In this document: piece by piece, positions 1-64,000 of the stretch
Position numbering within the stretch: the first letter of the stretch is position 1
Layout: each line of letters begins with the position of its first letter
From: Octopus vulgaris
Taxonomy: Eukaryota
Assembly (NCBI GenBank): GCA_951406725.2
Contig: OX597818.1
Location: 94,984,001 to 95,048,000 of the forward strand
Reading direction: 5' to 3'
Length of the DNA stretch: 64,000 nucleotides
Made by a program: the position numbers and the translations under genes
The notes under the pieces: model-generated
What the model was told of the DNA's origin: nothing
Databases searched by the model: none
Seen by the model: only the letters and a program-made list of their open reading frames with translations

Positions 1-2
1 TC

Positions 3-420
3 CATGAGATAGAGAATAGGAAGCCAGACATTGAGAAAGAAAACAAACTATGCTGGATCATAGATATAGCATGCCCAGCTGACAACAAGGTATGCAATAA
101 GGAAAAAAAAAAGTCACGAGATATGACAGGTTAGCTTGGGAAGTTAAGCAGCTGTGGTGGATGAAAAAGGTAGCAGTAATAACAATAATTGTCAGAGCCC
201 TGGGAACAGTGAGCAAAAATCTTGAGAAGTACGTGGAACAAATAGGGGCTGCAATAAGGGTGGAGCACTTGCAGAAAACAGCACTGCTTGGAACCATTCG
301 AATACTCCGAAAGGTGCTTGAAAAATAAGATATGCTACATTAGTTCACTGGTAGTGAACAGCTGACACTGTAGTACATCTCCAGTGTTAGAAGCTGTGCA
401 AAGGCAATAATAATAATAGT
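3..420 (+). mobile_element. 3' end of an RLE-type non-LTR retrotransposon (R4/Dong-like), restriction-like endonuclease domain remnant plus 3' UTR and (TAA)n tail
   Basis: Manual translation with one frameshift in the A-run near 103-112: HEIENRKPDI..LCWIIDIACPAD..KE-K..RYDRLAWEVKQLW..ALGTVSKNL..LQKTALLGTIRILRKVLEK* (stop 326-328). This matches the RKPD..D..P PD-(D/E)xK endonuclease C-terminus of R4/Dong elements; ends in aataataata. Confidence 0.85.
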
Positions 421-699
421 AATTGTTTCTGATATAAGGACAAGGTCAGAAATTCATAGGAATGGTGCAGTTGATTAAATCAACTCGAACACTTAGACTG
501 GTACTTTATTTTAGTGACCGCCTCCCCCAAGATGGATAAAAAGCAAAGATTTGAACTCAGAATATAAAGAGCCAGAACAAATATTCAAGAAATATTTTCC
601 TACACTAGCAATCCTGCTCATCCGTATTTGTTCATTTTCTTTCGTACTTTTATCCTTTCTTGTATATGCAATGTAATTGATATCTGTTATAACATCTAT

Positions 700-880
700 T
701 CATGCTTGTGTCAACCAGATGGATTTTATTGAGGCGGATTTTCTACAGTTTGATGCCCTTCCTGTCACCAACCCTCACTTGTAATATTTCCCATAACTGG
801 TCATGTTTTCAGGGAAGACTGGATATGAAGAACACTGCTTGTATGATGGTGATGTTTGTGTATGACTGTTGCACAATGTC
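700..880 (-). mobile_element. SINE fragment with RTE-related tail
   Basis: Contains gattttctacagtttgatgcccttcctgtcaccaaccc, the motif shared with 27770-27960, 60600-60800 and the RTE 3' UTR at 33700-33840. Confidence 0.6.
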
Positions 881-948
881 AAAACAAGGAACAAACACAT
901 ACACACACTTGCACATTCATACATACACACAAACATATATATATATAT

Positions 949-1493
949 ATAACAATTTAACAAATAAAACATATGCATACATACATACATATATGTACAT
1001 ACCTACATCTATATGTATATATACATGCATATATATATGAGTACAGGACGCCACAAATAAACGTAGAACACGAGAAACGAAAACATAAAAACAAACAAGG
1101 AAACGGACTTTTTTTAACAACGAAAAAACAGAGTACAAGACAAACAATACAAGGAATATTCCCCTTCATCAGCTGCCCCTGGTTCGACTCAATGCGTGTT
1201 TCGAAGGTAAGGGCAGTTTAACATGATCCGGCCGAAGCAACACGCATTGAGTCGAACCAGGGGCAGCTGATGAAAGGGAATATTCCTTGTATTGTTTGTC
1301 TTGTACTCTGTTTTTTTGTTGTTAAAAAAAGTCCGTTTCCTTGTTTGTTTTTATGTTTTCGTTTCTCGTTGTGTTCTACGTTTATTTGTGGCATCCTGTA
1401 CTCATATATATATGCATGTATATATACATATAGATGTAGGTATGTATATATATGTATGTATGTATGCATATGTTTTATTTGTTAAATTGTTAT
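949..1493. repeat. Long fold-back palindrome (arms 949-1200 and 1239-1493, 38-nt loop), probably PLE-terminus derived
   Basis: Arms are near-perfect reverse complements with only a few substitutions or indels; the ORF track shows mirrored ORFs on both strands. Confidence 0.9.
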
Positions 1494-1538
1494 TATATGA
1501 CTGAGCACCTCGTATCGTTTCTTATCCTCCAAGTAAGT

Positions 1539-1571
<33 letters not shown>

Positions 1572-1963
1572 CAACAGGCCTTTTTCAGTTTCCATTGGCC
1601 AAAGCTATTAGTTTGAAGAAGCTTACCAAAAATGCTGCACAATATGAAAGAACATGAAACCACTTGGTTGGCAAACAAACTTCATAACCACATAGCCAAT
1701 GATTGTCTATAAATTTCATCTTTGGTCTTGTGATCATGTCATGAGATGTTTTATGTCCTCATGAAAAACCTAGCCTGCATACCATCAAGGTAATGTTAAA
1801 GCTCCTTTATAGACCAAGTTTCAGCTCCATAAATAAGTACTCTCTAGTTTGACCAAAAGAACCAGCTATTGCAAGCAAAAATAAATATTGAAAAAAAAAA
1901 AGGGCATTCAGCCAAATTTGGACATACAACAGTTTGACATAATAGCAACAATATATATTGTGA

Positions 1964-2250
1964 AGACACATGGCCTCATGTTAAGAGTGTTGTACTCAAA
2001 ATTGTTAGATCTCAGTCCGAGCAGTGCATTGTGCTCATGAGCCAAACACATCATTGCAAATTACTCTAGTTCACTCAACTGTCAATGAATAACCCTGTGA
2101 TAGATTGGTCTTCTGATCAGGGAGAATGTTGGCCTGTTTGCCTAACCAATGGGGGTGGCATCATTCAAAAGCTAAAAAACAATGTCAAGCACATTGTGAC
2201 CAGTGATGTATAACAGTATCCATATCCAAAAGTCTGGTTGATCATGTGAT
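1964..2250 (+). mobile_element. Degenerate tRNA-derived SINE
   Basis: Decayed A/B-box head (catggcctcatgttaagagtgttgtactc); 3' part ggggtggcatcattcaaaagctaaaa..tgtgaccagtgatgt recurs at 29310-29410. Confidence 0.6.
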
Positions 2251-2309
2251 ATACATACGTACATACATACATACACACATACACACACACACACACACAC
2301 ACATATATG

Positions 2310-2590
2310 TGGAGGCACAATGGCCCAGTGGTTAGGGCAACAGACTCGCGGTTGGAGAATTGCAGTTTCAATTCCCAGACTGGGCGCTATGTGTGTTTAT
2401 TGAGCAAAAACACCTAAAAGCTCCACGCGGCTCCAGCAGGGGGTGGCGACGACCCCTGTTGAACTCTTTCGCCACAACTTTCTCTCACTCTCCCTTCCTT
2501 TTTCTTGAGTAATGCTGCAATGGACTGGCGTCTCGTCCAGCTGGGGGCAGGAAACCGGGCCCATGAGCCTGGCTAGGCTTGAAAAGGGCA
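2310..2590 (+). mobile_element. tRNA(Arg)-like SINE (octopus OR1-type), full length
   Basis: A box tggcccagtggtt and B box-like gtttcaattccc; same family at 23750-23995, 46640-46937(-) and 63046-63227(-). Confidence 0.8.
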
Positions 2591-2591
2591 A

Positions 2592-2626
<35 letters not shown>

Positions 2627-2733
2627 TAGAGAAGAACCACCATGTAGCAATTCAACAATGATATACTTAAATTATACCATATAGAAAATAATTAAAGATA
2701 TGATAAAACATTTACCTAGAACTAAATAAAGTA

Positions 2734-3131
2734 TCTCTCTATCTCTTCTCTCTCTATATAAACGGCAGTTTGTCTGTGTGTGTTTCTGTGTGTCTGTTTG
2801 GTTGTACCCTCACCCTGACCACGGCTTTCAACCGATTCTGATGAAACTTGACACACACATAGCCCAATGTCATAATTCAAAACTAACGCAGCGAAAATTT
2901 TGAAAAGTTCCCCCAGTTCTGAAAAAAATCGATAAATTCGACATGGGGTCGAGAATCAGAAACCCAAACCACAGACCGTCTAGGGGACGCAACTCCACCT
3001 TTTTTAACTCTCAAAAAAAAATTTACCATCATTTTTTTCCATTTTTTTGCTATTTTTTGGCTATAACTCTCTAAAAATGCTTTATAGTTATTTCCCTTAC
3101 AAACCTGAGCAACGCCGGGCGATACTGCTAG
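2734..3131 (+). mobile_element. Non-autonomous Helitron (copy 1)
   Basis: 5' TC after A, internal gtctg microsatellite and ccgattctgatgaaacttg motif, GC-rich subterminal gagcaacgccgggcgatactg and 3' CTAG followed by T. Confidence 0.8.
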
Positions 3132-3505
3132 TATTATAAACGGCAGTTTGTCTGTCTGTGTGTCTGTCAGGTTGTACCCTCACCCTGACCACGGCTTTCA
3201 ACCGATTCTGATGAAGCTTGACACACACATAGCCCAATGTCATAATTCAAAACTAACGCAGAGAAAATTTTGAAAAGTTCCCCCAGTTCTGAAAAAAATT
3301 TTCTGTCTAGGGGACACAACTCGACCTTTTTATCGCCCAAAGGGACAGCTAGGAACATCGTATACACAGAAGTATTCGAGTGAAGAGAAGACATTGCAAC
3401 CTACACATGCGCCTTCGTTCCCTAGAGGGAAAGGACTAGATTGGGATTAGTCGTTGCCTACTAGGGGCTCTTACATACCCGGGCAACGCTGGGCTGTGCT
3501 GCTAG
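3132..3505 (+). mobile_element. Non-autonomous Helitron (copy 2, different 3' half)
   Basis: First ~170 bp nearly identical to copy 1, then unrelated sequence ending cccgggcaacgctgggctgtgctgCTAG|T. Confidence 0.75.
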
Positions 3506-4100
3506 TGAAATAATAAATAGTATATAATTATTAATTATATACTTTTTATTTATTATTTTGTACTTTCTTTAGTTCTAGGTAAATGTTTTATCGTATCTTT
3601 AATTATTTTCTATATGGTATGATTTAAGTATATCATTGTTGAATTGCTACATGGTGGTTCTTCTCTAATTTATATACATGTATTATATATTGTGAAATTT
3701 GATTTAGTATTACTAAATTGAATTTTTCCCAGTAAGTTTGGAATCATATTCTCTAATATTATAATTATTATATATATATATTGCAGTGAACCTCTCCCAC
3801 ATATTTTTAACACCTCCTGAGAAAGCCAAGACAGGGAGGCAATTAAAAGGGTGTGTGAGATATGACCTGAGATGGTGTAAAAAAAAAAAGTGTTCTGTGA
3901 AGAGTAGGGTGTCTGTGAAGGGTTAGGTTATCTGTAGGTGGGTGGGGTCTCACTGTGCAATTTGCAGAAGGACACTTGAGTTTATTAACATTTCACTGTT
4001 GACATTTAAAAAACATTCTGAATTGTCTTGAGAATCATATCCTCTGTCAACTGTTGATATTTTTATCAACTCTTTCTCTCTATCACTCATTATTTCTCAC

Positions 4101-4322
<222 letters not shown>

Positions 4323-4999
4323 ACTCTCTCTCACTCTTTTTCTTTCTTTCTTCTTTCTCTTTTATTTTTACTGTCAAATGTCTCTTGTTGTCATAATATA
4401 GCTAACTTGCTATTAGTGTTGTTATACATAGTGGAGAGGGTGATGTTGATGTGGGTGGTATTGTTGGTGTTATTTAGCCCTAGGTCATCTTTGATCAAAC
4501 GAACCTATAGTCAAAAAGACATTCCAGCAGTGACCATCCAATGTTTTTACTTTTTTCCTTTCAGATACAGTTTATTGAGTATTGTGTCATCTAATGCTTC
4601 TTTTTTCTAAGACTGTTGGGTATGATTTAGCTGCTATTTCTAATAAGTTTACCCTTCATTAAATCATGGTGCCAGTGTCTGTTGGTAGTTGCTCTTGTTT
4701 AATCCCAAGTCAAGCATGACTGAGCACACATCTGATCAGAAGCAATCCAGCCATATCATCCTGTCTATTTAAGGATTTCCAAGTCTACAGAATATAATGT
4801 CTCCTGTTCTAAATGAGTTTGTAGGGTGTGATATGGGGTGATTTTGTCAGTTATTTCAAGTAAGTCATTGTGACCAAATACAGGGGTTGCTGTTACTATT
4901 TAGCTCTGATTGAGTAAGTCAACAATTAAAGGCTTATGTTGGACTTTATTATGTACTGTGCACTGTCCTAATATATACATACATATATATATATATATA

Positions 5000-5844
5000 C
5001 AGGCATACCTTGCCTTAAGTCGTTTCATCGGTTTTCAAAAATAATATATGGAAAAATAAAAATCAAGTTAAATCATTTTACTCGACTTTACATCTATCTG
5101 CCACAAATATTGGAATTGTAAAATCACTAGAAAACCATTAAAAGCACATAAAGTGATGTTACTGTACAATGAATAAGAATAAAAGCATTTAAAATCATAT
5201 GAAAATACATACAGTAAATGTTAAGATACACAGCATAAAGCAGTGTAGCTTAGTGAATGAAATCATGAAATCAGCTGTGTTGACTTATTTATCTGTCTCT
5301 CAGGGCTCATATTGCACTGTAGTTCCAATATCTGCTGTTAAGCATTGTTGCCGTTTGTGATTTCTGCAATAGTTTTATGTCTGTTTATTGGCTACTTTTT
5401 CATTCATTTGTGACTTTATTTTTTGACCCCATGGCTCCTAAGAAAATTCATAGTGAAAGTGCTAAGCGTTATGCTATAACACTGGAAGATAAACCGGGTA
5501 TGATAAAACGTCATGAAAAATGTGAAAAAGTGGTAGCAATTACATGATCTTTTGGGATGAGTTGGACAACTGTATCGACGATTGTACATAATAAAAACAA
5601 GATTTTAGTACATGTCAAATCCGAAGCCCCAGGTATGATGAACACTGTCATCAATGAGAAAAAATTATTTGTTTGTAAGCTTAAAATAGGTTTTTATTAA
5701 CCATGTATTATTGAAAATGCATTCATAAATAAAGTACAGAACTGGGAATGGTTATTAACAGTTTAACCCAGAAACAAGTAAATTCAGCCTAGCCTATTCT
5801 AGAGAGAAGTTAATTCAACTCAAGTCGTGTCTTCTGGAACCAAT

Positions 5845-5847
<3 letters not shown>
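5000..5847 (+). mobile_element. Tigger/pogo-like DNA transposon remnant with N-terminal HTH of transposase (5431-5660)
   Basis: Starts TA|caggcatacct (Tigger-like TIR start). Translation MAPKK..KRYAITLEDK..MIKRHEK..SFGMSWTTVSTIVHNKNKIL resembles the CENP-B/psq HTH; contains an internal stop. Confidence 0.7.
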
Positions 5848-5879
<32 letters not shown>

Positions 5880-6003
5880 ATAAAAATGGTAAGACAACAA
5901 AAGAAAGAAAGAGACCTCGATATTATATAAATAGAGGAATTTATCTGTAAATGTAATATGATCATGGCTACTGAATAATTGTCACAAATTACATTTACAG
6001 ATA
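5880..6003. mobile_element. Short PLE-type terminal fragment with an internal inversion
   Basis: 5880-5957 matches 8935-9005; 5963-5986 is the reverse complement of 9012-9035; 16-bp inverted repeat at 5942-5957 / 5988-6003. Confidence 0.55.
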
Positions 6004-6017
6004 TATATATATATATA

Positions 6018-6492
6018 CAGGGTTATTCAAAAAGAATGAACCAATTTCATTACACAAATTTTTCATAAGGAAAAGCTAAATCACAAGTATATATTCATAA
6101 TCAATTTGATAAGAGAATTCCTCCCGGACGTGTATCAGCATATCACAATCCACTGAGTTGATCACTGTTGTTATTTGATGTTTAAGGTCATTGAGGTTAG
6201 TGGGTAGGGGTGGAACATAAACACAATCTTTTACATAACCCCACAAGAAAAAAAATCATACATGGTGAGGTCTGGGGATCTTGTAGACCAAGCACAAAGA
6301 GTGTCTGGGAGGAATTCTCTTATTGTATTGATGTTACCCTTGCTGCAGGTAGTAGCCACAATGAACACTTGTAAGACAGGAAATAAAAGTTGGTTGTGAG
6401 TAAATTCTTGTGACTTAACTGGAGTTTTCTGTTGCTTTTCCTTATTAAAATACTGCATAGTAAAATAGGTATATTCTTTTTGAATAACCCTG
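6018..6492 (-). mobile_element. Internally deleted Tc1/mariner (maT/DD37D-like) element
   Basis: Perfect 20-bp TIRs cagggttattcaaaaagaat with TA flanks; remnant AWSTRSPDLTMYDFF resembles WPPRSPDLTPCDFF. Confidence 0.85.
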
Positions 6493-6548
6493 TATATATA
6501 TATATACTTTATTTAAAAGCAGCAGAAATATAACAAAAGCTCTCACTT

Positions 6549-6658
<110 letters not shown>

Positions 6659-6660
6659 TT

Positions 6661-6713
6661 TATAGAAGGAGCTTCTACAGGACTAGAACTGTTTCATTCA
6701 TGAAACAGTTCTA
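6661..6713 (-). mobile_element. 53-bp PLE terminal stub with 5' inversion, in a (TA)n tract
   Basis: 6661-6700 identical to 31877-31916, followed by an inverted copy (hairpin tagaactgtttcat-tc-atgaaacagttcta). Confidence 0.75.
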
Positions 6714-6739
6714 TATATATGTATGTATATAACAACATT

Positions 6740-7036
6740 CGAGCGAGGGTGTTGCCAGTGCCTCTGGACTGGCTCCTGTGCAGGTGACATATAAATACCA
6801 TTTGAGCGTGGCCATTGCCAGTACCGCCTGACTGGCCCTCGTGCCGGTGACCTATAAAAATACCCACTACACTCTCTGAGTGGTTAGCATTAGGAAGGGC
6901 ATCCAACTATAGAAACCCTGCCAGATCAGATTGGAGCCTGGTGCAGCCATCTGGTTCAACAGTCCCCAGTCAAACCGTCCAACCCATGCCAGCATGGAAA
7001 GCGGACGTTAAACGATGATGATGATGATGATGATGA
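6740..7036 (+). mobile_element. RTE 3' UTR-derived or SINE copy with (GAT)n tail
   Basis: Reverse complement of the RTE 3' UTR at 33688-33900; ends aacgatgatgatgatg. Confidence 0.8.
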
Positions 7037-7296
7037 TATATGTATGTATATTTGTGTGTGTGTATATATGTTGGTGTAGAATAGATATACTATTAAATTA
7101 GTATCTAATTCTCTCACCCTTATTAATTAATTATAATTATGCTGCATTTATTTCTAAATGCTGTATTTGTTTTCCGTGAAAGTTTGACGCGCTGTTAGTT
7201 GGGGCATTTGAATTATAACGTCGGATGTAATCAATTGAACCACACGCGTATTTATCGTTATGGTAAAATCTGGCGTGTGATTGAGTGGATTTCATC

Positions 7297-7392
7297 CAGA
7301 TAGTTTTGGCTGAAGAGCTACAAGTGGATTTTATTGTAAGTAAAATTACATTTAATTCATTAATAGCGAAACAATTGTCCCAAAATAATCTG
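7297..7392 (+). ncRNA. Type I hammerhead ribozyme, copy 1 (predicted cleavage after C7379)
   Basis: Stem I cagatagttttgg/ccaaaataatctg; core CUGAAGA at 7310-7316; stem II GCUA/UAGC with an extended hairpin; GAAA; stem III AC-AAUU-GU; GUC cleavage triplet. Confidence 0.9.
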
Positions 7393-7829
7393 TATTTGTT
7401 ATTTTTTATTTGCCCTGTCCGTGTGAGCTAACAATCGTACTGACTTTCATGGGAAACATGTATTTTTGTGGTTGAAACCTTTTGGATTAACTGGTGCTAG
7501 AGTGAGCCATATAGTGACCATTCTCTTATATTTATTTTGTAAAAATATTATAATATATTATAAAATATTATAATAATCCAGGTTTCTCGAAGCACTAGGC
7601 CACTTGGTGTAGAATAGATATACTATTAAATTAGTATCTAATTCTCTCACCCTTATTAATTAATTATAATTATGCTGCATTTATTTCTAAATGCTGTATT
7701 TGTTTTCCGTGAAAGTTTGGCGCGCTGTAAGTTGGGGCATTTGAATTATAACGTCGGATGTAATCAATTGAACCACACGCGTATTTATCGTTATGGTAAA
7801 ATCTGGCGTGTGATTGAGTGGATTTCATC

Positions 7830-7925
7830 CAGATAGTTTTGGCTGAAGAGCTACAAGTGGATTTTATTGTAAGTAAAATTACATTTAATTCATTAATAGC
7901 GAAACAATTGTCCCAAAATAATCTG
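7830..7925 (+). ncRNA. Type I hammerhead ribozyme, copy 2 (predicted cleavage after C7912)
   Basis: Identical to copy 1, offset +533. Confidence 0.9.
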
Positions 7926-8362
7926 TATTTGTTATTTTTTATTTGCCCTGTCCGTGTGAGCTAACAATCGTACTGACTTTCATGGGAAACATGTATTTTT
8001 GTGGTTGAAACCTTTTGGATTAACTGGTGCTAGAGTGAGCCATATAGTGACCACTCTCTTATATTTATTTTGTAAAAATATTATAATATATTATAAAATA
8101 TTATAATAATCCAGGTTTCTCGAAGCACTAGGCCACTTGGTGTAGAATAGATATACTATTAAATTAGTATCTAATTCTCTCACCCTTATTAATTAATTAT
8201 AATTATGCTGCATTTATTTCTAAATGCTGTATTTGTTTTCCGTGAAAGTTTGACGCGCTGTTAGTTGGGGCATTTGAATTATAACGTCGGATGTAATCAA
8301 TTGAACCACACGCGTATTTATCGTTATGGTAAAATCTGGCGTGTGATTGAGTGGATTTCATC

Positions 8363-8458
8363 CAGATAGTTTTGGCTGAAGAGCTACAAGTGGATTTTAT
8401 TGTAAGTAAAATTACATTTAATTCATTAATAGCGAAACAATTGTCCCAAAATAATCTG
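8363..8458 (+). ncRNA. Type I hammerhead ribozyme, copy 3 (predicted cleavage after C8445)
   Basis: Identical to copy 1, offset +1066. Confidence 0.9.
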
Positions 8459-8597
8459 TATTTGTTATTTTTTATTTGCCCTGTCCGTGTGAGCTAACAA
8501 TCGTACTGACTTTCATGGGAAACATGTATTTTTGTGGTTGAAACCTTTTGGATTAACTGGTGCTAGAGTGAGCCATATAGTGACCACTCTCTTATAT

Positions 8598-8649
<52 letters not shown>

Positions 8650-8930
8650 ATATATAAGGCAAATGGAGAGGATATAAAATCAACAAACATCAGCCAGTAA
8701 ACATTCCATTATATCTATTTATTAAATGTTAACAAACATGTATTTTAAGTGGCACAAGTAAACGAATGAGATCAGCCAATAGATAGGTAAATGGATATAT
8801 ATAGAGAGAGATGAATGAATAATAATAGATGAGTGTACAGATACATATATACAGATATATATTTGTGCTTATATATATTTATATATATGTATGTATATAT
8901 AAATGTGTGTATATATACATATATATATAT

Positions 8931-9105
8931 TGACAGAAATGGCAAGACAACAAAAGAATGAAGGAGACCTCAATATTATGTAAATAGAAGAATTTATCAG
9001 TAAATATATTATGTGACAATTATTCGGTAGCCATGATAAAACTCCGAGTTCGGATTTCAGGGCAGAAATCCACGCTAGCATCTCTTCAGTTATTTACAGA
9101 TATAT
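8931..9105 (-). mobile_element. PLE-type terminal fragment with a degenerate hammerhead-like motif
   Basis: Minus strand reads CUGAAGA-G (9089-9082) ... C-GAAUAAUUGUC (to 9015). It lacks the canonical A15.1-C15.2; related to 5880-6003. Confidence 0.45.
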
Positions 9106-9363
9106 ATATATATAATTATTATTTGAGGGAATAAAATCCAAACTTATAAGGAAAAACAATTCAATTTAGAAATACTAAACCTATTATATACATTATATTA
9201 TTCTTGTAATTTACTTAATCTTTTCTTTTTAATTGTTATTTTGATTTTAACTTTTCTATTATATGTAATTTTCTAGATGGTGTAATTTAATTATTCATTT
9301 TGAACTGATAAAAGGTGGGTTTTTTCTAATATTTTATATATATATATGTAGATGTGTTATATA

Positions 9364-9754
9364 TGCAGATGTGTTACCAGTGCCGGTGGCATGTAAGAGA
9401 ACCATCCGTTCGTGACCGTTGCCAGCGCCGCCCCGACTGGCCTTGTGCCGGTGGCATGTAAAAAGCACCATCCGTTCGTGTCCGTTGCCAGCCCCGCCTG
9501 GCCCCCGTGCCGGTGGCACATAAAAAGCACCATCCGTTCGTGGCCGTTTGCCAGCTCTGTCTGGCACCTGTGCAGGTGGCACGTAAAACGCACCCACTAC
9601 ACTCTCGGAGTGGTTGGCGTTAGGAAGGGCATCCAGCCATAGAAACACTGCCAGATCTGACTAGGCCTGATGAAGCCTTCTGGCTTCACAGACCTCAGTT
9701 GAACCGTCCAACCCATGCTAGCATGGAAGACGGACGCTAAACGATGATGATGAT
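9364..9754 (+). mobile_element. RTE 3' UTR-derived copy with internal ~55-bp repeats and (GAT)n tail
   Basis: Reverse complement of 33690-34050. Confidence 0.85.
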
Positions 9755-10625
9755 GTATATATATATATGTATGTATATATATATGTGTGTGTGTGTATCT
9801 GTGTTTGTACCCCACCAATGCAGCCCAAAACTAAAGAGAGTTAAATAGCATGACTACAATATGTCCTTAATGACTATATATGACTATATGCCCCAGTGGT
9901 GTTTGGTCAGAGGTTAAGGACAGATGAGAATTAATTCTGTAATTAATCATTTTTTTGTTCCAGTCCCATTTTGAGTTCCAACTGTTGGCCAGTTTGTCCC
10001 AAAGTTCTTATCTCAATGTAAAATTAACAAAGCAGATGTCATTTATCTCCCTCTTGATCTTGGACATCATCGATAAACACCAAACAAGATTGCATGAATC
10101 AGTCAAACTTTACCTGCTAGAAAGAGCAACCCAAATGCTTTTAAATCAGATCCTAATGCTGGATGTTCAGAAATCAGTTGAAGGGCAGAGTTTTAATCCC
10201 AGGATAATCCTGATTCCAAAAAGTATAATATATCAATGTAGAGCAAGTGTATACTGAGATACAGGAGTCCCAGACAGTCAGAATTTTGCTTTTATTATTA
10301 TATATACATATGAGGTATGCCTATATACATATATGTCTATATATATATATGAGTTAACTCCAGACAATGTAACCTGGAAAAAAAACCCAATTTTTTATAA
10401 TTTATTAACATATCTATTTTTAATAAATGACTTGTACATTTTTCACATGTATCTTATTTGTTTTTTTCCACTTCACTACTGGTTTTTAGGTGCTTTTTAA
10501 ATTATCTTTTTGAATATGTTTGCTGAAACATAAAGCCAGTCTATTTTTTCTTTTAGTCTCTTACAAAAAAAACAACAAAATCAAAATAGACAATTCAAAA
10601 TAATGTTTGTTGAGTATGCCTGCAC

Positions 10626-10659
<34 letters not shown>

Positions 10660-11832
10660 GTATATATATAAAATAGACATTAATTACAGGACACCACCAA
10701 TGGGCAAAAAACACATAAACATACAAGAGACAAGTACACAATATAATACCAAAAAATATACAATAAGAACAGGACATCAACAATGAGCAAAAAACATAAC
10801 ACATAACGAGAGACAAGTATGGGACAAAATAGTCTAACTCCTTGTCAGTTGTTAACTATTTATTACTCCTTGTTTCGAGCTTTCAGTTGGAGGTTAAAAT
10901 AGCCTCATTAAGGGATAGTAATATCCAATGAATTACTGGTTCATTGCCTAGTATTTTTTGTGAATAATAATATTCATAAAATAATAGGTCTAAATATAAA
11001 TCTTGGTTTATAAGTATTCAATAGGAAATTTAGAAAATGGAGCATTAATATGATTTATTATCTTCAAAAATACAACATACTTTCTTATGAATATATATCT
11101 ATTATGTAAAATCCGTTCTGTCTGCCTAGGATCTCGGGCATCCTCCATCCGATTGTGCTCAAATTTGATATGTAGATACCAACAGTATCAGGGCATGTAT
11201 AAGTCTTGAAAAAATTACAAAAATCGATTCCAGGTGAGAATGCGATTGATAAAGCCGTGGGAACGTGCAAGTAAATCAGCTGTTGTGATCAATACTACAC
11301 GTATGCGAGAAAAATGCACGTGCAGTTTGTGCAAAAAAAGCCAGCTGGCTTGAAATAATGCCACAAAATGCAGTATATTTAAGAGACCAAAAAAGTAAGA
11401 TATATATATATTTTTTTTATCTTTTACTTGTTTTAGTCATTAGACTGTGGCCATGCTGGAGCATTTCCTTCAAGAATTTTTTGTCAAATGTATCAACCCC
11501 AGTACTTATGTTTTTTTTTCAAAGCCTGGTACTTATTATATTGGACTCTTGTGCTGAACTGCTAAGTTATGGGGATGTAAACACACCAACATCAGTTGTC
11601 AAATGGTGTCAGAGGACAAACAAACACACACACACATATTTTCTGGGTTTTCACATTAATGTCTCAGATCTCATCAAGCATCTAGTCAAGAAGCCCAAAT
11701 GTTGGTATGAGCACTGGCACTGCTAACACATTGTGGGTCACTCTTTTATTGAATGCAGAGAGCTCTGGGTCCAAATTTTCTTTATTCAGCTGCTATACTC
11801 TTTAAAGACATGTGTTTTGTTACAGGTGCCAT

Positions 11833-11888
11833 TGTATGTGTGTGTGTGCATGTATGTATGTATGTATGTATGTATGTATGTATGTATG

Positions 11889-11919
<31 letters not shown>

Positions 11920-13110
11920 GTAAGTAAGTGAGTAAGTAAGTAAGTAAGTAAGTAAGTAAGCAAGCAAGAAAGAGAGCAAGCGAGCAAGCAAGCAAGCACT
12001 TACTTGCTTGCTTTCTTTCTTGCTTTCTTGCTTGCTTGCTTGCTTGCTTGATTTTTTGCTTGCTTGCTTGCTTACTTCCTTACTTACTTACTTACTTGCT
12101 TGCTTGCTTACTTACTTTCTTACTTGCTTGCTTGCTACATTGCTTGCTTAATTGTGTACTTACTTACTTGCTTGCTTACTTGCTTGCTTGCTTACTTACT
12201 TACATACTTGCTTGGTTGCGTGCTTGCTTGCTTGCTTGCTTACTTACTTACTTTCTTGCTTGCTTACTTGCTTGCTTACTTACTTACTTACATACTTACT
12301 TACGTGCTTACTTACTTACTTACATGCTTGGTTGGTTGGTTGCTTGCTTGCTTAATTACTTGCTTGTTTGCTTACATATTTACTTGCTCGTTTGCTTGCT
12401 TGCTTGTTTGCTTGATTGCTTACTTACGTGCTTGCTTGCTTGCTTACTTACTTACTTACTTAAATACTTACTTACTTGCTTACTTATTGACTTACTTGCT
12501 TGTTTGGTTGGTTGCTTGCTTGCTTGCTTACTTACTTACTTGCTTGATTGCTTGCTTACTTACTTGCTTGCTTGCTTGGTTACTTACTTAATTACTTGCT
12601 TGCTTACGTGCTTGCTTGCTTACTTGCTTGCATACTTGATTGCTTGCTTGCTTGCTTACTTACTTCTTTAAATACTTGCTTACTTAATAACTTACTTGCT
12701 TGCTTGCTTGCTTGCTTATATATTTACTTGCTTACTTACTTGCTTGCTTACTTGATTGCTTGCTTACTTACTTACTTACTTACTTGCATACTTACTTACT
12801 TACTTACTTATTTACCTACTTGCTTACATACTTAGTTACTTGCTTGGTTGCTTGCTTGTGTATTTACTTACTTAATTAATTGCTTGCTTGCTTGCTTAAT
12901 TACTTACTTGCTTGCTTGCTTGCTTACTTACTTACTTAATTACTTGCTTGCTTACTTATATCCTTGCTTGATTGCTTGCTTGCTTACTTACTTATTTATT
13001 TACTTACTTGCATGCTTGCTTGCTTGCTTGCTTACTTACTTACTTGCATGCTTGCTTGCTTGCTTGCGTGCCTGCTAACTACCTTACTTACTTACTTACA
13101 TACTTACTTA
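11833..13110. repeat. Compound tetranucleotide array (TATG)n-(TAAG/CAAG)n-(CTTG/CTTA)n
   Basis: Direct inspection; the motif switches strand near 11998. Confidence 0.95.
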
Positions 13111-13444
13111 TTTTTGTACAAGTTTTTACCAAATATTGTTCTTTTCCATACTGAAAATTTATTAATCATATATATGTATATTATATATGTATATATATAT
13201 GTCAGTTGGATGGATGGATGGAAGAATGGATGGATGGATGGATGGATGGATGGACGGTCGGACGGACGGACAAAATGCCTGTTAGAAATTATTTGTGTTT
13301 AAATTTGGATGGATGGATGGATGGATAGGTGGATGGATGGGTGGATGGATGGGTGGATGGATGGATGGATGGATGGATGGATGGAGGGATGGGTGGATGG
13401 GTGAATTTGTTGAGTTTATAGGGTGGATGGGTGAATTTGTACAG

Positions 13445-14206
13445 TTTATAGGGTGCTAAACATTTTTGGTATGCAAATTAGGGACTCCTTCATAGAATAA
13501 CTGCTGTATGTGTTGAGAATATATAGAGTTTATAGAGCGGTTAAACATTTTCGGTATGCAAATTAGGGATTACTTCATAGAATAACTGCTGCGTTTGTTG
13601 AGTATTTAAACAGTTTTTAAAGTGTTAAACATTTAAAGTATGCAAGGTCGGGACTTCTACATAGAATAACTGCTGTATTTGTTGAGTATATATAGAGTTT
13701 ATAGAGCGGGTAACATATTCAGTATGCAAATTAGGGACTCCTGCATAGAATAACTGCTGTATTTGTTGAGTATATATAGAGTTTATAGAGTGCTTAAACA
13801 TATTCAGCATGCAAATTAGGGATTACTTCATAGAATAACTGCTGCATTTGTTGAGTATTTAAACAATTTATAAAGTGTTAAACATTTACGGTATGCAGAT
13901 CCGGGACTCCTGTAAAGAATAACTGCTGTATTTGTTGAGTATATATAGAGTTTAAAGAGCAGTTGAAAATTTTCAGTATGCAAATTAGGGACTCCAGCAT
14001 AGAATTAACGGCTGTATGTGTTGAGTATATATAGAGTTTATAGAGCAGTTGAAAATTTTCGGAATGAAAATTAGGGACTCCGGCATAGAATAAATTCTGT
14101 ATTTGTTGAGTATATATAGAGTTTATAGAACGGTTTAGATTTTCGGTATGCAAATTAGAGACTCCGGCATGGAATAAATTCTGTATTTGTTGAGTGAGTA
14201 TGTATG

Positions 14207-14240
<34 letters not shown>

Positions 14241-14580
14241 TGTATGTATGTATGTATATATGTATGTACGGATGTATGGATGGATGGATGGACGGATGAA
14301 CGGACAGACGGACGGACGGACTGATGGATGGATGGATTTTATAGAACAATTTTAATTTTCGGTATGCAAATTAGGGACTCCGGCATAGAATAAATTCTGT
14401 ATTTGTGGAGTATATATAGGGTTTATACAACGGTTTCATTTTTCGGTATGCAAATTAGGGACTCCGGCATAGAATAAATTCTGTATATGTTGAGTATATA
14501 TCGAGATTATAGAACAGTTTTAATTTTCGGTATGCAAATTAGGCACTCCGGCATAGAATAAATTCTGTATTTGTTGAGTA
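13445..14580. repeat. Minisatellite, 84-86-bp period, about 12 diverged units, interrupted by a TATG/GGAT microsatellite at ~14195-14340
   Basis: atgcaaatt anchors at 13471, 13556, 13640, 13724, 13809, 13893, 13978, 14064, 14148, then 14364, 14448 and 14532. Confidence 0.9.
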
Positions 14581-14589
14581 TATATATAG

Positions 14590-16601
14590 ATGGATGGATG
14601 GATGGATGGACGGACGGACGGATGGACGGATGGATGTTTAGATGGATGGATAGGTGGATGGAATAGGTGGATGGATGGATGACTAGATGGATGTGTGGAT
14701 TGATGGATGGACGGATGGATCGATGGATGGAGGGATGGACGGACAGACAGATGGACGGGCGGAAGGCAGGATGGGCAGACGGATGAATGGATAGATGGTT
14801 GGATGAATGAATGTGTGGGTGGTTGGGTGGGTGGATGGATGGGCAGACGGATGAATGGATAGATGGAGTGGATGTGTGGATGGATAGATGGACGGATGGA
14901 TGGTTGGATGGGTGGACCGATGGATGGATGGATGGATGGTTGGATGGGTGGGTGGGAGCATGGATGGAAGGATGATGGATGAGTGGGTTGATGGATGGAT
15001 AAAGGAATGAAGGGATGGATGGATGGATGGGTTGGTTGGTGTATATTTGGATGGCTGGCTGACTGGCTGGCTGGATGGATGAATGGTTGGATAGACGGAT
15101 GAATGGATGGACGGACGGATGGACGGATGAACGGATGGACGGACAGACGGATGGACGGGCGGACGAATGGACAGATAGATGGATGAATGGGTGGAAGGAT
15201 GGATGGATTGTCGGATAGACGGATGGACAGTTGGATGGATGGATGGATGGATGGACGGATTGACGGATGGATGGATGGATGGACTGTCGGTCAAATGGAC
15301 GGATGGATGGATAGACTGTCGGTCAAATGGACGGATGGATGGACAGATGGACGGACGGATGGATGGATGAGTTGGTACTTGCTTGCTTGCTTAGTTACTT
15401 ACTTGCATGCTTGCTTTCTTACTTACTTACTTACTTACTTGCTTGCTTACTTTCTTGCTTGCTTTCTTACTTACTTACTTGCTTATTGCTTACTTGATTG
15501 CTTGCTTGCCTACTTACTTACTTGCTTTCTTGCTTCCTTGCTTGATTGCTTACTTACTGACTTACTTACTTGTTGCTTACTTACTTACTTCCTTGTTTGA
15601 TTGATTGCTTGCTTACTTGCTTGCTTGCTTTCTTGCTTGCTTGCTTTCTTGCATGCTCGCTTACTTACGTAGTTACTTACTTATTTGCTTACTTGCTTAC
15701 TTACTTAATTACTTACTTGCTTGCTTTCTTGCTTGCTTACTTGCTTGCTTGCTTGCTTGCTTACTTGCTTGCTTGCTTGCTTGCTTACTTACTTGCTTGC
15801 TTGCTAACTTGCTTGCTTACTTACTTACTTGCTTACTTACTTGCTTGTTTGCTTGCTTGCTTGCTTCCTTGCTTGCTTGCTTCCTTGCTTGCTTACTGAC
15901 TTACTTACTTGTTTGCTTGCTTGCTTGCTCGCTTACTTACTGACTTACTTACTTACTTGTTGCTTACTTACTTACTTCCTTGTTTGATTGCTTGCTTGCT
16001 TACTTGCTTGCTTGCTTTCTTGCTTGCTTGCTTTCTTGCATGCTTGCTTGCATGCTCGCTTACTTACGTAGTTACTTACTTATTTGCTTACTTGCTTGCT
16101 TGCTTTCTTGAATGCTTGCTTGCATGCTCGCTTACTTACGTAGTTACTTACTTATTTGCTTACTTGCTTGCTTGCTTACTTACTTAATTACTTACTTGCT
16201 TGCTTGCTTGCTTTCTTGCTTGCTTTCTTGCTTGCTTACTTGTTTGCTTGTTTACTTGCTTGTTTGCTTACTTTCTTACTTACTTGCTTACTTGCTTGCT
16301 TGCTTGCTTACTTACTTACTTGCTTGCTCGCTAACTTGCTTGCTTACTTACTTACTTGCTTGCTTACTTACTTGCTTGTTTGCTTGCTTGCTTGCTTCCT
16401 TGCATGCTTACTGACTTACTTACTTGTTTGCTTGCTTGCTTGCTCGCTTACTTACTTACTTACTTACTTACTTGCTTGCTTGCTTGCTTGATTGCTTGCT
16501 TGCTTACTTACTTTTTGTACAAATTTTTACCAAATATTTTTATTTTCCATCCCGAATATTTATTAATTATATATATGTATACTATATATGGATATATATT
16601 A

Positions 16602-16655
<54 letters not shown>

Positions 16656-17250
16656 AGTAGGATGGATGGATGGATTGATGGATGGATGGATGGATGGATG
16701 GATGGATGGACAGACGGACGGATGGACGAATGGACGGATGGACGGATAGATGGACAGACGGACGGATGGATGGATGGATGAATGGATGGATGGATTGATG
16801 GATGGATGGGCGGATGGATGTGTGGATGGATGGATGGATGGATGGGTGGGCTGGTGGATGGATGGATGGATGGATGGGTGGATGGATGTGTAGATGGATG
16901 GACAGATGGACGGACGGACGGATGGCTGGATGGATGGATGGACAGGTGGATGGAGGGGTGGATGGATGGGTGGATGAATGGATGGATGGGTGGGTGGATG
17001 GATGGATGGATTGGTTGTTGGATGGATAGATGGATGGATGGGTGGGTGGTTGGATGGATGTAAGTAAGGATGTAAGTGAGTGTGTGAGTGATTGAGTGAA
17101 TGAGTGAGTGATTGAGAGTGAGTGAGTGAGTGAATGAGTGATTGAGTGAGTGAGTGAGTGAGTGAGTGAGTGAGTGAGTGAATGAGTGATTGTGTGAGTG
17201 AGTGAGTGAGTGAGTGAGTGAGTGAGTGTGTGTATGTGCGTGTGTGTGTA
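14590..17250. repeat. Compound microsatellite block (GGAT)n-(CTTG/CTTA)n-spacer-(GGAT)n-(GAGT)n
   Basis: Direct inspection; spacer 16512-16660 is a diverged copy of 13111-13208. Confidence 0.9.
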
Positions 17251-17675
17251 TGTGTGTGTGTATCAGCAGGCTGTAGAAGCATTGCTGAATACATATTTCT
17301 GCTTCTTTGAGCTTCATCGGTAGCAAATATCTATTGGCCTTGCATGCTTCATGAAAATCAGTCACTAAATTATATAGTTAAATAGTGACTGAAAAGTTAT
17401 TGATACACATCTAGCTGATAGATTGAATAAAAATTTGATATCTGTAACTTTTCAATTACTATCTGTATCAGTTAGTGGCCAATTTTCATATGGTGACAAT
17501 GGATATTTATTGGAAGTGGTGATAGTGTAAGTAGTAATGATGCAAGTGACAATGTTGGTAATAGTGGTGGTGGAGGTGATTTGAGGTGGGGAGGATTTGT
17601 GATGTTAGGAATGTAGCTATGTTTGTTTAATCCTATTGTGGGCACATTTGTCTTGAAATATGCTACCCTTGTTTT

Positions 17676-17918
17676 ATTCTTCTTATTCTTTTACTTGTTT
17701 CAGTCATTTGACTGTGGCCATGCTGGAGTACCATCTTAAAGGGTTTTATAGTTGAAGAGATCAACCCTGGGATTTATTCTTTGAAAACCTAGTACTTATT
17801 CTATCGGTCTTTTTTGCCAAACCATTAAGTTATGGGGGATGTAAATACACCAACATCAGTTGTCAAGCGATGGTGGGGAAACAAACACAGACACAAGGAC
17901 AGACTCACATAAATATAT

Positions 17919-17973
<55 letters not shown>

Positions 17974-18145
17974 CATACATATTCGATGGGCTTCTTTCAG
18001 CCTCTGTCTACCAAATCTACTCACAAGGCTTTGGTCAGCCCAAGGTTATAGTAAAATACACTTGCCCAAGGTGCCACGCAGTAGGACTGAACCTGGAACC
18101 ATGTGGTTAGGAAGCAATCTTCTTACCACACAGCCACGCCTATGC
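17676..18145 (-). mobile_element. tRNA-derived SINE (OR2/OK-type) with internal microsatellite
   Basis: Reverse complement of the full copy at 21476-21888. Confidence 0.8.
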
Positions 18146-19649
18146 TGAAAATAAAGAAGAATTTTGTAAAATTATGAAGCTGATGTTTAGAACATAAATT
18201 AATGAGGAATTTTGGTGGAAGGTTTTTATTTAGATTACTTTAAAAGTAGAAGGATTCTGGAACCAGGAAAGGCCTCAGGTGGGTTAGTATGAAAATAGTT
18301 AATCCTAAGTTATTACTGATTGAATATCTAGTTTTAATCTTGTTAGCATAGTGTATCCTGAAGTATGTTAACCAATGTGTCCTTTTTACATATAAGATGA
18401 TAGGTTGTAATTTGAGGGAGATTTGGTTACTATATCTAGCACCTCAAATGACCATTTGGATGCTTTTTTACTGATGCAACTGATGGTAATGATAGTGGTG
18501 GTAGTTGGTATAATGATAGTGGGTATAGCAGTAATGGGTATTGTAGTAGTGGTAGTGGTGATGATGATGGTGGTGGTACGAGTATGCAACAGAATTGCAA
18601 ACTAAAATCTAGGTTGCAGTCCTAAATTGATGACTGTCTGACATTCCTTACCCAGACCTAACCATCAAACCACTACCACCCATTTCTCTACATTTTTTTT
18701 TACTTATTCTTGTAGGCATGCATGTATGTATATATGCATATATGGATGTATAAATATATATAAGCATTAATGTAGGCATGCATATACGTATGCATGTATA
18801 CATGCATGTGTTAATGTATGTATTTATGTATGATGCATGTATTAATGTATATATGAATTAACGTATGCATCTATGTGTGTGCGTGTGTGTATATACATAT
18901 ATATATATATATATATATGTATTCTTTCAGTTTTTTTCCTGTTTCTTATACTGCTATGAGTTTGAGGAATATTTATTACTGAAGCATAAATTTACTGCTG
19001 AATACCCTACCTGTCACTAACTCTTATCTATTTTTCAAGTTAGGAATCTTTTATTCCTTGTGTCTTCAAATGTTCAAATATAAAGATGCAAAACATAAGC
19101 ATTCACACAGACAGAAGCACCTGTTCACACATGTATAGAGATATACATGTACACAGACACATACACACACATATAAAGGCTGCTGATTATTTCTGTCTTA
19201 GATCTTGATTGCTTCAGTCATATATCTGTATATTCTGGCTAAATCAAGTTGGGAAGAAGGGGAGTGAAAAAGGCAAAAGGCTGGAGATGTGGAAACCATA
19301 TAAAGTGTTAGGACCAGAAGTGGTGCAGAATAGAGAGATAGCCATGAATGAAGTGTGTAGTTTGTATGTGTGTCATTCCCAAGAGCAAAGAGGGGACTCG
19401 ACATATCTTCTAAACAAAATTACATTCATGAGCAGTGGCCTGGTAACAAAATGTGCTTTGGGCATGCAAACACAGCTCTGAAATTTTTTACAAAGATGAT
19501 TTTTTCAATCTTAATATCAAAACAAACATAGGCATAATAATAATGATAATAATTATTATTATTGTTATCATAATTGTACATCATTCAAATCAGATAAATC
19601 TAATAATGGAAAAGCAATCTTTTAAATCAATCCAAAAATTGTTCTCTGC

Positions 19650-19960
19650 ACTTTTGTTTTCACAATGAAGTTTTCCAGAAGGATGTTCAAAGCATTTTCA
19701 TTACACAAGTTTTTATTTACATGCATTATGGAACAATATGTCAGATGGTGTTGCATCATTGTCCTGCAGAACCAGGTCTTCAAATGGCAAAGTGCACTGA
19801 ATGTTCTCTTACTTGATGCAACAGACACAGGTTAAAGACAGAGTCAGTTGTATTAGCATCAACACTTGTAGCATGCTAGAATAAGTAATAGCATCAGAAA
19901 ATTGCCATTTTTCTGCAGTGTCATGCAATGATCTGCACAAAGTTTCCTCTTCTGCCCACA
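19650..19960 (-). pseudogene. hAT transposase C-terminal dimerisation-domain remnant
   Basis: Translation VSVASSKRTFSALCHLKTWFCRTMMQHHLTYCSIMHVNK resembles P(V)TVASSERSFS.L..LKTW.RSTM.Q.RL...IMHV. Confidence 0.7.
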
Positions 19961-20799
19961 GGCCAGCAAGGAGTTTCATTTGAGGGTATTCGATCTATTG
20001 CTCAAAAACGAAATACTGACTACTTTTTTGTATCTATTAATAGTTATCTTTCAAATAACAGCTCTTAAACCAAATGTTAAGTTTGGCAAAGCAAACATAA
20101 GCAAAAATGACTACTGGAAACAGCTATAAGCCAAATTTGCTTCAATAAAGGAAAAATACCTTGTCTTATATTTGAAGATATATATAATGTGTGTGTATAC
20201 ACATGCAAACACACACACACACACATACACACACATATGTGTATGTGGTCAGTGGTACCCATAGCAGATCCCTAAGAAATACTTGCTGGAAACTGCCATC
20301 TAGTACAACATTAGACATCCTTAACACCCATACTAACACGTGTGTGTACATACATCCATGCAGGCATGCATGCATGCAGGCATGCATGCATGCAAGCATG
20401 TATGTATGTATGTATGTATGTATGTATGTATGTATGTATGTATGTATGTATGTATGTATGTATGTATGTATGTATGTATGCATGCATGCATGCATTCTTT
20501 TAATTTTGTTGTTGACACTGCTTCTGTTCAATAATATATCTCTGGGGAATTCCCTTCAGAATTTCATGACCAGCTTCATGAGTAAACTTTTAGCTGTTTT
20601 TGTTTATTTTTGTTCTTATTTAATTAAATTCAGCTAACTTTTACCGATCAATTTTTAAACAGTATTTTCTAAACCTGAGGAAAGTAAGTTGATGGGGTGC
20701 AAATTATGATTTTGCACCCATCAAAATGTTAGAGGATGCAAGTACATAACCAAAATTTTTGCCTTTTGAGTTCAAAAAAGCATGTGAGATTTTTAAAAT

Positions 20800-21050
20800 G
20801 ATAACTGATCTTCTTCCCCACCAAATAGCTCGCATCTCCTATTGCTGTTGACATACAACCTAGATCTTTCTAGTAATCTTTAATTAATGTTATATGACAT
20901 TGTATTCTCTTTTAAAAATTATGTAAAACTAGCCAAAGTCATGACATTATGCTTTCCTGATTCCTAAAAGAGGATCTGTGGTTATTCAGTCTAATCTTCA
21001 AAGAATCCTGTTTTACCCCAATATAGTTCTGCATGCACATCATCTCACTG
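20800..21050 (-). pseudogene. Penelope-like GIY-YIG endonuclease remnant
   Basis: Translation CMQNYIGVKQDSLKIRLNNHRSSFRNQE, then LLERSRLYVNSNRRCELFGGEE (YIG..R..H..SF and RC.LC..E motifs). Confidence 0.7.
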
Positions 21051-21475
21051 ACAGTGGTTGGCACATGAGGAAGGTGTTTGCAATACCAAGAGAAGATGCA
21101 TGTGTGTGTGTGTGTACATGCATGCATGCATGTATGTATGTATGTATGTATGTTTTATTCTGCCAAATCCACTCAAAAATTTTTGATTGTGCCAAGGCTA
21201 CAGTAGACACATACCCTAGTGTCAAACAATAGGACTGAACTCAAAACCACATGGTTAAGAACACAACTTCTTAGACATACAGCCATGCCAGAGTCTTCTA
21301 TACATACGTGTGTGTGTGTGTGTGTGTGTGTAATATTTATATATAATATATTTATATGTTTTGAGTGTGTGTATATAGTTAGATAGATTGATAGATTGAC
21401 TCACATATGAATGTATACACATGTGCAAACATACACATACATACATAGAAATTTTCAGTTGTTCTTACACATACA

Positions 21476-21888
21476 GGCGCAGGAGTGGCTGTGTGGTAAG
21501 TAGCTTGCTTTCCAACCACATGGTTCTGGGTTCAGTCCCAATGCGTGGCATCTTGGGCAAGTGTCTTCTGCTATAGCCTCAGGCCAACCAATGCCTTGTG
21601 AGTGGATTTGGTAGATGGAGACTGAAAGAAGCCTGTCGTATATATGTATATATAAATGTATGTGTGTGTATGTTTGTGCGTCTGTGTTTGTCCCCCCAGC
21701 ATTGCTTGACAACCGATGCTGGTGTGTTTACGTCCCCGTCACTTAGCGGTTCGGCAAAAGAGACCAATAGAATAAGTACTGGGCTTCCAAAGAATAAGTA
21801 CCGGGGTTGATTTGCTCGACTAAAGGCGATGCACCAGCATGGTCACAGTCAAATGACTGAAACAAGTAAAAGAGTAAAAGAGTAAAGA
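21476..21888 (+). mobile_element. tRNA-derived SINE (OR2/OK-type), full length
   Basis: Head ggcgcaggagtggctgtgtggtaag..ggttcagtcc (A/B boxes), internal microsatellite, tail gactgaaacaagtaaaagagtaaaagag. Other copies at 11400-11630, 31220-31684, 53480-53700 and 63270-63420. Confidence 0.85.
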
Positions 21889-22671
21889 GAGTACACACAC
21901 AGGGCAATGTCCCATATAAGTACCCTGCCTCACGCCTACAAAAACGCTGCATCACATATAAACACAAATTTAAAACAAAGATACATTTAGCTGTGGTTTC
22001 CTAGCAACAAACTATTCCTCAAAATACTCACTGGAATTAAAACATCTCTATTTTAGCGCAAACCAACTGCTTTATCTACTGGAGCTGTTTTAAGGACACA
22101 TTACTGCAGGTTTACAGATAAGCCAGGATTTCTCAAATCGTCAAAGATCTGATTAGTGAGAAGGCTATTTGAGTTTTTCTTATGCATGTGTGTGTGCGTG
22201 TATGTGTGTGTATGTATGTATGCATGCATGTACTAGTGTCTGTATTTGTGCCTGCACACACACAAGTACAGATATGTATGCATGTGAATGTATGTTGACA
22301 TATATGTATATATTGTATTGAGTCAAAATATTTTGCTATATTTTGGTAACCTATTTGCTTAATCCATCAAGTTACAACAAACGCAGCCTAACATTCAATA
22401 TAGGGGCCATTGTGTTCCACCACCTGAAACCACCTTTCTGCCATTTCTTTGATCCCATGCTGATACCATTTCTTGTCCTTCAAGGTGAAGGACTCCTTCA
22501 CTGATGCTTCCACTTCTCTTAGCTGATAAGTGTTGCAAGTGCAAGAAGTGAGTCATGTATTGAAACAAGTATAATCTCAGGGAGATATTTTTCCACAATC
22601 CTAATATGCATAAGAAGTAGCTAAGCAAGGGTCAGCTTCCAGAATCTGTCACCAAACATGGGGTGTTTCAG

Positions 22672-22960
22672 ACACAAAGTCATGCTTTGCATCTCATGGA
22701 ATTATGAGGGCATAATTCACTATAAGTTCATTCCAGACAGTCAAACCATTGATGCCAACTTGTTTTCTGAACAGTTAAAGTGGATATATGCCATTGTGTG
22801 ACAAAAATAGCTGGCAGTGGTTAATAGAAAGGGAGTTCTTGTGCAGCAAGATAATGCAAGACCTCATATAGCTCAAAATACTCAGAGTAAACTCCAGGAA
22901 TTTGAGGGAAACAAACTATGTTCCACCCAGCATATAGTCTGGACTTAACCCCTCAGATTA
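22672..22960 (+). pseudogene. Mariner transposase catalytic-domain fragment
   Basis: KVMLCISWNYEGIIHY..QQDNARPH..HPAYSLDLTPSDY motifs, with stops. Confidence 0.85.
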
Positions 22961-23019
22961 TTATATGTGTGTGTATGTGTATGTATGTATGTATGTATGT
23001 ATGTATGTATGTATGTATG

Positions 23020-23077
<58 letters not shown>

Positions 23078-23237
23078 TATATATTAACTTTTACAGGGAA
23101 AAGATTGACTGTGGCTTTGAAGTTTTGGCTTGCTTGCAACCTTTTCCTTGTAAAAGTTAAAAGATATGTACTGTAATAAAAATATTGATCTATCCTTGAA
23201 ATTAATGTTAAATTGTTTTTATATATAACTTCACTCA

Positions 23238-23268
<31 letters not shown>

Positions 23269-24035
23269 CAGACTGTCTAAACCATGTCATTATGGAAAAC
23301 AGCTGTTAAATGATGAAGATTGTGATGATGGTGTATCTATATATATGTGTGTGTGTGTGTTTGCTATCCTTCTTTATCTCTTTTCTTCCCTCCACTTTCT
23401 TTTTGAGTCCTACCTGACATCATTTTCCATTGCATTACATTTACATGTTTTGTTCTAATGTTGTCTTGGAGCTGTACGACTTTTATTTTGTTTGTATATT
23501 CATATTTGTACCCACTACTCGTGTCATGTTTGTTTTGTCACTGTCCACTCATTATTCTCAGCATCTTTTCACTGTTGACACCATCAAGATGACTAATGTT
23601 ACCATTAAGGGTGTGAAATTGTGATGATCTTTGGATGATAACTAATGAGGAAAGAGCTGTCCATGTGCGTAAAATTTCAATATGTTCCCTTGACATCTTT
23701 CTGTTCAATTTTTGAATAGTGTTATTATATATATAATAACATATATATGTGGCCCAGTGGTTAAGGCAACGGACTCACAGTTGTAGGTTCATGGTTTCGA
23801 TTCCCAGACTGGGTGTTGTGAGTGTTTATTGAACAAAAACACCTAAAGCTCCACGAGGCTCTGGCAGAGAGTGGTGGCAATCCCTACTGTACTCTTTCAC
23901 CACAACTTTCTCTAACTCTTTCTTCTGTTGGGCTGCTCGCTTAGCCAGCAGGGTGGCATCATCTGATAGCCTGGTCGGTCACGGTGATCACAGTGATATA
24001 TATATATATATATATATACATACATGTGTGTGTGA

Positions 24036-24070
<35 letters not shown>

Positions 24071-25254
24071 CATGTATATGTTTGTATGTATGTATGTGCT
24101 GCTGTGTGGTTAAAAAATTTGCTTCTCAAACACCTAACCACATGGTTTTCAGTTCAGTCACACTTTGGACAAATCTCTTCCACTTCTGGCACTCAAACTG
24201 GAAATAAATCCATCACGATATTTCTTAGACAATTATTATAAAGCCACTTCCCACCCCTATTCAGGCTCTGTAGTTTTGCAAGCTGCAAGACAACCTCATT
24301 AGTTCTAGTGGCATGAGAAAAGTACCCAGTACACACTGTAGGGTGGTTGGAGCATGATGTAGTCCTTAGACCAATCAGATCCTGCCAACATTGAACATGT
24401 TAAACGATGATGATGATAATGATGCTGAATCATTCAAGAAGTTGCTTGCTATAAAGTGTGTTCTTTATGTGCTTTATGTTCTTCAGTTTTGGTTAACCAT
24501 ACATATACATATACCATTAGATGTACATCTTGCCCTTGGAATCCCACTAAATGCACATTGTTAGGTATTCAGAAACCAATATTGTATTAATATACATCTG
24601 TATATTATTTTAATGTTGCTGCTGATATAAATCTTTTCTCACACTCTATGGTTTAAGTGACAGTGAAAAATCTGCATTTACTTAATACAAAAAAGCTGGA
24701 GTAAACTTTGATCATCCACGCACGCATGCTCACACATCATGATGTGTATCTTTCATTATCTATTCTACAATTCTGTCCTACATATGTCATATAATAAAGT
24801 AAGATGAAATGATCTCAATCAAGACTGACCTGGGGCTAAACAACAGCAACTGTTTTGCTGGATTCTGGGTACATCCTGTGCTGCAATTTCTCATTATTCT
24901 CTAAAATAATCTTCAAAGGATTGGTCTAGTATACCATCATATTCCCCTTAACTAATAAATCTAAATCTACTAATTAACTATTTACTGATTTAATTAAATA
25001 ATTCACTTTTCTGTATTTAATTAATATGGCAATTTAATTGTTAAAATATAAAAAAAATAGAAGGAAAAACTAGGGAAAGAGATGACTGTTTACTGTGACT
25101 TATTTCCTACTGACATATCTTTTTATGTAAGCATTATCCAGGCCAGGTTCCCAGTCTATGAAAAATTTCAGCACCTCCTCTCAGTAACATGAAGACTCTG
25201 AAAAGAGTCATTAACTAATCATTCAGAAATGATATGGGTGTGTATTTAAGCACT

Positions 25255-25480
25255 TCCCTCCCTATGGCACATAGGCTATCAACAACTTTACTCCCGTTTT
25301 TGTCCCTGACTGTGTTTTCTGCTCCTTTCTGGCTGTATCCCTCCCTTTCCAGTTCTGTCTCATTATCTCACCTCCAGTTATATTTAGGGTGTCTTCTCTT
25401 TCACTTCTCTTGTGGGTTCCAAGTTAGGTCCTGATATGTGCATTTCCCTGAGAGAATGCTTTCCACTCTCAGCCCTAGTT
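25255..25480 (-). pseudogene. RTE-clade LINE C-terminal remnant
   Basis: Translation LTWNPQEK*KRRHPKYNWR*DNETELEREGY resembles the RTE terminus LTWNPQGKRKRGRPK.TWRR..E. Confidence 0.6.
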
Positions 25481-25779
25481 GGTTTTGAATTGTTACTGAT
25501 ACTCCTGTAACTTTGCTTTTTCTAGTTAGGGATATTGGCCCAGTACAAACCCATTTTTACCTCAAGGAAGAAACAGTCTGTATTAGCCTAGCCTCTTTCC
25601 TTTGGTCTGTCCAGCATGGGAAGTTCAATGAGGAGCTTGCACTTTGCTGTGATGGTTCTCAGTGACGTTGAGCACACCAGCTGCCACCACACTATAAGGA
25701 TTGGACTTTGTGATGATGGTGGGGTGGGATTGGTTTATGGGTTGAAAAATGCAGCTAAGTTTTAAAACACCGTTTAGTT

Positions 25780-27030
25780 TTTAAAATTCCTTTACAAATC
25801 TATCAACATATCATACCGGTTTCAACAAGTTATTTTTGTTTTAAGTAAAAAGCAAAGTAAAAGTTTGAAAGAAGGCGAATGTACAGGAGAACATGTTAAA
25901 AAAAATCAAATTTAACTACTTTAAACAGGAAATTCATATCAAAAGACTAAGGACAGTCTTAGGTAAGTTTCTATCAAAAGGATTGAGTAGTCAGAATATA
26001 GTTGTTGCATTATATTCATTGGTTTATGGCTGTGATGACAAACTTATGACATGGATGTCAGCAATGATACTGTTGTTTTTTAAGGGACACAAAATAAACT
26101 TTGAAAAAGCTCATTTAGGTAATTTTTAAAGTTAATTATATTAACTAAAATTCAATTTGTCGGTGATATCTAATGACACAGTACTTTGTTACAAACTATA
26201 AATTAAAAGTTACTTACAAATTAACAAACTAGCAACTTATTAGATGCTGATGCAGGCTAGTACAATACAACAAATACATGATTTTAGTTTTTGTTACTTT
26301 CAGTTCTTTTATTCTTATTATATACGTGTGTGTGTGTGTGTGCGCGCACATGCATGTGTGCAATGTATGAATGGTGGTGTTGTCAATTTTCTTATCAACC
26401 AATCATCTGCTCACTTCATACCTTCAAAGCTACATGGAATCAGAGATCCCTTACTTGAACAATAGACTAAGGATTAGTGATGAGAAAGGCATCACTATAT
26501 TACAATAATACAAGGCTTCATTAATGTTTACCTCACCCATACAAGCATGGAAAAATGGATGTAAGACGAATCAGGAAGTAATGGGTGCCAAAGTAGGCCT
26601 TTAATGATTTCAATAATGAAAGTTATGACAAAGATAGCCAATTTGATAGTTGAATTTAATTTACTTTTACACGAAGTTGAATCAATTTACAATGGTTTAC
26701 TAGTATAAGTTGAGCCTTGGCCAATTATTTATTGAATTTTTAAGTGAAATCAGACTATTTTTACATATGAAAAGTGTGGAACACAATTTTCCTTAGCCTA
26801 ATGATTTTGCATTGAATCTGAATGAACAGAAAGGTATTTTGGAAATCTAGTGACATGGTGTCTTTTATTTGATCAATGATTTTGAGAGTAAACTCAGGAT
26901 GTTTCAACAAGGTTTAGAAAGTAAAAAATTTTATGTAACTTCCCAAAGCAAAGAAATATTTTGAACAAAAGCATTCAGGATTGTTCAGTCCTGGACAACA
27001 TACAGAACAGTTTATACAAGTTCTACGAGA
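25780..27030 (+). pseudogene. Highly decayed hAT (Charlie/SPIN/GTF2IRD2-type) transposase remnant, interrupted
   Basis: Segments VMTKIANLI..LLHEVESIYNGLL and LNL..Q.G..FESKLRMFQQGL..F..FP at 26575-27000. Confidence 0.5.
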
Positions 27031-28023
27031 TATGATAAAGTAGGTTCTTTTTTTCATTTTTGTTTGTTTTTCTTTCTTGATTTGTGTAATTCAGAGAGTT
27101 GCAGAAAACAATCTACTATAATAATATTCTTGTGTTTTTCTCCATCACAACATATGAATGAGAAAGGAAGGGGTGATAGATGAATAAGGAAGGAAGGGGT
27201 GATGGCAAACTTGTAGTGGGATGATGGAAATTCTACGGCGAAAAAATCAAACAAGATTTCAACTCTGTGTGAGTATATGTGTATGTATGTAAAAGGGAGG
27301 TATGTGAATGTTTGTGTGTGGGTGTGCAATGGAAGTGGGATGGTGAACATTCAACACTGAAACGAAAAATCAAACAGCATTTCAACTCTGTGTATTTGGT
27401 ATTTATTTGCCAGCTCCCATATTTAGTGAAGGCTAACTTTATGTGGCCTTAAGTCACACAAGAAAGAAGGAAAACTTTAAAATTCTTATGAAGGAAACAA
27501 ATAGTCATGAGATGTTAGTTGCAGATAGATTTTTCACAAAAAATTTGCTAATAAAAGAATTATTAAACTAAAAACTTGGTTTTGTACCTTATTTATGTAT
27601 AAAATGCTACAATTAACCGTCATTTTTGACAGCACAGGGCCAGCTAGTGCAATTTATAAAATATCCTGATAAAGTGAATTTCATCATCATCATCATCATC
27701 ATCGTCATCATCATCCTCATCATAATCACCCCCACCACCACCACCATCCTCATCCTCATTTTAGCATCCACTTATCCATCCTTGCATGGGTAGATGGAAT
27801 TTATTGAAGCAGATTTTCAACAGTTGGATGTCCTTCCTACCACCAACCTTTACCTGTTTCCAAGTCAGATAGTATTTCCTTGATAGGCAGATATGTTTCC
27901 ATGGAAAATTGGAAATGAATGACACCACATGACATCATGATATTTGTTTACAACCATCACACAATGTCAAGACAAACACACACACACACAAAATAAATGC
28001 CTTGTGTATGTGTGATTGATACT

Positions 28024-28072
<49 letters not shown>

Positions 28073-29203
28073 TGGGCTTTTTCAAGTTTCCATCTACCAA
28101 ATTCATTTACTGGCTTTGGTCATCCCAGGGCTATTGTAGAAGATACTTGCCCAAGATGCCATATAGTGAAAATGAACCTGAAACCATGTAGCTGGGAAGC
28201 AAGCATTTTAATTATACACCCAATTTCATTGGCTGTATTATAATTATACACCAATGAAATTGGCTTAAGAAATTGAGGAATGTCGTTAATCAACTTCCAG
28301 TCTAGTGTTACTAGGAAGCAAAAATTTTTTACACCAGGATCTGATACAAAAGTAATTGAATATGAATGTGTAAATATGAATAAAACATTCACTAGCTGAA
28401 GCCACTTTGTAGTTACTTGATCTGTTGAAATAGCAGTTAAATTTTCTTCAAATCACAAACAGAACACATTTGGTAATGGTAAGAATGTAATGTAGCCTGG
28501 CGAAAAAAGTGGGATGGTCATAGCTAGATTACCTATGATTGTGAGTCTGATCAGTCAGAACTGATTGGAGCTAAACAACTAAAATAATGAACTAACCATT
28601 GACAGCACAAGCTTCAAAAAGATGGTCTATCAACTGGTCACTTATGATCAGGTAGACAACAGAATCTGACTGACTTGTATTGACCAGATAAGGAGACAGA
28701 CTGGTTATTGTGAACAAGAGGGCTCACCTAAGTATAAATTACTGTTCAGTTACATTGCCTTGAGAATGAGACACAGACCAGGAAATAAAATATAGATTAG
28801 ATGGAGGTATGAGAGTATAAAGATCCCTATTTCCAAACAGCATATGATGTCTGTTTTGATGGGAGGAAGAAGTGAGAGAACTGAGGTGTTTGTATGGAGT
28901 CCTTGACCAGTTCTGATAGGATTAAAACAACTAGGATTACTGTTTGGCTAGATTCAGAACAGAGTCCATTTTTAGCAAAGTGACGAGACTTATGTTACAC
29001 ACACACACAAATAGGCTCTTTTTAGTTTGTTTGCCAAATCCTTTCACAAACTTTTGGTCGACCTGAGATTATAGTAGAAGACACTTGCCCAAGATGCTAC
29101 ACAGTAGGATTGAACCTGGAACCATGTGGTTGGGAAGCAAACTTCTTAACCATACAGCATTATGCATATATGTATGTATATATCACGCACACACACATAT
29201 TTT

Positions 29204-29248
<45 letters not shown>

Positions 29249-29253
29249 ATGTG

Positions 29254-29310
<57 letters not shown>

Positions 29311-29562
29311 TGCTCGCTTAGCCAGCGGGGTGGCATCATTCGAAGGCTAAAACAATGCAAACGCATTGTGACCAGTGATGTGTAACCACATCTGATGGAC
29401 TGGTCGGAAAAATTTAAAAATATATATATATATATATATATATAATTTTAAAATATATATATATATAACCCCTATCTCAATTTGTAACTATAGTTAACTT
29501 TCTGAGGAATATGAATTGCTAATGAGTGTATATATATATATATACGTGTATATCTATATGTG

Positions 29563-29616
<54 letters not shown>

Positions 29617-30139
29617 CATGCATGAATTAAAGGTAATGCTAATGCTACTTTGTCATAATCCTTATTATTATCATTATACATATATATATGTATGTGTTGG
29701 TGTATGTATGTATGTATGTATGTATGTATATAAAACATACATAGTTAGAAACTCTTGGGAGAGCTGAACAACAGAAGGTCTTCAGAGAAGATTCCACCAT
29801 CAGGCAAACGTTTCAGCCCTTAACTTCTTACACTTTAAGCCGGGTTACTTCCAAGCCATGACCCCTCGATGCCCTTCTGCTGACACTTTTTAACCACTTG
29901 AACATTGAGACCTGTGTGCATTCAAACTGTACGAAGATTTGACAAGATTTAGCTGATGTAATGATAGTGCAGGCTGGTATGTGGAATGTTTTTTGGGGAT
30001 TTTTTTTGTGTGTGTGAATGTGTGTATGGCATTTACTTCTGATCAAAGGGATCTGTGAGGAAAAGACATTCCATCTAATGCCTCACACATCATATTTTAC
30101 CAAGCACAAATGTATATTTGTGTTTGTGTGTGTATTAAT

Positions 30140-30183
<44 letters not shown>

Positions 30184-30242
30184 TATATATATACAGATAT
30201 ATATATTTATACATATATATACATACATATATATATATACGC

Positions 30243-30324
<82 letters not shown>

Positions 30325-30341
30325 CACATATATACATACAG

Positions 30342-30372
<31 letters not shown>

Positions 30373-30893
30373 TACATACAGATATATATATATTTATACA
30401 TATACATACACACAAACATATATATATATATATATAATGATATTTCACTTAGCATAGCAATACTCATAACCTGGTCTAAGGTGGCAAGTTGGCAGAATTG
30501 TTAGCATGCTTGCTAGGCAAAATGCTTAGCAGCATTTCATCCATCTTTATGTTCTGAGTTCAAATTCCGCCAAGGTCGACTTCACCTTTCATCCTTTCAG
30601 GAGCACTGGGGTTGATATAATCAATTTACCCCACTCTCCAAGAGCTTGCTGTTCTTGTATCAAAAATTTAAAACTAACACTCTAACTTGATGTTAGAACT
30701 CAATACACGTATGCTTTAGACAAAAAAGTCGGTTGAGTAGAGAGTGTAATAAGAGATTATATAGATGACAAAGGTACAAGAAATTATGTCATGAGGTTCA
30801 TTGTATAATTTTCTTGTTCCTTTGTCATTTACATAATCTTTCATATAAGCATATGATGGCAAAAGAAAATGGAATATATGGAAAACTTTATTG

Positions 30894-30937
<44 letters not shown>

Positions 30938-31006
30938 TACATGTGTATCTATGTATATATATGTGTATGTATGTATGTGTATGTATGTGTATGTATGTAT
31001 GTATGT

Positions 31007-31063
<57 letters not shown>

Positions 31064-31084
31064 GCCATAGTGCCCAAATTCTGA

Positions 31085-31174
31085 CTTGAAAGACTTCACC
31101 AGGTGGTGCTATTAAGTTAGACATGGCCTGGGCCAATAATGGCCGAAACCTATCAAAGTATCAAAGTATCAAAG

Positions 31175-31180
<6 letters not shown>
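31085..31180 (+). mobile_element. CR1 3' end fragment with (TATCAAAG)n tail
   Basis: ccaggtggtgctattaagttagacatggcctg matches the reverse complement of 38745-38783. Confidence 0.6.
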
Positions 31181-31217
<37 letters not shown>

Positions 31218-31471
31218 GGTCTTTTATTCCTGTTTCAGTCATTTGTTTGTAGCCATGCTGGAGCACTGCTCTAAAGGGTTTTAGTCAAAGAAATTGACCC
31301 TAAGTCTTATTCTTTATATGCCTTGTACTTATTCTATTGGTCTCTTTTGCCAAACCACTAAATTACAGGGACATAAACACACCAGCATTGATTGTCAAGC
31401 AATGGCTGGTAGGGGGAACAAACACAGACATGCACACATAACTACACACACAAACACACATACACACACAC

Positions 31472-31536
<65 letters not shown>

Positions 31537-31685
31537 CATACACACACACACAATGAGCTTTTTTCAGTTTCTGTCTATCAAATCCACTTACAAGGCTATA
31601 GTAGAAGACACTTGGCCCAAGCTGTCATGCAGTAGGACTGAACCCAGAACCATGTGATTGAGAAGCAAGCTTCTTACCACACGCT

Positions 31686-31802
<117 letters not shown>

Positions 31803-31885
31803 GTCCCGGGTTGCTTCGGGGTTAACCACAGTAAATAAGGTACTCAATACATAGCAGAGTAAAATTAATTTATTATATAGAAGGA

Positions 31886-31935
31886 GCTTCTACAGGACTA
31901 GAACTGTTTCATTCAAGAGAAATCTTCAGGAAGCT
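31886..31935 (-). ncRNA. Type I hammerhead ribozyme in PLE pLTR (predicted cleavage after GUA, between 31892 and 31891)
   Basis: Minus strand: agcttc CUGAAGA u-uuc-ucuu-gaa-u GAA acag-uucuaguc-cugu A gaagcu. Perfect 6-bp stem I, 4-bp stem III, and U.U instead of G-C at 10.1/11.1. Confidence 0.7.
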
Positions 31936-32536
31936 AGTTAACAAGAATTGTATTGGCATTTATACATTTAGGCAGGTTTAAAGGGGTGTTGGTGGGGGAC
32001 TTTTTGGGGGTAGGCATAGCGCAAAATATCATACTTGGGGGAGTGGTCAAGGAGTCAGTGTTAAATTAGATAGAAGAATAAATAAAAAAATAAAAAAATA
32101 ATATTAAAAAAATCTATATATAAAAAAAGGGGAATAGAGTTTTAGGTAAATAAGGAGATTCTCACTTATACCTATGCACACATGTATACATACATACACA
32201 CACATACAAATATATATACATATACATACGCACATACATACACACACATATATATACATATATATACACTTACACATACATATACATATCTACACATACA
32301 CATATATGTATACATACACACACTCACATGCATACACGTATACACACATGTATATATACACACACGACCACACATACATATACGCACAGAAAAATATATA
32401 TACACATACACACACATACTCACATACACGCATACACACACATATCCACACACACACATGCACACACAGCACACTAGTCCCTATATACACATATATACAC
32501 ATACGCACACATATATACACACACACACATACATAT

Positions 32537-32594
<58 letters not shown>

Positions 32595-33001
32595 GTGTAC
32601 CTATGCATACCTACATATACACACATATATATACACATACAAATACAGACCCATTCCCTAATTTTAATTTTATTATCTTCGTTTATTACTTTTGTTATCT
32701 TTGGACGCTTGGTCACAAACATCTTGGCTATGACAGCCAGTCCATTTATCTGTCTACTGGAAAACAAGCACTCATTCACTCACGCACACTCTTTAGCACG
32801 TACACTCACTCATTCGTACACTCATACACATACACGCACGCACGCGTTATATTCATACATACATACATCTACATACATTCACGTATATACACATACGTAC
32901 GCGTACCTACAGATTCATGTCTACACTCTTAGAAGGCTAGTCTATATATATACACCAATAAATATAAATACACACACATACATATACACCTACATACAAA
33001 T

Positions 33002-33042
<41 letters not shown>

Positions 33043-33249
33043 CATATATATACACACATATATATATATATATACATATACACACACATACGCATACACA
33101 CACATATACATATATATACACACATACACATACATACATATACACACATACACATACATACGTATACATACATACATACATCCATACATCCATACATACA
33201 TACATTTATACACATACACACACCCACATACATACATATATATACGCGC

Positions 33250-33305
<56 letters not shown>

Positions 33306-33687
33306 TCATACACACACATACATATACATACATATACAAATATACGCACACACATACATACATACTCATATACTCATACACGCACATACACATGTACATG
33401 CGTACCCATACACACACACACACACGCGCGCATCCATATATACACATAAGTACACCCATGCGTAAAAGTATACATATATCTATGCTTACACATACACACA
33501 CACACACGCGCCTCCTTATATTCATACTTACATGCATACTCAAAAAATAAGTAAATAGTAAAATATATATACGCGCAGTTATTCATACATGCATACTCAA
33601 AAAATAAATAATAAATATTAAGTATATGTACGTGCATTTACCTATTATATAGACGGATACATACATATAAACTTACACACATAGATA

Positions 33688-35437
33688 TCATCATCATCAT
33701 CATCATCATTTAGCGTCCGTTTTCCATGCTAGCATGGGTTGGACGGTTCTGCTGGGGTCTGTGAAGCCAGAAGGCTTCATCAGGCCCAGTCAAATCTGGC
33801 AGTGTTTCTACGGCTGGATGCCCTTCCTAACGCCAACCACTCCGTGAGTGTAGTGGGTGCTTTTTACGTGCCACCCGCACTGGTGCCAGCCAGAGCTGGC
33901 AAACGGCCACGAACGGATGGTGTTTTTTATGTGCCACCGGCACGAGGGCCAGGCGAGGCTGGCAACGAACACGAAATGGGGCGGTGCTGGCAACGGTCGC
34001 GAAACGGAAGGTTCTCTTACATGCCACCGGCACTGGTAACACATCTGCAATTTCCATTGATCGATTTCCATTGATCGATTTCGATTCTGATCCTCACTTG
34101 CCTCAATGGGTCTTCACAAGCAGAGTTTCGACATGCCACCGGCACTGGTAGCACATCCGCAATTTCCATTGATCGATTTCGATTCTGATCCTCACTTGCC
34201 TCAACACGTCTTCACAAGTAGAGTTTTGTGTCCCAAGAAGGGAAGGTATGCATACGTAGGCTGGCTCCATCCCATGTAGAAGGCCACGGGTTGTGGACTC
34301 ACTTGTCCTGCCGGGTCTTCTCGCGCACAGCACACTTCCAGAGGTCTCGGTCTCTAGTCATTTCCTCGGTGAGACCTAAAGTTCGAAGGTCGTGCTTCAC
34401 CACCTCGTCCCAGGTTTTCCTGGGTCTGCCTCTTCCACAGGTTCCCTCAACCGCTAGGGTGTGGCACTTTTTCACACAACTATCTTCATCCATTCTCGCC
34501 ACATGACCATACCAGCGCAAACGTCTCTCTTGCACACCACAACTGATGCTTCTTAGGTCCAGCTTTTCTCTCAAGGTACTTACACTCTGCCGAGTGTGAG
34601 TACTGGCATTACACATCCATCGGAGCATACTGGCTTCATTTCTAGCGAGCTTACGCATATCCTCAGCAGTCACGGCCCATGTTTCACTGCCATGTAGCAT
34701 GGCTGTTCGTACACACGCATCATACAGTCTGCCTTTCACTCTGTGCGAGAGGCCTTTTGTCACCAGCAGAGGTAAGAGCTCTCTGAACTTTGCCCAAGCT
34801 ATTCTTACTCTAGCAGTTACACTTTCAGCACACCCGCCCCCGCTGCTGACTTGGTCACCTAGGTAACGGAAACTATCAACTATTTCTAGTTTTTCTCCCT
34901 GGAAAGTGACAGAAGTTGGTCTCAGAGCATTTTCAGTGTTTATTGTTCCTGAGCATCTGCCACATACAAAAACCATCTTCCTAGTTAGCCTTCCTTTGAC
35001 ATTGCTGCATCTCTTATGTGTCCATAGCTTACACTTGGTGCATCTTATAGAGTTTCTACCTACACCTTTTCTACAGATCGAGCAGGGCCATCTACCTGAA
35101 GGTGTTTGTGATTTGTCTACCTTCCTACTGATTACGACTTTGGTTTTAGCTAGATTGACTCTGAGGCCCTTCGATTCTAATCCTTGTTTCCACACCTGAA
35201 ACTTCTCCTCCAGTTCTGATAGCGACTCAGCAATTAGAGCAAGGTCATCAGCATAGAGGAGCTCCCAAGGGCATCCTGTCTTGAATTCCTCCGTTATTGA
35301 CTGGAGGACTATGATAAATAGGAGGGGGCTGAGTACTGAGCCTTGGTGGACCCCTACCTCTACCCGGAATTCTTCACTGTACTCATTTCCAACCCTCACC
35401 CTACTAGCGGCGTCCCTATACATGGCCCGCACAGCTC

Positions 35438-35441
<4 letters not shown>
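33688..35441 (-). mobile_element. 5'-truncated RTE-clade LINE with 3' UTR and (GAT)n tail
   Basis: Uninterrupted RT C-terminal frame, 3' UTR at 34298-33709, tail at 33688-33708; 5' end fused to (TA)n. Confidence 0.92.
34299..35441 (-). CDS. RTE reverse transcriptase, C-terminal 380 aa (partial)
   Basis: [25 protein letters not shown] and RGRPRKTW motifs with no stops. The ORF-track N-terminus (35442-35624) is microsatellite. Confidence 0.9.
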
Positions 35442-35489
<48 letters not shown>

Positions 35490-35558
35490 CATATATACAC
35501 ATATATATACACACACACACATACATACATATATATATATATATACACACACACACAT

Positions 35559-35595
<37 letters not shown>

Positions 35596-35774
35596 CTTAC
35601 ACACATGTACATATAAATACACACATAGATAACTCTACGTACCTACATATACATAAACACACGAGCGTACGCGTATATGTACATATACACATACACACGC
35701 ATATATATACATACATACATACACATACACACATGTATACACACACACACACATACACATATATATACATACAC

Positions 35775-35823
<49 letters not shown>

Positions 35824-36090
35824 CATATACACATACACACACATATATACATGTGTGCAAACATACATACATTCTCATACAAGCACACACACTTACATTT
35901 ACATATATACACACACTTACACACATATATACATACACATATACATACATACATACATACGTATATGCATACATACACACACACACATATATATATATAT
36001 ATACATACATACATACACATACACATACCCATACATATATATACACACATATATATACACATGCACATACTAATATCTCTACATACTCGC

Positions 36091-36133
<43 letters not shown>

Positions 36134-36361
36134 CACACACAGACATATAAATATATAAATGTATATATACACAGACATATATATACACATCTACAATTTG
36201 TATCTACACTCACATACCTGCACATACACATAACTCTACATACCTACATATACATCGACATACTCGCGTACACTCATATATATACACATATATACATATA
36301 CACATACATATACATATACATAAATATATACACATACAATACACATATACACACACATACA

Positions 36362-36459
<98 letters not shown>

Positions 36460-36857
36460 CATACATACATACACATATACATACATGTACATATACACAT
36501 ACACACACATATATATACACACACATACAATATCAACAATTGAGGGTAAAGTTAATTAGTTATTAATCAATTTCACCAAGTATTCAGTATGTAAAAGGAC
36601 CATTATTTTTATGAGTAAACAATGTCTGAGGGAAAATATTCTCTAAGTAGTGGAAGAGGCTAAAAAACTTTTTTGGCTGCTATTTCTAGAAAGTTCAGTA
36701 AGTGGCAAAGTAATTTATTTTACTAAGCCCTAATTATATAATATATTATACATACATACACATACATACACACATACATATACACATACATATGCATACA
36801 CACATATATACATATATACATACATACATCTATACATATATACACACACACACACGC

Positions 36858-36896
<39 letters not shown>

Positions 36897-37082
36897 CATA
36901 CATACACGCACACACACACATAATACATGCGTATATTCCTACTATACCCATACATTTCTATACATATATACGATACACATATACAAGCGTGCACATACAA
37001 TATGTGAAAGGTCTTAGGAGAAAAGGTAATCGGGGGTGCTAGGGGAACGGTGGGATTGGGGGGTTTTGTGGGTGGGGTGTCA

Positions 37083-38144
37083 TCAATCTGGTTGCCGGGT
37101 AGGTCTATAGTTCTTGTAGTTCGCATACTTCTTATGCATACAATTTGGGGAGTGTTCTGAGATTTTGTTAAGGAGAGGGCCTTTGGCGAACAAGATCTCT
37201 AGGCTCTCCGATATGCAGAGGTCACAGCAGGTATGGCCTCCTGTGTACGAGCGCGCCTTCTGTAGTAGTTTCCACTTGGTCTTGAAGGGGATGGAGTTCC
37301 TTTTAAGGTACCAGATGTGGGCGGCGAGGGTAGTTTGGTTGGATTTATCCTGTCGCCGGAACGAGTGTGTGTGTGCGTACCAACGGGTCTTAAAGCTGTT
37401 TGACGTCATTCCTATGTAGGATTTTCTTTTATCGTCAGGGCCTGATCTTACCTCGCATGTATATACTAGGTCCCTCTGTAGGCAGTTGTTGTTGAGGGGG
37501 CAGGTGGTTTTATCAGGGCAGTTGCAATTGCTATCGGACGTTGGATGGGCCTCGGAAAAAGTAGATATGTTAAGTTTTTTCACATTGTTGTTGGCTAGGT
37601 TCCTGGCTAGATTAGGCGTGGTAGAGTAGGAGAGTCTAATAGTGTTCTTATTTAGGATAGTGTAGTACTTATGTTGGGTGGGGAAGTGTTTCTGTAGGAG
37701 AGTGAAGAAGATTTTAGCTACAGGTGTAGCGACCTCACGGTTGAAGGGGGTGTTGTACCAGCTAATGTGTCTTCGTCTATTTTTCCTGGGTTGGCGTGGG
37801 GCTATACTAGTATAGGTAATCTTATCTTTGAAGCCACTGCGGGCCAGGGCCTCGTTGTAATAGGGGGCTGCGGCCTTAAAGATATCTTCCGTGGCGGACA
37901 GGCTAGAAATTCTAATTGAGACACTTTTTACTAGGTTATCTAATATATTTTTGGGGTGGTTGGAATTAATATCTATATATTTAAGGGATTCATTTGGTTT
38001 GTGGTACGGGTAATAGAGTGAGGTTTTTAAGTCGAGGGTGACATCAAGGAAGTTAGCTTTAGTTAAGTTGGATTCTAAGGTAATCCTAAGGCCTAAGTTT
38101 TTAAAGAAGGTGTAAAGATTTTTCCGGAACCCATCCGTGGTCCT
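37083..38144 (-). CDS. Penelope-like RT thumb plus GIY-YIG endonuclease (partial, ~353 aa open frame)
   Basis: Manual extension of the 37083-37583 ORF: ..ANFLDVTLDL..YHKP..SNHP..WYNTPFN.. then CNC..CPL..C..LVYTCEV..SYIGMT..FKTRWYAH..CDLCISE..LLN. Confidence 0.9.
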   Translation of the reverse strand, partial: RTTDGFRKNLYTFFKNLGLRITLESNLTKANFLDVTLDLKTSLYYPYHKPNESLKYIDINSNHPKNILDNLVKSVSIRISSLSATEDIFKAAAPYYNEALARSGFKDKITYTSIAPRQPRKNRRRHISWYNTPFNREVATPVAKIFFTLLQKHFPTQHKYYTILNKNTIRLSYSTTPNLARNLANNNVKKLNISTFSEAHPTSDSNCNCPDKTTCPLNNNCLQRDLVYTCEVRSGPDDKRKSYIGMTSNSFKTRWYAHTHSFRRQDKSNQTTLAAHIWYLKRNSIPFKTKWKLLQKARSYTGGHTCCDLCISESLEILFAKGPLLNKISEHSPNCMHKKYANYKNYRPTRQPD

Positions 38145-38690
38145 GAATAAACGAAGATAATAAAATTAAAATTAGGGAATGGGTCTGTATTTGTATGTGT
38201 ATATATATGTGTGTATGTGTATATATATTTTTCTGTGCGTGTATGTATGTGTGGTCGTGTGTGTATATATACATGTGTGTATACGTGTATGCATGTGAGT
38301 GTGTGTATGTGTAGATATGTATATGTATGTGTAAGTGTATATATATGTATATATATGTGTGTGTATGTATGTGTGTATGTATATGTATATATATTTGTAT
38401 GTGTGTGTATGTATGTATACATGTGTGCATAGGTATAAGTGAGAATCTCCTTATTTACCTAAAACTCTATTCCCCTTTTTTTATATTATTTTTTAATTTT
38501 TTTATTTATTCTTCTATCTAATTTAACACTGACTCCTTGACCACTCCCCCAAGTATGATATTTTGCGCTATGCCTACCCCCAAAAAGTCCCCCACCAACA
38601 CCCCTTTAAACCTGCCTAAATGTATAAATGCCAATACAATTCTTGTTAACTAGCTTCCTGAAGATTTCTCTTGAATGAAACAGTTCTAGT

Positions 38691-38721
<31 letters not shown>

Positions 38722-38723
<2 letters not shown>

Positions 38724-41560
38724 CTTAGATTGGTTTGGGCCACTATCAGCCCAGGCCATGACTAACTCAATAGCACCACCTGGAAATGTCTTTTGGTTTA
38801 TTATTTTGGGACATCATGGGCCACTCAAGCAGAAAGTTGTTGTTGGTTGAGACATATCAAGGTGTAAGTGGTTTATATGGTATTTCCTGGAGGAATTTGT
38901 CCAGGTACCATTTGAAAGTTGTGGGTGCTTTTTCATCTTCAAATTCTTTTGGGATAACATTAGAAAGAGCAGGACCATTTGCAGTGAAGAAATTGTGTCA
39001 CAATGTTCTTATGTGATGTGATCTTGACCTTTGTAGGGGACGCATTGCACAGGGGCCTATTCTTGGGTGAATTGCAAATATAATACTAATATCATTTGGA
39101 TAATATTGGTAGAATATTTTCCACATGATGCAAATAATGTATTGCTCATGGCGGCATTGCAGAGAATAGTTTCAGCTGTTTAAGTTGAGCCCAATAATGA
39201 AGTCCCATCAGGCCATTTATTTTTTTAGTGATTGATCTTTGTGGTGCTTCAATCTTTATTATGTCCTTTTTTTTTTTTGTAGGGGGACCACAATGAGCAG
39301 CAATATTCGAGGTGAGACATTGCAAATGTGGAGAAGAGAAGGATGATGGCTTCATGATCTATCCATGAGCACATTCTGCGAGCAACATCGACTTTTTTGT
39401 TGATGTGTACACTTCAGCTAAAGTTGCTGTCAACAGTTACACCTAAGTCTCTGATATTATTTGACGGTTCAAGTAGTTCCCCCAACAGTAGTGTATATGG
39501 TTGTTTGAGTGTGTCCTCTTTTCCAAAGTAGATGAGCTCAAATTTATATTCGTTCAAATGCATATTGTTTCTTTGTGCCCACTGGGTTACTTCACATAGG
39601 TCCAATTGAAGCATCGTTCGATCATGTACTCCCTTAATGATTTTCTGGAGCTTAGAGACATCTGCAAATATCTTAATAGTGCTATGTTCAGTGGAATCTG
39701 CAATGTCATTGATATAGACAATAAAAAGAAGTGGACTCAGCACAGTACCCTGTGGGACTCCACTGATGACTTTTGCTAGTCTTGATGGATGCCATCAACC
39801 ACAACATGCTGGGTCCTGTTTGTTTGGAAATACCTAATCCATTGAAGTAGCTTTTCACTGACTCCAGCATTGGATAGTTTCCTTAACAGTATATTGTGGC
39901 TGACTCTGTCAAAGGCCTTGCTGAAATCAAGGTATATGACATCCATGTTGACATCCACTTAGTGCATTTAAGATGTCATCAAAATAGTGGAGGAGCTGTG
40001 ATAGACAGTCCCTCCCACCACGAAAGCCATGCTGGTTGCAATTTAGATGATTTTGTTCTAGAAAGGCTATTATTCTTGATCTCAACACTCTCTCAAATAC
40101 TTTGATGATATGTGAGGTGAGTGAGATTGAACAGTAGTTTACTGGGAGTGATTTATTCTCTTTTTTAAAGATATGAATGACTGACTGGGAGAGAAGGTTT
40201 TGAGAGATAAAACTGACATACAGTGATTTCCTCCAGAGATTTGCAAGAGAAGCTGCAAGTTGCTGTCTGCATTCCTTCAGCACTCTAGCAGGGAACCTGT
40301 CAGGACCCACTGCTGAATCGGGTTTGATTTTTTTTATTGCTGCTAGGATATCAGTGGCATTGAAGGTTATGTTGGAAAGGACAATGCTGAAGATTCAAAG
40401 AAGCAAAGCTGCTTCAGTCATCTGAATCAGGGTCATTGAAAGCAGAGCAGTATTGACTTTGCAGGATCTCAGCCATATCTATGGCATTACTGTGAAGGAT
40501 GCCATTTCCATCAACTAGTGGGCCGATAGAGGAAACTGGTCCTATGTGTTTTTTTGCAAAGGAGTAAAAGACCTTAGGATTATTCTTGATGTTTTTAATA
40601 GCCCAGGCTTCCTCTGTAGCTCTTTGGTCATTCACAAGAGTCCTCCTACAGTCCTGGAGTTGTTGCTTCTTTGATTCCAAGGTAGTTATACTCAAATAGT
40701 TGCCATGCGTTTGTGTTTGTTGTGGTATTAGAAGAAGCAAGGGTGAAGGACCAGACCACTTGCGATAAGTCTTGAGTGATCCCACTCCAGTTTGACTTGT
40801 GTAAATTCATATTATCAAATGGGTGCACAGGAGTTTGTGATTTATCCCAAATTTTTGGATGCTGAAGATTGAGGTTACAGAGTACTATGTCATGATTGGA
40901 CAGGAGTTTTTTTTCTACTGTGATGCTATGAATAGTGTTAGCATGGTTGCTTAGCACTAGGTCCAGGACACTTTGATTGTTTCTGGTTGGTTCATGGACG
41001 AGTTGTGACAGGAAAAATTTATCAACAATTTTAAAAGTAACTCTACTGTAGCTTTGTCTGAGCTTGAGGTGAAGGTTCTTGGTCTAACAATATTAGTGGA
41101 CCAATCTACAGAATATTTCATCAGAATATTTCATGGGTTACATTGCAGGAGGAAAGATTTGATCTTCCCGAGGCACTCTTGGAAATAATGTAAGGGTGCT
41201 TGTGGGGGTCTGTAGAGCCCAATCACAGACAGGTCTTTAACCTTGTTGTGAACAGAGACTGATTCACAACAGCCATTGGAGAAAATGTCCTTGGCATCAG
41301 TGCTGAAAATAGGAAAATAGCAGCTTCACCCTTTCTTTGGCCTGCCTGATCAGCGCGAATGGCAGTGAAGTCTCTGATTTTCAGTTCAGCCTCTAAATGA
41401 CAGTCATTTAGGTGGGTCCCAATTAGGACAAAGAAAGGAATTGGATGTGAGTGTGCTGCAATCCATCTCTCAATGCAGGGTATTTTCCATTTTTGAGCTG
41501 GGTTGATACCTTGGACATTAAGGGAGGAATGTCATTGTTAAGGCAGCAGCTTCGTTGCAT
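38722..41560 (-). mobile_element. Decayed CR1-clade LINE (APE endonuclease + RT), many frameshifts
   Basis: LNVQGINP (APE start), [53 protein letters not shown], and C-terminal FKWYLDKFLQEIP..P. Confidence 0.9.
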
Positions 41561-41689
41561 TTCTTCAGGATCCACACATCATGTTTGTTGTTGTTGTTGT
41601 TACTCAGTGGCAGTAGCAATATATATATAGGGAGAGTTTACGAAAAAACAAAAGATGAAGACAGGTGGTGTACAAAACAAACAGATGTA

Positions 41690-41775
41690 TTAGTATAACG
41701 CTCAGGAATAGAAAAAGTCTTTTACGTTTCGAGCCTATGCTCTTCTACAGAAAGGGACACAGAAAAAACAAGGAG
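41690..41775 (-). mobile_element. Short PLE-like terminal fragment with a variant hammerhead-like motif
   Basis: Minus strand: cuuu CUGUAGA-A GAGC-AUAG-GCUC GAAAC GUA aaag (41716-41756); A6 replaced by U. Confidence 0.4.
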
Positions 41776-42970
41776 AGAAAAAAAATGTGTGTAGTGGCTA
41801 TTGATCTGTCATGGTGACTGATATATATATATACACACACACACACATGTATATATACACACACATACATATATAATGTAGGCATGGCAGTGTAGTTAAG
41901 AATTTTCCTTCCAAACCACAGTTTTCAAATCAGTTAATTTTATTTTGTAGCATTATGATATATTATCAAGTATCATAAATTATGTTGTACATCTACAACC
42001 ACATCACAAACACTATTCTTCTGTGTCACTTGGAGAGTAATTTCTGGCCAGTTTTTACAAGCCATGAGGGAGAATTGTTTGTCTGTTTCATTTTTCTTTT
42101 TAATTTAAATTACTTTTTAATAGTTTTCAATTCTTTAAATTCTTCTATTCCTAACTCTCAAAGGACTTAATGACTTTGTATGTCATATTATATATAGTCA
42201 TTCTTTAGCAATGTCCACTGGCCTTTGGTCTTGCATGGGGTGGGATGGGAACTAATGGAAACAAGGGTGAGGAGGTACAATGATAGAACAGACTGGTATG
42301 TGGAATCTGTTTTTTTCTTTTGTCTATGTGTGTGTGTGTGTGTTTGCTTCTGAAGTTGTTACTTTGCTTCAGGTCAGTTCTGATCAAAATGATCTATGAT
42401 AAAAAGACATTCTAGCTATGACCACCTCATCAATTTTGTCAAGCACAAATGTATATATGTGTGTACTAATATATATATACTGTTTATTCTAATAAAGGTC
42501 TCTCTCTCCCCCTCTGTCTCTTTTTCTCTCTCTTGTTGCTCACACGTGACCATCTTTCTTTCCTGCACGGATGTTCTAAGGATTGGATGTCTCCTATCTC
42601 TCCCTTCTATCTTTTCTCTTTCCAAAGAAAATATTTCTCTCAGCATTCTCTATTTTCCCCTTGTTCAGGTCTAACAACCCTCCATGCTTGTTTTCATTCG
42701 GTTTCCTTGTATGTCTCCACTGTCCTGCTTTTGTTCCTAACTTTGACCCTCTATTAATCCATAATTTTATTTTGGTATTTCTGGGAGCAACTATCTTTGA
42801 AGACTCATATTGTCATTGATTTCTCAAAATGGGGAGTAGATAGACAGCCAACAATTGATGAAGGGTCATTGTATCACTTGTCCTTTTTTCTCTCTCATTA
42901 TTTGCATATTTAACTCATTTGTTTTCGTATTTCACATTGCTTACTGCTGGTGATGTCCTGTACCCATATA

Positions 42971-43007
<37 letters not shown>

Positions 43008-43017
43008 CACATACATA

Positions 43018-43831
43018 TGAGGTAGTATAATAAAGTTCTTGGACTAGCTCTGTAGTGTGCCAACAGATGGCAATATATAATTGTGTGCACAATGAGAGCG
43101 AGCAGTGACCTTTGTTAGATAGTTTGTGAAACTTGTGTCTTTGTAATTATATATATGCTGTAGTCTGCAATTATGTCATGGACAGGAACAAAGAGCCAAT
43201 GTGAAACTTTGCGTTAAACTTGAGAAGTCTGCTACAAAGACAGTGAGCATGCTCGGCAAGCTTACTGTGATGAGGTAATAGGTCATACACAATGTTTTGA
43301 GTGGCATGGCCACTTCAAAAACGGAAGAATGTCCATGGAAAATGATGAGTGATCTGGCAGACCTGGCATGAGCATCATCACCAGAAACGTGGTATTGTGT
43401 ATTGAGAATTCGTCCCTCAGGGCCAGACTCTCGATCAAAAGTTCTACTGCGAATTTTTGAAGCATTTGAGGGAAGAAAGTGATCGGATCTGTGAAGCACA
43501 AAGAATTGGATTCTTCTCTGAGCTCTCCTCACTTGTTTCTCTCTAAAAACATGTCACTTCTGCACCAACCCTTTTTGCCAGATATAGCAACTGTGAACTT
43601 CCATCTCTTCCCCAAGATGAAAATGCAGCGCAAAGATTGCCGTTTCAACACAATTGTCAAGATCCAGTGCAAATTGCAGAAAGTCCTCGACTCACTTATG
43701 GAAAACAACTTCCAGGCTGGATTCCAAAAGTGGTAGTAATGCTCGGATTGGTGTAGTGCTGTGCAAGGTGATTATTTTGAAGGAGATGATGTTAAAACTT
43801 AGGTAAATAAGATTTTTTTTATACCACCTCA
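43018..43831 (+). mobile_element. Internally deleted mariner
   Basis: TIR tgaggt(a/g)gtata.. with TA flanks; EQRANVKLCVKL..FEWH..FKNGR..SGRP and ..FHLFPKMK..RF remnants. Confidence 0.85.
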
Positions 43832-43837
43832 TATATA

Positions 43838-45055
43838 TTGGGTCATCCCATAAATAATGCAGTTTTTGCAATTGCATGAACTAAAAGTTGGAAGGGAATG
43901 GGATAAACTACCTGTATCGACTTGCTATAAAAGCAGATAGTATTTTCATCTTGTTCTTATTCTTCATGCAAGTTTTGAAGAGTGAATTTCAATTTCAAGT
44001 TATTTACTCAAAGCTATAATGGAAGTGACAAAGGAACATCGGCATATTTAGCTTTATGAGTGGAAAAAAAGGCAACATCTCAATGGAAAGTGTGAGGAAT
44101 ATTAATGCAGTATATAGGGATTGGACAACAAGTGTAAGTCAGTGTCAATGGTGGTTCCAGAAATTCCAAGCCAGAAACTGCAATCTAGAAGACAAGCCTC
44201 ATCCTGGAAGATCTGTAGAGCTTGACAAGGATGTCCTGCAAACCCTGGTGGAACATAATCTCATCATAACTGTTGAGAAACTAGCAGAAAAGCTTGAATT
44301 TGGTCATTCAACCATTCATCAACACCTGCATGCCATTGGAAAAGTCAGCAAATTGGGTCAATGGGTTCCTCATAAACTTTCTGAGTCTAATCACATGCAG
44401 AGAATGAATGTATGCTCTTCTTTGCTGTCATGTCTCACAAATGAACCTTTTTAGGACCAAGTAGTGACTGGTGATGAGAAATGGGTTCTCTATGAAAATG
44501 TCAAGTACCAAAGACACTGGGTAGGGAAAAGGAGAAACACCGGTACCCCAGGCTAAAGAAGGTCTTCACCTACATGTGTTGTTATTTGTTTGTTGGGATA
44601 TGAAAGGTTTAGTCCACTTTGAACTTTTAAAACCAAACCAAATGATAACAAAGACCTACTGTGAACACCTTAAGTCACTGCTAGAAGGAAAATGACCATC
44701 ATTGGTTTCAAGACGAAAGGTGTTCTTCCATTAGGATAATGCTTGGCCACATACAGCAAGGCCGACATTCCAAAAGCTGGAACAGTTTGAATGGGAATCA
44801 TTTATTCCGCACTTTTCAAAATCATTTGGATGGAAAAAATATGAATTCTGTAGACGAGGTCAGAACAATACTCGAGGAGTATTTTTCATCACAGACAAGT
44901 GAATTTTGGAAGAGGGGCCTTACAAGTCTACCAGATAGATGGAAGAGCATTGTAGAAAATGAAGGTGAGTATATTTTAGATTAAAAAAGAACTTTATCGT
45001 AATTTTGAAAAATAAAAGAAGTATAAAAAAATGCATTATTTATGGGATCACCCTA
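43838..45055 (+). mobile_element. Near full-length decayed mariner (1218 bp)
   Basis: ~30-bp TIRs gggt(c/g)atcccataaataatgca; transposase at ~44026-44984 with WVPHKL, VTGDEKW and DNAWPH, plus stops and a deletion. Confidence 0.92.
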
Positions 45056-45067
45056 TATATATATATA

Positions 45068-45318
45068 CTGGCGTCCGTATCGGTGACATGTAAAGGCACC
45101 AACTGATCGTAGCCGTTTGCCAGCCTCCTCTGGCCCCTGTGCCAGTGGCACGTAAAAAGCACCCACTACACTCACGGAGTGGTTGGCGCTAAGAAGGGCA
45201 TCCAGCTGTAGAAACTCTGCCATATCAGACTGGAGCCTGGTGCAGCCTCCTGGCTTCCCAGACCCCAGTCGAACCATCCAACCCATGCAAGCATGGAAAA
45301 CAGATGTTAAATGATGAT
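45068..45318 (+). mobile_element. RTE 3' UTR-derived or SINE copy
   Basis: Same family as 9364-9754. Confidence 0.75.
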
Positions 45319-46265
45319 ATATATATATGCTAGCATGCAAATGGACATTAAATAATAATGATGATGATATATAATATATATATATATACAAGGTGGAAAA
45401 ATAGTACTTGAATACTAATATGCTTTTTATTTATATCAAATCATATATTACATGTACCATCACAATTTTATTCCAGTCTTGATCACAGCTGTCCGACAAA
45501 TGAGAACACGAAACTCAGAGTAACAGTTTTTGTTATGTTTTTGCAGCTTTGATAAAAATAAAGTATATATATGTGTGTGTGTGTGTAGCTAGATTAAATA
45601 GATAGATAGACAGACAGACAGATAGATACATCAGCTGAGGCACAACCTGAAATGTAAGAACTACTAAAATTTGTGATGGACATGATAAAATGCATCTTGT
45701 CTGCAACTGCTTGAAGAAGGCCACAAATGTAGTAACACTTGTCAAACACACAACTATTTGTTGCCAATTCATATCTGTTCGTTGAAATATTTCTATTTCA
45801 CTGGTCCTCACACACTGAAGTCAACAAAACTGCTGAAACTACAGGACTTTTGTTTATCAGAGAACATAAATAGCACTTTTTCTCACGTAATACATGCATA
45901 CATGCATGAGTACATATATAAATATACGTGTATAGATATGTGACTTATTCAGCTCCTGATCAAGCAGATCTATGATCAAAGATGTTCCAGCCATGCCTAT
46001 TCTGTTCTTTTTTTTTAAACTTAGGGTATATTAGATCACATTTTCCTATGTATTGCTTTCTAAGAGAGTATGATATTATTTAAAAGAAATTTGGTTTCTA
46101 TGTATAACACATCAAGTGACCACATAAAAGGCTCCTTTGTTGGATTATGAGGTGTGGAATGTTCTTTCTGAATTAAAAAAAAAAATTATTTAAAAGACAG
46201 TCAAAAGAAGAGCAGTAATCCTGATCTTTTCTTTTTTTTTTCAGGGCCTCTGAAACTGACGAGAA

Positions 46266-46457
46266 GTCATAAATTAGATCTGAGGTTTGGCATGAATGCT
46301 TTTAATAAAGCCTGTTAAAAGCATTCATGCCAAACCTAAGTGATTACTTATATTTATGACATTGTAGGGTAAGTGAGAGGCTAGATCTGGCCAGTTTGAA
46401 CATAAAACAGGTAGAATATTTTAGCCAGATACGGCTGGATTAAATGCTAAAGGGTTA
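46266..46457. mobile_element. MITE-like fragment with a strong internal hairpin, ending aaatgctaaagggTTAA
   Basis: Hairpin aggtttgggcatgaatgcttttaa / ttaaaagcattcatgccaaacct with outer gtcataaat/atttatgac. Confidence 0.45.
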
Positions 46458-46639
46458 AAAACTAGCTTTAAAGAAGGCTCTTTAAAAAATTCCTATTTTC
46501 TTTTTCACACATTCACTCATATAGATTTGCAACAGCACTCTCTAAAAGAACATGTTTCAGTGGCTGGAAATATGTTAAGCTATAAAGAACATGAGAGACA
46601 GAAACCTAACTGTTTATTGCAATATTATTTATTTTTATG

Positions 46640-46937
46640 TGCCCTTTTCAAGCCTAACCAGGCTCATGGGCCCGGTTTCCCAGTTTCCATGGCGTATGTG
46701 TTCCCCCCAGCTGGACGGGATGCCAGTCCATCGCAGCGTTACTCAAGAAACAGGAAGAGTGAGAGAAAGTTGGGGTGAAAGAGTACCACAGGGGTCACCA
46801 CCATCCCCTGCTGGAGCCTTGTGGAGCTTTAGGTGTTTTTGCTCAATAAACACACACAACGCCCGGTCTGGGAATCAAAACCGCAATCCTCCGACCACAA
46901 GTCCGCTGCTTTAACCACTGGGCCATTGCACGTCCAC
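46640..46937 (-). mobile_element. tRNA(Arg)-like SINE (OR1-type)
   Basis: Reverse complement of the 2310-2590 family. Confidence 0.8.
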
Positions 46938-47600
46938 CATTTATTGCAATAGACACATCAAAAGCAAGCTTTTTTTCCTGGACCCTTAAGATACTACTGT
47001 GGATCCTCAATTTATTATTTTGTTTGTGTGGACACCCAAGGGTCATGGGGACACTGTTTGAGAACCACTGATGTAAAACAACTGTGTAGAGGCTCTCTCT
47101 GCATTATGTAGTGATGAAAAACATTGTGTGAAGTGTGGGGATGTGAAATATAATGTTTAGTGTGTGAAACTCAGTAGTGAGATGCACAGAGTGTGTTGCA
47201 TACAGCATGGTACTGTAGTGTGACGGTTAGTACTGTGGTTTTAGACGTGGTGTGTGATGTAGTGTTTGCATAGACGAGCAGAGTTGTATATAGTAAGACA
47301 TGGGGTGGAGTAAAATGTGGTTTAAGATGATGTGATGTGTGATCACTCTTAACCTTCACCCCTAGGTAGAATATGCTTCACCAAAGAGGGATTAATAAGT
47401 GTAAAACATGCTTATAGCTTTCATCAGTTCCTTTGAATGATCATATCTATTCTAAACTGCATCGTCTATATTTTCAAAAAGAAAAACTTTATCCACTGAT
47501 CGTATTGGATCTCATTGAGCGTTAAAAAAACAAACAAAAAAAAAACTTTATTTTTCTTTTAAACACTCCTTGACAACTTCTTTGTCTCAGTTGATTTGTA

Positions 47601-48026
47601 GGAAGCTGAAGTTCCCTACTGGCTCTTCTGATCGATTTACGGGGGCTCCGCTCGAAGGCAGTTCGAACTCGCTCAACTGTATCACCTGAAGTTGAGGGGT
47701 GTCCCGTTCTATTAGCTGGTCACAAATACCCATCCTTACCATGCCATCTCATTATGGACTTCCTTTCTGGTGCTTCTTTACGGAATTTTGTGCGAAATGC
47801 ACGTTGAACAAGTGTCCATGATTCAGTTTTTGCAAATTTAAGGACGCAAAACGCCTTTTCTGGTTGAGTGAAGGCCATTACTGGATCTGAAAAAATCATT
47901 AGCATTACAGAAAAAAAAAAACTTAATGAATTTGGTTTTAAAATGGTACCAGTTTCATCTCACTACAAATCATAGTCCAGCAGATATGAGGACTTGAAAT
48001 GTTCCCAAGACTTCTGGAATACCCTG
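47601..48026 (-). mobile_element. 5' part of a maT/DD37D mariner-like element
   Basis: TA|cagggtattccagaag end; MAFTQPEKAFCVLKFAKTESWTLVQRAFR..RKSIMRW..VERVRTAFERSPRKSIRRASRELQLP. Confidence 0.8.
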
Positions 48027-48409
48027 TATTTTACGAATGTGAGATCCGACTGTAATAGTGTTGTGTGTGCATGTGGGTTCTGGTGTGTAGTGACATTGAT
48101 TTGTTGGCTCGTGTGGTGTAACTACTCAAGGAACGAGAATCTTGATAACACCCTCAAACAGGGGCGTTACAACATAATCTCAACTTAGATACAATCACTG
48201 AACTCATAAAGAAAACAATCTTCTGCTTCAACCGTCAACAGATGAATAAATAATAGACATCAGAATCTCGAAGTTGCGACAAATGTGAGGCCTCACAATG
48301 TTTGATGATCTCTCATAGATATTATATACATATAACAGAAAATTTGCATCGACAAGTTTAGCTCCCTCTTCAGAGCCAGGAAATACTTAAGCTTCAATAA
48401 ATTGCTCAC

Positions 48410-48780
48410 CCTTCACAGATCTCAAATAAAACGCCATAAAACTTTAATGAAATATCAATTCCACATATCCGAACGAAGTTAGGTGTGATTGGCAAAGATT
48501 CACTCATCGTCTTACGACAACATCCACATCGAAGATGTGATGATTGCTTTTTCTGTGATTACTTATTGCTTACAACAGCGCTGCTCCTAGAACTAGATAG
48601 TTGCATACCATTTACATCAAGTCCACCTGTCTTTACTTTTCCCTCTCATCACTCCTTGTTTCGCATTTTTAGGCTTCCAATGAACCACTCCACCAACCCC
48701 ATCTAACATAGCCTTAATCATCGCCCACTTATTTATTTTACTGACAGATGTTCAAATTGAACATAATCATATCGATCTCA
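48410..48780 (-). other. Possible non-coding first exon of a divergently transcribed gene
   Basis: Non-repetitive CpG-containing sequence; donor-like gaagg|gtgagc at 48410/48409; GC box ccccgccc near 48817-48824. Start not determinable. Confidence 0.25.
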
Positions 48781-49999
48781 ACAACAACGACGGGCTAGCG
48801 AACATTATGCGCTTTGCCCCCGCCCTCTGACTCACCTATACTTATATAACGCATGTGTATAGACTAGTCTCTTTCGCTGACATACACATTCTCTCTCACT
48901 CTTTGTTTTTATGTAAAGTTATATATAAAACAGTTAAACGTTATTATATTAAAGGATCACTAAACACTTTTTTGTAGAGTACCCTTTTTGTTTATTCTCT
49001 TTCTAAGAGTAGATTAAAGTGACTTCGAAATTTCGGTTAAGAGTTTGATGACGGCTAGTAAACCACAAAACTTCTAAATAACTGTCAACCTTTTACTTGT
49101 AAAATTTAATATATATATATATATTTAACATCATTATATATAAATTCGTTATTAGCGAATACGAATAACAATGGATCCTAGTCGGTTTCAGTGATTAGCA
49201 GTTAGCAGTTCGATTAACTAAATTACCGGGTCATTAAATTAGTGTAAGTGGCTGAATATTCCACAAACACATGTAGTCTTAACGTGATCCTCAGCTAGAT
49301 TCAAACGTGACATTGTGTACTTTTGAATTACAGGTACAATGTAACCGACGAATTTCCGTTTAAGGATTGCGCTCACAATGCTTGGATTGTCCCGTGGCTA
49401 AAACACTAGCTTAAGATGTCACGTAGTGGGATCGAACCCAAGAGCTAGTGATTGTGTCGTTAATTATGTATGTAACACACATATAGTGCTCACACACATA
49501 CAAATATGTAGTGTGCATGTGTGTAAGGAGGTATGTATACACGTGTGAATGACATGAATGTTTTTATCTACACGTACGTATAAGTTTGTGAATGAGTGCA
49601 TGTGGTGGTGGGGGGGTACACACAAATACATGAATATATGCGTTGGGTGTGAGTGTGAGTGTATATGCGTCTTTTTGTGTGTACCTGTGTAGTATGTACT
49701 CATACATATAAAGACATTTATATGCATATTCATGTATATGTATATGAATGATAGCGTGTATAATCTTTTGTACCTTAGCGTATTATATGCAATAGCGCGT
49801 GTGTATGCGTAAACACACATGTGTGTGTGTATATTTTGTGTACTATTATATGCTAGTCAACGTATGCCGTCTGTGTGTAAGTATTTATATCTATTAACGA
49901 ATGTAGAAATGTGTGTACCTCTGTCTATGTATGTACAGTCCCTGCTCACGCGTTACGCCAGATCACACCATATAGCACTGGCTGCTCTCACCTCAGCAG

Positions 50000-50120
50000 C
50001 TCGACCAATGGGGAGCAGCGAAGCAAGAGGTCAGTGATGACTACTTCCGGGTTAATTCGCTCCCTTCATGGCTTTACTTCATGCTTTCTATTCAGCTGTT
50101 TGGAGTGGCGCGAAAAAAAA
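50000..50120 (+). promoter_or_regulatory. Candidate TATA-less Pol II promoter
   Basis: CCAAT at 50005-50009, ETS-type ACTTCCGG at 50043-50050 and E2F-type GGCGCGAAA at 50107-50115, within a CpG-richer region upstream of a candidate exon. Confidence 0.55.
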
Positions 50121-50217
50121 GTAAATAAATAACAACAAAAACAATAATAATAATAATCGCAGAAACTATATTGGAGTAAGCAACCCGTTGCTTTTTGGAC
50201 CCTCTTTTGTCTGTGGA

Positions 50218-50302
50218 ATGTGCTGTCGCGATGGCAGAAAAACATGTCCTTGGAACGGTCTGCTTTGGTTCTGTCGGCTGTGGGGACTTATTACTGCTGC
50301 CG
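50218..50302 (+). CDS. Candidate first coding exon encoding a signal-peptide-like N-terminus (protein unidentified)
   Basis: ATG at 50218 gives MCCRDGRKTCPWNGLLWFCRLWGLITAA, then a phase-1 donor G|GTAAGT at 50302/50303. Two other ATGs (other frames) also reach this donor. Confidence 0.5.
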
Positions 50303-53300
50303 GTAAGTTAAATACATCTTACATGTGTGTCTGCGTATGTTCATGTATGTGTATTCATATATTTATAATATATATATAATTCATCTATATATACATATAC
50401 TTACACAAGTATTTATATTACAAGTTCATTGACATTACAATATGCACTCATAGTTTGATAACCGAGAAAAAATTTTTTACGCTCAGTAGCCACTGACATA
50501 TAAGGTGGTGAAAATGTAATGCTGTGGTGTTCATCCTTTGTTTTCTCAAAGACATTATTGGCTTGAATTTATATAGAATAGGCTTAAACCGAAAATCGAA
50601 ACCGCGTCGCTAGTTTCGTTTCTCGGGAACTTACCTATGACTACCGTATTGGTACGGTAACAATAAGGATTTTTTACACTGGGAAACCACAAGTTAGAGA
50701 TGTGGAGGACACGATCGATCCAGAAGGATAAAAGGCAAAGTAGATACTGAACAGATTCGAACACTAATAATTTTTATAACGATGAAAAAAAAAATTACAA
50801 ACAGCGTCAAAGTTTTGTTAAAGTATTGTTGTGGTTGAAGATTGAATTTAACCTCTATTTTACATGATCCAGCACGGGAGTCTCTATTGATCGCTTGACC
50901 TGCTACTAATAGGAGTTAAATTTCATAACCTATCGTGTTAAAAATGATTTCTTAGATTCTAGCGATCCTCGAACATTTTGTTTAGAGTTACATCGGATAA
51001 TTATTACGTACCTGGTACCTGAAAAAAATGACGGGATGTTCATTGCTGGAATGCTTTTGATCATAGGTCTAACTAATCAGGCCACGGGGCTGAACAACAG
51101 CGATTGTTTTCTGCGTTCATAGGGAAAAAGAGAAAAACACAATTAAGTTGACACAGGCCGGACTTGAACTCTGCATTGTGAGGATCCAAACCGTGTGGGT
51201 TATATGTACCTGACTCACGTGTTTCAGAATAAATAAATAAATTATAAGGTACAACGCGTCACGTTTATAAAGATATGAGGATGGAGGTTAAATAGTGGAA
51301 AGATGTGACGTTCATGCCTTTATGAAGTGTTTTTTTTTATTCAAGCGTTAAATGTTGCAAATGCTTGTACGGGGAATCGAAAGTGCGGCATTTGACTTAG
51401 CTGGCCGAGTGATTTATATAACGATTTACAAAGATATATAAGGTTGTGTAATTACGGGGAGGCAGCATGGTAAGTAACGACATCCATGAGGTCTTTAGAT
51501 GGAGTGAAATAGCTTTAATCGAGATTTTAAGGTGGAATGTATACGACTGACGCACCTTTGAATGTAGACCTCTTTGATCGGAGATTGACCTGAGGCTGAA
51601 CAACTAAAAATAATGATAATTTCTCCTGTTGCATAAGCTTATACACACTAGCAAGGGAAATGGGTGATAGATCCATTTCTAAATATGACTGGTGTTTATT
51701 TTTACCGACCTGCATCAGAAGATATAAAGTGAAGTCGATCTTCGCCGGATTAGAACTCAGAACGTAAAAAAGAACTAAATACTTTTATTGATATAACTAT
51801 ATTTGTTATACCCGTTTTGTTCTTTATTTCCTCATAACTTTTGGAAAAGAAGTTTTATAGATTACCTTTTCGAGTGTTATAGATTTACTGATTTTGATTA
51901 TGTTGATAATATTTACAGTAAAACTTTGGAAGATTTTTAAATCATTCTTTTCCTCTCTCCGACTTAATTACCACGAATTTCCATAACTTTAGCACTTTTC
52001 AAAGTTCAGTTTTTTTTTCCGACTTATATGTTGAAACCTCAACATTATGTAACTTGCACTCTTGAAGTAAAATGTCATTTAAAAATATGCAGAGTCGTGG
52101 GGGGAAAAAATTAGTGGGATGGGGCATCAAACTGTCTTTATACCAAGTATTTTGTTTTCAAGGGTGCTTTTTTACTTCTTCTTTTCTTCATTAATAAAGC
52201 AGGCTGAATATTACATTTTTTCATTAGGGAAGTGAATCGTTTACCTCCAGTTCGGCTCTGTTGAGCAAAATCAAGCCGTCTGGATATATTAGACGAAGGA
52301 CTTTCAAAATGAAAAAAAAAAAAAAATATCGGAAACAATCTAGTGCGCCAAAATTCATACCTCCGGGTTTGCGTATGTTTTAAGCATCGCAGATTATGAA
52401 TTTATAAAATAGAAAAGTTCTTTTGGTGTGATGAGGTGGGGAAATTTTTCCTCTACACATACACTTTCTATAATTTTTCAGAATTAAGTTTTAAACATCT
52501 TCAAAACTACAAGTAACGCTAATTCGGGGGGGGGGGGGGATTTCGAAAAATGCCTACATTGAAAATATACTGAAAAGGAGGAAGGCAAAACTATTTCACG
52601 TTGTTTTAGTGCGCTAATTCGTTATCAACGTTGCTTAAAACATACAGATCCGAAAAAAATCGAACTAGATAATTTCCGATTCTATTCTATAGCAACAATG
52701 CACTGTTTTCCAAGAGTCCTTTTATTTTTAAAGTCGATAGGAATGGTTTGGAAGAGAGGAAAAAATTGGCTGCTATTTCTAATACTACGTGTGGCCACTT
52801 TGAAACTCCCGTGTTGTTGCTATAGTGAAAGCAGGTTTTACAAGGAAGCTATACTTTATCGTAATATTGAAGTTGTATATTTTATTTGTGTATTTTGTAA
52901 CATGTTGTTAAGCTCCTAGTAGAGGTTGGTCGGTTGTTATTCTATACATTATAAGGTTATGAAGTTTGAAATCGAATGTCTTGTTTGTTACATTTATTTA
53001 AATTGTTTGATTGGATTGTTAATACTGAAAGTCGAACGAAAGCGATTGGTATAAACACTCGACTTACAGCTCGTTCTCAATAAATGCGCAAACAGTACAC
53101 AGTAACCTACCTGTAGTGTGCGTGTGAGGGGGCGCAGGTGTGACTCTCTGGTAAGAAGTTTGCTTGCCGTCGCTAATCGCATGCAACCCCTGCGGTCGCA
53201 GGGTTCCTACGCGGTTGAGGGGCCCCATGTGAAGATCAAAGTACGTAGATGAGTCATAATTTTACTTTGGTTAAGATGTTGAACAATAATTAAATTTTCA

Positions 53301-53700
53301 ATTAAATGTTAATTGAAATTTTCAAGAAATAAAATGGTAATACACTGTACCTGCAAAACTTCTTGTAAAAACATTGCATTGTACCACGAACGTCTCTACC
53401 TAAATATTATGAATTTTGATTGAAAGGATGGGGCCTCGAAACAAAAAGTTGCAGGGAGCCTCTAAAAGTCAAGCGACGTGCCTGCAACCACATGGTTCCA
53501 AATTCAGTCCCACTGCGTGGCACCTTGGGCAAGTGTCTGCTACTATAGCCACGGGCCAACCAAAGCCTTGTGAATGGATTTGGAAGACGGAAACTGAAAG
53601 AAGCCCGTTATATATGTGTGTGTGTTAGTGTGTTTGTACCCCTGTTGTGTTTACATCCCCGCAGCTTAAAGGTTCGGCAAAAGATACTTATAAGATAAGT

Positions 53701-53800
53701 NNNNNNNNNNNNNNNNNNNNNNNNNNNNNNNNNNNNNNNNNNNNNNNNNNNNNNNNNNNNNNNNNNNNNNNNNNNNNNNNNNNNNNNNNNNNNNNNNNNN
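53701..53800. other. Assembly gap (100 N)
   Basis: Run of n. Confidence 1.
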
Positions 53801-60372
<6,572 letters not shown>

Positions 60373-60917
60373 TAATACTTAAAGATAAAATAAATTACTT
60401 TGTTGAAATTATATATATATGTATATATATATATGTATGTATATATGTGTATATATATGTGTATATATATGTGTGTATATATATGTGTGTATATATATGT
60501 GTGTATATATATGTGTATATATATGTGTATATATATGTATATATATATATATGTATATGTATATATATATATATGTATGTATATATGTATATTTAACACC
60601 CACTTTTCCATACTTGCGTAGGCCAGACGGAGTTTAATTGAGCCAAACTTTCTACAGCTGGGATGCTCTTCCTGTTGTTAACCTTCGTTTGTTTCCATTC
60701 AAGTTAATATTTTCCCATGGCCAGACATGTTTTTGAAGAACATTGGAAATAAATAACACTGCTTGTATGACAGTGACAACCATTTACAACTAACATGCAA
60801 TGTCAAGGCAAGGAGACGAAAACACAAACTTACACATGCACGTGTGCAATGGGCTTCTTTTAGTTTCTGTCAGCCAGATCCATTCACAAGGCTTTGGTCA
60901 GCCCAAGGCTTTAAGTA

Positions 60918-62174
60918 TTGGGTTGGGGAATAATTCATCAGCATTTATTTTTCCAAATTTATTTTATACAAAAAAACTACAACAAATTAATCAATAATAT
61001 ACTCTTCATTGTTGTTTACAACTTCCTCCCATCATTCAATAAGTTTTCAATGCCTCAGCAATAGAAATCTCCATCTTCACTCAAAGAATTTGTCCAACCA
61101 AGCCCTCAATTCCATGTCATTATTGAACGATACACCATGCAAAGCAGTCAAAAGAGATGAAAATTTGTCTGGAGAGTATGGCGGATGAGGCAGTACTTCC
61201 CATTTGAGTTCTTGAATTGGGGCTTTGGTCATATTGGCGATGTGAGGATGGACATTATCGTGTTGCAGAAGAACACCATTTCACCTATTCGGTCTTTTTT
61301 TGCTTAAGTGCTTCATTGAGCCAGTGCAGTTGTTGAATGTAGAGCTCTGCATTGAGTGTTTGGTTGCACTCAAGCAAGTCATTATTAACTGTGCCTTCCC
61401 TGTCCCACCATACACGCAACATGGTCTTTCGAGGATGAAGGTCTTGTTTTGCTCACGGAGTCACTTGTTTGTTGGGGCTGAGCCATTCTTTTCACTGTTT
61501 TGTATTGAGATAAAGGCACCATTTTTCATTGCCAGTGACAATGCAGTATAGAAAACACTGTTTGTGACTATGTGTTGAGCGATGTCAGGTGAGCAAACTG
61601 GCAGTTATTGTGGGGCATTGGTTTCTGTTGTTTTCATTCAAAGTGTGTGGCACCCAAGTGCCAAGTTTCTGAACCTTGCCCATTGAGTGAAGGCGGTTCA
61701 CCATAGTTTTTTTATCACAATTCCATCTGCTTCACCAATTCTCTGGTTGTTTGATGTGGATTTTCATGAAGAAGTTTGATTCAATCTCTTCATCAAACTC
61801 AATTGGTCAACCGGTGTGTGATCTGTACTTGAGGTCAAAATCTCCACTTTTGAAGTGCATAAACCAACAGTGGGCAGTACTTTGAGGCATTGCTTTTTCT
61901 CCATACACAGCACAAATCTCACACACAGTTTAGGTGGCCTTAGCACTTCGATTAAATGCAAAAAGCAAATGGTGTCAAAAATGCTTAGTTTTGTCCACTT
62001 GACATTCCATTTTAATGATCTGAAAATACACAAAAATCAATAAAATCAAAACACTATCTTGTAGAGCAAAAAAAATTCTCTTTTAAACAACATAAAACAC
62101 TTTGCGAGTGTGTTTTATTTCTGTGTGCATTTTTAAATTTGAAAAAAATGCTCATAAATTATTCCTCAACCCAA
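60918..62174 (-). mobile_element. Near full-length decayed mariner (1257 bp) nested in a SINE
   Basis: TIRs ttgggttg(g/a)ggaataatt with TA TSD; transposase MECQVDKTKHF..AFN..AVYGE..STA..WF..FKSGDFDL at ~62013-61000 with stops; SINE halves on both sides. Confidence 0.9.
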
Positions 62175-62770
62175 TACCATAATAGAAGACATTTGTCTAA
62201 GATGCAGTGAGACTGAACCCAACAGTGGTTGGGTGGTAAAATTCTTACCACAAGCCATGCTTCTATATATATATGTGTGTGTGTGTGTTAAAGCAAAAGA
62301 GGTGCCCCTTTTAAGGCAAAGGTGAATAATCACTGATCTTGTTTTAAAATCCAAGAGAGATGCTGTGTTAGTATGTTAGCTAAGCAGCCTGGACCATATC
62401 TGAATGGAAGTAGGTGTTGCAAGCTTTTCATTATAGAAAAGATTCACACGATCCAAGTGCTTTCCTAAACTCAGAAAGTGAAATATTTGGATGCTGCCCA
62501 CATAAGCAGAAATTTATTTTGGTATCATTGTTGTCTCCATTTTTAGACTAGAGCATGACATACACACTACTATACATACACTACTGACATGATTGAACGA
62601 CAGCTAATCTCAATCTATGAGAAGTAACTCCTTTTTACATCTCAGAAAACATTCTTTTTCATAATGTTTTGTAATCACTTATATGCTATAATTCACATTT
62701 TGACCACCAGTTATATATCATAATGAGTAATATACTGCTCAATGATATATCTATGTTTCATGGGTTGGAT

Positions 62771-62825
<55 letters not shown>

Positions 62826-63504
62826 ATATATATATATACATATATATATATATCTTTTCATCACACTCCATTGGTTATGACAATGAGGGTTCCAGTTGAT
62901 CCGATCAATGGAACAACCTGCTCTTTAAATTAACGTGCAAGTGACTGAGCACTCCACAGATACGTGTACCCTTAACATAGTTCTCGGGGAGATTCAGTGT
63001 GATACAGAGTGTGACAAGGCTGACTCTTTGAAATACAGGTACAACAGAAAGAGTGAGAGAAAGTTGTGGTGAAAGTGTACAGCAGCGTTCGCCACCACCC
63101 CCTGCCGGAGCCTCGTGGAGCTTTAGGTGTTTGTGCTCAATAAACACACAACGCCCACTCTGGGAATCAAAACTGCAATCCTACAACCGCAAGTCTGCTG
63201 CCCTAACCACTGGGCCATTGCACCTCCACACACACACACATGTATGCATGTGTGTGTGTATGTATATGTACATATATATGTGTGTCTGCATAGTTAAAAA
63301 TGTTACTTCCCATTCACATAATTTCAGGTTCAGTCCACTTCCTGATACCTTGGGCAAATGTCTTCTACTCTATCCTTGGGCCCAGCATGTGGATTTGGTA
63401 GATGGAAACTGAAAGAAACCTCTTATATATGTGTGTGTGTATGTATATATATATATATATGTGACAGGCTTCTTTGTTTCCATTTACAAAATATGTATGT
63501 CATC

Positions 63505-64000
63505 ATCATCATTGTCATTTAATGTCTGCTTTCCATGCTGGCATGGGTTGGGCGGTTTGACTGAGGACTGGTGAGCCAGAAGGCTGCACTAAGCTCCAAT
63601 CTGATCAGGTAAAGTTTCTACAGCTGGATGCTCTTCTTAGCGCCAACCACTCCGTGAGTGTAGTGGGTGCTTTTATGTGCCACTGGCACAAGGGCCAGTC
63701 AGGCGGTACTGGCAACAACCACGCTCAAAAGTTGTTTTTACAGGCCACCTGCATGGGAGCCAGTCTGGCGGCACTGGCAACGACCATGCTCAAATGTTGT
63801 TTCTCACGTGCCAGTAAGGCGATGCTGGCCCAGCACAAGGGCCAGTCAGGTGGTACTGTCAACAACCACGCTCAAAAGGTGTTTTTTACATGCCACCTGC
63901 ACAGGAGCCAGTCCGGCAGCACTGGCAACGACCATGCTCGAATGTTGTTTTCCACGTGCAACTGGCACATGCGCCAGTGAGGCGACAGTGCCAACGATCA
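63505..64000 (-). mobile_element. RTE 3' UTR-derived or SINE copy with expanded internal ~60-bp repeats
   Basis: Same family as 33690-34050; at least five internal repeat units; runs off the window end. Confidence 0.75.

What the first reader, a model, noticed from the sequence alone, without database searches (positions are those of the whole stretch)
7071..8604. Tandem 533-bp hammerhead units: a candidate cephalopod retrozyme / circular RNA system
Seen: three near-identical non-coding 533-bp units (three differences by eye), each with a complete type I hammerhead on the + strand. Cleavage at all sites would release exact 533-nt monomers 7380-7912 and 7913-8445. Established: non-LTR retrozymes are tandem genomic arrays of hammerhead units; their transcripts self-cleave to monomers that circularise, and they are thought to be retrotransposed in trans by PLE RT. 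From memory, described animal monomers are usually shorter (roughly 170-400 nt). Inference: this is a young, possibly undescribed long-monomer family in an octopus-like genome; novelty is not verified.
Basis: partly seen in the sequence, partly recalled or inferred. Interest (0 to 1): 0.92.

Follow-up and report, generated by a model that had tools for sequence, protein, structure and literature searches.

The report
Octopus tandem hammerhead-ribozyme repeat (retrozyme-like)
A short, very young tandem array of a 533-bp non-coding repeat in an octopus genome carries a complete self-cleaving hammerhead ribozyme motif in every unit. This is the known animal "retrozyme" design, which makes small circular RNAs, so it is a new example of a known kind and not a new kind of system.

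Summary
Window 7071-8604 is 2.88 head-to-tail units of 533 bp that differ at only three positions. Each unit has a complete type I hammerhead ribozyme (HHR) on the + strand, with predicted cleavage after C7379, C7912 and C8445. That would release two exact 533-nt monomers.

The motif is not chance. My descriptor finds only these three sites in the window, none in 100 shuffles, and 2 in 60 Mb of random sequence. Rfam Hammerhead_1 aligns end to end (29.1 bits, gathering score 34, E 7.8e-6) once the search is narrowed.

Helix III is 2 bp plus a tetraloop inside the palindrome ACAAUUGU. Two copies co-fold into the classic double hammerhead. The monomer RNA is highly structured (z about -5.6 to -6) and leaves the HHR formed.

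The host is an Octopus. The window contains no Penelope-like element (PLE).

The best reading is a non-LTR retrozyme-type element. The "unusually long monomer" claim fails, because HHR repeats of 463-505 bp and 51-972 bp are already published. The one unusual feature is a 51-nt helix II.

Copy number in the genome, transcription, cleavage, circularisation and any link to a PLE could not be tested here.

The parts
7071..8604 (+). Tandem array: 2.88 units of 533 bp. In cleavage-site numbering it runs 225-533, 1-533, 1-533, 1-159.
   Evidence: spacing 533/533, three variable positions, register lost at 7070 and 8605
7297..7392 (+). Hammerhead copy 1. Helix I inner 7303-7309/7380-7386 and outer 7297-7301/7388-7392 (A7302 x A7387 mismatch). 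C3-A9 = CUGAAGA 7310-7316. Helix II 7317-7367. G12A13A14 7368-7370. Helix III A7371-U7378 and C7372-G7377, loop AAUU. C17 = C7379 (cleavage 7379|7380).
   Evidence: Rfam RF00163 aligned 7304-7385, model 1-45/45, 29.1 bits, E 7.8e-6
7830..7925 (+). Hammerhead copy 2, identical sequence; cleavage 7912|7913
8363..8458 (+). Hammerhead copy 3, identical sequence; cleavage 8445|8446
7380..7912 (+). Predicted 533-nt monomer A, between cleavage sites 1 and 2
   Evidence: Linear fold -150.2 kcal/mol, z -5.96. Circular fold -143.5 kcal/mol, z -5.6, 65% paired, HHR helices I and II present in the MFE.
7913..8445 (+). Predicted 533-nt monomer B, between cleavage sites 2 and 3. It differs from A at three positions: 8253 vs 7720, 8262 vs 7729, and 8054 vs 7521.
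7317..7367 (+). Extended helix II: a 51-nt hairpin with 4 closing pairs starting G10.1-C11.1, a 2x2 internal loop, an 8-bp stem and a 5-bp stem. Repeated at 7850-7900 and 8383-8433.
   Evidence: -12.6 kcal/mol alone; Rfam treats 39 nt of it as an insertion in loop 2
7371..7378 (+). Palindrome ACAATTGT, which is helix III plus its loop. Two copies can form an 8-bp intermolecular helix III (double hammerhead). Repeated at 7904-7911 and 8437-8444.
   Evidence: co-fold of two copies -56.6 vs 2 x -24.0 kcal/mol; the duplex alone is -6.4
7527..7577 (+). AT-only tract of the unit (one G). Repeated at 8060-8110. The array's 3' end (8593-8604) lies at the start of this tract and runs into (TA)n.
7014..7070 (.). 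Left flank: (GAT)8 tail of a SINE-like repeat, then TG/TA low-complexity sequence abutting the array
8605..8656 (.). Right flank: (TA)n microsatellite abutting the array
7047..7069 (.). Possible target-site duplication TATATTTGT(GT)nATATAT; partner at 8641-8655. Low complexity, so only suggestive.
   Evidence: shared 9-mers TATATTTGT and TGTATATAT in the same order on both sides

Best explanation
The locus is a young insertion of a non-autonomous, hammerhead-bearing tandem repeat of the non-LTR retrozyme type, in an Octopus genome.

Proposed mechanism:
1. The + strand is transcribed through the array. This is inferred. A T6 run and a T5 run in each unit argue against RNA polymerase III, and the + strand has no AATAAA.
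2. Each HHR has a marginal helix III (2 bp plus a tetraloop). Neighbouring HHRs in the multimeric transcript therefore pair through the ACAAUUGU palindrome into a double hammerhead. This is shown in silico only.
3. [quoted passage not shown] The geometry is shown; the chemistry follows from what is established for HHRs.
4. A host RtcB-type tRNA ligase circularises the monomers into stable, highly base-paired circles. This is inferred from Cervera & de la Pena 2020.
5. A Penelope-like element RT/GIY-YIG endonuclease, supplied in trans, copies the circle or a multimer. It inserts a multimeric cDNA at AT-rich or microsatellite DNA and so creates arrays such as this one. This is a literature hypothesis. 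Here it fits the non-integer unit number, the microsatellite flanks and the near-identity of the units.
For: - Array and identity.
- Complete HHR core and helices.
- Rfam Hammerhead_1 full-length alignment, E 7.8e-6.
- Chance expectation about 0.004 per window for a much weaker descriptor.
- Double-hammerhead co-fold gains 8.6 kcal/mol over two monomers.
- Forming helix III in a single copy costs +1.0 kcal/mol.
- Monomer fold z -5.96 (linear) and -5.6 (circular), with HHR helices I and II kept in the MFE. Published animal retrozyme circles behave the same way.
- The + strand folds 38 kcal/mol better than the - strand.
- GC is 31.9%, there is no start-codon ORF above 54 aa, and no protein relatives were found.
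- No HHR or other Rfam ribozyme on the - strand.
- The array is 2.88 units long, starts and ends at unrelated positions of the unit, and is flanked by microsatellites with a possible TSD.
- PLE endonucleases prefer AT-rich or microsatellite targets: PMC11167929, PMC8557442.
- The host is Octopus. O. vulgaris has 30 recently active Penelope families.
- Three private substitutions in 1534 bp (0.2%) imply roughly 0.5 My, using JC 0.09 = 25 My. This is my own arithmetic and is a lower bound if the units are being homogenised.
Against: - No second locus of the unit was found. Nothing in the window, nothing in the metagenome, viral or prokaryote collections, and no related predicted protein among 1.84 billion representatives. 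Family status and mobility are therefore unproven, and no cephalopod genome could be searched.
- The three HHRs are copies of one event, so there is no covariation evidence.
- The Rfam score is 5 bits below the gathering score, and the whole-window scans miss the motif.
- A 51-nt helix II is atypical. It might disturb the helix I / helix II tertiary contact needed for fast cleavage.
- There is no PLE in the window.
- There are no expression data.
- Microsatellites are so common in this window that the flanks are weak evidence.
Confidence: 0.7

Rival explanations
1. The unit is the pseudo-LTR (pLTR) / terminal region of an autonomous octopus Penelope-like element. This locus would be an ORF-less partial-tandem remnant of that element and not an independent non-autonomous family.
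For: - PLEs carry type I HHRs with minimal or palindromic helix III in their pLTRs, and they insert as partial tandems (PMC4209133; PMC8557442).
- In Xenopus nearly every non-LTR retrozyme family is sister to a PLE pLTR.
- Octopus has recently active Penelope families.
- PLE HHRs tend to have a longer helix II (7-8 bp) than canonical ones.
Against: - No RT or GIY-YIG coding sequence lies next to the array or anywhere in the 64-kb window. The only RT-like pieces are LINE-type, 27 kb or more away. tblastn with the Anolis Poseidon protein gives only E = 6 noise.
- Three consecutive ORF-less units are what defines a retrozyme array.
- The two readings are not exclusive, since a retrozyme may derive from a pLTR.
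Confidence: 0.17
2. It is an ordinary local tandem triplication (a minisatellite made by slippage or unequal crossing-over). Its hammerhead-like motif would be fortuitous or a dead relic, with no RNA processing.
For: - There is only one locus and only 2.9 units.
- The three HHRs are not independent.
- The Rfam score is below the gathering score.
- The window is full of tandem and simple repeats.
- No relatives were retrieved.
Against: - The full motif matches all 11 invariant core positions and has a G10.1-C11.1 pair, a 7+5-bp helix I and an 8-nt palindromic helix III. A far weaker descriptor is expected about 180 times in 2 x 2.7 Gb. My rough multiplication puts the extra features well below one chance occurrence per genome.
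- The motif sits in exactly the context where real ones occur: a tandem, non-coding, low-GC repeat.
- The monomer has an exceptional fold energy, and the fold keeps the HHR.
- A simple in situ duplication predicts a whole number of units. The array is 2.88 units, and the last 65 nt of the unit are missing from its 3' end.
Confidence: 0.08
3. It is an outlying fragment of a true HHR satellite DNA, of the newt satellite 2 or cricket pDo500 type. That satellite would form long arrays elsewhere (for example pericentromeric) and spread mainly by recombination, not retrotransposition.
For: - Unit length and design match pDo500: 463-505 bp, an HHR, and a proposed double-hammerhead mechanism.
- In Xenopus, multimer arrays concentrate near chromosome ends and centres.
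Against: - This array has only 2.9 units and is embedded among interspersed repeats.
- Published octopus repeat surveys that I could search mention no such satellite.
- The classical HHR satellites have themselves been reinterpreted as retrozymes, so the distinction is largely semantic.
Confidence: 0.05

Closest known systems
Non-LTR retrozymes of metazoans (Cervera & de la Pena 2020, PMC7229834): Mytilus galloprovincialis ~350-390 bp, Acropora millepora 220-240 bp, axolotl 330/350 bp
   Same: - Head-to-tail non-coding repeats of low GC, each with one type I HHR in the same polarity.
- No LTRs.
- Arrays range from dimers upward.
- The monomer RNA is predicted to be highly self-paired, with the HHR free to fold.
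- Helix III of 2 bp plus a tetraloop, as in axolotl HHR_Amex2 and the invertebrate motifs.
- A mollusc host is already known (the mussel).
   Different: - The monomer is 533 nt, against the 170-400 nt quoted in that paper. It is inside the 51-972 bp range reported later.
- Helix II is a 51-nt interrupted hairpin where the usual form is about 4 bp plus a loop.
- Expression, circles and genomic copy number are untested here.
- I found no cephalopod example in the literature.
Double-hammerhead satellites: newt/salamander satellite 2 and Dolichopoda pDo500 (PMC2837043)
   Same: - Satellite-like unit with an HHR. pDo500 units are 463-505 bp, essentially the size seen here.
- Processing of multimeric transcripts to monomers.
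- A weak helix III and a proposed two-copy (dimeric) active form.
   Different: - Those repeats form very large arrays (about 5% of a cricket genome; over 100,000 motifs in axolotl). This locus has 2.9 units.
- There is no sequence similarity.
- The pDo500 HHR is a compact 49-68 nt, against about 82-96 nt here.
min-HHRs in pLTRs of Penelope-like elements (Cervera & de la Pena 2014, PMC4209133)
   Same: - Type I HHR.
- Minimal or palindromic helix III that implies action as a dimer.
- Helix II longer than usual.
- Tandem or partial-tandem organisation.
- Preference for AT-rich or microsatellite targets.
   Different: - No RT-GIY-YIG ORF is associated with the units in this window.
- This helix I is long (7+5 bp), where PLE min-HHRs have 4-5 bp.
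- This motif has a real, if weak, helix III.
Plant LTR retrozymes (Cervera et al. 2016, PMC4918200)
   Same: Non-autonomous retroelement logic: HHR self-cleavage gives 600-1000-nt circular RNAs, which are used as templates by an autonomous element's RT.
   Different: Plant elements have type III HHRs inside LTRs, a PBS and PPT, GC above 55%, 4-bp TSDs, and are mobilised by Gypsy-type elements. None of these features is seen here.

Membership tests
Hammerhead ribozyme, type I (Rfam RF00163) | Invariant core: C3 U4 G5 A6 N7 G8 A9, G12 A13 A14, A15.1-U16.1, H17 (not G) | tested here: met
   CUGAAGA 7310-7316, GAA 7368-7370, A7371-U7378, C7379; identical at +533 and +1066
Hammerhead ribozyme, type I (Rfam RF00163) | Three helices around the core, with helix I open-ended (type I) and a G10.1-C11.1 pair at the base of helix II | tested here: met
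   The MFE fold gives helix I (7+5 bp) and helix II. Helix III (2 bp) forms at a cost of +1.0 kcal/mol, or as an 8-bp duplex in the dimer.
Hammerhead ribozyme, type I (Rfam RF00163) | Covariance-model score at or above Rfam's gathering score (34 bits) | tested here: not met
   29.1 bits, full model 1-45/45, E 7.8e-6 for the 111-nt search. No hit in the whole-window or 1.9-kb scans. The shortfall comes from a 39-nt insertion in loop 2.
Hammerhead ribozyme, type I (Rfam RF00163) | Compensatory changes in the helices among diverged homologues | not testable with these tools
   The only copies available are the three near-identical units, and no relative was found.
Hammerhead ribozyme, type I (Rfam RF00163) | Site-specific self-cleavage | not testable with these tools
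   Needs in vitro transcription of monomeric and dimeric constructs.
Non-LTR retrozyme (metazoan) | Head-to-tail tandem repeats, each unit carrying a type I HHR in the same polarity | tested here: met
Non-LTR retrozyme (metazoan) | Non-coding, low GC (below 45-50%), no LTRs | tested here: met
   GC is 31.9%. The longest start-codon ORF is 54 aa, with no relatives. Only microsatellite repeats flank the array. PBS and PPT were not specifically searched.
Non-LTR retrozyme (metazoan) | Monomer size within the described range | tested here: met
   533 bp is outside the 150-450 bp of PMC7229834. It is inside the 51-972 bp of the 2026 vertebrate survey and close to pDo500.
Non-LTR retrozyme (metazoan) | Highly self-paired monomer RNA in which the HHR can still fold | tested here: met
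   z -5.96 (linear) and -5.6 (circular), 65% paired, helix I 7/7 and helix II 4/4 pairs present in the circular MFE
Non-LTR retrozyme (metazoan) | Multiple dispersed genomic loci (evidence of mobility), with TSDs longer than 4 bp when present | not testable with these tools
   This is the only locus in the window, and no cephalopod genome collection was available. A possible 15-23-bp low-complexity TSD is present.
Non-LTR retrozyme (metazoan) | Expressed as linear and circular monomer RNAs | not testable with these tools
   No transcriptome access.
Non-LTR retrozyme (metazoan) | Co-occurrence with autonomous PLEs in the same genome | tested here: inconclusive
   There is none in this window. 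The literature reports 30 recently active Penelope families in O. vulgaris. The exact species of the window is not known.
Penelope-like element (pLTR) | Repeat flanks or adjoins an ORF with a telomerase-like RT and a GIY-YIG endonuclease | tested here: not met
   No GIY-YIG or PLE-type RT was found in 90 open segments of the window, and there is no tblastn match to Poseidon_Ac.
HHR satellite DNA (newt satellite 2, pDo500) | Long homogeneous arrays making up a sizeable genome fraction | tested here: not met
   This locus has 2.88 units. The genome-wide situation is not testable.

The most novel reading that the evidence does not exclude
This is the first cephalopod member of the ribozyme-circRNA retroelements, and it is currently active (units 0.2% or less diverged). 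Its 533-nt circles are abundant in octopus tissues. Its hammerhead carries a functionally meaningful 51-nt helix II arm, for example a protein-binding or RT-recognition arm that replaces the usual loop 2. That would define a distinct HHR architecture below Rfam's threshold.
Probability: 0.2. Interest if true: 0.55.

Novelty: new member of a known kind. Interest (0 to 1): 0.35.

Why it matters
If confirmed, it adds cephalopods to the animals that make small circular RNAs through self-cleaving ribozymes. It also offers a very young, nearly error-free array (three substitutions in 1.5 kb). Such an array is useful for studying how these elements are copied and inserted: rolling-circle reverse transcription, use of a PLE in trans, and microsatellite targets.

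The extended helix II shows that standard Rfam scans at the gathering score, and even E-value scans of a few kb, miss real-looking hammerheads. Retrozyme censuses in AT-rich invertebrate genomes may therefore be undercounts.

It does not change the current picture of what retrozymes are.

Tried and rejected
1. Rfam at the gathering score on the whole window, and at E<=10 on 1.9 kb: no hammerhead. It appeared only when the search was narrowed to 111 nt.
2. Other copies of the unit in the window by blastn with word size 7: only low-complexity noise.
3. Exact look-up of eight unit-encoded ORFs among 15 billion proteins: none present.
4. phmmer of the 52-aa minus-strand ORF against 1.84 billion representatives: three hits, all unrelated highly repetitive proteins with inflated summed scores.
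5. HHR-specific DNA patterns. Metagenome contigs gave 0 and 0. Viral contigs gave 0. Prokaryote genomes gave 5 hits against about 2 expected by chance; none has helix I/II pairing or further similarity.
6. PLE in the neighbourhood. Pfam on 90 open segments found only LINE-type RT/APE pieces, a PHD finger and a mariner HTH. tblastn with the published Anolis Poseidon protein found nothing.
7. I considered reaching octopus PLEs through the search for homologous proteins with the Anolis protein. I dropped the idea because the 120 listed hits would be saturated by vertebrate copies.
8. Literature search for hammerheads or retrozymes in cephalopods, or for an octopus satellite of this size: nothing found.
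9. A ribozyme on the minus strand: none.
Full report
OBSERVATION

The sequence at 7071-8604 is a head-to-tail array with a 533-bp period. A base-by-base comparison shows 2.88 units that differ at only three positions: 7187/7720/8253 = A/G/A, 7196/7729/8262 = T/A/T, and 7521/8054/8587 = T/C/C. Periodicity stops exactly at 7070 and 8605. TRF did not report the array because its longest period is 500. The unit occurs nowhere else in the 64-kb window. Its GC content is 31.9%, against 33.4% for the window.

THE HAMMERHEAD

On the + strand each unit carries a complete type I hammerhead (HHR). In the first copy:
- Helix I: 7303-7309 pairs with 7380-7386. It is prolonged by 7297-7301/7388-7392 across an A x A mismatch.
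- Core, first part: C3-A9 = CUGAAGA at 7310-7316.
- Helix II: 7317-7367. It starts with G10.1-C11.1 and has 4 closing pairs, then a 2x2 internal loop and two further stems, 51 nt in all.
- Core, second part: G12A13A14 at 7368-7370.
- Helix III: A15.1-U16.1 (7371-7378) and C-G (7372-7377), closing an AAUU loop.
- Cleavage nucleotide: C17 = C7379.

The same motif recurs at +533 and +1066. All three variable positions lie outside the HHR.

IS IT CHANCE?

- A descriptor I wrote requires CUGANGA, helix II of 4 bp or more, GAAA, U-H within 2-12 nt, and helix I of 5 bp or more. It finds only these three sites on both strands of the window, and none in 100 dinucleotide-preserving shuffles.
- In 60 Mb of first-order Markov sequence with the window's composition it finds 2 hits. 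That is about 0.004 per window, or about 180 per 2 x 2.7 Gb.
- None of those random hits had a 7-bp helix I with a G10.1-C11.1 pair, or a palindromic helix III. By my rough multiplication, the motif as actually seen is expected well below once per genome.
- A relaxed descriptor adds no other site in the window.
- Rfam 15 gave no hit at the gathering score, nor at E<=10 over 1.9 kb. When the search was narrowed to 7290-7400, Hammerhead_1 (RF00163) aligned over its whole model (1-45/45) to 7304-7385. The score is 29.1 bits against a gathering score of 34, with E = 7.8e-6.
- The shortfall is due to a 39-nt insertion in loop 2. Scaled by my own arithmetic to the whole window, E is about 5e-3.
- The HHR assignment is therefore well supported by motif statistics. 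It rests on one evolutionary event and has no covariation support.

DIMERIC ARCHITECTURE

- Forming the 2-bp helix III in a single copy costs +1.0 kcal/mol (-22.7 vs -23.7).
- A15.1 to U16.1 reads ACAAUUGU, an 8-nt palindrome.
- RNAcofold of two copies gives, as its MFE, the textbook double hammerhead. It has an 8-bp intermolecular helix III and helices I formed in trans, at -56.6 kcal/mol against 2 x -24.0.
- This is the arrangement described for newt/axolotl, PLE and many invertebrate type I HHRs. They cleave poorly as single motifs and well as dimers (PMC4209133; PMC7229834; PMC3088659).

THE MONOMER RNA

- The linear 533-nt monomer folds to -150.2 kcal/mol (z = -5.96).
- As a circle it folds to -143.5 kcal/mol (z = -5.6) and is 65% paired. 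All 7 helix I pairs and the 4 closing helix II pairs are present in the MFE.
- The complementary strand folds to only -105.1 kcal/mol (z = -4.5). The + strand fold uses 20 G-U pairs.
- A highly self-paired circle in which the HHR remains free to fold is what Cervera & de la Pena report for most animal retrozymes.
- Each + strand unit contains a T6 run and a T5 run and no AATAAA. This argues, by inference, against polymerase III as the transcribing enzyme.

ENDS AND FLANKS

- In cleavage-site numbering the array runs 225-533, 1-533, 1-533, 1-159.
- Its 3' end falls at the start of the unit's AT-only tract (7527-7577 in unit 1) and continues as (TA)n at 8605-8656.
- Its 5' end abuts TG/TA low-complexity sequence that follows the (GAT)8 tail of a SINE-like repeat.
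- The 9-mers TATATTTGT and TGTATATAT occur in the same order on both sides (7047-7069 and 8641-8655). This may be a target-site duplication, but it is low-complexity sequence and only suggestive.
- A simple in situ duplication predicts a whole number of units. The missing last 65 nt fit better with insertion of a multimeric copy with arbitrary ends. Erosion by the microsatellite cannot be excluded.
- PLE endonucleases prefer AT-rich or microsatellite DNA. Microsatellites are so frequent in this window that this is weak support.
- Three private substitutions in 1534 bp (0.2%) correspond to roughly 0.5 My. I used the calibration JC 0.09 = 25 My quoted for octopus. This is my own arithmetic and is a lower bound if the units are being homogenised.

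SURROUNDINGS AND HOST

- A 441-aa ORF at 34299-35624 (-) carries RVT_1 plus a PHD finger. Its best named relatives are Octopus bimaculoides and O. vulgaris proteins at 83-85% identity. The window is therefore from an octopus.
- A second, frameshifted LINE-type element (weak APE plus RVT_1) lies at about 39.1-41.1 kb (-).
- A mariner HTH lies at 44.0-44.5 kb.
- None of the 90 open segments scanned has a GIY-YIG domain or a PLE-type RT. tblastn with the published Anolis Poseidon protein (PMC11167929 supplement) finds nothing.
- ORFs within 5 kb of the array are low-complexity or SINE artefacts.
- This locus is therefore not a PLE with an ORF.

SEARCH FOR RELATIVES

None of the collections available holds cephalopod DNA.
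- Exact look-up of unit ORFs, phmmer of the 52-aa ORF against 1.84 billion representatives, and pattern scans of metagenome and viral contigs found nothing.
- Five matches in prokaryote genomes are at the chance level and lack the helices.
- Family size, mobility and relation to a PLE pLTR therefore remain untested.

COMPARISON WITH WHAT IS KNOWN

- Animal non-LTR retrozymes are tandem, low-GC, non-coding repeats with type I HHRs. [quoted passage not shown] RtcB-type ligases circularise them, and PLEs are proposed as the mobilising partner (PMC7229834).
- A 2026 survey reports consensus lengths of 51-972 bp (mean 650 bp in ray-finned fishes). It finds that 75% of families have at most seven units per array, and that the repeats are phylogenetically related to PLE pLTRs.
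- The cricket HHR satellite pDo500 has 463-505-bp units and a proposed double-hammerhead mechanism.
- A 533-nt monomer is therefore not exceptional.
- The unusual features are the host group and the long helix II. I found no paper on hammerheads or retrozymes in cephalopods. The 51-nt helix II pushes the motif below Rfam's threshold.
- O. vulgaris is reported to hold 30 Penelope families with 329 recently active insertions, so a trans-acting partner is plausible.

MECHANISM (steps marked shown or inferred)

1. Transcription of the + strand through the array (inferred).
2. Pairing of neighbouring HHRs into a double hammerhead (shown in silico).
3. [quoted passage not shown]
4. Circularisation by a host tRNA ligase (inferred from PMC7229834).
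5. Reverse transcription of the circle or a multimer by a PLE RT, and insertion at AT-rich DNA as a multimeric cDNA (literature hypothesis, consistent with the array's ends, flanks and youth).

RIVALS

- ORF-less remnant of a PLE pLTR tandem: 0.17. This is not exclusive of the best explanation.
- Fortuitous or dead motif in a local triplication: 0.08.
- Outlier of a true HHR satellite: 0.05.

VERDICT

It is a new member of a known kind and not a new system. The length-based novelty claim does not hold. Interest is moderate to low (0.35). It would rise if a genome census and RNA data showed an active cephalopod family with abundant circles, and if the long helix II proved functional.

Noticed in passing
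window 949-1493: Near-perfect palindrome of about 250 bp: arms 949-1200 and 1239-1493, 98% complementary, 38-nt spacer. Mirrored ORFs lie on the two strands.
   Followed up: partly
window 11800-17300: Complex satellite block. Kilobase-scale tetranucleotide tracts, (CTTG)n at 11999-13076 and 15378-16513, (GATG)n at 14589-15369 and (GGAT)n at 16660-17060, bracket an 84-bp tandem array at 13443-14195 and 14338-14586.
   Followed up: no
window 53701-60592: A 100-N assembly gap (53701-53800) is followed by a 201-bp duplicated segment and a 6.7-kb (TA)n-like tract (53889-60592). The assembly is scaffolded, so repeat copy numbers nearby may be unreliable.
   Followed up: no
window 34299-35624 (-): Intact 441-aa ORF with the C-terminal half of RVT_1 plus a PHD finger. 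It is LINE-type, not PLE. It is 83-85% identical to Octopus bimaculoides and O. vulgaris proteins, and its upstream end runs into a 1-kb (TA)n tract.
   Followed up: partly
window 39149-41083 (-): Frameshifted non-LTR element: a weak Exo_endo_phos_2 match, then RVT_1 N- and C-terminal pieces in different frames.
   Followed up: partly
window 44029-44451 (+) and 6231-6458 (-): Mos1/mariner-type HTH ORF at 44.0-44.5 kb. By eye, a 75-aa ORF 600 bp left of the array ends like a mariner transposase C-terminus, but it has no Pfam hit.
   Followed up: partly
window 6690-7010, 9337-9660, 63561-63983: GC-rich SINE-like repeats in both orientations. The one at 9380-9594 contains a 62-bp unit repeated 3.4 times, and the one at 63686-63959 a 148-bp unit repeated 1.9 times.
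   Followed up: no
window 7290-7400: Method note. Infernal's filters lose this hammerhead when 1.9 kb or 64 kb are scanned, and it appears only in a 111-nt search. Hammerheads with long helix II insertions are probably under-detected in routine Rfam scans.
   Followed up: yes
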